DNA from: Macrostomum lignano
Lineage: Eukaryota
Assembly (NCBI GenBank): GCA_002269645.1
Contig: NIVC01002293.1
Span: 1 to 64,000, forward strand
Direction: 5' to 3'
DNA length: 64,000 nucleotides
Each line of letters starts with the position of its first letter. The stretch's first letter is position 1. The position numbers were made by a program, and so were the translations under genes. The notes beneath the pieces were generated by a model that ran no database searches, was not told the origin of the DNA, and was given only the letters and a program-made list of their open reading frames with translations. Positions 1 through 64,000 of this stretch are shown here, one piece after another.

Positions 1-941
1 CAGAAACGTCGACGTATTTTACATTTAAAAGTACTTAATTTGCTTGATTACATTGTTGGTTTACCGCGTGCACATCGCACGTGCTACAAGGAAAGCAGTG
101 TAGCAAACGCTAGAAAGGGGAAGTCAGCCCAGTGGTCGTCCAGTTACCATATAATCACTATGACTATGATGCTGTCACACGAAAGCCTCGGGAAACTCCC
201 CGTCAGCTAGCACAGACTGACTGGTTGGCACGTGTAGTAATAAATTTGTTTTCAAGACCGGTTCTCATTCCGTTAGCTCCGCTGTCTATCTGAGGTTGCT
301 CAAATCGATGTGTAGTTGGTTCAGACTCATTTTAAAGTTGAGTTGATATTAGTATTCTCACAAGAATAATTGGTTCCAGAACAAAATAACTCCGTTATCC
401 AATTCTACAACCAGAATCAGATGGGAAATGAAAAGCAACTTGAATTTATTTAAATGTTGCCAGCCTTTACAGGAAACGTGAATGGATCGAAAATTTTATT
501 TAGACAGACACGCAGCGTTCTGGAACTGGAACCCATTTTGAAAATGGATATTAAAAATTAAACAATTGGTACGAACCGGCTAGACCCCGGCCATTTAGTT
601 TCGAGAATCGATTATATTTATTTATTATTTATTCATTGCCCTCACTAGACCATACAAGTTGCCACGTTGCCACGCCTGAATTAAAAAATCTGCTCTTTAC
701 TGTCCTATGTTCAGCTCATGATTTAGTAGCAGTCCAAGTTCTGGTGCAACAATATAAGGACTGTGCAATTCTATTCATTGTTGATTTAACGATGTACATT
801 AATTTGATGAATAGGGGGAATGGGGAAAGGGCTGTTGAGTTGTGAGTGTGTACAATTAGCTATATTTGGTTTAGTTAGTTGCGTATATACATGTTTAGTT
901 AGAAAGCTGATGGAAGCGGGCTGCATATTGATTTCCTTAAA

Positions 942-2514
942 ATGGATAACTCGTGCATCATATACGAAAATGAGGTCCGCCAACGTCAACAAGGCTTGCA
1001 GTGTGATGGCTGCCATGGTTGGCAACACCGAACATGCAACAGTGGCATGTACGATTGAAAAGAATGAAAAGAAGTAAAAACTAACCGTTGTCATTCCTTC
1101 CTACATGTATACATGCAAAGGCACTCAAGGCCATCGTCCGCACGCGAAACCAGAGGGCTTTATCGTTGACTTTGAGGCCGCAGTTCTGAGAGCCATCTGA
1201 ACTGTCTTACCACAAGCATCAATTCGTGGCTAGCAGCTAGGCTTGCCATTCAGCAGCTAGGCTTGCAGCCGGCGTACTGTAACGATGATGGAACTCAGCG
1301 ATTCTGCCGAAAAGCTGATGGCGCTCCCCTTCCTGCCACCTGAGCATATTGCGATGACATTTTACCGTCTCCACGTTGAGAGGCTGAGACTGCTCTAACA
1401 CCTCTCCTGACTGCCCTGTGCGACTACGTCCAAGTGACGTGGATCACCAGCTCCATCTGCTGGAACATCCATGACATCTCCGTATACAGACAGGTGAAGT
1501 TATGACAAAATATTTTATGTGTATCCGGAAAAAATATCATTGCAAACTTGGAGATAACTTGGAAAGTTCATGTAGGCATGTAGGCATGTAGGCATATTGA
1601 AAATGTAAGGAAAGTACCAGTACTTCATACTTTGGCAGTTTTCATTGTTGCAAAAAAGTTTAATTACTTGACAAGTATTTTCATGGTGATTTAAAGTAAG
1701 ACGATACAAGAGAGTGTACTGTCTTAGAGTATCACTTTAAGAGTGATACTAAGTGCAGAATTCACCTTAAGTACTACATGTAAGGAGGAAAAATGATGTA
1801 CTGGGACTGACTTCGAAAGTATGACTTTGTTGTATGAACTAAAGTGATTAACAAGTTTGATAAGTTTGCTTAACAAATACATGTCACTACTGATACGCAT
1901 AAATGCATTATTTTACGCATTTGTGTCAATACATTTTTCTATATTTCACAGGTGATTAGCTGGACCAACAACGACTTAGAGAGCTGGCATCGCGCGCTAA
2001 ACTACAGAGCCTGCGAAGAAACATCCAATTTTACCTGCTCATCAAGCTCCTATTCAATGAAGCACGAATGATCCCCGTGGAGGTGCAGCTCCTCTCCCAA
2101 GGAGTAATGCGCCGCGTACAGCACAACAGATACCGAGGTATGCAGGCCCAGTACTTTAAGTACTGGAAATTATTCAGGCGCGGCAACCGCTCAGTGGATG
2201 ATCTACTGAAGGCAGTTAGTGCAATAAATGGACCTCACTGAACCACATTTTAACAAATACATTATAACAAATACAAGTCTAATTCATTTTAATTGCTCAT
2301 GTACATTCTAACAAAGCATTTTAACAAATACAAGTATAATCGTCAAAGTTCGTCAATTTAACTGCTTGTACATTCTAACAAATGCTTTTAACAAATACAA
2401 GTCTAATAAATTTTAACTACTTTTTACTACTAGTTTACTACGACTGTCGCCCTTTTGACTGTTGCCCTTTTGACTGTCGCCCTTTTGATCTGTCGCCCTT
2501 TTGACCTGTAGCCG
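942..2514 (+). mobile_element. Decayed MULE/Mutator-like DNA transposon: PHD-finger N-terminus, DDE-region fragments, one intron, right terminal repeat
   Basis: Hand translation: 942-1058 MDNSCIIYENEVRQRQQGLQCDGCHGWQHRTC (PHD-like, second Cys to Tyr); ~1145-1490 FIVDFEAAVLRAI*TVLPQASIRG...KLMALPFLPPEHI...DYVQVTW; GT-AG intron ~1493-1950; WTNNDLESWHRALN...FYLLIKLL...GPH* (TGA 2239-2241). Contains stops and frameshifts. Four TGTCGCCCTTTTGA subterminal repeats end at 2514; the left terminus was not found. Confidence 0.8.
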
Positions 2515-3504
2515 TACTAACTAGCAGGCAGTAGGCAGGCCATAGGCCTTAAGTAAACTGCATTATTTGAGTCTAGAATAGGCCTATTTGACATTATTTA
2601 GGCCTAGGTATAGGGACCTATGATTTCATTTTACCTAGTTAGAGCCTAGTGCCTGAAGACGAAGTATAGTAAGCCCATTTTTTTAGTCACCACACCAGTG
2701 CCAACAATAGTAGGGCCTAGGCCTACTTTGATCACTTGATGCTGATGGGAATAAACCTAGCTTAAATTAACCTAAATTAAAATTAAATTAAATTTTCATA
2801 ATGTGTAATGGTGGCACAAAGTTTAAGATAGAAGCCTAGAACTTAGAAGGCTCACCTCAAATTCAAAAATTGTTTTTGTTGCAAATTTTGTGTCCAAATA
2901 GTGTGTCATAGGGCTTACTTCTGTCCTCTGAATTCCACCAAGTTGTGCTAAGCTTAACTAACTTCTGTCTTAATGCTTTTAACTGTTTCCTAGAATTTCA
3001 TTTGATATATCTGGTAGCATCTTATGTATAGTTCTAGTAGTGTCTTATGTATGGCCTGAGTAGTCTAATACTGGTAATGGTACATGAGTTAGTCCAATTG
3101 GGCGTTACCAGGACTAGAGTCATGCCCATGGTGCCTTTCTTAATCTTAGTATGTTTCTACAAATTATTTCCCAATTCCTTCTCTTAGCAAATTTCTTAGC
3201 ACTGTTCTCAGCCTTTTTTAAATGAATAAATCTTTGTATTGTACTTGAAAGACTTTAAAAGTTTATAGATTGAATTGCTTTTATTGCTTGCAATAGTTGC
3301 TCATGGATTAGATACCAGACAATTGAGTTTACTTGGCTGCAAAATTGCTCCTAGCCTATTTATACATCAAATTTCTTAATAAATTATAACAAAAATTGGC
3401 GATTTTCCTCTTTCGTTCGTTAAATTATTTTTTCGACAGAAACAAGTTGTGACTACTGAGTAATGTCAGAAAACGACAGTAATGAGATGCTGGGACTTAA
3501 ATTT

Positions 3505-3660
3505 TTCTCGGAAAGTTGGATGGAGTTGATGCAGTCTCTAGGCGTCTGGGTGATGTTGGCCAGCTCGCGCATCGTAAAGTTTATGTCGCACAGCTCCAGC
3601 GAGGGACGCAGTTGTCCAGGAGGGACGATGAATGTAGGTGCCGCTGGGCGCCCAGCCATG
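3505..3660 (-). pseudogene. Short coding-like fragment, possibly the N-terminus of an IS1595/Merlin-like transposase
   Basis: MAGRPAAPTFIVPPGQLRPSLELCDINFTMRELANITQTPRDCIN. The resemblance is recalled from memory only; no catalytic motif is present. Confidence 0.25.
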
Positions 3661-4479
3661 TTGCAGTTCGAGTAAAATTTAATAAAATTTAACAAGTGAA
3701 GACTCAATGCGATAAGTCAAAGCTCATGCGAGAGTGGGAAGGGGAGCAAGGAGCGAGTGCAAGCTGCTGCCTATACTCCGCCACGAACCGAGTAGGTGAG
3801 TAGTGCCATAGACATGTGTCAGCAGCAACCCCATGTCCTTTCCACTACTGCCACATCATTTTTTCAATAGGCACAATTTCAAATGCTGCCACGTCACTTT
3901 TTCGCGTCTACGCACCGATTCAAATCGAAAAAATAATTTAACGAACGAAAGAGGAAAATTGCCCAAAAATTATTTTCCCAATTTATTTTGTGCAGTAAAA
4001 CAAAAATACATGGTGCATTAAAACAAAATATTTATTCTCTTCTAATGCATAGCCTACAAATTCTGTTTCTAAGAAATCATACATTATTGCTTTGATCCTG
4101 TTAATTATCATTATTCTCTAATTGGATAGGCAACATAGCCATAGGCCTAATATTATATTATAGAAGTATTTAACTTTCTAATATTTAATAAAAAAACTCA
4201 CTATTAAATTTATCTTTAAATTTGCTTTAAATTTCTTAGGCCATTAGGGCTTAATATTAATATTAATGAGAAGTTAAGAACCGTATTATAGATTAAAAAA
4301 ATAGTAAAATTTTATTAATAATACAGCTATGAGAATCTATAGAATATGATAGCAATTATCATATTTCCATAGTCATAGCCATAAGAGCAGCTACCTATCA
4401 TAGGCATATCTGTAATTGCCATAGGCACCTATTTTACCATATTTGCCATAGGATCCTATAGCTATAGCCATAGCTACAA

Positions 4480-5010
4480 TGGAACACTACTTCCTCTTTT
4501 TCACATTGCATTTCTCTCTAAATAGACATTTGCCATGGCTCTTCATTCCTTTCCTCAATTGATATAATATTTGAGCTTTCTTCACTTGATCATCTCTATA
4601 GATTCTAGTTCCTTTCTGATTACCTCCTTATCTTTTTTCTCAAAATTCAAGCATTTGTCTTTTTCTCTTTCCATGAAATCCTTAGCTAGCATTCTTTTGT
4701 AACAGTTTCAAATGCTTTGAGTGTCCATAATTTTCTTCTCTATAGTCCAGCTCTTGCACCCATACATGTAGAGCAATGTTGCCCATGGGACCGAATTTGA
4801 GATCTTGAGGCGATTCTTCAAACTGACTCCTTTGAGCCACCAAGGTTCATCAAGCCTTATTGTTGAGCTGGTTGCAATACCAATTTGGATTCTGATCTCT
4901 TCCTCCACCTTTCTTTACCATGATGGTTGCCCCCAGATATTTAAACTTCTTCACCATTCCATGTCACCACTGTCCTGCTCTTTCTTTGCTGACTTCCACG
5001 CCACTCCATA
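4480..5010 (-). mobile_element. Non-LTR retrotransposon (RTE/CR1-like) reverse transcriptase C-terminal relic
   Basis: Frameshifted fragments FKYLG, EEEIRIQIGIATS, VSLKNRLKI..S..LLY..GCKSWT and LRISWKEKKTN match the typical post-RT region of RTE-type LINEs. Confidence 0.75.
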
Positions 5011-5046
5011 GGCATACTTGGGCGCAACCTAGGGAATCACCCCACT

Positions 5047-5152
5047 GTTTCTATTGGCAACACACACATGTAAGTCGCTATTGGACAGAATAGTAGTCAC
5101 GTGACTGCTCTCAGCCAATAGCGACTTACATGAGTGTGTTGCCAATAGAAAC
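5047..5152. promoter_or_regulatory. 106-bp near-perfect palindrome centred on GTCACGTGAC, with four CCAAT boxes
   Basis: Left arm GTTTCTATTGGCAACACACACATGTAAGTCGCTATTGG is the reverse complement of the right arm (one mismatch in the outer 38 bp). Centre at 5096-5105; about 160 bp upstream of the ankyrin gene ATG. Confidence 0.7.
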
Positions 5153-5314
5153 GGCCTGGTGATTCCGAAGGTTGCGCGTGTATGTGACCATAGGTCTGTT
5201 TAAAATAATTGCAAGTGTCAGTGAACTTCGCCCATTCGTCTGACCGATCGCTTTGTTTTAAAAAAATTGATGGTATTTCGCTCTCCAGCCCACACAGCTT
5301 CACCCTCGGCAGTG

Positions 5315-6139
5315 ATGGCCGCTGCCACCAGCGCCAGCGTCCTTGGCGAATCGCCTCCGGTCACGCCGCCGCCTCCGCCGCTGTTGCCGCAGGCGCCGCC
5401 ATTGGCGCTAACTGTGCCGGACGAGTTCCGGCGCGGTTTCGGCGTCTTCCAGCAGCGCCACCTGCTTGGCAAGGCGGCGTCGGCACCGTCGTCAGCGGCG
5501 GACAGAGGCGGCGCCCGGATCGGCCCGAGGCGCGCCCGGTTCCGCGCCCGCCTGGGCCAGGAGCTCATCGAGGCCGTCAATCGGCGCCACTCAACGGCGC
5601 GTGTTCGGCGCCTACTCGAAGCCGGGGCGCCGCCGAATGTTGCGGATAAAAAAGGTCGAACACCGTTGCACATCGCCTCGGCTAGGGGCGACAGTGAGTT
5701 AGTGGACTGTCTGCTCGCCTGCGGTGCCGATCCCAGCCGAGTGGACTGCGTTGGCAACACGCCAGCCAGGCTGGCGGCCGTCACAGGCCGGCTGGACCTC
5801 GTCGGCCGCTACCTGGCCGCCGGCGCCACCCAAGCGGACCTGGGCCGCAGTCCCGTGGCTCTGGCCAGGGACGGCCTGGCCCGGGCTAAGCGAGCTTTCA
5901 CCCTGTCCGGAGACACCGCCTCGCTGCTGCAGGCCTACAGGGACGCCCGGTCGCTGCTGCGCACCTGCCTGACAATCCAGGAGCGACAGTCGCCGCCGAC
6001 GCCTCCACGGCGAGTGGCTTCTGCGTCGGCCCCAGAAACCCCAACTGCCGCGCCGGCAGCTTCGTCGACTGAACCGGCCGACGCTGAGGCTGAAGAAGTA
6101 GACAGCCTGCTGCTGCGGCTGGAGGGTGTTCGATTCTGA
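5315..6139 (+). CDS. ANKRD54: Ankyrin repeat protein, ANKRD54-like, single exon (~274 aa)
   Basis: LLEAGAPPNVADKKGRTPLHIASARGDSELVDCLLACGADPSRVDCVGNTPARLAAVTG...GRSPVALARDGL follows the ANKRD54 pattern (ankyrin repeats plus helical C-terminus). First good ATG at 5315, stop 6137-6139. Confidence 0.8.
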   Translation: MAAATSASVLGESPPVTPPPPPLLPQAPPLALTVPDEFRRGFGVFQQRHLLGKAASAPSSAADRGGARIGPRRARFRARLGQELIEAVNRRHSTARVRRLLEAGAPPNVADKKGRTPLHIASARGDSELVDCLLACGADPSRVDCVGNTPARLAAVTGRLDLVGRYLAAGATQADLGRSPVALARDGLARAKRAFTLSGDTASLLQAYRDARSLLRTCLTIQERQSPPTPPRRVASASAPETPTAAPAASSTEPADAEAEEVDSLLLRLEGVRF

Positions 6140-6282
6140 TTGGCTGCTCAACAAACTAGCTTTGGCACTCTGTGCGCTCAGACAATCTGTCCGAGGTCTG
6201 GTTAGTCACTGAAGAGGGTAGCCGGTCTCTTGCGTGGCTGGAAAGTCACTGAAGAGTTTATCTAGTCTGTGATGTAGAGAGA

Positions 6283-6473
6283 GAAAGTCACTGAGTCGGT
6301 TAGAAAGTCACTGAGTCGGGTAGAAAGTCACTGAGTCCGGTAGAAAGTCACTGAGTCGGGTAGAAAGTCACTGAGTCCGGTAGAAAGTCACTGAGTCGGG
6401 TAGAAAGTCACTGAGTCGGGTAGAAAGTCACTGAGTCGGGTAGAAAGTCACTGAGTCGGGTAGAAAGTCACTG
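6283..6473. repeat. 20-bp minisatellite (TAGAAAGTCACTGAGTCGGG)n, about 9 copies
   Basis: Tandem units directly visible. Confidence 0.95.
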
Positions 6474-6974
6474 GTTTGGGTATACAATCACTGGATTTAT
6501 TATTAGAAAGTCACGGAAGCAGCGACACTGAATTAATAATATCTCTTCATTCAACTCTTCCCTACGGAGTTCTTGTTGATCAAATTAAAGCTTACTAATC
6601 TCGTTTTGTGTTAAAACTTCTGTAAAATATTTACAACTTATAGATAATAACAATACTTGACTAAATTTTGTAACTTGTTGTCTCCATAGATACTAGATTT
6701 AGTTTATTCACTTAAATAACCCCCTTTTCTCATGGCATTTATCTGTGTTGTGTTTTTTGCGGCTTAAAATTGAAATTTGCTAGCCTGTGTTAGTATTCTG
6801 TATGCTGGAGAACTGCATGGGCAGTTTAGCTGTAAATATGAACCAGTTTTGACAATATTAATAACAAATATATCTAATCACGTTCTTATCACATTATTGT
6901 ATCAGATCAGGCTTGTTATCTTCAGAAACTTTTGTTGAGCTAGTTAAAGGGCGATTCTGTATTGGTTGTCTGGG

Positions 6975-8020
6975 AGATTCCCTATAGAGTTTTGTAGCAG
7001 ATTCCCCATAGGGTTGTGAGGGAGATTCCCTGTATGGTTGTGAGGGAGATTCCCCATAGGGTTGTGATGGAGATTCCCTGTAGGGTTGTGATGGAGATTC
7101 CCTGTATGGTTGTGAGGGAGATTCCCTGTATGGTTGTGAGGGAGATTCCCCATAGGGTTGTGAGGGAGATTCCCCATAGGGTTTTGTGGGAAATTTTCCA
7201 TAGGGTTTTGTGGGAGATTCCCCATAGGGTTGTGATGGAGATTCCCCCTAGTGTTGTGATGGAGATTCCCCCTAGGGTTGTGATGGAGATTCCCCATAGG
7301 GTTGTGATGGAGATTCCCCATAGGGTTGTGATGGAGATTCCCCATAGGGTTGTGATGGAGATTCCCTGTAGGGTTGTGAGGGAGATTCCCTGTATGGTTG
7401 TGAGGGAGATTCCCCCTAGGGTTGTGAGGGAGATTCCCCATAGGGTTGTGATGGAGATTCCCCATAGGGTTGTGATGGAGATTCCCCATAGGGTTGTGAT
7501 GGAGATTCCCTGTAGGGTTGTGAGGTAGATTCCCTGTATGGTTGTGAGGGAGATTCCCCCTAGGGTTGTGATGGAGATTCCCCATAGGGTTGTGATGGAG
7601 ATTCCCCATAGGGTTGTGATGGAGATTCCCCATAGGGTTGTGATGGAGATTCCCCCTAGGGTTGTGATGGAGATTCCCCATAGGGTTGTGATGGAGATTC
7701 CCCATAGGGTTGTGATGGAGATTCCCCATAGGGTTGTGATGGAGATTCCCCCTAGGGTTGTGATGGAGATTCCCCATAGGGTTGTGAGGGAGATTCCCTG
7801 TAGGGTTGTGAGGGAGATTCCCCGTAGGGTTGTGAGGGAGATTCCCTGTAGGGTTGTGAGGGAGATTCCCTGTAGGGTTGTGATGGATATTCCCCATAGG
7901 GTTGTGATGGAGATTCCCCATAGGGTTGTGATGGATATTCCCCATAGGGTTGTGATGGAGATTCCCCATAGGGTTGTGATGGATATTCCCCATAGGGTTG
8001 TGATGGAGATTCCCCCTAGG
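6975..8020. repeat. 24-bp minisatellite (CATAGGGTTGTGATGGAGATTCCC)n, about 43 copies
   Basis: Tandem units visible; gives the spurious 8-aa periodic ORFs (HRVVMEIP / NPMGNLHH). Confidence 0.97.
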
Positions 8021-8093
8021 GCTATACCGCGCCATTGGCTATATACCGTAGATGCCTACTTTCAGTAGTTTACTTACCGAAAGTCTTTAATGC

Positions 8094-10290
8094 ATGCAGC
8101 GGCAACGGCGCCTTCAGGCAACCGCATCGGCCGCTGACGCCGTCGGGCGCGTCGACGAATTCGACAGTCCGTTCGGGCCGCCAGTGGTGCACAACAGCAA
8201 GGAGGCCTCGCCAATGCCAGCTGTGGACTCTGCTGCCCAGCCAGCTGCTGATGAGGCAGCATCGCCAGACTGGGCCAGCCGCTGCTGTGGCGGCGACCGA
8301 CCGACAACTCGCCGGCTGCTGGTGTCGCTGGCGCTCGGCCAGCTGCTGTCGCTGTTCATCTGCGGCACGGCAGTAACATCCGGCTATTTGCAACGGTTCG
8401 GCGTGAACGCGCCGACTTCTCAGTGCTTTCTTAACTACCTGCTGCTGGGCCTTACCTTTGGCTCCGTGGCGTTCTACCGGCTCGGCCGGGCCGCCAGCCT
8501 GCGCGCCGCCGCTCGACGCCTCTGGTGGAGATACCTGCTGGCCGCTCTGATGGACGTTGAGGCCAACTTTCTTGTGGTTAAGGTGAGCCTTGCTCGTCAC
8601 ACTTCCGGTTACATGTGCCTCGCTTCCAAAGTAAAGTAAAGGGTTTCCTTTGTTTCAATTTAGCCGTAGGTTACCTAAGATTTTACTTGCCAGCACCCCA
8701 CTTTCGAATGCCTAACACCACCGGTTGTCTCACACTCCACCTCCGGTTGCCCCCCACTCCACCTCCGGTTGCCCCACACTCCACCTCCGGTTGCCTCACA
8801 CTCCACCTCCGGTTGCCTCACACTCCACCTCCGGTTGCCCCACACACCACCTCCGGTTGCCTCACACTCTACCTTCGGTTGCCCCACACACCACCTCCGG
8901 TTGCCCCACACTCCACTTCCGGTTGCCTCACACTCCACTTCCGGTTGCCCCACACTACCTCCGGTTGCCCCACACCACCTCCGGTTGCCCCACACTCCAC
9001 CTCCGGTTGCCCCACACTCCATTTCCCGTTGCCCCACACTCCACTTCTGGTTGCCTCACACACTCCACACATTTGTCTTCACTTCCGGTTGCCCCACACT
9101 CCACTTCCGGTTGCCTCACATCCCCTTCTGGTTGCTTCACGTTATACTTCCGGTTGCCCCACACCACCTCCGGTTGCCCCACACTCCACCTCCGGTTGCC
9201 CCACACTCCAATTCCGGTTGCCCCACACTCCACCTCCGGTTGCCCCACACTCCACCTCCGGTTGCCCTGCACTCTACCTCCGGTTGCCTCACACTCCACC
9301 TCCGGTTGCCCCACACTCCACCTCCGGTTGCCCCACACTCCACTTCCGGTTGCCTCACATCCCCTTATGGTTGCTTCACATTATACTTCCGGTTGCCTCA
9401 CACACTCCACACATTTGCCTTCACTTCCGGCTGAGCAAGCCTACGCAATCATCCAATCATCAACAATCGAACCCCCATCCCAGGCCTACGCCTACACCAG
9501 CGTGACCAGCGTGCAGCTGCTCGACTGCGCCAGCATCCCGGTAGCCCTCATCAGCTCGTGGTTCCTCCTGGGCGCCAGGTTCAAGGCCTGCCACTACGTC
9601 GGCGTTGCCGCCTGCGTCCTCGGCGCTGGTGGCATGGCCCTGGCTGACGTTCTGGCAGCTCAGCACGCCGGCGATTCTGCACCGCCAGCGCCGCTGCTCG
9701 GCGACGCCCTCGTATTGGCTGGTGGCGCCCTGTACGGCCTGTCGAATGTCTGGCAGGAGCACCTGGTCCGGCGGTACGAGCGCCTGCTGTACATCGGCTG
9801 CGTCGGCATCCTTGGCGCTCTGGTTGGCGGAGTTCAGCTGCTGCTGCTGGAGCGGCGCGAGCTCGGCCACCTGCTGGCTGGCCGCCTGGCGCCCGGCGCG
9901 TCTCCAGCCGCTGCAATCGGCGCCGCTGTAGGCTTCGCGCTGTGCATGTACGCTCTGTACTCTCTGATGCCGGTTGCCATGACAACTGGCAGCGCAGTGT
10001 TGGTCAATCTGTCCCTGCTCACAGCCGACCTGTACGCCCTGTTTGTCGGCGTTTACCTGTTTGGCTACAGCTTTCACCCGCTGTACTTTGTGTCCTATGC
10101 CGCTATTCTGTTGGGCCTGGCCGCCTACGCAGTCAGGCAGCCCAAGATGGCGCAAGATCCGCCCGCCAGGCGCCATTTTCTACGCGCCGCGCCAGCAATT
10201 AGTGGCGCCGGCGTCGGTGGAATCGGCGTTCGGGGAATGCGGCGATTCGGCAGCATTGACGAGGGTATCGAGTGCGCTAGGACTTTCTGA
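8094..10290 (+). CDS. SLC35F2: Solute carrier family 35 member F1/F2-like transporter; exons 8094(or 8214)-8582 and 9484-10290
   Basis: LALGQLLSLFICGTAVTSGYL...NAPTSQCFLNY...WWRYLLAALMDVEANFLVVK joined in phase 0 to AYAYTSVTSVQLLDCASIP...LVNLSLLTADLYALF, all diagnostic SLC35F motifs. Donor AAG|GTGAG (8583), acceptor CCAG|GCC (9483). Confidence 0.93.
8710..9430. repeat. Intronic ~22-bp minisatellite (CACTCCACCTCCGGTTGCCCCA)n
   Basis: Fills most of the SLC35F intron; units contain no AG on the sense strand. Confidence 0.93.
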
Positions 10291-10326
10291 GACTCTGGTG
10301 TCCTCGTCTCATTTGATTCTGAATGA

Positions 10327-10732
10327 TTGACCCCCTGTCAGATTCTCAAATTGACCCCCCTGTCAGATCCTCAAATTGACCCCCCTGTCAGATCGTCAGA
10401 TTGACCCTCTGTCAGATCCTCAGATTGACCCCCTGTCAAATACTCAATTTGACCTCCCTGTCAGATCCTCAAATTGACCCCCCTGTCAGATCCTCAAATT
10501 GACCCCCCTGTCAGATCCTCAAATTGACCCCCCCTGTCAGATCGTCAGATTGACCCTCTGTCAGATCCTCAGATTGACCCCCTGTCAGATCCTCAAATTG
10601 ACCCTCTGTCAGATCCTCAAATTGACCCCCTATCAGATCCTCAAATTGACCCCCTGTCAGATCCTCAGATTGACCCCCTGTCAGATACTCAAATTGACCC
10701 CTGTCAGATCCTCAGATTGACCCCCTTTCAGA
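10327..10732. repeat. 24-25-bp minisatellite (TTGACCCCCTGTCAGATCCTCAAA)n
   Basis: Tandem units just 3' of the SLC35F stop codon. Confidence 0.93.
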
Positions 10733-12581
10733 TGCTCAGTTGCCGGGCCATCCCCTAAGGCTCTGTTGATTCCGTCTCTGCTGTTCCAATCTGATTTTAC
10801 TGTGCACATTTTAGAATCAAGAAATTGATTAATTATCCTAAATGTGTTGGCAACTCTGATTTGCAGAACTATTTGCCTAATGCTCTATGTCCCTACGTAA
10901 TTGCCACCCAGCAGTGCTTTAGCAGCATTTGTGCTCTCTGTTACCTGCGTACATTTTTCAAGTTCTTTGGCACGGCCATTTTAAGTATTTCTAATTAATA
11001 AATATTAATTTCGGAATAGTGCAAATTATTTTCAGCATTGTATTTTTTGGCGAAGGCTCCTGCCGTTGGTGCGGAAAATAAAACTCGCTTGAAAGATGCC
11101 GCCGTTTTTTAGTTTAAAGACGAGAGCAGAGTCGGTTAACTGATAATTGTTGCAAGTGTATTGCTTGCTTTCAAGCTATTTTTCAATTGAAGGTTTAGTA
11201 TACGTCAACTCTCAAGCGACAGGGAGTGTGTACATGCCCGACGAAAGAAGAAAGTCAGGACCGCTGTAGCACCATTGAACAAATTAATTACATCGCACTC
11301 GGTTTTCTTAGAAATAAGAGGCCGCCAAGCAACGGGCGTTCTCTAGGGCAGGGCTCGGCAAACTCCGGCCCGCTCAAGGTTTACGTCTCTTCTCAGCTCC
11401 ATTTTCGAATCTCGTCTCCTCTGCTCCTCTCTCCTAGTTCATCTCTCCTCTCGTCACGTGTTTCTTCCCTTTCTGGACCGCAATCATGCGCTTTGGTTGG
11501 TTCTCTATCTGGCCTTGAGGTAAAAAGCTAAAAAGCTACACGTATTCGTACGGGAAAGTACGGCATTCTGAGCTTCTTCCTGTGATGCTGGTGCTTGTCT
11601 ATGGCTAGGACCAAAAAAATTGGGGGTTTTGGCGATCCAGTTCTATTATTCATCCAATGGCGCAGTCTTGTTGCACCGATTGCCCACGATTTGGCCTGCA
11701 GACAATCCTTGTGTGTAAACTTGCAAGCTGAGAGCAGTCAGTGACATCGCTTGCTAATTTAACCTACAGAAAGTGCATTTCTCGCCTCTTTCCCAGTCTC
11801 ATCCTTATCCCGAGGAACAACAACTTCTATGGTAATTTATCGATTGTAGAGATACAGTCCCCAAACGAGGCCTGAGAAATAGTTCTCAGTCCTGCTATAG
11901 TTGTATGTAAAAATTGTACGCTCGTAAACGAAAAAAGCCAACAACAGGAAGTTCAACATAGTAAGAAATAGAAGCGTCTTGTAAGCACTCACTCAAAAAT
12001 CACTACCAGCAGCAGGATTCGTTGCAGCGGATTCTTTACTTTCAAAATATCTTAACACTAGATCTAAGTCGTCTTCCATGGTAAAATGTTTCTATTATGT
12101 ATGCGTATGGATGGACTGCACCATCTAGATAGATGATTCATAACACTTTAGCCTTGTGCCATAGACTAACTGTACTGGATATTGATACGTCTTTTGCTTT
12201 CAGTAGGTTAAATATTTTCTCCTTTTTCCAAATATGTCTATGGAAAAGTAAGTCCGAGGATGCATTTCTCAGGCCGAGGCGAAGCCACACTGGGAAAAGG
12301 AGGAGAATGTATACTGAAACAATTCTTGACCAACCGTATTGTAGCAATCTTTAAGCTAAGCAACCGTTCCCTCCTCTGGCCATAGACTATGAGCTCTCTC
12401 GAACAATCTTTCAGTCAAAATTTACGATGCAGTGACGACTTGATGAACGCAATTTCTTGTTTGTACAACATTTATTTTTGCTAATGCGATAGCATGCAGC
12501 TCGGTAGCCCGGTGATCCGCTGAACCGAACTCAAGCTCAGTAGAACTTCAAACCTCAACAAAGTCAACTGCTGCCCGCCAG

Positions 12582-13019
12582 ATGAATTCCACAGAAATTG
12601 CTCTTGTTGTTGTTGCCACGGCCTTCCTGGTGACGCTCGCGTTGACGGCGGCGCTGGCCATCGGCGTCCTACGGCAGAGCCTCGCGCCCAATCAGGAAGA
12701 ATCGCCGAAGTCGGGTAGGCAAGAGGGCAGTCGTAAGCGTCAGCGCCTCAAGCAGTTTTCAACTCGAATGTCAATCGAAGACGTCGTCAACCAGAGCGCG
12801 GCTGACGTGGAAAGCCCGCCTAAAGCTCAGCAGCAGCGGCCAAACGTGGTGTCCATGGCGGAGTCCGCCACGGTTGCTAGGATTGACGAGGGCCTGCGCG
12901 CACCCGCCACAGCCACTGCCGCCTGCTGCCAGGCGAGTGGCACAGCTGCTGTTCCAGCTCAACTTCCTGCGCAACCAACTGATTCCAACTGCGAAGTGAC
13001 TCATCAATACCCAGACTGA
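12582..13019 (+). CDS. Orphan single-pass membrane protein (145 aa; may continue via an exon at ~13456-13612)
   Basis: N-terminal hydrophobic segment IALVVVATAFLVTLALTAALAIGVL followed by a basic/polar tail; GC-rich and coding-like; CAG acceptor immediately before the ATG. Downstream open frame QKRLKPLAEFEIQ...LDKLDIVF ends at a GT donor (13613). Confidence 0.55.
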   Translation: MNSTEIALVVVATAFLVTLALTAALAIGVLRQSLAPNQEESPKSGRQEGSRKRQRLKQFSTRMSIEDVVNQSAADVESPPKAQQQRPNVVSMAESATVARIDEGLRAPATATAACCQASGTAAVPAQLPAQPTDSNCEVTHQYPD

Positions 13020-13884
13020 TCCCAAACTGGTCCCATCCTGATCCCAATTTGGTCCTGATCTGGTCACGAAATTGGTCCCCGAGTTGATCCCGATCTGGAG
13101 ACCCACGAAATGCACTGGGAAAGTGCTGTTCAACATTTGTGTCGCTTTTAAAAGTAATTAATTTTTGTACTAAACTTTTTGAATTTTGTCCTGCTGGCTT
13201 TGGAAGCAGAAATTTCAATTGGCCGTGGGTGTAACCCCCCCCCCCCGGGGAGAGGAAACGCAAGATTATTTAACCTATTCCGAAAAATCATTAATTATTG
13301 ACTTAATGCGCCAAAGTGACAAGGTGGCTGATTTTATTGCAATACACACTGACTGATCCCAGAGCTGCTAGCGCCATCAGGCCAACCAATAGCTAATTTG
13401 TGCCAGAATACTCAAGATTTCCCAATCCGATTTTTTCCAACAAATCTAAATAGAGCAGAAAAGGCTTAAGCCGCTCGCGGAGTTCGAAATTCAACATCAG
13501 CAGTCGGAAGAGTTCAAATCATTTTTTGGCGTCTCTGGATGTTCCGAGAACAAGTCGCAGGTGGAGGAATGTCAGTGCAAACTGCTGCTTGACAAGTTGG
13601 ACATTGTATTTGGTTAGTATTACTGTTATCTTTATGAAAAATATAACTTTTTAAACAACTGCTCTAATGAGTAATGGTTGCTTTATTGCTCATGGTAGCA
13701 GGTTCACTGCAGTGCTAACAAAGCAATACCTGTGTTAATCACATTCGGCATTTCTTGTTGCTTACACGTACGACTTCGAATGTTTGGATGTAATTCATGT
13801 CCGCTGGCCCAGTGGGCCACGGTTTTCTGGGACCTCTCCGCAATGACGGAAATCTTGTTAAAGACATTTATGACACGCGGGGTG

Positions 13885-14100
13885 GTAGCCTATTAGTTAC
13901 TGCGTCAAGGGTTCGATTCTCGACCCACTCAGAACAATTTGCGTCCTTGAGCAAGACCACTTAACTCTGCATTGCTTCAGTTCACCCTGCTGTAAAATGG
14001 GTGCCAGCATTAGCTGGGGTAATTGGGGTGTGTGTGGCGATAGTTGCAGCTGAGCTGTCGGTTGCACATCAGCCTATATTAGGGGGAGGTGTAATAAAAA
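13885..14100 (+). mobile_element. tRNA-derived SINE with CORE-like domain (internally deleted copy)
   Basis: B-box GGTTCGATTC, then GTCCTTGAGCAAGACCACTTAACTCTGC...CTGTAAAATGGG; homologous to the copies at 18345 and 21004. Confidence 0.85.
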
Positions 14101-14426
14101 AAGTATTCCAACCAACCGACAATATCGAGATTTGTGTTCTCGATGACGGTGAATTTGAAGTTTTTTATCTGAATAGTATTCATCCTTTAAAATTGGGAGG
14201 CATTCACACAGTTGAAAAATGGTTATTATCGTACTTTATGCATCCAATTTTACAGAAGTTTAGTACGCGTGTTGCAAACAATGCCAGAACTAAAATACAT
14301 ATACTCGTAGGCTAGGCGTAGGTAGGATGACAATTTGAACCCACAGGGAAAATAATCTCAGTCATTAAGGTTTGCCACAAGGCAGGCGGCTCTCACACTC
14401 CATGCTGCCGAAGGCTCCAGCGAGTG

Positions 14427-15582
14427 CTAAGAGAAGCTGCCGAAGGTCATTTCGTCGCTGGAGGCCGAAATCTGCCGCTCGCTGTCGTCGTCGAAGACCT
14501 TGCTGACTCCGCGGCCGTCCGGGCCGAGGCCCGAGCTGGCGTAGAACTGGGGAAACTTGTCGTCGAACATCCGGCAGCATTTCTCCAGGCTGTGCAGGTC
14601 CGGCGCCCTGACGGTGATCCGGCGGAGGGCGATGGAGGCGGCGGCCGTGCGGATTGGCTGCGGGTCCAGCAGGATCTCCGAGTCGCAGGCGCGGGCGATG
14701 GCCTCGACGCGCCGGTCGGAGGCGTGGCAGAAGGCGCGCATGTTGGCGCGGGTCTCCGGCACCCGGAAGCTGTACTGGTAGATCGGCTGCAGCGGCGTGC
14801 TGGCCGAGGCCGCCAGGGTGGCGGCGCCCTCGTCGTAAAGCGCCATCGACGCCAAGGTCGATCTGTCGGTGTCACCGTCCGCTACGTCGCCGAATTCGTC
14901 GGCGCTGAGGCAGCGTCGCCGGCTGTTGCACTGCTTGCGCTCTGTTGGAGACGGGGCGATGCGGCAGGAGGAGGCTGCAATGCAGAGAAGAGTTGCGAAT
15001 CCGGCATTGGCCTGAGCACGCGGAACTTGGCTTTGCACTGCTGACATTCATACCCAGGATAGTGAGGACAAGATTAGGGTGAATTAAGGCGTACAAAAAC
15101 CTCAATTGGTTCACCCTAAACTATTTGAACCAGTTGCAAGTACCGTCCATCCTTGTGCGCACATCCGGGTCCTGCGGTCCGCTGGTCTGCCCAGCCATTT
15201 CGTGCAGCGGACTCGAAGGCTCCACCGCGACAGTGGCGTCGCCGCCACCGACTGCCTCCTTCCAGCTGCGCTGGCTCGGCTGCCAGACCGTCTCGCCGTG
15301 TCTCGCGTCGTCTCGACTGCTGAGGCGCAGGGCTCGGAGTCGCTGAGGGTTCACCAGCGGCTTCAGGGCTGGCAACTCCGACCATCGGGCCTCGGACTCG
15401 GGCACGGAGCAGCTGGTGCTTTGGCCACAGCTGTGCGAGCAGCTGCTTCCGGAGCTGACACTGCTGGTGCGACTTTTGGGTCGGGGCAGCGAGGCCGGCT
15501 CCGCTTCCTGGGGCTTTGTGCCGACACTGCCTGTGGCGTTGGCTGCGACTGAGCTCTTTGTTCTGCTGGATGGACAATTCAT
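14427..15582 (-). CDS. Uncharacterised protein, 2 exons (15582-15144, 15040-14427), with a compact C-terminal alpha/beta-like domain
   Basis: Phase-1 donor G|GTAC at 15143 and a NAGNAG acceptor at 15041/15038 keep the frame. Ser-rich N-terminus, then YQYSFRVPETRANMRAFCH...RRITVRAPDLHSLEKCCRMFDDKFPQFY; TAG at 14427-14429. Confidence 0.7.
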
Positions 15583-15804
15583 AACTCTTTATGCTGCGGC
15601 AACTATATTTCTATTGTGTTTAATATAATATTAATATAGATAACATGGTTACGAAGGTCTTTATACGTCAGGAGCGAGAGAGATGCGCCACCGAGGCCAT
15701 AGACAATTACTTTAACAAATTAGTAAAAATATACTTTCAGCGAATTGTGACTTCTTGTTTAAAAGTCAAAGTCACAAGTGGACTATTTTCAATACGACAA
15801 TGTA

Positions 15805-16365
15805 GCATTTTCCAAGCCAATTGAGCTTAGGGGCAAGCAATTTAATCCTTATTGGGAGAATCAATCTATTGAAGACTTGTTTTCATTGTCTATGGCCAAA
15901 AAGGGGGTCTATGGAGCAACCAATTTGAGAATTTGGACGCGCAATTAATCCTTTTCACATTTGTGCAAGCCTCAGACCATAGAAAATAACGGATTTCATC
16001 AGACAAACATGGATATGGCAGACGAAGAATTTAACCAGCAGAGCAGTGACGAAAGTTCTGCTACAGCCCAAGATGCAGTGGATGAGCAGAATCCTGCAGG
16101 GCGAGAACCCTATCGCAAGATAAGCAACGAAAGGTACGACCTGATTGTCGCTGCCATCGAGAGAGATAATAGTGCTGAGCACATTTCGCGATGGCTGCAC
16201 GTAAAGATTGATCGGGTTTTATTTCAATATGTCCAACACTGTTTTGAGAGACTCCATAGACCCCCTTTTTGGGCCATAGACAATGAAAAACAAGTCTTCA
16301 ATAGCTTGATTCTCCCAATAAGGATTAAATTGCTTGCCCCTAGGCTCAATTGGCTTGGAAAATGC
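15805..16365 (+). mobile_element. Non-autonomous Tc1/mariner(IS630)-like element: ~112-bp TIRs, TA TSD, truncated HTH ORF
   Basis: 15805-15916 is the reverse complement of 16252-16365; TA at 15803-15804 and 16366-16367. Internal ATG 16009 gives MDMADEEF...PYRKISNERYDLIVAAIERDNSAEHISRWLHVKIDRV, cut off by the right TIR. Confidence 0.8.
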
Positions 16366-18129
16366 TATATTATTGATATGGCTTCTTAATTAAATATATA
16401 ATTGTCTACACCAGAAACCATATGCACAACTAAAGACTGCATCACAGCAACGGTCGCTGCATTAGCTAATCCAAGAAAGAGTTCCAACTGGTGTTGATAG
16501 ACCTGGGGTCGGCAACCGGTTTTACCTCAATGGCCAGATCCTGCTCATGGCTAGTGATTCAATAGAGGAGGGAGAGGCAGGAGAGAGGAGATGAGAGAAT
16601 GATTCCAAGTGCAGTCACATTAATTTAGGGCTTGGAATCTGGAATCTCGGCTTGGCTCTGCTCGTGCAATTAACGCTCTTGATGGCCAACCCCCCAAGGC
16701 GCAGTGAAGTGTACATGCCTAACGATAAATAAAGTCAGGGCCGCTGTGCACTCCTGTGTGAGTGTGTGCCTGTGCGTATGACTGCGTACGTATCCGCGCG
16801 CTTGTGTGCCTGCTCAGGGGAGTCGGCGGAATGGGCAGCAATGCCTCTCGCCGGTTGTGTGACAATGTCGCTTAAAGTGCGCCATGGAGCACACAGCCCC
16901 TGTCTCTGATAAACAGATAGAAGATGAGATAAGAAGATAGATGAGATGAAAGATGAAAGGAGAGAAAAGGAAATAAGATTAGACCTTGAGCCGGATATCG
17001 GTCTTATAAAGTTTCAAAGGACCCGAGGGACGCGGAGAGAGAGGCTTCGCGGTCCGGGCCACATACAATCAGTTCTAAATACACGAAAATGCTTCTGCGT
17101 CATTTTGACTATATTAAGACAATTCGAAATTGCGGTTTTTATTGTTAAGGATTATTGTCAGCCAATTTGATGATTAGGCCGACCCGGTCTAGAATGTCCA
17201 TCCGCTGCACTCTATACGACTATCAGACAATTTTTCGCTTATTAAGTTGAACTCTAAAGTACGTATCCGCTATAGAATAGTGCTTTTGAAAACAATAGCT
17301 AACCAGAACAGTGGGCTATTTAGATAAGTATTTTTGAGCAATCCATTTGAAATAAAAGTACACCTATCACTAATCGCTACCTGCCAGGGTAGGTAATACC
17401 TATCACTAATCGCTACCTGCCAGGGTAGGTAATACAAATCTCTATAATTAAGCGATCAATTAAGCATTTGGGCTAAAAATAAATGTACATAATATCATTG
17501 TGCTGCTGCGCAGGACATTGCGGTAACATACTGAGCGGGAATAGCAAATTTCAATGGAATATAATTGTTGCAAAATAAATAATTGAGCCGATGCGCGTAG
17601 AAATAATGATTTATAGTTGGCTAAAATTTTGTTATAATTAACTAAATAGAGCACCTAGTTTGGTAGTTATTAGAACTAGAAGATAATAAAATAAGCTCAT
17701 GCAATAAGTAAGACAATAACTAAACTACATTCAGGAGCTTTTTACGATTTTTCTTCTAAAAATAGTTGCTAGGATAATTTCAGCAGGATTTTGTGTTTTT
17801 CAAAAGCTCAGAAAGCTCAAGACTCAAGGAGAAGTATAAAGTACGACATGAACTTTTTAGCGGAATTATCGGATTTAAGGTTTAGCTTGCCTGCCCAATC
17901 TTCTTAAGAATGCGTTGACAATTTTTTCTGGAAAATATCTGGAAACGTTGAGTTTCAACAGACTTCCAAGAAACAAAGTACTTTTAGTGGACCTGAATCT
18001 TGTCTCAAAAAATATAAATTGACGATAAAGACGTGTCATAACATGTCATTCAGTTTGCTTGTAAAAACATGCAGTACTTGAGGGGGTGAAGCGCCTTTAA
18101 ACTTTGAGCAGCCCTGTCCAAGGCTTCAT

Positions 18130-21100
18130 TCACTTCTTGCGACAGGCGGCGCTGCTATCAATCACAGGCCGGCTGGCTGAGGCCGGGCGCCGCTTCACAG
18201 GCGCCGCCGCTGTCTTTGATCCCGATTTGCCGCCGCCGCCGCGACTGCGCGACCTGCGACCCGCAGTGGCCTTCGATGGGCCCGCAGCATCTGCAGCAAG
18301 AGGATAAATGATGATTGCTGGCCTTTCCAAAGTGTATAACTGCCAATAATAATAATAATAATAACTGATTACACCTGCCCCAGTAGATGTGCAACCGACA
18401 GCTCAGCCGCAGCGATTGCGCGGCGCATCTGAAGGCTGCGTACGGCTGTTCAGTCCAAGGACTGGGGGGTCGCCACACACCCTCAATTACCCCAGCTAAT
18501 GCTGGCACCCATTTTACAGCTGGGTGAACTGAAGTAATGCAGACTTCTTAAGTGGTCTTGCTCAAGGACACGAATTGCTCCGAGTGAGTCAAGAATCGAA
18601 CCCACGACCTTCAAGTCGTGAGTCCGACGCTCCGACCACTAGGCTAAAACCCCAGTATAACAGGCAAAGAAACTGACCTTGGGGAGCCTTGGAAAGGCCT
18701 TGGAGAGTTGGTGGTCCTCATGTCTGTGAATCGCATGACAACCCCCCCCCCCCAATTTTCTTGCACAAGCCCCAGATGAATTTGGAATCGAACCAGCGGT
18801 CGTGAAGTGTCGTCGAGAGTCGGACGCGTTCACCTCCCCCTGGTGATCTACGAGTATATGAGTTGATGTCAAAAATCTGGAGTCGCAAATCTTTCCCGAA
18901 GTGTACAACCCGACAGGCGCGTCGCCACCGGGGGGGGACATGTCTCCTAGTAAAAGCTATGGGAGGATATGCCAATGCTTTGTGTCCCCCCACCCCACCT
19001 TGTAACTCGTTGTGCTAATCAATCATTTTTCTTCAGAGCGCCAAAATGAGTGCCTACGGCGCCAAAATGAGTGCCTGCGGTACCAAAATGAGTGCCTGCG
19101 GCGCTAAAATGAGTACCTACGGCGCCAAAATGAGTGCCTGCGGTACCAAAATGAGTGCCTGCGGCGCTAAAATGAGTGCCTGCGGCGCTAAAATGAGTGC
19201 TTGCGGCGCTAAAATGAGTACATACGGCGCCAAAATGAGTGCCTGCGGTACCAAAATGAGTGTCTGCGGCGCTAAAATGAGTACCTACGGCGCCAAAATG
19301 AGTGCCTGCGGTACCAAAATGAGTGCCTGCGGCGCTAAAATGAGTGCCTGCGGCGCTAAAATGAGTGCCTGCGGCGCCAAAATGAGTGCCTGCGGCGCTA
19401 AAATGAGTTCCGAAAATTTGTTAGACTGACGCTGCTATAGCTCTCATTGGAGACATATGCGCGAACAACTTGTGAAGAACTAATACAAGATACTCACCAT
19501 GGGAAGTTGCAGCTCTGTCAGCCGCCCTTTGGCCCGCCGCACCCTGAGGAAGTACAGAATAGAAATTTCGAATGGCGCACTTGATTTGTCATGACTGACA
19601 GCAGGCTGTGGCAGTACATTGCAATATTTATCCGATTAACATCAATATTTGTGTTTGGAAATTGTGTTAGTATTTAATCAACGTAAAATTAACTGAAATA
19701 CTTGGGCTTTAGTGATAGAATATAACAAAACTTAATGCAAAGGTTGCAAGTGCAGTCGCACATCCTGAGCATTGTATTACCAGTTACCACCCCCTCCTCC
19801 AGTGTGTTACCGCCCCCTCCTTCAGGTGTTACCGCGCCCTCCTTCAGTGTGTTACCGCGCCCTCCATCAGTGTGTTACCACCCCCTTCAGTGTGTTACCG
19901 CCCCCTTCATCAGTGTGTTACCGCCCCCTCCATCAGTGTGTTACCGCCCCCTCCATCAGTGTGTTACCGCCCCCTCCATCAGTGTGTTACCGCCCCCTCC
20001 ATCAGTGTGTTACCGCCCCCTCCATCAGTGTGTTACCGCCCCCTCCATCAGTGTGTTACCGCCCCCTCCATCAGTGTGTTACCGCCCCCTCCATCAGTGT
20101 GTTACCGCCCCCTCCATCAGTGTGTTACCGCCCCCTCCATCAGTGTGTTACCGCCCCCTCCATCAGTGTGTTACCGCCCCCTCCATCAGTGTGTTACCGC
20201 CCCCTCCATCAGTGTGTTACCGCCCCCTCCATCAGTGTGTTACCGCCCCCTCCATCAGTGTGTTACCGCCCCCTCCATCAGTGTGTTACCGCCCCCTCCT
20301 TCAGTGTGTCACCACCCCTCCTTCAGTGTGTCACCACCCCTCCATCAGTGTGTTACCGCCCCTCCTTCAGTGTGTCACCACCCCTCCTTCAGTGTGTCAC
20401 CACCCCTCCTTCAGTGTGTCACCACCCCTCCTTCAGTGTGTCACCACCCCTCCATCAGTGTGTTACCGCCCCCTCCTTCAGTGTGTCACCACCCCTCCTT
20501 CAGTGTGTCACCACCCCTCCTTCAGTGTGTCACCACCCCTCCTTCAGTGTGTCACCACCCCTCCATCAGTGTGTTACCGCCCCCTCCTTCAGTGTGTCAC
20601 CACCCCTCCTTCAGTGTGTCACCACCCCTCCTTCAGTGTGTTACCGCCCCCTCCTTCAGTGTGTCACCACCCCTCCTTCAGTGTGTTACCGCCCCCTCCT
20701 TCAGTGTGTCACCGCTCTTTCCTCGGTGCCGTCAAGAATATACGGCACTTGAGTTAGTAATAAAGGTCATTAGGCTGATACAATTCCGAGTTTTCATAAG
20801 CCATTCAGTCACCAAAAGTGAAGCAAGCAAGGATACAGTGGCCAGGAGTAGAAATAATAATGCAGTGCATAGTGGCAATTTCTTTTTAATCAAATGAAAC
20901 AAAAATAAATAAATAAAATGTACGTGAACTCAACCAATTTGTGAGTAAAATCATGCAAATCCGTGATTTGTGCGCGGTTTCGTAAATACGAGTAATAAAT
21001 AATTGATTATTGATTACACCTTGCCTAATGCGCAGATGTGCAACCGACAGCTCAGCCGCAGCTATTGCGCGGCGCATCTGAAGGCTGCGTACGGCTGTTC

Positions 21101-24100
21101 AGTCCAAGGACTGGGGGGGGGGGGTCGCCGCACACACCCTCAATTACCCCAGCTAATGCTGGCACCCATTTTACAGCTGGGTGAGCTGAAGCAACGCAGA
21201 GTTAAGTGTCTTGCTCAAGGACACGAATTGTTCCGAGTGGGTCGAGAATCGAACCCCCGACCTTCAAGGCGTGAGTCCGACGCTCTGACCACTACTAGGC
21301 TACAACCCATTAGAAACCCCTTAGAAATGCGGTTTCGTGAAATCAATAAAAATTCAAGGGCTGGCCTGTGCCCACAGGCCTTTCAGGCATACTTGACAAC
21401 GGACGCAACAACATCAGGATACCTGGTGCGCTCTTGTCGCATCGACTAGCATGCAGTTATCCTGCTGTGGCGGCTCCTACACCTGGCTGGAGCAATCCGG
21501 ATAAATAGTTTGTTACACAGAGTGGCCATACATCTTTTATATTCATAACAAGTCCTCTTTCGCTGGAGGTCACTCTTCTACATTATAAAATACATTAGAA
21601 AGATCGACAGTTCTCAATTTTCAGCACTAAATCTGTTGAGTAGTGAAGACCAGTTGTATTTTTACTTGCAGTTGTAGTACTTAACGTATTATCATACATA
21701 TATTTCGGACCGCTATGAAGTATTGGGTAGAAGAAACTGCCAAATCGATGGATCAAAAATGTACGGATTTCAAAATATAGTAGCATTTATTTTAAAATCA
21801 CTTATATTTTAGCTACAGTAAATATCAGAATATTAAGAAATATTACATATATAAGATGAATTATAAATAAATTTTATTTGGTACTCTACTAGCAGTAGAA
21901 ATATAAGAATAACAATACTCTCCCCCTCGATGACTGGTTCAGTCTTGTTTTTCTTATCTCCCCTTGCAGCCTTCTAATTGGCTCTTCAATCTCAATCTCG
22001 CCCTTTTTCTCAGTCGCGCACTCCACCCTCCCCGTCTCTGTTTTTTCTGTTTTCTCTCCCTCTCTGTCCAGTTTAGTCTTACCATTTTATCTCTCCCCAC
22101 TGCCTTCTGATTGGCTCTTCAATCTTGCCTCTTTTCTCAGTTGCGCACTCCACCCTCCCCGTCTCTGTTTTTTCTGTTTTCTCTCCCTCTCTGTCCAGTT
22201 TAGTCTTATCATTTTATCTCTCCCCCACTGCCTTCTGATTGGCTCTCCAATCTTGCCTCTCCTCAGTTGCGCACTCCACCCTCCCCGTCTCTGTTTTTTC
22301 TGTTTTCTCTCCCTCTCTGTCCAGTTTAGTCTTATCATTTTATCTCTCCCCCACTGCCTTCTGATTGGCTCTCCAATCTTGCCTCTCCTCAGTTGCGCAC
22401 TCCACCCTCCCCGTCTCTGTTTTTTCTGTTTTCTCTCCCTCTCTGTCCAGTTTAGTCTTATCATTTTATCTCTCCCCCACTGCCTTCTGATTGGCTCTCC
22501 AATCTTGCCTCTCCTCAGTTGCGCACTCCACCCTCCCCGTCTCTGTTTTTTCTGTTTTCTCTCCCTCTCTGTCCAGTTTAGTCTTATCATTTTATCTCTC
22601 CCCCACTGCCTTCTGATTGGCTCTCCAATCTTGCCTCTCCTCAGTTGCGCACTCCACCCTCCCCGTCTCTGTTTTTTCTGTTTTCTCTCCCTCTCTGTCC
22701 AGTTTAGTCTTATCATTTTATCACTCCCCCACTGCCTTCTGATTGGCTCTCCAATCTTGCCTCTCCTCAGTTGCGCACTTCACCCTCATTTCTTATCAGC
22801 ACCCCCAACGCATCCCCCCATTAATGCTTATCAATATAATTGTTTAGGTTTGCGCCCCACTCATTGTTTCTAGTTCAGTTTGTTGTTATTTTATTTATAT
22901 TGAAAACGGGAATTCCGCAGACTAATGTGCAGCTCTGTTTGCTAAAATTGTTTTTTTACGAATATTCGTTCTTTACTCAGAGTTTCATATACGATTTCCC
23001 AGCGTAGCGTCCTTCTAATTCTTTACTTGATTTTGATGAATTTGATTTTTAAATCTCATCGGTGATTTATCTCGGAGCTTTAAGATTAATTTTGGAACTC
23101 ACGTGACCCCTCCGGGTGCAAGCCTCGCCTTTCATTAACAGCCCGGAGCCCTGCATCAGGGCAGGCCAGATGTGGTGCGACACGCCCGTGGCTGAGAACT
23201 CTGAGTCGTAGCTACGGCGGTACCTGTTGGGGTGGAGGATGGGGTGCGTGATACCTGTTGGGGTGGAGGATGGGGTGGGTGATATCTGTTGGGGTGGAGG
23301 ATGGGGTGCGTGATACCTGATGGGGTGGAGGATGGGTGGGTGCTGTTGGAGTGGAGGGTGGGTAGGTGCTATTGGAGTGGAGGATGGGGTAGGTGCTATT
23401 GGAGTGGAGGATGGGTGGGTGATACCTGTTGGGGTTAGAGGATGGGGTGATCCGAGGACCCACCTGTAGTCATCGAACAGCTCCCCATCGTATCCCACGG
23501 CCACATCGAGCGGATGCGCCAGAGCTGTCATCTCCCAGGCGATGCGGCAGCACTCGGTGACGAACGGTGCGATGACGTCATAGCCGATGCCCGGAGGCAG
23601 GTAGAGGCGGGAGTTGCGGGAGAGGCAGCGAAGCACCTCCTGCAAATTCGAGCATCTATATACTGCAGTCCAACTGAGCATTGAAAATTGCTGATGCACT
23701 TTTAAGAATTTGGTCTCACCTGCACCAAAGTGTGCAAGTCGTACAGATCCGTGTGGCAGTTGATGAAGTCCTGCACAGCCTCCTCCAGCAGGTCGGGGCC
23801 GACCCTGCGGGCAATCAGGTGCGACCGAACGCGGCCTTTGAAGGATCGGAAGGCGACTTTGGCCGAGTTGAAGGATTCCTGCGGGTTGGTTTTGGATGCT
23901 GAGAATTTTTGCCAAAGCTCAGAGAGAAGCAGCTCAGCCTAGAAGTCGCCCTCACCACAACTGCAGCGTAGACAATTCTCTGGTTGTTCTCGTGGTCATC
24001 ATAGCAACAGCGCAGCGCCTCCATCGCTTCGGCTCGGGACGCCGTGAAAGCCTCGTTGAAGCGGGCGATCAGGTGCTGCTGGCGCGACTGCTGCCAAGGA

Positions 24101-27100
24101 TGGCTCAGCGACAGCGGGGACTGAGGCCCGGGTGGCCCCCGCTGTGCCAGGTGCCGGTCCACAGTGTCGCTGAGGGCTCTGATCGGGTCGAGGGGTTGCC
24201 GCAGTCTACTTGCAGATTTTCCAACAGCTCAAACTTGCAACAGTCAAATCATACTTCTCACAACGGCTTCTATTGCACCGATCTCAAATCTCTGACACCC
24301 AGCTCCCACCCCGATACACATCTACTCACTATCTCCAACACCCACCTCCCTCCCCGACACCCACCTCCCTCCCCGACACCCACCTCCCCCCCGAAACCCA
24401 CCTTCCTCCCCGACACCCACCTCCTCCCCGACACCCACCTCCCTCCCCGACACCCACCTCCCTCCCCGACACCCACCTCCCCCCCGAAACCCACCTTCCT
24501 CCCCGACACCCACCTCCTCCCCGACACCCACCTCCCTCCCCGACACCCACCTCCCTCCCCGACACCCACCTCCCTCCCCGACACCCACCTCCCTCCCCGA
24601 CACCCACCTCCCTCCCCGACAACCACCTCCCTTCCCGACACCCACCTCCCTTCCCGACACCCACCTCCCTCCCCGACACCCACCTCCCCCCCGAAACCCA
24701 CCTTCCTCCCCGACACCCACCTCCTCCCCGACACCCACCTCCCTCCCCGACACCCACCTCCCTCCCCGACACCCACCTCCCTCCCCGACACCCACCTCCC
24801 TCCCCGACACCCACCTCCCTCCCCGACACCCACCTCCCTCCCCGACACCCACCTCCCTCCCCGACAACCACCTCCCTTCCCGACACCCACCTCCCTTCCC
24901 GACACCCACCTCCCTTCCCGACACCCACCTACCTTCCCGACACTCACCTCCCTCCCCGACACCCACCTCCCTCCCCGACACCCACCTCCCTCCCCGACAC
25001 CCACCTCCCTCCCCGACACCCACCTCCCTCCCCGACACTCGCCTCCCTCCCCGACACCCACCTCCCTCCCCGACACCCACCTCCCTCCCCGACACCCACC
25101 TCCCTCCCCGACAACCACCTCCCTTCCCGACACCCACCTCCCTTCCGACACCCACCTCCCTTCCCGACACTCACCTCCCTCCCCGACACCCACCTCCCTC
25201 CCCGACACCCACCTCCCTCCCCGACACCCACCTCCCTCCCCGACACCCCCTACCACAGCCAGCAGCAAAGCAGCACGCATTACCCGTCAGTGATGGGCGC
25301 CTGTCGCCTGATTCCGCCACTGGGCGTTGCAGCCCGCGATCGGGACTGCTGCTGCGGCCTCCTCGACTCCTGCTGCAGCTGTTGCTGCTGCTGCTGCTCT
25401 CGCTCCTGTTCTTGCTGTTGTTGCTGTTTCTGCTGTTTCTGCTGCTGCTGCAGCGCGGTGACGTCCTCTCGAAGCCGCTGGACTTGTCTGTCGTACCCTT
25501 CAAGCTGGCGGACCCGCGCTCTCAGCCGGTCGTTTTCGGCCTCTGAATTAGTGAGCCTGTGGTGGTGTGCAAAGCAGATTTTGCAGTCATCAAGCTCCGG
25601 CATTGAGATGCAGCTCATAACTTTCAATTTGTAGAAAATTTATTAATTAGTGACCCGATTTTGCCTCAAATCGCAGTTCAGTGGCGATAATCGGTGGCAA
25701 ATTGCGAGTATATTACTCATCTGTGTCTACTGTTCTTTTGAATTGCTTTCTTTTTGTATTCTCAAATCCAAGACTGAGGAATCATCAGCTGATGGATGAG
25801 GTGCTGCTTGACTGTTTAGCAAGGATGAAATGCATTTTAGATAAATGTGTCACCTGCTAGACAGGAGTGTCAGCTGTTAGACAGGAGTGTCAGCTGTTAG
25901 ACAGGAGTGTCAGCTGTTAGACAGGAGTGTCAGCTGTTAGACAGGAGTGTCACCTGCTAGACAGGAGTGTCAGCTGTTAGACAGGAGTGTCAGCTGTTAG
26001 ACAGGAGTGTCAGCTGTTAGACAGGAGTGTCACCTGCTAGACAGGGGTGTCAGCTGTTAGACAGGGGTGTCAGCTGTTAGACAGGAGTGTCAGCTGTTAG
26101 AAAGGAGTGTCAGTTGTTAGACAGGAGTGTCAGCTGTTAGACAGGAGTGTCAGCTGTTAGACAGGAGTGTCAGATGTTAGACAGGAGTGTCAGATGTTAG
26201 ACAGGAGTGTCAGCTGTTAGACAGGAGTGTCAGCTGTCAGACAGGAGTGTCAGCTGTTAGACAGGAGTGTCACCTGCTAGACAGAAGTGTCAGCTGTTAG
26301 ACAGGAGTGTCAGCTGCTAGACAGGAGTGTCAGCTGTTAGACAGGAGTGTCAGCTGTTAGACAGAAGTGTCAGCTGTTAGACAGGAGTGTCAGTTGTTAG
26401 ACAGGAGTGTCAGCTGCTAGACAGGGTGTCACCTGTTGGTGCTAAAGCCTTTGTAATAAATTTGACTCACTGCGCTCGAATTCCGTCGTTGGCTCGCCGC
26501 ATCAGGCGCAGGTCATGCTCGAGTTCGTCCAACTCAGCGCCGGCAATTTTGACTTCGTCGACGTCGACGAATCGTCTACCTGGAGCACCACAGGCAGGCT
26601 GTTGATGTGAACGAGCAGCTCCAGCGTTGGCGATAACGCTTAGCGCTGCGTCAGCGCTCAGGCAGCCGGCGGGGACGTCATCGTCCTCATCGTCGGCTTG
26701 ATCGGCGGCGGCGGATTCGAAAAAGTCCGGGCCGAGCAGCGGCTGCAGTCGAGCTCGAATAGTGGCTGGATGCGCACCGAGTAGGTCACCTGAAGTCGCG
26801 TACGGTTTTGAAACACTCAGCTTTATTGAAAAGAAGTTAATTGTACCTCATTTGAAGCAATTCCATACAAAGGTAGCATATAATTACCTTCAGCTGCGCA
26901 AAGGCTGAGCAATTTAAACAGCTGGCTCTGCACTCGCGCATTCAGTTCAATTAGTTCGCACGCATTCGCCAAATTTTCGTCGTCGGAATTGTGCTGCAAA
27001 TAAATTATGGCATGAAAAGTTTTGCTTAAGTGTTCTAGTGCTTAAACTAGGTGTAGGGACGTACGTGTAGGGTCTATCTACGTGTAGGGTCTACACGGCA

Positions 27101-27425
27101 ATGCATTCACTGCGATGAATAGTGCAATGTGCATGAACGGTAAAAACTTTTACCAGCGATAAAATGAATAGAAGTATTTTCGTTAACCAGAGATTTATGG
27201 CTTTTGATTATGTTATTATTGCCATGCAATATATATTTCGTTTTCCAAATTTATTTCAGAGCTGCGACTATACACTCTTATCTAAGGGGTTATTGTGTTG
27301 ATATGAGTGTCGGTATCTGCAGGCTATAGTTTGCGTACCTTATATGTTTGATTCCATCTGTCCAGTCGTTCCTGCAGCAATGAAAAAGACCTAATTGTGA
27401 CAAGCTTTCTAAGGCAATCAGCCAT
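18130..27425 (-). CDS. SPATA18: Mitochondria-eating protein (Mieap/SPATA18), 10 exons, 565 aa
   Basis: Exons 27425-27339, 26993-26888, 26789-26471, 25556-25284, 24205-23956, 23878-23720, 23639-23464, 23223-23103, 19543-19498, 18290-18130 (1698 nt, all GT-AG, phases consistent). N-terminus MADCLRKLVTIRSFSLLQERLDRWNQTYKHNSDDENLANACELIELNARVQSQLFKLLSLCAAEG and C-terminus CCRIAWEM...HIWPALM...KGEACT match Mieap. The last two exons are less certain. Confidence 0.9.
18345..18646 (-). mobile_element. Full-length tRNA-derived CORE-like SINE (in Mieap intron 9)
   Basis: Minus strand: A-box TAGCCTAGTGG, B-box GGTTCGATTC, CORE-like block, unique 3' body, (TTA)n tail. Confidence 0.9.
19040..19408. repeat. 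21-bp minisatellite (AAAATGAGTGCCTGCGGCGCT)n
   Basis: About 17 units in Mieap intron 9. Confidence 0.95.
19785..20712. repeat. 22-23-bp minisatellite (CCCTCCATCAGTGTGTTACCGCC)n with a variant second half
   Basis: Tandem units in Mieap intron 8. Confidence 0.95.
21004..21303 (-). mobile_element. Full-length tRNA-derived CORE-like SINE (in Mieap intron 8)
   Basis: Closely similar to 18345-18646; A/B boxes and CORE-like block present. Confidence 0.9.
21960..22790. repeat. 126-bp tandem repeat, about 6.5 copies
   Basis: TAGTCTTATC recurs at 22201 and 22327 (period 126); the 42-aa periodic ORFs agree. Confidence 0.95.
23224..23450. repeat. ~31-bp degenerate minisatellite forming most of Mieap intron 7
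   Basis: Sense unit CCCCATCCTCCACCCCAACAGGTATCACGCA; the last unit supplies the real acceptor. Confidence 0.85.
24340..25245. repeat. 19-bp C/G-skewed minisatellite (GACACCCACCTCCCTCCCC)n
   Basis: Fills Mieap intron 4. Confidence 0.95.
25848..26432. repeat. 20-bp minisatellite (GTCAGCTGTTAGACAGGAGT)n
   Basis: Fills Mieap intron 3; same family as 48007-48320. Confidence 0.97.
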
Positions 27426-27787
27426 TTTGCTTTAAAAACGTTTAAGGTGATAATGTGGTATGTGGCAAAATTAAAAATGAATAGTGACCCTACTACGCGA
27501 ATGACAGCAAAAATAGGAACCTTCGTTGTAAGTTGAAAAATGTCGATTAAAACATAGATGCGTAGAATAACAAATCAGAAAATGTTTCGTGATAGAAGTG
27601 AAAAATTTCGAACAATTATTATTAAAAATATTATAGAACTTATTTTCACAACATTTAAATTAAAAAATGGACAAACACTTAGCATCTTTACGACATGTAC
27701 TAGCTTGTAAGCAAGTAATCACTGGCATATTCAGCCGTCGGAGATAATGGATAGAATAATTAGAATGGTCTACGTAAGCGAATGGCA

Positions 27788-30462
27788 CTGGGTTTTTTTT
27801 TTCGCCAGAGATAAGGTGCGAAATCGCACCTTGTGCCAAATTTCAAGGTGCGATTTTAAGGATCAGAGTGCAATTTCTCTTGAGTCTTGTTTAGAATGTG
27901 AGGGTTTCACGAGAGATATTCAGACAGACATTCGAAACGATCGTCTGTAACTTTAAACAAAATTGACCCGCTTCAACCATCTTTTTGGCAAATACTTACG
28001 CAAGTGTTGGGCGTCAAAAAAGCTTTAATTTATTAACTGAAGTAAAAATCCTTCTGACATACATTGATTTAAAAATTGCTTAGCAACACTAGCTCTGATT
28101 AGAAATCGCTTTACTGTTGACTAAAATTGTTTTGATCGTAGCAGCCTAAAAGCAGATACTGGATTTAAAAATGCTTCGATTTACTCTATACGCATGTCTC
28201 AGCTTTAAAATGACACCTCAGGCGTCGCAAAAGACAGCTTTGATGCTGAGATATTCGACTCTAAACATGCATTGCTTTGCGCAATCTCACATTCAGAAAT
28301 TTCACTGATTTTTTGTCGATATTTGTGCAGCTGCCGTGTCCTTGTTTTTCATCAGAAACTTGTCAAATTCTAGTCATGTCCAGTTTAAACCTGGACTTCT
28401 CTTAAACTGTCTTAAGTATTCGATTTTTAATGATTCCTGCCTTTATATTGCATAGATTGTACCTGAGTCAGTGAGTCTGTGAGTGTACATTTGTACATTT
28501 GGCAACCAATCATGACTTTTTCACCGCTTTGCGGTTCAAATAAATATACGAGTGTACAAGAAACATGTTCCAACTGTTATTGAGAGAAATTGACGTCGCG
28601 TTTATTAACAGTCAGTGGCAATTAATATGAAGCAAATAGTTTATTGTTATGTTTTTACTTTTTTTGCGTGGCAATTCTGCTATCCAAATCGGAATGAGGT
28701 AAGCGGTGGGAATAAAATAAAAAGGAAGAATTTTTTCTACTGTTGTTGCAACCCAATAGCTATATGTACTTCAAACTTTTTAGATTGAACAGGCGATTTC
28801 TAATGTACTGCTAAGCTTTCCAATCCCTACGGACTACAGTAGCAGTTCTTAACTTTTTTTCTGTCTTGACTTCTAGACTCGGAATTCGGAACAACCTAAG
28901 GAGCCACATGAAAATATTTAATTGGATAAAGATATTTTCTAAAAACAGCTCAAGTCGTGACACATCTTCTTCTCACCTCAGTCCATCAACTGCTGCTCCT
29001 TCTGAGACCAAAGCGATCGTGAAAGTAAAACAGATCAGTTTAGATCCCATGGCCATGAATACAACCATTTCAATTGTGAACCTGCTTTGCTTACAAGTAC
29101 GAGCACTAGCCTTCCATTTGATGCCATTAGCTCACTTAACTCTGAAATAGTTCAAGGACGGTTCCAAATGTTGAGATCTGACGTAGAAGCAGTCCAATTT
29201 GTGGAAATTTATCAACTGGACTCCATGAATCACTCCAATGAAAGGCGGCGAATAGCTGTAGAATGCGTAAACAAGTTTAAGTGAGTCACAAAAACCCCAT
29301 TTACTGTAACTACATACACTTGTACATTAGCAAGGCTCCATGCGATGGTTAATAAATGGAGAAGTAGACAAGCATCTGAACAAATGTTGAATAAAAATCA
29401 GTGAAGTTTCCGAATGTGAGTTTGAGCAAAGCAATGTTTAGTGTCGAATATCTCAGCATCAAAGCTGTCTTTTGCAATGCCTGAGGTGTCATTTTAAAGC
29501 TGAGACATGCGTATAGAGTAAATCAAAGCATTTTTAAATCCAGTATCTGCTTTTAGGCTGCTACGATCAAAACAATTTTAGTCAACAGTAAAGCGATTTC
29601 TAATCAGAGCTAGTGTTGCTAAGCAATTTTTAAATCAATGTATGTCAGAAGGATTTTTACTTCAGTTAATAAATTAAAGCTTATTTGACGCCCAACACTT
29701 GCGTAAGTATTTGCCAAAAAGATGGTTGAAGCGGGTCAATTTTGTTTGAAGTTACAGACAATCATTTTGAATGTCTGTCTGAATGGGTCTCCCTAAAACA
29801 CGCCCCGCACCGCCCTGCAGCGCTACACATTAAAACAAATTGGACTATAACTAAAGACACTTCAAAATGCGTTTTCTGTTAAGCTTCAAGTTTTTATTAA
29901 ATTTAGTTTTTTTTACTTTGAAATATAAAATTCGGTGAACAAAAAGTGATATTAATAATAATATTAATAAAATAATAATATTATAATTTAATAATGAAAA
30001 CGAGAATATAAAAAATAATAATATTTAAAAAAATAAATAAAGATATTTATTCCATTACTATTTTAACTTTTCCTTGCAATCAAATACTGCATTGACAAAA
30101 AATGTTATAATGTGTAGCAGTTCGGGGCCCGGTGCGGGGCGTGTTTTAGGGAGCCTTTGTCTGAATATCTCTCGTGAAACCCTCACATTGCTCACATTTC
30201 AGACAACTGGGAATGTATATTTTAATATCTTACATAAGGCTATAGCTATAGGCTATATCGCCTATATGACTTAATAGGATTTAAAGAGTTATTTTGTTTT
30301 ATATTTTAAGGCAGTGCATAAAAAATAGCTTAAGCATGGTTAAGCCTTTAAAGAAAAATGGTTATAAGACCGCACCTAAACCGCACATACTTTTTTAATT
30401 TCAGGGTGCGATTTTAAAATTTAGGGTGCATACGCACACTCTGCGCACAAAAAAAAACCCTG
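27788..30462. mobile_element. Non-autonomous hAT-type DNA transposon with long internal inverted repeats
   Basis: 8-bp TSD GAATGGCA at 27780-27787 and 30463-30470; termini CTGGGTTTTTTT / AAAAAAACCCTG; ~27885-28330 is inverted-homologous to ~29390-30200. Confidence 0.85.
29785..30157. mobile_element. 373-bp MITE with 9-bp TSD (Mutator-like), nested in the hAT element
   Basis: TSD TGTCTGAAT at 29776-29784 and 30158-30166; ~50-bp TIRs (CTCCCTAAAACACGCCCCGCACCG...CTACACATT); AT-rich core. Confidence 0.85.
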
Positions 30463-31424
30463 GAATGGCATCGATAGTATTTTGAAGGATATGCATGAAT
30501 TTTTTTATTAGCCGTAAGTTTTTATAGTGGTTAGTCTAGTAGTAATAGACCTAAATGCTTATAATAGTCGACACGCCTAGGCCTTATAGTCTAAGCCTAG
30601 GGGGGCCTAGCCTAGCCCTAGGCCTATTATAGGCCTATACTCTATAAGCTGTAGATTGGCTTTGGTCTAACCTAGGGCTAGGCTAGGGCTTAGGTTGTTA
30701 TGTTTATCTTATATTCAGCTTATTCTTTTTTAAGTAGTAGAAAGCACAATTTTAATTTAACTAGGCCTAGTCATAACTATTTTAATTAGCCCATGTGCTG
30801 TGCTGTCTATAACTTATAAGCCTAAGTCTAGGCCCTATGTCTATCTTATATCTATGAGTAGGTGTAGGCATCATATGCAAAACTTAGCTGTCTGCTTTCA
30901 ATTCTGTTGTCTATGGCCAAGCTTGGCAATGGATCAAAATATACTATTGGAGGTTGGAGCTAGGTAAATAAATAAATAGGCCCTATTGTTTTTTTATAGG
31001 CCTATTTAGGCCTATATTATTGATTTATTAAATATAGAGTAGTTTTGCTAAATATATTAAAGTGAACCATCTAGTAGTATTTAGCATCTTTAGCTTTGAC
31101 ATCTCATTGATTCTCCCCTTAGTAGGGCCTATAACTAGTATAGGGCCTAAGCCTTGATATCTTAGCAATTCTCCCCAAAAGTCATAACATTATAGTAATT
31201 CCCTATAAACCAAATTGTTCTAGACTATTGACTGAGTTTATTGAATTGTAGATCTGACCTTAAACTTGTATTGCAGGTCCCTTCGCTAATTTATAATATC
31301 CCACCGACTTGTCACCAAGTTGTTGTAGGGTTGCTTCCTCTATCTCTCAGAATCCCACTAAATGCCACAAAATTGTCGTAGGCGTTCTCTCTATTTCTAC
31401 TGGATCCCACAGCCAATATCAAGT

Positions 31425-32242
31425 TATAGCAGGCCTTCTGGCTCTCTCTATTTAATTCTAAAGCTTAATCACTGAACTGTACTAAAACTGCTAAATTTGC
31501 TATTTCTAAGAATCCTATTTCTATACTTATATGTACTTTTATGTTATGGGCTATCGTCGCTACAAGTTACCCTTGGTAGCTTCAGTGCCCGAGCGGCAAG
31601 ACACTGCTGACTACTGCTAAATTCCTAAAATTATCCAGTTTAAACACGGCATTTACCACAGACTGAGGGGTTTCCGGCTTCCTTTATTACTGTCTCTCAC
31701 GACTTAGAACTGCATTACGCTAATCTGAGCAACCTGAAAATTCTCCCTTCCTGGGTAATCCAACCTTTCTATACTGGGTATTCCACCTTTTGTACTGGGT
31801 ATTCCACCCTCTTTGCACTGGGTATTCCACCCTCTTTACTAGGTATTCCACCCTCTTTAATCAGCAATCCCTGCTTATCACTGTACTGGCAAAACGCTTT
31901 CTGCTATCCAACATGGTAACTTAGTCTGCAATACTGCTTCAAAGGACTAATTCAGAAGAACCAAGAAATCTTAATTTCCTGTTAACTGATTAGGAACCCG
32001 AAAGGTTGAGGTTAAACATTCTATTGTGGCCTTATATTTATAGTGGTTACAGTCTCGTCTAATTGGCTCATGTAACATGCATTAAAACAACATCAAATTA
32101 AAACAAAATTATTTCACCTTACTAAAACAAAATTTCTACATTTAAACAAAATAATGCATTAAAACAAAAATATACGGTATTTGTTATTTGGCAGGAATTT
32201 AATTTCGCGAAAAATACTAATTAAAACATAGACCCTTCTACA
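31425..32242 (-). repeat. 3' LTR (818 bp)
   Basis: 22 substitutions versus 39114-39931 and no indels; internal TATA-like TATAAATA, AATAAA, and four ACTGGGTATTCCACC repeats. Confidence 0.97.
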
Positions 32243-32645
32243 ATTGGCTTCCCTGAATATTATTTAGCGAATTTTTAAGTGAACAAAATGATACACAAAA
32301 ATACATATTCATCAAAAACTGAGCAATGTGGTAATGGCATGAAATGATAAATGTAATTGCAAAAAATATACATATACATTCGAAAAGCACTAAATCATCA
32401 AACAACTGTTTACCAGAAATAAAAATTGTGCATGCAGAAGATAAGAAATTTATAAAAGCTACTTCACAAAGAATGAGTACAGAAATTTCATGCAAGGCAA
32501 AGAAAAAATAGCACAAAATAAGCAAATTCAAAATAGCGTTGGCATAGAATTCACGCAGAATAAGCAAGTTTAAAAGAGAAAAGGTATTGTCCTAGTAATA
32601 AAAGTAATTCAATTGCAAAAGTTAGTTCAAATAGTCAAGATGTAC

Positions 32646-33746
32646 TTAATTGCGTTCCAGTTCAAACTCCTTAGGCAGTTGGTCGTGGTACGGCCAGCCA
32701 AGCTGGTCCGCCATCCAGCGGATCTTGATTTGCAGCAATAGTCAATGAAATGTTTGCCCAGCTTGTGTCAGATTGTGCAGCGCGTATTGCACGGCTCGGC
32801 GCCATGCTGCGATTCTTGACTCTAGATCGAACTGCTGCGTCAGCAGGCGCAACACTGGTTTGGCCTGTGTGCACCGACATGGAGTTGGCCGATCGGTGCG
32901 TAGATACGCCATGCGCATCAAATGTCCCTTAAGCATTTTAATAAAGCATTTCAACTGATCATGTTGAGCTCTCGGGATTCGGTCGAGCACGGCTAGGAAG
33001 TCAGATCCTAGACTGAGGTCTGCGGCACTGGCTGAACCGCAAGCTGCCGCATCCTGTGACCGCTTCGGGATCGTGGTTGGCGCTGGCGCTGTCGTCAACC
33101 TTGGCGCAGGCTGCCCGCCAATCGCTGCTGCTGCTGCTGAGGCTGCTGCTGGCCCTTGACGGCTGGCTGTCGCCGATGCTGTTGCTGCCACCCGTCCTCG
33201 CCCGCCAGCTACTGTCGGTGGCTTTGGCTGAATCGGCCGGTACTGACTGGCGAGACATATAGCGCTCTTGGCGCCCTGTGGTTGCCGCTTCATAATGGCC
33301 GGAATGACAGGCACTGGCCTGTTAGCTTGGTCGCTTAACAGCCGCGCTCGGGCCTTTGGATCATGTGGAACTAATGACTGGTTCCCTAGAGCAGGCCGCT
33401 TTGCCGACTGCGCACCTTCTGCCTCAGTTGATGTCCTCTTAATGACTACCGACTTCAGCCGCTTGTTCGGACGGTCCTCTTCATCTTCTACCATCACGGC
33501 ACTGCTGTCGGACCTTACCGTCGCTGCTGCTGCCACCACGGTGTCATCTCCTGGCGACTTCATTGTTGCTGCCATCACAGCGTCGTCACCTGACGTCTTT
33601 GCCAGTCCCGCTGCCATCACGGCGTTGTCTCCTGATGACTTTGCACTCGCACTTCCTTCAATTTCCTCTACACTTCCTACCTCAATGTCAGCTAAAATTT
33701 TGTCTAAAATATCGTCTTCCGCCATTATGTCAATCGTATCTTCCAT
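32646..33746 (-). CDS. Accessory ORF3 of the Gypsy element (334 aa to an in-frame TGA; 366 aa if that TGA was CGA)
   Basis: MEDTIDIMAEDDILDKILADIE..., 13-aa repeats, RPNKRLK, Ala/Pro linker, helical C-terminus; TGA 32744-32742 is followed by 31 open codons to TAA 32648-32646. Confidence 0.7.
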
Positions 33747-33814
33747 TATGGAACTATTGCAATCCAACACAGTCAATCGATACCAAAACGGTTACTAGCT
33801 ATCAACACGACTAT

Positions 33815-33993
33815 AATTGACTTCCTCTCGCCTCTGGGTGTTTGTTTATATAGGCGTGGCACCCCACCCCAGGTGTTGTTTGTTTTAATTTGCCCATCAA
33901 TCCATTTAATCAAAAGCTGAATTTTCATTGGCTGACTGCCCTGATTTCCCAGTTGACCACTCCTGGCCTTCCCAATAGTTGGCTTCTAATTGG
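33815..33993 (-). promoter_or_regulatory. Internal Pol II-like promoter for ORF3 (two CCAAT boxes, TATATAAA, Inr-like TCAATT)
   Basis: CCAAT at 33993-33989 and 33931-33927, TATATAAA 33852-33845, TCAATT 33820-33815, ATG 33746. Confidence 0.55.
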
Positions 33994-34079
33994 CTGCTCT
34001 GATTTCCTTCCCTTACCCAATGAACTCCCACTTGTTTGCTTGCTCTGCGCCTTACCCTTGCTATCAATTCTTCCCTGAC

Positions 34080-36680
34080 TCAGAATTTTAGTCTCTCTAA
34101 TAGGCTCCACACAGAGATTAGCCTTTTCAGATAGCACTGACATCTGTTTGGAGGCTTGGTCTGACTGCGCGTGTTATACCTTTTAGCTGGTATTGCGTCA
34201 TCCTGTCTCTCACTCTGCTCGGTATGCAATATCTCCTCCTTTGACTCACTGTGCTCGCGTGCAACCTCTTCCTCACTTTCTCTCTCTCCCTTGTGCTCAA
34301 GCTCTGATTCCTCACCCTTCTCACTTTCCTCACTCTCTGCTTCGATTTATTCCTCAATCTCCTCTTCTGAGCTCTCACGCTGTGGATTCTCACCTTCGCT
34401 TCCTTCTTCCCTAACTTCTACTTCTGCTCGTATCTCTAAATCGCTTCCTCTTACAGATTCATTTCCATCACGGAGTTTGCACTGCCAATTGATTTGGTCT
34501 TCTTCATCTGATGATGATGACTCTTCTTCTTGTTCACATAACTTCTTAGTTGGTCTAGTTCTGGTCTTCTTCTTGGGCTGGCTTCCCTTGCGTTTCGCCT
34601 TTGCCGCCTGGCTTCCCTTATCTTGAAGCTCTGCAGTCGGCATACTGGGCTGGCCTCCCTTGTCTATTGGCTCTCTGACTGAGTTTGGTACTAATGTCAT
34701 GTTGTCTCTATGCACTATTAGTTTATTGCCTGTTAATTCTCCATTTTCTTCCTTCTGAATTTTAAAGACAACTTCCGAAATATGCTTCAGGCTCATTCCA
34801 TATAAGCATGGTCATAACATGACAGGTTATTTTTACTTATAAAATGAAATCTAATAATAGAATATACTAAACCAATATTTTAAATGAAAGATTATTTTGT
34901 CTAGAATATATTTATAGAGTTTCATATAGATATCATCATTAGTATAGATGCTATTAAACCTTAAATGACACTTATGGTCGTAACGACAGGATTTTTGACA
35001 TATAGAAACTAAAAGGTAAAAGTCTTATAACATTTTTAATTTTTGATATTTTGCAATACATTTTTAAAATTTGACTAAGAACATCTTTAGAAATCATACT
35101 CTTTTATTAGAATATATAAACTCAAAAGGCAACAAAGATACAAAAGAAAAGGCAGCCTTATGGTCGTAACATATTTTTTTCTGTCAATTCAGTAACTTTG
35201 AGGTACTAATACATTAAAAATATAATAGATTATTTGGTCACCAATGCTTTTATCTGATGATGCAAGTACTATACTTTTATCTATAGTTTGTTTCAACCTT
35301 CAAAAGCTTTCTATTTGTTTTTAAAAGGTACAAAATCTTAATGATGTCTTGCTACGAAAAACGTCCAAATTTGTACAAAAATGACTTTTTGCCAATTGAT
35401 AACATAATAATCCAACATTTTACCATTCCTTTATTCTTAGATTGTATATATTGCACAATATAAACATTTGGTAAAAAAATAGGCTAATTAGGCAATGGCA
35501 AGCAAAAATATTGACTTTTTTCTATTTTCCAAATATGTCCATCTTATATGGAATGAGCCTTCAGCACTCTGTAAGCTGCTCTCTTTTTCCTATGAAATTT
35601 ATTTGACTCCTCGTTCTCTAATTGCGGATTATTGATTAATACTAAACTTCCTAGTGCGATATTTTTGGGCTTTTTCTGATTTTCTGCATTTTCCTGTCTA
35701 TGGCTATGCACCTTCTCGTACTTCTCTCTCACGAGCTTCCTTGCACTCTCCAGCCTCTTAGCATGTTTGGCAACATACGTTGGATAATTAGCGTAATTAC
35801 TCGACTTTCTAAGCTCACTATCCATAGGTAAAACTGCTTCTCTTCCGAATAATAGAAAATGAGGTGAATATCCGGTGGTCTGATTCACACTGGTTCTGAC
35901 TGCTACTAATGCTGCTGGGATTAACAGATCCCAATCGCTATGGTCTTTCTCTATTAAGCAAGTAATAATTGATTTAATTTGTTTATTAAATCGCTCTACC
36001 AAACCATTACTTTGGGCATGGTATGGGGTTGTGCACGTATGCTTAACATTATACAAATCACAAAACGAATTAAACTGCTTGCTAGTAAACGCTTTACCAT
36101 TGTCCGTGTGGATCCAATGGCACTGGCCATACTCACTGAACACTCTCTCTTGTAATAACTTGATAATCGTGTCTGCCTTCTGATTATGCATTGGGAAAGC
36201 AAACGGGTATCTCGTGTTACTGTCCACTATAGTTAAAACATACTGGTGCCCTCTCTTGCTTACTTTTGAGATCGGCCCGATCACGTCTATATGCAATCTA
36301 TGAAACAGTTCACTAATTGGAAATGACTGCACTGGCGCCTGAATCTTGTGACCTCTCTTGCTCTCTAGGCATGGAATACACTCTGCCACATATTTCTCTA
36401 CCTCAGTCACTAAACCTGGTCTCCAAACTCTCTCCTTAACTTGCTGGATTGTCTTATCTCTGCCTAAGTGTCCGGCTAGTGGGCTATCATATAGATCGCT
36501 AAGAACTAGCTTGTCCAAGGATCTAGGCAAGACGACTTTCCATTTCTCATCCTCTTCAATAAGGAGCATATCCTTTTCTAGCTTCATTTTCTCATAATGC
36601 TTGCTTAACTGCTTTAACTCTGGTGAAACACTCTCTTGAGATAGGGGAACTAACAGCTTGTCTTGCTTCCATTTGGCCAA
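34080..36680 (-). pseudogene. Gypsy integrase with long acidic C-terminal tail, interrupted by a MITE
   Basis: (H to Y)DSPLAGH...CIPC zinc finger; LHIDVIG / IHTDNG / SNGLVERFN DDE triad. Removing 34790-35559 plus the TSD (774 nt) rejoins YRVLK-HISEVVFKIQ. Premature TAA 34349-34347; end TGA 34082-34080. Confidence 0.9.
34790..35559. mobile_element. 770-bp MITE inserted in the integrase
   Basis: 17-bp perfect TIR GGCTCATTCCATATAAG; TSD TTCA (34786-34789 / 35560-35563; CTTCAG is also possible); AT-rich interior with TATGGTCGTAAC subrepeats. Confidence 0.9.
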
Positions 36681-38074
36681 AGTGCAAATTGCTGAGTCCT
36701 CTCTGAGCTTTTACAATCTGTTCCCTCTTCAAAGGTACTAGCAAATAATCAGTCAATAATTTTTCAACTTTAGGCATATCATTCTTCATGTGTTCAGGAT
36801 CAGTGTCTCGGTTCAGTTGCATAGTGCTAGAACTCAGTGCTGACACATCAGTTCCTTTCACACCTTTCTCTCCCAAGATTAATGACTCGATCCTAGATTC
36901 TAAATCAGTGGGATGCGGAGTCTGCATCTCTCCATCAATAGTTTTCCACGGCTTTCACGTCTTCTCTCATGACACTCACGCCATCTCCATTCACAGATTC
37001 ACTGTCTTTCACGCCTTCTCTACTGGCACTCACGCCTTCTTCGTTCACAGGTTCACTGGCTTTCACACCTTCTCTACTGGCACTCACGCCTTCTTCATTC
37101 ACAGATTCACTGGCTTTCACGCCTTCTCTACTGGCACTCACGCCTTCTTCGTTCACAGGTTCACTGGCTTTCACGCCTTCTCTACTGGCACTCACGCCTT
37201 CTCCAATTGTCTCAATTGTCATCGGAGCTCTATAATTAGCTTCAGAATTTTTTGCTAGGCGCACAGGGATTTGAAGTGCACTATTCGGCAGAATGACTGC
37301 CTTCTCCTGCGTATATACTTGGCAAACCTTTACCAGAAGGTGGGTATATTGCATAGGAATACACGTTCCTTCTTTCAAGATGAGCATGCCTTTTGTTAGA
37401 TGAATGCTCTCACACTGCTCTAGGAAAAACTCCATTCCAAGTATGTTGTCACACTCGTGGCTACATAGTAGGAAATCAATTTCGATCTCAAAGTCTCCGA
37501 ATTTCACTGCAGCACGCACTTCGCCATCTAACTGAACTCTCGTTCCATCGAATGTGGAAACTCTCTTATTCGTCTCCCTAATTTGATCTTGTTCGAATAA
37601 TTTTGACCACACTGATCAGCTTAAGAAATTGTTTCTAGCACCCGTGTCTAATAAAAAGTCTACCTCCTGCTTTTCTATATCGCCTACTACTATTGCCTCA
37701 TAACTTTTATGATTCACTAGTTCTATCTTAGATTTGACAAAAACTTTGCACTTGCTTACCTTCTTTGGCTTTGGTTGGCTTGCTTCGGGTGCAGATTCTT
37801 CTTCTTCTCGGGGCTCATCGGCTGATGCTGACTCGTCAACAGCAGATGCAGGGACAACATATCGCGATGCGGCGGATGCAGATGGTGCAGACGCAGAAAA
37901 TACAGATGGTGCAGACGCAGGTGCATTAAACGCATTATATACAGTTGCATCACGCATATGTCTCTTTTGAATGGGGACAGTTTGCCAACCTTCAGAATCG
38001 CACTTAGAGGCCTTCACTTTGCAATTAAATTTTCTGGAGGGACGTGGCCTCGTCTCTCGGCCCTCGAACTCTAG
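36681..38074 (-). pseudogene. Gypsy pol N-terminus: aspartic protease and spacer; RT/RNaseH absent
   Basis: VDFLLDTGARNNFLS* (TGA 37618-37616), then VRAAVKFGDFEIEIDFLLC...ILGMEF; no YxDD motif before the integrase. Confidence 0.85.
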
Positions 38075-39018
38075 TTTCCCTGATTACCTCGATTACGGAA
38101 CAAGCGGCACTGGTGATCCAAACCAGGCCTTATCGGTCCCGGATTCTGGCAGACTGCACACTTTCCTGGCTGTGGCACAAATGATTTGCCTACAAACTCC
38201 TTGGCCTGGGCCGATACATATTCGAAATTCGTGGCTGAAACGCCGGCTGCTGCTAAGATGCTTGACGTGGCATCTGAGCTGGACATGGCTGAGGCCCTGG
38301 CTTGTACAATGGCTTATACGCCATGAGCTCTTCAATTCTCTTCCTCTGCTGTTCCAGCTCATCCTTCTGCTGTCTCACCAGCTCCTGTAGCTTCTGCTGC
38401 TCATCCTCTCCCTCCTTCACTATCTTCACACCCTTTGTGTGACATATGCCAGGCTGCTTCAATCCTACGCAACATTCTCCTAGCCTCCTGCAGATTAGCT
38501 GGCTGCGCAAAAATTAGCTTCTCCCTAGTGTCTGTTGGGATTCTTACCCTCTTAATAAACTGTTCAACAACTTCTTCCTCGCGCTGTTCAGCGTTCATAT
38601 TCGGAAAAGGCCTTGTGGACAACTCAATCAATGCGTCGGCATAAGCTTCCGCAGTCTCGTTCCTACCCTGCATTCTTCCACGGAATTCCTCCCGAAATTC
38701 TGATGCACTACCTATCCTACCAAACCTCTCTACTAAGTGCTCCTTAAACTCCTCGTAAGTTAGTTCATCAGGCAAATTCAACCTTTGCACTGCAGCAAAT
38801 GCTGTCGCTAGATCTAAGTTAGCTAGTAGCTCAGTCTTCCTATGCTCTACTTCTATTCCTTCTGCTTTGCACCTCTGGTCGAAAGCAGTGAGCTAAATCC
38901 TAATATCCTGACTAGGCGTAAACTTCTGTATCTTCACATGCCTCAATGGTCCTAGCTCTAATCTATTCCTAATCTCCTCAGCTAAAAGTGCAATTGCATC
39001 ATTAATTCCTGCAGCCAT
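38071..39018 (-). pseudogene. Gypsy gag (disrupted)
   Basis: ATG 39018 MAAGINDAIALLAEE...KFTPSQDIRI*LTAFDQ...EEFKEHLVERFG...FRGRMQGRNETAEAYADAL (capsid-like), coiled coil, Cys/His motif, ends QGN*. Stops at 38895 and 38255 plus frameshifts. Confidence 0.88.
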
Positions 39019-39100
39019 CTTATCCGAATGTACTTTTGAAATGTACTTTTAACTACTTAAAACACTATACTAGATTCTCGCTGGTTCCTCGATCCTTTAT

Positions 39101-39110
39101 GCTGCCACCA
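39101..39110 (-). other. Primer binding site TGGTGGCAGC (tRNA-Leu type)
   Basis: 3 nt inside the 5' LTR; complementary to the 3' end ...GCUGCCACCA of eukaryotic tRNA-Leu(AAG/UAG). Confidence 0.8.
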
Positions 39111-39113
39111 AGT

Positions 39114-39931
39114 TGTAGCAGGCCTTCTGGCTCTCTCTATTTAATTCTAAAGCTTAATCACTGAACTGTACTAAAACTGCTAAATTTGCTATTTCTAAGA
39201 ATCCTATTTTTATACTTATATGTACTTTTATGTTATGGGCTATTGTCGCCACGAGTTACCCTTGGTAGCTTCAGTGCCCAAGTGGCAAGACACTGCTGAC
39301 TACTGCTAAATTCCTAAAATTATCCAGTCCAAACATGGCGTTTACCACAGACCGAGGGGTTTCCGGCTTCCTTTATTACTGTCTCTCACGACTTAGAACT
39401 GCATTACGCTAATCTGAGCAACCTGAAAATTCTCCCTTCCTGGGTAATCCAACCTTTCTACACTGGGTATTCCACCCTTTGTACTGGGTATTCCACCCTC
39501 TTTGCACTGGGTATTCCACCCTCTTTACTGGGTATTCCACCCTCTTTAATCAGCAATCCCTGCTTATCACTGTACTGGCAAAACGCTTTCTGCTATCCAA
39601 CATGGTAACTTAGTCTGCAATACTGCTTCAAAGGACTAATTCAGAAGAACCAAGAAATCTTAATTTCCTGTTAACTGATTAGGAACCCAAAAGGTTGAGG
39701 TTAAACATTCTATTGTGGCCTTATATTTATAGTGGTTACAGTCTCGTCTAATTGGCTTGTGTAACATGCATTAAAACAACATCAAATTAAAACAAAATTA
39801 TTTCACCTTACTAAAACAAAATTTCTATGTTTAAACAAAATAATGCATTAAAACAAAAATATACGGTATTTGTTATTTGGCAGGAATTTAATTTCGCAAA
39901 AAATACAAATTAAAACATAGACCCTTCTACA
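39114..39931 (-). repeat. 5' LTR (818 bp)
   Basis: TG...CA termini; 97.3% identical to the other LTR. Confidence 0.97.
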
Positions 39932-40484
39932 CTTGTATTACTTTTTTAATTTATTATAGTATATATACTCAGCAACATTGCCACCCATTTGCCCCAGTAA
40001 GCAGTGTCTTTCAACTAGTATCTATCACCTGGCCAACCATTTTGATATTAAAAAATGCTTTAAAAAATAATAAAAACTAGATAGAATCTTTAATCCTAGT
40101 GTTTTGCAAGGAAAAAATAATTTTTTTAAATTTTTAATATTAAGAATTAATTCAAGATTTAAATTCATAAGTGCTATGAGATAAAAATACATTTAAAATA
40201 ATTAATCATGTTGAAAGGTATCATGGATAAACCAGGTTACAAATTGGTAAATAATAATATTTTTTGCATATATCAGGTTAGCATCACATTGAATATCAAG
40301 AAGGGAAGTTTTATATTAACAGGTTTTTTCACTAAAAGTAAGCAATATGTATGTAGAATCTAATAATCTACAAAATAATTTTTTTGGTAATTCTAAGTTG
40401 TTAGATTCTATTGAAATGAAAAACAAAGTCTCTTGTCACAGGTTATGTTTTGTCTTATTATTTCACTTCACTGGCAGCTGAGCC

Positions 40485-43242
40485 ATGGCCTCCAGTGATG
40501 ATGGGCAGCCGCCAGCCAAGCAAGCCAAGAAGGCGGCCCATCTGCCACAGGCAGCAGCCGCCATCTTCAAGCATGGCCCCGGGCCAGCCAGTTCCCACAG
40601 CAGGGCTGAGGACTGGAGCCCCAATGGGTACACCAGCCCACTGCCACCCACGTGCCTGTCGCGGGTGACCAGGGAACTGCTGGACCTGGTCACCAACCCG
40701 CTGCCTGGCATAGCAGCTGTGCAGGATGAAGACGACCTGGGCAGGGTGCACGCCCTGCTCATTGGCCCCAGCGGCACGCCATATCAGGGTGGCTTCTTTT
40801 ATCTTGTGCTGCGAGTCACCGAGCAGTATCCCATGCAGCCGCCCAAGGCCCAGCTCATGACCACTGGTAGCGGGCAGGTGAGCCCAGCTCAGCGACCTTT
40901 CGAACTCTTTTTGATTTCCTCTTGCAATTCAAAACTTTATTGATCCAAATCAAACTTATTGATGCTTATGTTAATGATCCCCACACTCAATAATCCCCGA
41001 ACTCATTGATCCCTGACACTAATGATCCCCAATCTCATTAATCCCCGAACTCATTAATCCCTGACACTAATGATCCCCAATCTCATTAATCCCCGAACTC
41101 ATTAATCCCTGACACTAATGATCCCCAATCTCATTAATCCCCGAACTCATTAATCCCTGACATTAATGATCCCCAATCTCATTAATCCCCGAACTCATTA
41201 GTCCCTGACATTAATGATCCCCAAACTCATTCGATCCCACAGTTGATAGCCTCAAGTTTCATGATCTCTAAATTTAACCATCCCCAAGCTTCGAGTTCCC
41301 CGGAAAGTTTATGCAAATTTCCGGTAGGTTCCTGGGCTTCTGGGAATTATTTGTAACACTGTTGAAACACTTGTTCTCCGTCGCACAGGTGCGCTTCAAC
41401 CCGAACCTGTACAAGAACGGCAAAGTTTGCCTGAGCATCCTGGGTACCTGGGAGGGCCCCTGCTGGACTCCGGCTATGGGCCTCCGCTCCGTCCTGCTCT
41501 CTGTGCAGTCGCTGATGAACGAAAAGCCCTACCGAAACGAGCCCGGCTTCGCTAGCGCCAGCGTCAAGAAGTGCGACGAGTATAACGACATTGTGCAGCA
41601 TGAGACTCTTCGCGTGGCCGTCTGCGAGATGATGGAAGGCCGGGTGCCCATGCCGCAGTTGCTCAGACAGGTGGCTGATGGCATTCCGGGATTGGGGTTT
41701 CAGAACGGGATCAGGGATTGGGATTTCAGCATGGGGTCAGTGATTGGGATTTCAGAATGGGGTCAGGGATTGGGATTTCAGCATGGGGTCAGGGATTGGG
41801 ATTTCAGAATGGGGTCAGGGATTGGGATTTCAGCATGGGGTCGGGGATTGGGATTTCAGAATGGGGTCAGGGATTGGGATTTTAGCATGGGGTCAGGGAT
41901 TGGGATTTTAGCATGGGATCAGGGATTGGGGTTTCAGCATGGGGTCAGGGATTGGGATTTCAGCATGGGATCAGGGATTGGGATTTCAGCATCGGATCAG
42001 GGATTGGGATTTCAGAGTGGGATCAGGGATGGGATTTCAGAATGGGATCATGGATTGGGATTTCAGCATCGGATCAGGGATTGGGATTTCAGAGTGGGAT
42101 CAGGGATGGGATTTCAGAATGGGATCATGGATTGGGATTTCAGCATGGGGTCAGGGATTGGGATTTCAGCATGGGGTCAGGGATTGGGATTTCAGCATGG
42201 GGTCAGGGATTGGGATTTTAGCATGGGGTCAGGGATTGGGATTTCAGCATCGGATCAGGGATTGGGATTTCAGAGTGGGATCAGGGATGGGATTTCAGAA
42301 TGGGATCATGGATTGGGATTTCAGCATCGGATCAGGGATTGGGATTTCAGAGTGGGATCAGGGATGGGATTTCAGAATGGTATCATGGATTGGGATTTCA
42401 GCATGGGGTCAGGGATTGGGATTTCAGCATGGGGTCAGGGATTGGGATTTCAGCATGGGGTCAGGGATTGGGATTTCAGCATGGGGTCAGGGATTGGGAT
42501 TTCAGCATGGGGTCAGGGATTGGGATTTCAGCATGGGGTCAGGGATTGGGATTTCAGCATGGGGTCAGGGATTGGGATTTCAGCATGGGGTCAGGGATTG
42601 GGATTTCAGCATGGGGTCAGGGATTGGGATTTCATCATGGGGTCAGGGATTGGGATTTCAGCATGGGGTCAGGAATTGGGATTTCAGCATGGGGTCAGGG
42701 ATTGGGATTTCGGCATGGGGTCAGGGATTGGGATTTCAGCATGGGGTCAGGGATTGGGATTTCAGAATGGGATTAGGGATTGGGATTTCAGCATGGGGTC
42801 GGGGATTGGGATTTCAGAATGGGATCAGGGATTGGGATTTTAGCATGGGGTCAGGGATTGGGATTTCAGAATGGGATCAGGGATTGGGATTTTAGCATGG
42901 GGTCAGGGATTGGGTTTTCAGAATGGTATCAGGGATTGGGATTTCAGCATGGGGTCAGGGATTGGGATTTCAGCATGGGGTCAGGGATTGGGATTTCAGC
43001 ATGGGATCAGGGATTGGGATCTTGACTCACACCGAACTGCCCTCTCCCTCCAGGAGATGCGCAGCGCTTTCGGGCAGCACTACCAGTACTACACAGACCT
43101 GTGCAGGCGCCACATCAACCGAGACGGCAAGCCGATGCGAGACCCGTTCAACCCAGGCCAGGCCAAGTTCAGCTACGGTTCCGTGTTGAAACGCCTGGAG
43201 TCTGTCAACCAGCAGCTGTCGGCCGGGGCCGGCTCATCCTAG
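40485..43242 (+). CDS. UBE2Z: Ubiquitin-conjugating enzyme E2 Z; exons 40485-40877, 41389-41670, 43054-43242 (287 aa)
   Basis: [17 protein letters not shown]...[17 protein letters not shown]|[21 protein letters not shown]...NEPGF...[14 protein letters not shown]...|EMRSAF...MRDPF, with the catalytic Cys; all phase-0 GT-AG junctions. Confidence 0.95.
40975..41225. repeat. 48-bp higher-order minisatellite built from ~16-bp subunits
   Basis: ATCCCCGAACTCATTAATCCCTGACACTAATGATCCCCAATCTCATTA units in UBE2Z intron 1. Confidence 0.9.
41685..43020. repeat. 26-bp G-rich minisatellite (GGGATTGGGATTTCAGCATGGGGTCA)n
   Basis: Fills UBE2Z intron 2. Confidence 0.97.
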
Positions 43243-43626
43243 GGTTTGCCCTGGTGTGCTGGGTGACTTGAAATGCGTTTTTTGAGTTTGCATTTTACAT
43301 TTTCTTAGTTTCATGTTCATCAGTCTTCATGGTTTTATTTGAATTTGTTCGACTGCAAGAGGTGCTGATGCTGTCAATGCTTTCTCACCGTCTTCTTTGG
43401 CTGCTAACTCTGCATATTACTGCCTCTACGAGTTATAAGTAGTATAGTAAAATGATGCATGCGTTGCTTCCTTGAGACCTGTAAATGTTGAAGTAAATTT
43501 TAGCAAAGCAGAAATAACCATTTCTATTTAGACCGAGCTTGAACAGCGATACTTGTTTGTTATAATCATCTTTTTGAATTGTTTTAAAGTGACTTTTTCA
43601 TTTCGAAATGGCACGAAGTACTTCGA

Positions 43627-44290
43627 GGTTTTGGGTCTGTTCGAGTTTCACTTGAGTCAAATCGAGTTTCACTTGATTCAGTTCGAGTTTCACTTGAGTC
43701 AAATCGAGTTTCACTTGATTCAGTTCGAGTTTCACTTGATTCAGTTCGAGTTTGAGTTGAGTCAGCTCGAGTTTCACTTGAGTCAGTTCGAGTTTGAGTT
43801 GAGTCGGATCGAGTTTCACTTGATTCAGTTCGAGTTTGAATTGAGTCAGTTCGAGTTTGACTTGAGTCAGTTCGAGTTTGAGTTGAGTCAGTTCGAGTTT
43901 GACTTGAGTCAGTTCGAGTTTGAATTATTAAGTCAGATCGAGTCACTTAAGTCGGATCGAGTTTCACTTGATTCAGTTCGAGTTTGAATTGAGTCAGTTC
44001 GAGTTTAAATTGAGTCAGATCGAGTTTGAATTGAGTCGGATCGAGTTTGAATTGAGTCAGTTCGAGTTTGAATTATTAAGTCAGATCGAGTTTGAATTGA
44101 GTCGGATCGAGTTTGAATTGAGTCAGTTCGAGTTTGAATTATTAAGTCAGATCGAGTTTCACTTAAGTCGGATCGAGTTTCACTTGAGTCAGTTCGAGCT
44201 TTACTTAAATCAGTTCGAGCTTTACTTAAATCAGTTCGAGCTTTACTTAAATCAGTTCGAGCTTTACTTAAATCAGTTTGAGCTTTACTT
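43627..44290. repeat. 21-bp degenerate minisatellite (GAGTCAGTTCGAGTTTGAATT-like)n
   Basis: Tandem units; 7-aa periodic ORFs. Confidence 0.93.
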
Positions 44291-44949
44291 AAACAGTTCA
44301 TTTCAAACAATTAGCCAGCTTCAATGATGAAGCTGTTCTCACTGTTGAGTTGCTTTAGAGTTTTCAGAGACGACAATAGCAATCGGGGTTTCACATGCCC
44401 TTCCATTTCCTGTCGGAGTCTTAGGGACCAGGTGAGGCGGTTTGAGGAAGTTTTTTTCAAAGAAAATTTAATGGATCAAAATTATCCAAAAAATTTGAGA
44501 CACATGCTCAGGCTGAGAAGTATAGTGTTCCAGCTTTAGTCTTCGTATTTTTTGTTACGTGTATCGTGTAATCTACATGACAGTACGGGTACTCACTGAG
44601 ATATAGGGCAGCCCTTAAAACCCACCTGAAGCTGCCACAAGTCACGTTCGAGTGGCAACAGATAAGCGATGCTTGCTATCGAATATCTCACCCGTACATT
44701 CAGATGCCTTTGATGCGCTAACTCCCAACTGTGAATTCTCATGGTTCTCATGATAACTGAGATGCTATACACACCTGCACCCCCAGTATTCCGGTGCAGG
44801 AATGGCTGGAGAGATTTCTCTCTGACTCGCTAGCCTAGCCCAGGGGTTAGAGTCCTGCATGTGGTCAAGGCAACCCTAAGGTTACTGGACTGACGGCTCC
44901 GGCGGCGGCAACCCATCCTTGATTTTTGACTTGTGATGTTTTGGGTGCA

Positions 44950-45130
44950 CTGGATAATCCGGAAGTGTACCTGCGCATATTCTGAGGCTCTGAGGGACCC
45001 GTATTACCTTCTCACCTTTAACAGGGGACCTGGGCTCTTACATGTATAACCATGCAGTTTCTCATGGTTGCTAAGGGGTCAGGCCGGATAAGGGCTTGAG
45101 CCAACCACACCCAAGCCGCTATAAATTTTT
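44950..45130 (-). mobile_element. Possible second SINE-like repeat
   Basis: B-box-like GGTTGGCTCAAGCCC followed by GTAAGAGCCCAGGTCCCCTGT, loosely resembling invertebrate SINE central domains; single copy in this window. Confidence 0.3.
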
Positions 45131-45933
45131 GCTGGCTGTTGTGTTTGGGCTTTACGGCCTAGTATGCAGTCTCTCTCAACAAGCACCCCATCTGACTTTT
45201 AACGACTCGCGGAGCACAATGGCAGCCCGTGGTCGCCACATTTTTTAGGAATGGGCCAGCGACGCCTCCCTGCTTGCGTCCGGATGTCCGGGGCCCCCTG
45301 CAGCTAGGCGCGAGGTCAAGACTGCGTCTTCAATAATTTTTGTCAAACTTGGCTATAAATTTTAGCACAGCTTCATTTGCAATTTGGGGGTCCAGAAGGT
45401 GAAGCATTGACAATTTAATTGCTAAAAATCGACCTGCAGTGAAAATTGCAGCATCTACTTGATTGTTGCCATGAATATTGATCCAATCAGCACAGCAGCT
45501 CAGTAGTAAACTAAGCTTCAATTTCGTGCGCGGCCGCATTCATGCCCTGCGATTCACATCCATGATGGCACAGAGTGCACATGCCTGACGATTGGACAGT
45601 CAGGGCCGCGGTACACCCTGTGTGAGCGTGTGCTTGATCAGTTCGTGTCTGCGTACGAGCGTACAGTATTGGCGCTCGTATGTGTGATCAAAAGTCGCTG
45701 GTGTCACAGAACGACGTCGCAGATAAACGTTTCTGCATTGCAGCTCAGCAACAAATAGTTGAATTCTACTGAACTGCATAGTGAATTTACAGATGCCATC
45801 CTGGGCGAGCTCAGTCCAGGCTGGTCAGATCTGATTGGCCATCCAGGCAGTTTCTCTCCCTGTTTAAAATCGGCTCCCCCGGCAACTGCAGCCGAGATTC
45901 GCGCCCTCCTCTCTCTCTCAGCACCCAGCAGCC

Positions 45934-47079
45934 ATGCAGAGCCTGTCTCTCATCGCGGTGATCCTCTACAACTCGGTCCTGGCCGCGATCTTTGCTGTTG
46001 GCATCGTCGGGAACTGCCTGGTGATGGGCGTCATCTGCCGACAGCAGCACAGCAGCCGTTCCGTGACCAGCCTGTACCTGATGCACCTGGCGCTGGCTGA
46101 CAGCCTTCACCTGCTGTCAATTCCTCCGCTGATGTACACCAGCATCGTGGGCCAATGGAACTGGGGCTGGCTGCTGTGCAAGGTGTACTACATGCTAAAC
46201 TACACCAACTGGACAGTGTCAATCTACATAATCACCGCCATGAGCTTCGATCGCTACAAGGCGATGGTCTCGCCGTCGGCCAGACTGAGGACCCGAGCCT
46301 TCGCCAGCGTTGTCCTCGCCGCCATCTGGCTGATGGGCGCCCTGGTCATCAGCCCGACCTACCTGTGCGCCAGGGTGGAGTACTTCAACGACACCGTGCC
46401 GCACTGCACGCACACATCGCCGGATGCCTTCTCGGACGATCGGCTCAACGACACCAGATCCGACGCTGACTCGGACGAGGCCTCACGGCCGGCCAGTCCT
46501 GTGTACAAATTCTTCTCACACCCGGCCTACTTCATGCGCTACATGTTCGTGACCGGCTGCGTTCTGCCCGGCCTCCTGCTGTGCCTGTTCTACTCGCTCA
46601 TCACCTACCGCCTGTACCTGGCCAAGAGGGCTCAACGGAACGGCGGCGGCGAAGCGGTTCAGAGCTCAAGCGCGGCGGCCAGCACGCAATCGCAGGACCG
46701 GCTGGGCAAGGCCACCCTGCTGGTGGTTGCCGTGGTGATTTTCTATCTGGGCTGCTCGCTGCCGTACTGGGTGCATGTGAATGTCAGCCTGGCCACCGAG
46801 GCACCGATCACCTACTTGACCATCGTCAGCTCGCACGTGACCTCCCTGCTGACCTACGCCAGCAGCGCCGGCAATCCAATTCTCTACGCCTTCCTCAGCG
46901 GCCCGTTTCGCTCCGCCATGCGCGACCTCATGGACATCGGGCAGCTCAGGGCTCCCGTTGCCGACGCTGAAGACGCCGACGGGGCAAATGTCGGCGCCGG
47001 GGCGGCGCGAAACGCCGACGACGTGGGGGCGGCGGGCGCCGGCGCCATGCCGACAATAACAATCACCACAGACAGGTGA
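45934..47079 (+). CDS. Class A neuropeptide GPCR, somatostatin/allatostatin-C/opioid receptor-like (probable extra 3' exon to ~47655)
   Basis: GIVGN (TM1), LALAD (TM2), W.WG..LCK, MSFDRY, SLPYW (TM6), YASSAGNPILYAFLS (TM7). Strong donor AG|GTGAG at 47076 overlaps the stop codon. Confidence 0.9.
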   Translation: MQSLSLIAVILYNSVLAAIFAVGIVGNCLVMGVICRQQHSSRSVTSLYLMHLALADSLHLLSIPPLMYTSIVGQWNWGWLLCKVYYMLNYTNWTVSIYIITAMSFDRYKAMVSPSARLRTRAFASVVLAAIWLMGALVISPTYLCARVEYFNDTVPHCTHTSPDAFSDDRLNDTRSDADSDEASRPASPVYKFFSHPAYFMRYMFVTGCVLPGLLLCLFYSLITYRLYLAKRAQRNGGGEAVQSSSAAASTQSQDRLGKATLLVVAVVIFYLGCSLPYWVHVNVSLATEAPITYLTIVSSHVTSLLTYASSAGNPILYAFLSGPFRSAMRDLMDIGQLRAPVADAEDADGANVGAGAARNADDVGAAGAGAMPTITITTDR

Positions 47080-47089
47080 GGCATGGATG

Positions 47090-47390
47090 GGGCGGATTTC
47101 GGATTGAAGGAAGCGGATTTCGGATTGAAGGAAGCGGATTTCGGATTGAAGGGGGCGGATTTCGGATTGAAGGGAGCGGATTTCGGATTGAAGGGAGCGG
47201 ATTTCGGATTGAAGGAGGCGGATTTCGGATTGAAGGGAGCGGATTTCGGATTGAAAGGAGCGGATTTCGGATTGAAGGGGGCGGATTTCGGATTGAAGGG
47301 GGCAGATTTCAGATTGAAGGGGGCGGATTTTGGATTGAAGGGGGCGGGTTTCGGATTGAAGGGGCGTATTTCGGATTGAAGGGGGCAGAT
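47090..47390. repeat. 21-bp minisatellite (GGATTTCGGATTGAAGGGAGC)n
   Basis: Directly after the GPCR donor site; probably intronic. Confidence 0.93.
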
Positions 47391-48006
47391 TCCGGATGGA
47401 AAGGAGCGGTAGGAGCAAAGTGTTCACCAGCTGCCCACACCTCTGCAGCCGCTGCTCGGCGGTCCTGACGGTGACACGGGCTCGCCCACTGTCGGCCTGA
47501 CGACCTTCAACCGCTCCGAGGAGCCGCTGTCCTCCTCCTCCGGAGCCGCGAGTGTCGCTATCCTCGCCGGAACCTCCAGCGCCGCCGCCGCCGCCGCTGA
47601 AGTATCCGCATCTTCGGTGACATCCGGGCAGGTCATGGAAACTCGAATTGACTGACTTTGAGAATTCATGCGACTTAGGAAGCTGTTCCGTCATTCTATT
47701 GAACAGTAAACTGCTACAGAGCACATAAGGCTAAGTCACTGTGCGCTGTAATAAATTTCTGAGTACACAGCTACCTATTATGCTGTATGTGCGTTTCCTG
47801 TGAGACGTCTGTGTTTTTCTCCGTCTCCGTGATTTGTCGTCTATTTGCCCAACAATTTTTTTACTAATGGACATTTTTTGCACTTTTAACATCGCTCTCG
47901 TAAATAGGTCTGGGCGTATTGGGCTAAAAGTACTTCGGTGCTTTCTGTCTGCTGCAGATTCTGGACTGTTAAACTAAGGAAATTGGCGTTCTATGATGTA
48001 CGGAGA

Positions 48007-48320
48007 TGTCAGGAGTGTCAGCTGTTAGACAGGAGTGTCAGATGTCAGACAGGAGTGTCAGATGTCAGGCAGGAGTGTCAGATGTTAGATAGGAGTGTCA
48101 GATGTTAGACAGGAGTGTCAGATGTTAGACAGGAGTGTCAGATGTTAGACAGGAGTGTCAGCTGTTAGACAGGAGTGTCAGATGTTAGACAGGAGTGTCA
48201 GATGTCAGACAGGAGTGTCAGCTGTTAGACAGGAGTGTCAGATGTTAGACAGGAGTGTCAGATGTCAGACAGGAGTGTCAGATGTTAGACAGGAGTGTCA
48301 GCTGTTAGACAGGAGTGTCA
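48007..48320. repeat. 20-bp minisatellite (GTCAGATGTTAGACAGGAGT)n
   Basis: Same family as 25848-26432. Confidence 0.95.
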
Positions 48321-49383
48321 CAGCTATGGTGCACTATCAATACGCTGCCAGACTGTTTTTGTCTCGACCTAAATATATATAATTTGGTAATAAACTGAGA
48401 CTTCAAATAAATTCTAATGTTAAAGCTAATGCTAATCATAAAATAATTTTGCCAGTACTGACTTTGCGTTTGAAAAAATTGCCAGAAGAATTTCTTCATC
48501 GCATGCAGCTTGAGCAATCCGCACAGGTCTTCCTCTATTTCCTCCGAGGCTTCATCCGGGAGACTGCAATTGACGCCCCCCAGCCTCTCGGCCTCCCCCC
48601 CCCAATCCTTCATCGCTCCGGTCGGCAAGTCAGACATAATCCAATTTCACCGACTCGTCTTCGGTGACCCTCCTCTCCCAGCCTCCCGTGCTCTTCATCG
48701 ACTCGCTGTACTTTATCACTCTCTCTGTATGTTTGAGCGGCGCCCAGCCAGAAGCAGTTCGAGCTCTCCCTCTCGTCATGCCAATTAAAGGCCGCGAGCC
48801 CAGAATCCTCGAGCTCATTAACCAGTCCTCCCCTTCCCGGAGCTTCCTCCTGTACACCTACGGGTGTGTCGGCTCTAGCCAGCAGCCCAGCTTCACTAAT
48901 TCTGTTTTGTCTCGTTTTTTGGCGTATAAAACAGACTCGACCGCCGCTCGGGGGCCTCTGCCGAGCTGGAGAATTCAACCGCTTTATCACAGGGGGGGGG
49001 GCAGTCCGCCTGAGTCTTGTCAGTCTTGCCGGACTTTTAGAAGCTGCGATTGCGTCCCAGCCTTGAGAAGTGAAATAGCCAATGCAGATCAGTGGGATCT
49101 GGGAAGAGACAGAAATGGGATCCTGATCCCTACACCGCTGTCCTCTCCTTCCTCTATTCGCCCCGCCGCCCTCCCGCCTGAAATGCCGCCGCCTCAGCCA
49201 GAGTTGGGGATCCCCGGCCTCCAGCCGGAGTGAAATCCCTCCCTTACCCCGTCTATCCAAGACTCGCTCCCTCCGCTCTTCCTCTAGGAAACTCTTCCCC
49301 TCTCGCCGTGGCTCATTTTGCTTCATCTAGTCCAGAATCTTTTTTGACTTGGAGGCAGCGACAGCCCCCTAGCGGCTTCCTAC

Positions 49384-49964
49384 TGCAGCTGCGCTTTACT
49401 CACAGTCCAGCTGCGCTTTACTCACAGTTCAGCTGCGCTTTACTCACAGTCCAGCTGCGCTTTACTCACAGTCCAGCTGCGCTTTACTCACAGTCCAGCT
49501 GCGCTTTACTCACAGTCCAGCTGCGCTTTACTCACAGTCCAGCTGCGCTTTACTCACAGTTCAGCTGCGCTTTACTCACAGTCCAGCTGCGCTTTACTCA
49601 CAGTCCAGCTGCGCTTTACTCACAGTCCAGCTGCGCTTTACTCACAGTCCAGCTGCGCTTTACTCACAGTCCAGCTGCGCTTTACTCACAGTCCAGCTGC
49701 GCTTTACTCACAGTCCAGCTGCGCTTTACTCACAGTTCAGCTGCGCTTTACTCACAGTCCAGCTGCGCTTTACTCACAGTCCAGCTGCGCTTTACTCACA
49801 GTCCAGCTGCGCTTTACTCACAGTTCAGCTGCGCTTTACTCACAGTCCAGCTGCGCTTTACTCACAGTTCAGCTGCGCTTTACTCACAGTTCAGCTGCGC
49901 TTTACTCACAGTTCAGCTGCGCTTTACTCACAGTCCAGCTGCGCTTTACTCACAGTTCAGCTGC
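49384..49964. repeat. 22-bp minisatellite (CAGCTGCGCTTTACTCACAGTC)n
   Basis: About 26 near-perfect units. Confidence 0.97.
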
Positions 49965-50577
49965 GTGCAGTGCGACAGGCTACTCCCGTCTTAGGCAGGG
50001 GGAGCAGCCGCCTAATAATGACTAACCAGCTGCCTAATGGCTTCTGATCGAAAGCACAGCCAGTGAATAGGTTGCTATGGAGACGTCGGAACGCTATATT
50101 ATTTGGCAGCAATTTGCGATTACTCAGATGAAAAGTAGACGGCAGAATCCCCCCATTTAACCATTGAGGCCTCTGTAATTATCGGGGCCGGGGCGGACTG
50201 CCCGAGAAGAGTTGAAAAGCAAAAAATGAAATATCCAGGATCTTCCTTGATCCCCTCTGCCGTCTCTGAGGCACTCCCATCCCGGCCCTCTCAGCGCCGA
50301 TCCCCGCCTGACGCTCAAGGCTCAAGACACCCCTGCTGCCCAGCAACTGCGGGGGATTAAGAGCTCGGGATCGGGAATAGCGAGTCCGACCGGAGCCCCG
50401 CCCGCTCCGAGGAGAGCAGACGCGGAGACGGAACGGGCGGGCAAGGCGCAGGAGAAAAAAATTGCAAAAGAAGACAGCCCTCTCACGCATTTTGCTTTCA
50501 CAGCTATTTTCAGTCGGCGCTTTGCTGCAGCTCTGGCCGAGGAAAGAAGAGGAGAGCTGGGCTGCGGCTCTGAGAGC

Positions 50578-51741
<1,164 letters not shown>

Positions 51742-52405
51742 CAGTTATCAGTTAAGTGCATGCGTGTAATCATTTTACAAGATAATATTAACATAAGATT
51801 TATTGAAGCACCCATTCGCTATTAAGAGTTACCAGGACACAAAATAAGTTATCTAAACAGTCGTACCAGTGTAATTTGTTTCTAAATTTGTAATATTTCT
51901 TACAAAATTTCGCACGGTCACTGCAATTGAATTAAATAAAGTTAGATAAAAATACCTCGTATTATCGAGAGAATCACTGCCAGTCAGTCAGTTTACAGTG
52001 AGACAAAAATATTCATGGCTACGGGGCAACACAGAGCAGCATTACGTCAGCATTATCAAAAGAAAGCATTAGCTCTGAAAGAAAAATCTGTCTCACGCAA
52101 TAATGAGGAAAATTGTCACCGCCCACTAAATTGGGCGTGTCGGGGTTCGAGATCTCTTGCTAATCCCGCTGTGTCAGGGAACTGGGCCGATTTTCTGCTA
52201 AAGAAAACAGGCGACCCTCCTTTGACGCCACCTTGGATACATTTCCCTGCCTGTCAGGCTGGGGGAGCGGCAGCTGGGTGAAACTCAGGGTGGGGAAGGA
52301 AGGGGAATTAAGGGGAATAAACGGGGGGATTAGGGAGAATAATTTGGGGAAGGTGAGAAGACGGATGAGAACGCAGATCCCCCTGTGTATCAGTTACCCC
52401 AGTCT

Positions 52406-55400
52406 CTAAGCCTGCATCTGCGATGGCACCCGGCTGCTGCGCCCATCGGCTGCAAGGAAGTCCCTCACGCTGACCCTCTTGTACTGCCGCGCCTGGAGCA
52501 GCAGCTCCACAAAGCTCACGTGCTTGATGAGCTTCGTGTACGGCAGCGGGTCCAGATCCTCGCTGCCCAGCTGCTGGTAGATGGCGCCCAGCATTGGCCG
52601 GGTGAGGCACTCCTGGGTGACCTCCGTGTCCACCAGATCCGAGAAGTCGGTCGTGTCCTCAGTGATGTTGCGCCCGTAGCCCAGCACGTAGTAAACTGCG
52701 TCTATCTTCACCAGGCTGTCCTCGCAGTCAGCGGGCACCTGCGGGTCAGGATGGGGAACCACTCAGCTGGACCGCCAACCTTCCTCCCCTCAGCTCAGCT
52801 GGACCGCCACCCCTCCTCCCCTGAGCTCAGCTGGACCGCCACCCTTCCTCCCCTCAGCTCAGCTGGACCGCCACCCCTCCTCCCCTGAGCTCAGCTGGAC
52901 CGCCACCCCTCCTCCCCTGAGCTCAGCTGGACCGCCACCCTTCCTCCCCTCAGCTCAGCTGGACCGCCACCCTTCCTCCCCTGAGCTCAGCTGGACCGCC
53001 ACCCCTCCTCTCCTGAGCTCAGCTGGACCGACACCCCTCCTCCATTCAATTTATTTTAAACGCAGAAAACATGCTTTCAACAAGCCTTATTGTAAACAGA
53101 CTTTCAAGTTCCGGGGGTGGCACATTCAAGCACGCACTTTCGCTCACCCAGTCCCCCATTTAGAAAATAAAAAAATGCATTCGAACGTCTCTGCAGCTCG
53201 GCTTTAGAATTTTAGAACACAAGTGATTTTACTCTGTTCAAAGCGGATGAAAAACGGGAGGTGTTCATCCATAATCCGCATGACCTGCCCCCAAGGCGAA
53301 AACATTTCCACTCTTGAAATGACAACGGCTCCCGGTTGTTGAGAGCATCTCATTTCGAATATCGAATTCGAATTTGCTTCCGCTATTCAACAGGCAGGGG
53401 GCGGCAATTGAGATCGAGGATTCTAGGAATTCTCGTTCATCCCCGGCTCAATCCAATTCCCTCTTGTTGTGAGCGACTGCCACAGCGCCTTCCCGCCTTC
53501 AAGCAGCGCCTTCCCGAGTAACGTGGGCGTGGTGAACAGTGCGCGCCCGTCGGGTGTCAGGGGCGCCATGCATTTTGGGTGTCAGAGACCGCTAATTCGG
53601 GTGTCAGAGACCGCTAATTCGGGTGTCAGAGGCCGCTAATTTGGGTGTCAGAGGCCACCACTAACTTTGGTGTCAGAGGCGCCACTTTGGGTGTCAGGGG
53701 CGCTAAATTAGGCGCCAGAAGAAGAGCTAAAAGCGGCACCCAAGTATTTGGAAAACGGCCCACTTCGGGGCTGACCTCATCGGCTTGCGGCTCCACCGCG
53801 GTGAGCTCCTCGTAGCCGGCGATCGGGCAGTGGGGGATGTGCGAGTCGTTAGCCACGCTAAGCGCCCTCAGGAAGCCCACGTAGGGGCTGGGCGAAGCGG
53901 CGCAGTGCAGCAGCAGGTCCAGGTACGCCATTCGGCCCTCCTCGTTAGCGAAGAACTCGAACAGCAGATGCTTGAAGCCTTCAAGCCGGCTGATCTGCTT
54001 CGGCTTCGTCGGCTCCTCAGGCGTCGACGGCGGCGGCCCAGGGCTGAACCAGAGCTCAATAAAGTCGTACTGCTCCCTGGTCACATAGCCGCAGTCAGTT
54101 TGGTCAAGATCTTTGAACTTCAGCAGGGTGTCCAGCAGGTCTTGCTGGCTTGGCCACGGCCACGGCTGCGAGATGGCCAGCAGGAAGGCGCGCCAGGACA
54201 CGTACTCCTGATCCGATGACATGCTCTGGGCCAGCTCCTGCAGCTGGGCGGCGGTGCAGTGCTGCCACTGCTCTGGCAGGAGGTCCGGGTCCTGGTGAGA
54301 GTTCACCTCCTCCTGCGGATGGGTGCATTCAAAATTAACCATGAATAATGTTCGGTGGACAATTGGAATGGCAGTTGGTGGACAATTGGGATACAGTTGG
54401 TGGACAGTTCGAAGGAGCCCCAAAACAGCCAATCAAAGCATCGGTCACTCACCATCAGCACGCTGACAAACTCATTAATGGCCAGCAGGCCATCTGGCGC
54501 GACGCCCTTGAATCGGCCCAGCAGGTCGCGGATAGCTTTGATGGAGAACCAATCAGGCTCCAACTGTTCGACTGGCGGCGGTCGCACCGGCTTTGGTGGG
54601 TCTGGAACGACTTTGAATTCCTGGAAAATTGGCGCGAATTTGAAATTTCATTTAAAACGCGTTTTGACTGCTTAAAACTAAAATCTATTGCAGAAGAAAA
54701 TGAAAATTAAATGATAGAAAACAGAATAAAAAAGACAATAAATCATGTGCCTGCATTACAGTTCGTAGCTTTGTTTAACTTAATTGAGTTCAACTTAATG
54801 TATCCTCAGGTGTTGTTTTTCGTCACTTAGATGCTAAGTGCACTTAAAAAGGGTACAACATTTGGAAAGGCATTTCGAACAATAAAGTGCTGTTGTTAGG
54901 CCGTTATAGTTAGATTGTAGTGTGCAATGAGTGAAGCCATTTTCAATCGGGTTCATGAAAGTTTTTTGAAAAAAGGTAAATCCAGACTCTGGATGAGGTG
55001 GATCAATTCTTAAAATATTTCTGCACTTGGTGGTACAAAAGCAGGCAACTTCATGTATGTTAAACAATAGCATATACTTTAAAACTGTACCTCTTCTAAA
55101 ACCGTCACTTCCTCCTGCAAAATGCAAATTCGCATTGTTTCTACGTTGATGCTTTCATGCAGATTAAGAAAAGCTATATAGTTTTTAAGTTTCTTTATCA
55201 GGGCGGTGTAAGGAAGCCTTAGAAGGATCGTACATAGCAGTGCATGCACTCAAGAAAGGATTTAATTTGTGGGGTGGGTATTCATGCCTTTCAAGTGTAC
55301 GTTGGTTAAGAAATAAAATGTACATAGCTGGCCTGCGAGGAGAGTGAAAAATCGATGTAGGGGGGGGGGGGAGTCGCGACAATCCTCCCAAGGCCCAAAA

Positions 55401-58400
55401 CCCCAGTAGTTTACACTTGAAATTAGACAGCTAATACGGTCCTAGCTATAAATAGACAGACAGGATAATTTTATAGCTTAATTGACCTAATTTATTCACT
55501 TAAACTTAGCAAACCGATAATAAAGCCCAACATTTTATTTTACTACCCCCCCAATTTGACTGCCAATGCCGAGTGCCGACCATATCGGTTTAGGATTTGG
55601 GTTTGGGTTTGGGTCGGTCGGCCCTCGGCAGTCCATTTGTGACAGTCAAACTGGGCACTGTCTGGGCAGTCGAATCCTGACCTGATCCAGTCAATCTGAT
55701 AGAGAAACTACCAGTGCTCCGCGGATAGCTAAAAAGCGAAGACACGACTTTGAAGTCACGCCAGTCGCCAGTTGATCTAAACCTTTTACGAGCTGCAGTG
55801 AAGTTTTGGATAGAAACTATCCAGATTTTTTACAGTTATTTACAATTACATCTGCTCCCATTAGATTATGACTTATGAGTTATGAAACAAGTAGAGAATT
55901 CACCCCCCTCACCGAATTGAGCAGGAAGTCGCTGGCTGACAGCTCCAGGCGTTCCACAATGGGTCCCCGCGACTCGATGGCGTGCCTGATCAGCTCGCAA
56001 GCCTGATCAATAAGCTCGCTCTCGCGCAGCAGCCGGGCCCCGATCCAGTCAGCCAGATCCTTGCTGGCTAGCTCTTGTTTCTGCTTCAGGTCCTGAAGGA
56101 CACGGGCAGCCACAGCGACGCACAACTCCATGCGGGCTCGCGCCGCCCTGGCCTCGTGCTCCAGCGAGTAAAAGTACTCTTCTCGCATCCGCTCCTTCGT
56201 CAGTCTGCGGGCCTGCTCTTCCTCAGTTTCTAGCGGCTCCGCGGCTGGGTCCGGCGTCGCCGCCTCCGCCTCTCCGGCCGGCGCCGGCGCCGCCTTGCCG
56301 CCGTCCTTTTTGGCGCCCTTCTTCGGACTGGGCGATCGGCTCTTGCCGCCCTTTTTGCCGCCGCCGCCCTTCTTGCCGCCGCCTTTGGCGGCCTCTTTCA
56401 CCGCCTTCTCGCGTTCGCGCTCCTTCTCGAGAAGCCGCTGCCGCTCGGCCTCCTCCTCGGCCTCCTTAGCCGCGAGCTCCTGGCTGACAAAGAACGCAAT
56501 CTGGCTGACGCCCGCCCAAAAAGCATCAAAGACGATTCGCGCGTCTGGGTCCGAGGGCGCCGCCGGCGTCTCCAGCCGCTCGGCCTTTTTGTCCTTCTTG
56601 CCGCCGCCGCCGCCTCCGCCGCCGCCGGCGCCTTTCTCTTTGCCGACTTTGAACTGCGCCTGCAGGGCCTCCTTGAACTCGGCTAGGGTGGGCGCCTGGC
56701 CTAGCACAGGGATCCTGTCGCGGTGCGAAACGGGATGGAAGATGTTTAAGCTTGTAGTCGTGAAAAACTTCAATAAAAATAAAAAGCAATAAAAATTCCT
56801 GTTGCGTGAATTGCTCAATGTTCGCAACTCACTACTGACAGGGAATATGCAATGCAATTTACGGAATGACTAATCTAGGCATGCTCGTCATTGGTTTCGG
56901 CTAAGTATTTCAACGAAAAATAGAAATCAAAGAGCTAATAATCACGTTAACAAAACATTTTCAGGAAAATCAGGAAGCTACATAAGGGAGGTGGAGGGAG
57001 TTAACGAACTGACTTAGCGGAGTATAAAGGTTGGTGCCCATGTTAAATGACAGGTGCCTGTCGCAGAGCCCGCTGGTAGAAGGAAATGCAGATGCATCCG
57101 AGATCTGCTTGACAACCTGCTGGAAGATTTGGAAGCCTCCAAGCTCAGGCTGAGACTGCCGCCTGTCCCAGATGCTACAGAAGCCGTCTGCTGCTGCTGC
57201 TGTTGCTGCCGCTTCTGCCGCCGTCGGCCCGCCGGCCCCCTGGGTGGTGCGCGCCATCCGCCAGCAGCGGCGGCCGCCGACTTCAATGCATCGGCCAGCG
57301 ACGTGGCCGACGGCCGACGCCGGAGCAGCTCGGCAGTGACGGAGGCGGCGGTTCGCAGCGTGGCCTCCCGCCAGCTGGCGAGGTCCAAGGAGGTGCCACT
57401 CAGGCTGCTGCTGCTGCGATTAGTAATAAGACTGCCGCCAAGCTGCTGAGGCCGCTGGCGCTGCGCCTCAGCCGATGGTGTTGCTTTGGCGATCTCGTCG
57501 CCGTTGGGGACAACGCATTCGACATTAATTTCGTGCTCGAGATCGGAGTCTTCGGGCTCCATTGGCGCTACGAAAAATGTGATTCTGCAGGAGCATCCCG
57601 CCGAGAATTAGTAGTTTGTGGTTGGTCTTTTTGACTGTCTTTTACACACGTTTGACTATCAGGTTTTATTGATGCTGATTTCTGTTAGTAGCGAGCGCGA
57701 ATTTCAACACGTTAGTTTGTATTAGTGCAGCTCACTCCGGGGACTGGGAGGAAAGAAGTAGTGTCAGCTCACACCAGGGACTGGGGGAGTGATGGCAGCT
57801 CACACCAGGGACTGGGGAGTGATGGCAGCTCACACCAGGGACTGGGGGAGTGATGGCAGCTCACACCAGGGACTGGGGGAGTGATGGCAGCTCACACCAG
57901 GGACTGAGAGGGATGAGTGGTGGCAGCTCACACCAGGGACTGAGAGGGAGGAGTGGTGGCAGCTCACACCAGGGACTGAGAGGGAGGAGTGGTGGCAGCT
58001 CACACCAGGGACCGGATTAGAAGTGATGAGGCACACCAAGTTTCTTGAGACTCCTTCACACTATTGGAGGTTGCAGCGACGTCTTAAACTGCTATAAACT
58101 GGTCCCTGTCATACCCGAACAAGTAAACTCTTACTTGGTCCTAAACATGGCCTCTATCTCCTCATCCGTGAGCTCCCTGGCCTCGTCCACCGGCTCTTTG
58201 TTCTTGCCGCCGCCGCCTGCTTTCTTCGCCACCGGACTGGCCGCTTTGGCCGGCGACTGGTGGCGCGACGAGCCTCGGGACGAGCCGTCGCCGGACCTGG
58301 CCGGGTCGCGCTCGTACGGCAGTTCGACGATGGGCAGCCGCAGGAAGTCCGGCTTGTACGGCTCCGGGATTGGCGTGTCCATGCCTTTGTAGTAGTCCTT

Positions 58401-61400
58401 CATAAACTTCACCGTGTCCTGGAAGCGGTCCATCTCGCCCTGCAACAGCTCGATGTACAGGTTGGTCAGCAGGCCAAGTCGGTCCTCCACCCAACCGCAC
58501 TGCTCGATGGCCTCCTTCTTGGCCTCGGCTTGCTCCTTGCGCTTATCCGTGATGTCAACCAGGCGCTCGCGCAGCTCCTCCAGCCGCTGGTGCAGGTCGG
58601 CGACCACTTCCTCGTCGTAACGCAGGTCCTGCGGTATCTCGTTGAAATCCTTCTGGAAGGCGGTCAGCAGCACCTGGTGATTGTCCGGCCGCTGCAGATA
58701 CTCAAGAAAGTCTCGCCGAACTTGATAAAAGTACACTACGGCAGAGTCTTTGACCAGGCGGAGTCGTCGGAACACGGACTTGGCGGTGGACACGTAGCCG
58801 TCCTCGATGGCGTCCCACAGAGGCGACAGAGCCTTCGCCAGCTCCTCTGGGATAGCCAGGTCGACGAACTCCCACTCGGGGTCGCACGGCTTCGGCGGCG
58901 GTGGCGGCGGCTGCTCCGGGGCGGCTTCACCCGCGCTATCGCCAGAAGCCTCAGGAGCAACACTGTCGGCCGGTTTCATCGTCGCTTTCTCGTCTGAGGC
59001 TGCTGTCGCCTTCGACGCCTTCGGCGAGCCGCCACGCGAGCCTTTCTTAGCCTTCCCCTGCGCGCCACCCTTCTTGTCCGCGCTGCTCGCCCGGCTGCTG
59101 CGCCGGCTGCCGCCGGCTTTGTCCTTCGACTTGGACCGGCCGGGGCTCGCCTTGCCTTTGCGCTTGCCCGAGGCCGGTCGCGAACCAGCCGCCGCCGCCG
59201 CTACTGCGGCCGCCTCTGCCTCCGACGCCGCTTTGGACGCCCGGGCGGCTTCTTCGGCTGCTTCAGCAGCCGCGGCAGCCGCCGCCTCTTCCTCCAGGCG
59301 ACGCTGCTCCGCCAGCAGCGCCTCGGCCGCAGCGCGTGCCTCTGTCTCTTTGCGCTCTTCCTCGAGGCGCTCCGCTTCCAGTCGGCGAGCGACGAATTCG
59401 TCCAGCAGGCGCTCGGTCTCCAGGTAGAGCGCCTCGGGCTCCAGCGAGGCGTCGACTCGGACGACGTTGCCGAAGCGTTGGTAGAACTTCTCCAGCTTCG
59501 GCCACGACTCAGCGTACGCGCTGAGCCGCTTTTGCACCTGGCGAAGGATCGGTGTTAAAGACAGTTGTGGGCGCTTCAGAGGCTGGGACTGAGAGACCAT
59601 CAAAAAAAAGAGGCAAAAAAATACCATCAATCTAAATTACTCGCAAAGAACCCAAAAATACCTGATCAAGATCGTAGGCCGGGTCCTTGACTGGCTGCAC
59701 CTTCTCCTCGCCCTGCACACCCGTGGCACTGCCTTCGGGCGGCTGCTTTGTCTCCAGGTGGAACTCCTTGCCCGTTCCCGGCTGCTCGACTCGACCCAGC
59801 GCTCGCTTCAGGCACCAGGCGTCGTCGACGGAGAAATCGATAACAAGATCCAATCCGCTGGCTGGCTCTGGCGCCGCCGGGGCCGGCTTCGGATTTGTCG
59901 CCAGACTTCCGGCCTTCTTCTTTCGCGACCCAGCCTTGGTAGGCTCCTCGAAGCCCGTCAGAGCCTTCTCAAACAGCTTCGCCTGGGCATAGTTGCCAGG
60001 GAATCCGTCCAGAATCCACCCGGTGCCGGCTGGGACGCGGTGGATGGCCTCGATCTGATGGGTTAAGGTGTCACGTGCACAGATCCTACCCACGTGTACG
60101 CTGATTCTATTTATAGATGGAAACACGCACTCATCTTATTTGCGTGTACACTGATTCTACGAGCTATTTATAGATCGGCATATGTACTGTCCCCTCTCTC
60201 TTGTTCACAAATATATCCATGATTGAAAGAGTCTGCTAACTGTATTGCATCGATTTTTGCAGCTATATAGAAGGCGTATGCTTAAAATTTTATAACAATT
60301 TCCCTCACCAGCAGTTCAACCAGCAGCTCGTCGGTGACTGACTTTCCTCGGCGTAGCAGCGCCGTCAGCTTCTCGCCAATTTTCGCCCTCCGCGTCAGCT
60401 GCGGCTTCGGTGGCTCTGGCGGTGGCGGCGGTGGCTGCTGCGACTGCGGCGTGGTGGCGCCGTCCTCAGCGCCCGCCGTGGCCGATGACTCGGCTGTAAG
60501 AGTTGTTTGCGACGTCGCAGCGGCAGCGCCGGTCGCCATCGCCGCCCCGGAGGTCGACGCAAGCTGAATAGCTGAGCCTGACTCCCCAACTGTGGTGGCC
60601 GAAGCCTCGGCCGGCTTCTCCTCGGGCTCAGGCTCAGGCGGCGGTGTCGGCGGCGGCGTCGGCAGCGGCTCGAGCTCGTTCAGCTTGAAGGCGTCCATGG
60701 CCTCCTCGACTAGGGTGTTCACGTCGAACGACACGCAGCGATTGTCTGCGGGGTGCACCGGTTTCTGGATTTGCTCATGTAGCTCAACTTTATCTCAGCT
60801 CTATCTCAGCTCTATCTCAGCTCTATCTCAGCTCTATCTCAGCTCTATCTCAGCTCTATCTCAGCCCTATCTCAACTCTATCTCAGCTCTATCTTAGCAA
60901 CAGGTTTATAAATCTTATCTTGTCCGAAATCTCAACCTATCCACCTTACCCGGAACCTCTTCCTATTCAAAATCTCGTCCTATCCGAAATCTCACCCTAT
61001 CCGAAATCTCACCCTATCCAGGTTCTCACCCTATCCGAAATCTCACCCTATCCAGGTTCTCACCCTATCCGAAATCTCACCCTATCCAGGTTCTCACCCT
61101 ATCCGAAATCTCACCCTATCCGAAATCTCACCCTATTCGAAATCTCACCCTATCCGAAATCTCACCCTATCCGAAATCTCACCCTATCCGAAATCTCACC
61201 CTATCCAGGTTCTCACCCTATCCGAAATCTCACCCTATCCGAAATCTCACCCTATCCAGGTTCTCACCCTATCCAGGTTCTCACCCTATCCGAAATCTCA
61301 CCCTATCCGAAATCTCACCCAATCCGAAATCTCACCCTATCTGGAATCTCACCTTATCTGGGGCCTCATTCCACTCGGAATCTCACCCTATCCGGAATCT

Positions 61401-63566
61401 CACCTTATCCGAAATCTCACCTTATCCGAAATCTCACCCTATCCGGAATCTCACCCTATCTGGAATCTCACCCTATCCGGAATCTCACCCTATCCGGAAT
61501 CTCACCCTATCCGGAATCTCACCCTATCCGGAATCTCACCCTATACGGAATCTCACCCTATCTGGGGTCTCATTCCACCCGGAATCTCGCACTACAGCAA
61601 CCCAGCAGCCAGGCTGCAAAGCGCAGCTTCACTCACTCTCGATGAGGCGCCGGATGACGCTGGACTTGCCCGAGAACAGCTTGCCGCAGATGGCCGCTCG
61701 CACTGGGAACGGCGGAAACTGCGGCGCTTCCGGCGGCGGCTGAAATCCAGGGCGAGAAAGATCAGAAAATTCTGCAGATTGATATTACTAAAAGTAGCCA
61801 GTTAGGAGCATCCCAATTCATTTTATTCAGCAACGCAACTCACCGTTGGCGGGTTGGCGATGGCGTGCACCCGGTCGACGATCCAGCCGACCACCGGGTT
61901 TGACACCGGCGCCGACTGCATCTCGCAGTCCTCGGGCGGCTGCCACTCGCCCTGCATTTCCTTGTACTCCAACAGCTCGGCTTCATCCTGCACAGCTTCC
62001 TTCTCCTCAAGGACCAGGTTGGGATCGGCATCAGTTTCCATCGGCTCGGCTCCGTCTGGCGCTTCCAGATCGTCTATGGCCAAAGCCGCCTGCGGCGCCG
62101 CCGGCCCGCCGGCCACCGGGTAGACCGGCTGGCCGCTGGTGAACAGGGCCTTGAGGTCGCGATACTTCCGGTGCGGCACCCGGCCGCCGGGGCCTTCGAG
62201 TTCGCGCAGCTCGGCCACCCGACAGGCCACGTCCACCAGGTCGGACACAGCCAGCCAGCAGTGGCCGTAGCGGCGCTCCCACTGCCGCTGGCGGCGCTGT
62301 TTGGCCGCCTCCTCGCGAAGTAGCCGCTCCTGTTGGAACTCCTCCTGCGGGCGGGAATGATGGAGATTCCAGTTGCAGCTGGGGAGGGGGGGAGGCAGGG
62401 AGACACAGGGGAGGCAGGGAGACACAGGGGAGGCAGGGAGACACAGGGGAGGCAGGGAGACACAGGGGAGGCAGGGAGACACAGGGGAGGCAGGGAGACA
62501 CAGGGGAGGCAGGGAGATACAGGGGAGGCAGGGAGACTCAGGGGAGGCAGGGAGACACAGGGGAGGCAGGGAGACACAGGGGAGGCAGGGAGACACACGA
62601 GAGGCGGGTGAGACACACGAGAGGCGGGTGAGACACAAGAGAGGCGGGTGAGACACACGAGAGGCGGGTGAGACACAAGAGAGGCGGGTGAGACACAAGA
62701 GAGGCGGGTGAGACACACGAGAGGCGGGTGAGACACACGAGAGGCGGGTGAGACACAAGAGAGGCGGGTGAGACACACGAGAGGCGGGTGAGACACAAGA
62801 GAGGCGGGTGAGACACACGAGAGGCGGGTGAGACACAAGAGAGGCGGGTGAGACACAAGAGAGGCGGGTGAGACACAAGAGAGGCGGGTGAGACCGTCCC
62901 CTCACCTCGTACTCGGCCCGCGCCCTCTCAGCCAGGGCTTTCTCTCTGTCGAGCGCTTCCTGAAATTCGGCCTCGCGCCGCTCCTGATATTGGCGCTCCC
63001 GCTCGCGCCGGTTCCGCTTCAGGACGTCTTTCTCGCGGCGCGCCTGCAGCAGCTGGACGGCGATACGGCGCTCGAGCTGCGACTGGCGCATCAGCTTGCC
63101 GGCAAGGCTGGCCTCCCGCTGAAGCTCCTCCTGCTGCTCGTGAGCCCGCAGGCAGTCCACCAAAACTTTTCGTCGGCGCCGTTCGCGCGCCGCCCGCGCC
63201 TCGGCGTCCTCGGCTAGGCGGCGCCGAATTTTGGCGATGTACGCGTCGTTGGAGGCGGGCTTGATGTAGTCGGTGGGGTCGCTGGTGGCCGCCTGTTGCA
63301 GCGGCTGCAGCGTCGCCGCTCCTCGCTGCTGCCCTGTCGGCTGCTCGAAATCCTCGCTGGTGCCGCTGGCTGAGGAGTCCGGACGGTCGGGACCGGCCGC
63401 GCCGGAGTCGCCCGTCGGCTGCAGGGTGCGGCTCAGGCGCTCCTCGAAGCCATCCAGGGCCTGCATGGCGGCGGCGGCCTCCTGCCGACGGCGCTGCTGC
63501 CGGCGGTGATCCATGGCCGCCGCGGTGCGGTTCGGCGGCGGCTTCGGGATGTGCACGATGGCCGCT
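52406..63566 (-). CDS. SPEF2: Sperm flagellar protein 2 (SPEF2/KPL2), 5'-partial, ~1778 codons in the window
   Basis: Exons 63566-62906, 62344-61844, 61739-61637, 60745-60309, 60054-59662, 59537-58135, 56714-55913, 54620-54453, 54312-53776, 52738-52406, phases consistent. Motifs: LMRQSQLERRIAVQL, ICGKLFSGKS P-loop, WILDGFP adenylate-kinase-like region, VPDPP..RPPPVE, VSWRAFLL...PWP. The CH domain lies beyond position 64000. Confidence 0.93.
52765..53040. repeat. ~32-bp minisatellite (CTCAGCTGGACCGCCACCCCTCCTCCCCTGAG)n
   Basis: Abuts the acceptor of the last SPEF2 exon. Confidence 0.9.
53570..53705. repeat. 22-bp degenerate minisatellite (GGGTGTCAGAGACCGCTAATTC)n
   Basis: In the last SPEF2 intron. 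Confidence 0.8.
57014..57562 (-). CDS. Orphan 182-aa ORF nested in a SPEF2 intron (same strand)
   Basis: MEPEDSDLEHEINVECVV...; GC-rich coding-like island flanked by AT-rich intron; TTTTTCGTAG acceptor 5 nt before the ATG. SPEF2 homology skips this segment. Confidence 0.45.
   Translation of the reverse strand: MEPEDSDLEHEINVECVVPNGDEIAKATPSAEAQRQRPQQLGGSLITNRSSSSLSGTSLDLASWREATLRTAASVTAELLRRRPSATSLADALKSAAAAAGGWRAPPRGPAGRRRQKRQQQQQQQTASVASGTGGSLSLSLEASKSSSRLSSRSRMHLHFLLPAGSATGTCHLTWAPTFILR
57735..58010. repeat. ~31-34-bp minisatellite (GCAGCTCACACCAGGGACTGGGGGAGTGATG)n
   Basis: SPEF2 intron. Confidence 0.9.
60790..60895. repeat. 11-bp minisatellite (AGCTCTATCTC)n
   Basis: SPEF2 intron. Confidence 0.9.
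60980..61560. repeat. 17-bp minisatellite (ATCCGAAATCTCACCCT)n
   Basis: SPEF2 intron. Confidence 0.93.
62385..62892. repeat. Two adjacent minisatellites, 19 bp (GGGGAGGCAGGGAGACACA) and 20 bp (GAGAGGCGGGTGAGACACAA)
   Basis: Fill SPEF2 intron 62905-62345. Confidence 0.95.
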
Positions 63567-63599
63567 CTGCGGGCGGGGACGGCGGGGCGGGAGTTTATG

Positions 63600-64000
63600 G
63601 GTTTTCTTTGCGGGGTGTCTTTGCGGGGTGTCTTTGCGGGGTGTCTTTGCGGGATGTCTTTGCGGGATGTCTTTGCGGGGTGTCTTTGCGGGGTGTCTTT
63701 GCGGGATGTCTTTGCGGGGTGTCTGTGGGGTGTCTTTGCGGGGTGTCTTTGCGGGGTATCTTTGGGGGATGTCTTTGCGGGGTGTCTTTGCGGGGTGTCT
63801 TTGCGGGGTGTCTTTACGGGGTGTCTGTGGGATGTCTTTGCGGGGTGTCTTTGCGGGGTGTCTTTGCGGGGTGTCTTTGCGGGGTGTCTTTACGGGGTGT
63901 CCTCCTTGTAGCTTCTACCTGGTATCTTTGCGGGGTGTCTTTGCGGGGTGTCTTTGCGGGGTGTCTTTGCGGGGTGTCTTTGCGGGGTGTCTTTGTAGGG
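63600..64000. repeat. 13-bp minisatellite (GCGGGGTGTCTTT)n running off the window
   Basis: SPEF2 intron upstream of exon 63566. Confidence 0.95.

What the first reader, a model, noticed from the sequence alone, without database searches (positions are those of the whole stretch)
32646..33746. Gypsy element carries an unrecognised extra sense-strand ORF between pol and the 3' LTR
Seen: a 334-aa ORF (366 aa if TGA 32744 is a decayed CGA; the frame stays open for 31 more codons). It has an acidic N-terminus, four ~13-aa repeats (SGDDAVMAA..), an NLS-like RPNKRLK, an Ala/Pro linker and a ~110-aa helical C-terminal domain with CRC. There is no signal peptide or TM segment, so it is not env. By eye it keeps many CpGs while the neighbouring integrase is CpG-poor. 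Inference: a nuclear accessory protein, for example an anti-silencing factor or captured host domain. That would be a little-described addition for animal Gypsy elements and fits the evident C-to-T pressure on this family.
Basis: partly seen in the sequence, partly recalled or inferred. Interest (0 to 1): 0.75.

Follow-up and report, generated by a model that had tools for sequence, protein, structure and literature searches.

The report
Flatworm retrotransposon gene with own promoter
A broken copy of a virus-like jumping gene, most likely from the flatworm Macrostomum lignano, carries an extra gene that matches no known protein family, has a distant relative beside a sister element's capsid gene, sits behind a likely promoter of its own, and likely makes a nuclear protein that would switch on the element's other genes.

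Summary
[quoted passage not shown] The element is a decayed Ty3/Gypsy copy that lacks RT-RNaseH; its nearest relatives are Macrostomum lignano proteins. ORF3 has no hydrophobic segment and no Pfam, PDB or fold match, so it is not env-like. Its C-terminal domain is 40% identical over 70 aa to a stretch in an M. lignano gene model that also holds a sister family's gag (45%) and protease (32%): long-term constraint is likely. New here: the 334-bp spacer before it looks like a complete Pol II promoter (four CCAAT boxes, CACCC box, TATA, initiator; post hoc 1 of 10,000 shuffles) and shares a 14-mer with the LTR's repeated U3 motif. Best reading: an accessory gene with its own promoter, encoding a nuclear regulator, most likely a Tas-like activator (0.4); RNA export and anti-silencing are rivals. 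The CpG argument is weak, CRC is not conserved, recent host capture is unlikely. Expression, dN/dS and function are untested. Extra non-env ORF3s are known in animal Gypsy elements; this family and layout were not found in print.

The parts
39114..39931 (-). 5' LTR (818 bp, TG...CA); U3 holds 4 copies of a 9-mer motif, then CCAAT and TATA boxes
39101..39110 (-). Primer-binding-site-like sequence 3 bases after the LTR (tRNA-Leu type by recall, not tested)
   Evidence: sequence
37620..39018 (-). gag, broken by stops and at least one frameshift
   Evidence: weak Retrotrans_gag and Ty3_capsid hits; 45% over 174 aa to P0004
37163..37700 (-). Aspartic protease and following linker
36796..37168 (-). 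Junction where RT-RNaseH is missing (about residues 139-769 of the nearest pol, P0005); holds an array of 54-bp repeats
35562..36698 (-). Integrase (H2C2 and rve domains), open frame
34785..35558 (.). High-copy MITE-like insertion in the integrase C-terminal region; the empty site stands in 4 of 4 runs laid
34080..34784 (-). Integrase C-terminus and acidic tail of pol, with one internal stop
33747..34079 (-). Promoter-like spacer: CCAAT boxes at 34021, 33993, 33976, 33931; 14-mer shared with LTR U3 at 33892; CACCC box 33870; TATA 33852; initiator-like 33820; no ATG between initiator and start codon
   Evidence: pattern tests chosen after viewing; transcription not shown
32742..33746 (-). ORF3, 334 aa: acidic amphipathic N-terminus (1-35), three clear 13-14-aa repeats (about 36-80), basic motif (93-98), Ala/Pro linker, conserved C-terminal domain (about 244-312 and beyond)
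32646..32741 (-). 31 further in-frame codons after the stop, coding-like in GC content
32243..32645 (-). U-rich 3' untranslated stretch ending in a weak purine tract
31425..32242 (-). 3' LTR
31285..31424 (-). Degenerate array of about 53-bp units (LTR-end-like plus PBS-like) directly after the 3' LTR; relation to the element unexplained

Best explanation
ORF3 is an extra open reading frame of a flatworm Ty3/Gypsy element that is likely a true accessory gene, likely transcribed as a short unspliced RNA from its own internal promoter, and predicted to encode a nuclear protein that would activate the element's promoters, working like foamy-virus Tas. Steps: (1) shown: ORF, position, strand, lack of a membrane segment, homology of the C-terminal domain to a second M. 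lignano element-derived sequence. (2) Inferred: host CCAAT- and TATA-binding factors start an RNA about 72 bases before the ATG, which ends in the 3' LTR. (3) Inferred: the basic motif brings the protein into the nucleus; the acidic amphipathic N-terminus recruits co-activators; the conserved helical C-terminal domain provides targeting or oligomerisation. (4) Speculative: the motif present once in the internal promoter and four times in U3 is the shared response element, giving a positive-feedback switch. This copy is dead (no RT, broken gag) and would not move by itself. Odds: real accessory gene 0.85; own promoter 0.75; nuclear regulator of some kind 0.65; transcriptional activator specifically 0.4.
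For: Length beyond chance. A full HMMER scan of 1.84 billion representatives with the last 100 residues gave 2 hits, both M. lignano gene models: P0003 holds pieces of a close copy; P0004 holds a 40%-identical 70-aa stretch (score 126 against at most 55 in 300 shuffles) and, in the same model, a gag 45% and a protease 32% identical to this element's, so the domain has diverged no more than the core genes. In laid contigs the 3 displayed pieces wholly inside ORF3 show 23 substitutions and 0 gaps in 880 bases, whereas the one piece wholly in the 3' UTR shows 13 gaps in 369 (32 of 1862 pieces displayed). Promoter anatomy: 4 CCAAT boxes (366 of 10,000 shuffles), TATA plus initiator at the usual spacing (45 of 10,000), both together 1 of 10,000; the 3 upstream ATGs all lie before the initiator; no polypyrimidine splice acceptor matched in the spacer. 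Shared 14-mer with U3: 17 of 5,000 shuffles, and 1 of the 184 other window tiles, reach 14. Residues 11-19 fit a recalled nine-residue activation-domain pattern and 95-98 a recalled NLS pattern. Precedents: Tas activates both the LTR and an internal promoter (abstract starts); Tor env and Grande gene23 use internal promoters.
Against: No RNA evidence: no holder is on record as RNA and contigs cannot show starts. No dN/dS. The promoter and shared-motif tests were chosen after seeing the sequence; the shared motif is AT-rich and could bind a host factor or nothing. The activation-domain and NLS patterns are low-specificity (the first matches 3 places in the protein). No DNA-binding fold was recognised; both models are poor. 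P0003 and P0004 are chimeric gene models; in P0004 the domain lies before gag and after a tyrosine-recombinase piece, so its place between pol and LTR in the sister family is not shown. The acidic N-terminus was not seen in the distant homolog (only the C-terminal domain aligns). One contig joint skips 33372-33795, so some copies lack the ORF's 5' part. ORF3's open frame in this copy is no sign of selection after insertion (integrase is open too).
Confidence: 0.4

Rival explanations
1. ORF3 is a nuclear RNA-handling factor, like C. elegans Cer1 CERV or retroviral Rev: it binds the element's genomic RNA and licenses its export or stability.
For: Same position and also non-env, lineage-restricted and nuclear in Cer1 (Introduction). 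Basic, disordered middle region (14 K/R in residues 93-160) and a Leu-rich helical C-terminus.
Against: CERV comes from a spliced mRNA; no intron or splice acceptor was seen here. No structured RNA family in the element. No sequence likeness reported by any search.
Confidence: 0.2
2. ORF3 is an anti-silencing factor that counters DNA methylation or piRNA silencing of its own family.
For: The family is under heavy CpG decay; M. lignano has low-level 5mC with DNMT1 and DNMT3 (passage in PMC11292947). A repeated family-specific motif in U3 and in the spacer could be a binding site. A promoter apart from the LTR could escape LTR silencing.
Against: CpG retention is not specific to ORF3 (gag-N 0.92) and ORF3 shows CpA/TpG excess. 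No likeness to any chromatin or silencing protein. Partly overlaps the best explanation and cannot be told from it by sequence.
Confidence: 0.15
3. ORF3 is a passenger: a piece of another mobile element or an old captured gene with its promoter, carried along without function for this element.
For: In P0004 the homolog follows a tyrosine-recombinase (DUF3504) piece and precedes gag. ORF3 is more GC-rich (0.56) than gag-pol (0.41-0.50). A deletion of its 5' part is seen in one contig.
Against: Both homologs found are element-derived pieces, none a host gene; GC3 is element-like, not host-like; no inverted ends, poly-A tail or duplication flank it (sequence); divergence matches gag.
Confidence: 0.12
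4. ORF3 works outside transcription control, as a capsid- or integrase-associated accessory protein (nuclear import of the pre-integration complex, or target-site choice).
For: Basic motif; the unexplained LTR-end/PBS array and the P0004 order hint at tandem or targeted insertion.
Against: A separate strong promoter is not needed for a virion-associated factor; no targeting domain recognised.
Confidence: 0.1
5. ORF3 is an env-like or FAST/sORF2-like fusion protein.
For: Position after pol is the usual env position.
Against: Best hydropathy window 1.1, acidic N-terminus, no myristoylation-type start, 334 aa. Flatworm env genes reported so far are HSV-gB-like and lie between gag and pol (passages).
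Confidence: 0.03

Closest known systems
M. lignano Ty3/Gypsy families BOX15_Mlig011037 (P0005) and Mlig004203 (P0006); LTR families surveyed in PMC12801592
   Same: Integrase 68% and 50% identical; one clade with support 100; order PR-RT-RH-IN in the relatives.
   Different: This copy lacks RT-RH. Whether those families carry ORF3 is not shown (protein records only). The survey is RT-anchored; the parts read (1-2 of 6, Table S1, supplement search) mention no third ORF. Its one Gmr1/Osvaldo family with sequences (Mlig-id38) aligns in about 6.4 kb with 337-bp LTRs, which leaves little room for such a unit (inference).
Foamy-virus Tas/Bel1 (Spumaretrovirinae)
   Same: Gene at the 3' end, expressed mainly from an internal promoter, activating LTR and internal promoter (abstract starts): the working model here.
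   Different: Retrovirus with env; no sequence or fold likeness found; activation is untested here.
C. elegans Cer1 CERV (PMC10309623)
   Same: Animal Gypsy, non-env ORF between pol and 3' LTR, no homologs outside the genus, nuclear.
   Different: CERV is spliced from gag-frame exons and exports genomic RNA; ORF3 appears intronless with its own promoter.
Oikopleura Tor3b/4b env (PMC4402516)
   Same: Sense ORF3 transcribed from an internal promoter, in Tor4b from the spacer after pol.
   Different: Tor ORF3 is a transmembrane glycoprotein.
Maize Grande gene23 and Retand additional ORFs (PMC7264820, PMC11963269)
   Same: Accessory gene between pol and 3' LTR, own promoter, nuclear protein, function unknown.
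   Different: Plant elements, antisense orientation, TRP28/Smc-type domains not found here.
Bdelloid LTR ORF3s (PMC5408684) and MDG1 sORF1/sORF2 (bioRxiv 2025.03.14.642691)
   Same: Non-env additional ORFs in animal Gypsy elements.
   Different: Those are enzymes (DEDDy, GDSL), small membrane fusogens or short ORFs; none matched here.

Membership tests
Ty3/Gypsy LTR retrotransposon | Two LTRs with TG...CA ends, PBS and purine tract | tested here: met
   3' LTR end has a transition; no clean target-site duplication found
Ty3/Gypsy LTR retrotransposon | gag, protease, integrase with H2C2 and rve; RT-RH before IN | tested here: met
   RT-RH absent from this copy but in that order in the two nearest relatives
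Gmr1-like elements (strict) | Integrase upstream of RT | tested here: not met
   nearest relatives are RT-first; window integrase lies outside the IN-first clade (support 99) in a quick tree of 75 rows
Gmr1/Osvaldo cluster of PMC12801592 | Placement in the RT tree | not testable with these tools
   no RT in this copy and no named references at hand
env / env-like ORF3 | Signal peptide and transmembrane anchor | tested here: not met
   hydropathy maximum 1.1, acidic N-terminus; hydropathy only
env / env-like ORF3 | Likeness to F-type, gB-type or class II fusogens | tested here: inconclusive
   no Pfam or PDB hit; fold searches used poor models of the C-terminal part only
sORF2/FAST-like fusogens | Short protein with myristoylation motif, TM segment, polybasic tail | tested here: not met
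Foamy-virus Tas | Sequence homology | tested here: not met
   no Pfam hit at E up to 5; no viral protein among the 2 hits
Foamy-virus Tas | Expression from an internal promoter | tested here: inconclusive
   promoter anatomy present; transcription start not shown
Foamy-virus Tas | DNA binding and trans-activation of LTR | not testable with these tools
   needs reporter and binding assays
Cer1 CERV | Spliced mRNA joining gag-frame exons to the 3' ORF | tested here: inconclusive
   no acceptor pattern in the spacer; no GT-AG joint among 15 of 23 joints shown; contigs only
Cer1 CERV | Required for genomic RNA export | not testable with these tools
   bench test
Transduced host gene | Host homolog and host-like codon usage | tested here: not met
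   an ancient capture is not excluded
BESS/MADF-type regulators (considered from memory) | Pfam BESS or MADF match | tested here: not met
   0 families at E up to 5 for the protein and for its C-terminal 127 aa

The most novel reading that the evidence does not exclude
A flatworm Gypsy lineage has independently evolved a foamy-virus-like two-promoter circuit: an internal TATA/CCAAT promoter makes a new family of trans-activator or anti-silencer that binds a motif shared by the internal promoter and the LTR, letting the element, and RT-less partners that keep the gene, switch themselves on in a host that methylates them.
Probability: 0.2. Interest if true: 0.75.

Novelty: new variant of a known kind. 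Interest (0 to 1): 0.5.

Why it matters
Most LTR retrotransposons are thought to rely on host factors for transcription, and the few accessory proteins with known roles in animals are fusogens, enzymes or an RNA exporter. A self-encoded nuclear regulator with its own promoter would be a rare case of complex-retrovirus-style control in an animal retrotransposon. M. lignano has transgenesis, LTR reporter assays and 5'-end RNA data, so the claim is cheap to test. If it is only a conserved ORF of unknown function, it adds one more orphan ORF3 family.

Tried and rejected
Whole-protein word search: 0 of 8,000 candidates. Two-sequence profile against longer proteins: 0 of 1,322; it missed even P0003, so it is insensitive. 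Atlas: no usable hit for the whole protein or residues 238-334. Pfam 0, PHROGs 0, PDB sequences 1 hit at E 0.85. Structure models pLDDT 44.8 and 50.4; best Z 5.2 (rmsd 4.0, 107 aligned) and 4.7 (rmsd 3.9, 60 aligned), Foldseek best E 1.6 and 6.7: generic helices only, no evidence of a new fold. No related loci in viral or metagenome contigs. ORF3 profile against the 81 proteins held: only itself, P0003, P0004. No RNA holder listed. One run guessed to be RNA (X13) is deeper over the pol tail, ORF3 and LTR than over gag-integrase, but depth of contigs cannot rank genes and the runs were found with this stretch, so it was not used. Rfam: 1 chance-level hit. Gmr1 domain order as the reason for the missing RT: rejected. 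BESS-like motif seen by eye: rejected. The 11-mer CCAAT context shared by LTR and spacer is not beyond chance (259 of 2,000 shuffles). The careful tree did not finish; the quick tree was used, with 3 of 77 relatives left out for short alignments. Earlier-findings look-ups by sequence and place returned nothing.

Full report
Observation. Read with X at that stop, the frame continues 31 codons to 32646. Only 1 of 10,000 Markov simulations of the region (5 sets of 2,000) gave a frame that long in any of six frames. The protein has an acidic N-terminus, three clear 13-14-aa repeats and a weak fourth, KRLK at 95-98, an Ala/Pro-rich linker and a C-terminal domain; the best hydropathy window is 1.1.

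The element. Two 818-bp LTRs (39931-39114 and 32242-31425) are identical at 804 of 827 aligned bases. Between them lie a broken gag, protease, integrase with H2C2 and rve domains, a MITE-like insertion whose empty site stands in 4 of 4 laid runs, an acidic pol tail ending at 34080, a 334-bp spacer, ORF3 and a U-rich UTR. The integrase's two best relatives among 77 hits are Macrostomum lignano pol proteins, 68% and 50% identical, with the order PR-RT-RH-IN; this copy lacks about residues 139-769 of the nearest one. In a quick tree of 75 rows the three form a clade (support 100) outside the integrase-first Gmr1 clade. The host is therefore inferred to be M. lignano or a very close relative; the sequencing runs are labelled only 'organism A'. 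The copy cannot move by itself. Of 22 LTR differences, 13 fall on 38 CpG-type bases and 9 on the other 785, which fits methylation-driven decay; a passage in PMC11292947 reports low 5mC with DNMT1 and DNMT3 in this species.

Is ORF3 a gene? The word-index search, Atlas, Pfam, PHROGs and PDB gave nothing. A full HMMER scan with the last 100 residues gave 2 hits, both chimeric M. lignano gene models. P0003 splices pieces of a close copy (75% over 36 aa, plus a longer N-terminal stretch) onto a Brix gene. P0004 holds a 70-aa stretch 40% identical to residues 244-312 (score 126 against a maximum of 55 in 300 shuffles), followed by a gag 45% and a protease 32% identical to this element's. The simplest reading is that a sister Gypsy family carries a homolog that has diverged no more than gag, which needs long-term constraint. 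The caveat is that in P0004 the domain comes before gag and after a tyrosine-recombinase piece, so its position in that family is not shown; tandem elements, an upstream position or another element class are all possible. Contigs of 4 of 24 listed runs cover ORF3; the 3 displayed pieces wholly inside it have 23 substitutions and no gaps in 880 bases, the one piece wholly in the UTR has 13 gaps in 369 (32 of 1862 pieces displayed, so this is modest support). Against: one contig joint skips 33372-33795. The open frame in this copy is not evidence of selection after insertion, since about 0.8 new stops are expected and integrase is open too. Whether the stop at 32742-32744 is natural is unsettled; GC content stays coding-like to 32646, but that place is not among the 40 of 968 variant rows shown.

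CpG and origin. CpG o/e is 0.92 against 0.55 in integrase. Against an amino-acid-aware null the ratios are 0.99 for ORF3, 0.92 gag-N, 0.77 protease and 0.57 integrase, and ORF3 has CpA and TpG excess (the null uses each gene's own third-position bases and is imperfect). So CpG retention is not peculiar to ORF3. GC3 is 0.51, nearer the element (0.42-0.44) than host exons (0.74-0.85 in 4 of 4 stretches), which argues against recent capture. The CRC motif is not in the distant homolog.

The spacer. It holds four CCAAT boxes at -275, -247, -230 and -185 from the ATG, a CACCC box at -124, TATA at -106 and an initiator-like word at -74; the three upstream ATGs all lie before the initiator, and no polypyrimidine acceptor matched. 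In 10,000 dinucleotide shuffles 366 had four CCAAT boxes, 45 had the TATA-initiator pair and 1 had both; only 6 such TATA-initiator pairs occur in the window. These patterns are recalled consensus motifs chosen after viewing the sequence, so the numbers overstate significance. The spacer also shares a 14-mer with LTR U3, whose 9-mer core occurs 4 times in each LTR, once in the spacer and 3 times elsewhere in the window; 17 of 5,000 shuffles and 1 of 184 other tiles reach 14. Transcription was not shown: no RNA holder is on record and only contigs were available.

Mechanism. A separate promoter, an acidic amphipathic N-terminus fitting a recalled activation-domain pattern, a basic motif, a long flexible linker and one conserved helical domain are the layout of a transcription regulator. 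I commit to a Tas-like activator of the element's own promoters (0.4). RNA export as for Cer1 CERV (0.2), anti-silencing (0.15), passenger (0.12), capsid or integrase accessory (0.1) and fusogen (0.03) are the rivals. Structure gave no help: models had pLDDT 44.8 and 50.4 and fold searches returned generic helices.

Comparison with what is known. What I saw of each paper: PMC12801592, parts 1-2 of 6 of the text, Table S1, a term search of 5 supplements and part 1 of 8 of Additional file 5; PMC10309623, passages and Introduction; PMC4402516, passages and Discussion; PMC5408684, abstract and outline; PMC7264820, PMC11963269, PMC13524379, PMC11292947, PMC5730564 and bioRxiv 2025.03.14.642691, passages; foamy-virus papers, search listing and abstract starts only; VANC, recalled. 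Each ingredient has a precedent: non-env ORF3s in animal Gypsy elements, internal promoters for ORF3 (Tor env), and a nuclear accessory protein with its own promoter (Grande gene23, antisense, plant). Searches showed no description of a third ORF in Macrostomum elements or of this sense, non-env, own-promoter layout in an animal Gypsy. The authors' earlier classification paper, Repbase and Dfam were not visible to me and could already annotate the ORF.

Verdict. Observation confirmed, interpretation partly supported. New variant of a known kind, interest 0.5.

Noticed in passing
window 31285-31424 (minus strand): Directly after the 3' LTR lie degenerate units of about 53 bp, each an LTR-end-like stretch plus a PBS-like stretch. 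Position 31372 has depth 96 in X2 and 36 in X13, and one X2 contig carries a further, different unit, so the array seems multi-copy and variable. No clean target-site duplication; the 8 bases before the 5' LTR recur about 150 bases past the 3' LTR. Possible tandem elements sharing an LTR, or repeated insertion at LTR-PBS junctions.
   Followed up: partly
window 36950-37219: An array of 54-bp coding-frame repeats sits at the junction where RT-RNaseH is missing; joints in other contigs suggest copy-number variants. Whether the RT-less form is a family of its own was not settled.
   Followed up: partly
window 34785-35558: Very high-copy MITE-like insertion with 24-33-bp inverted ends (contig depth 650-13,000 in three runs and about 100 in the fourth, against tens for the element).
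   Followed up: partly
window 27788-30462: Element flanked by an 8-bp direct repeat (hAT-like by recall), containing a nested element with 358-bp inverted arms at 27911-28268 and 29434-29791.
   Followed up: no
window 31751-31858 and 39440-39568: 21-23-bp tandem repeats inside each LTR.
   Followed up: no
window 30463-31284: AT-rich stretch with many short palindromic TAGGCCTA-type words and two purine tracts on the minus strand; possibly the remnant of a non-coding partner element.
   Followed up: no
window 40482-41600 and 45868-47079: Host exons resembling a ubiquitin-conjugating enzyme and a rhodopsin-type GPCR (by eye); the first exon of the former is CpG-poor (o/e 0.39), unlike other host exons. 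Introns are filled with minisatellites throughout the window.
   Followed up: no
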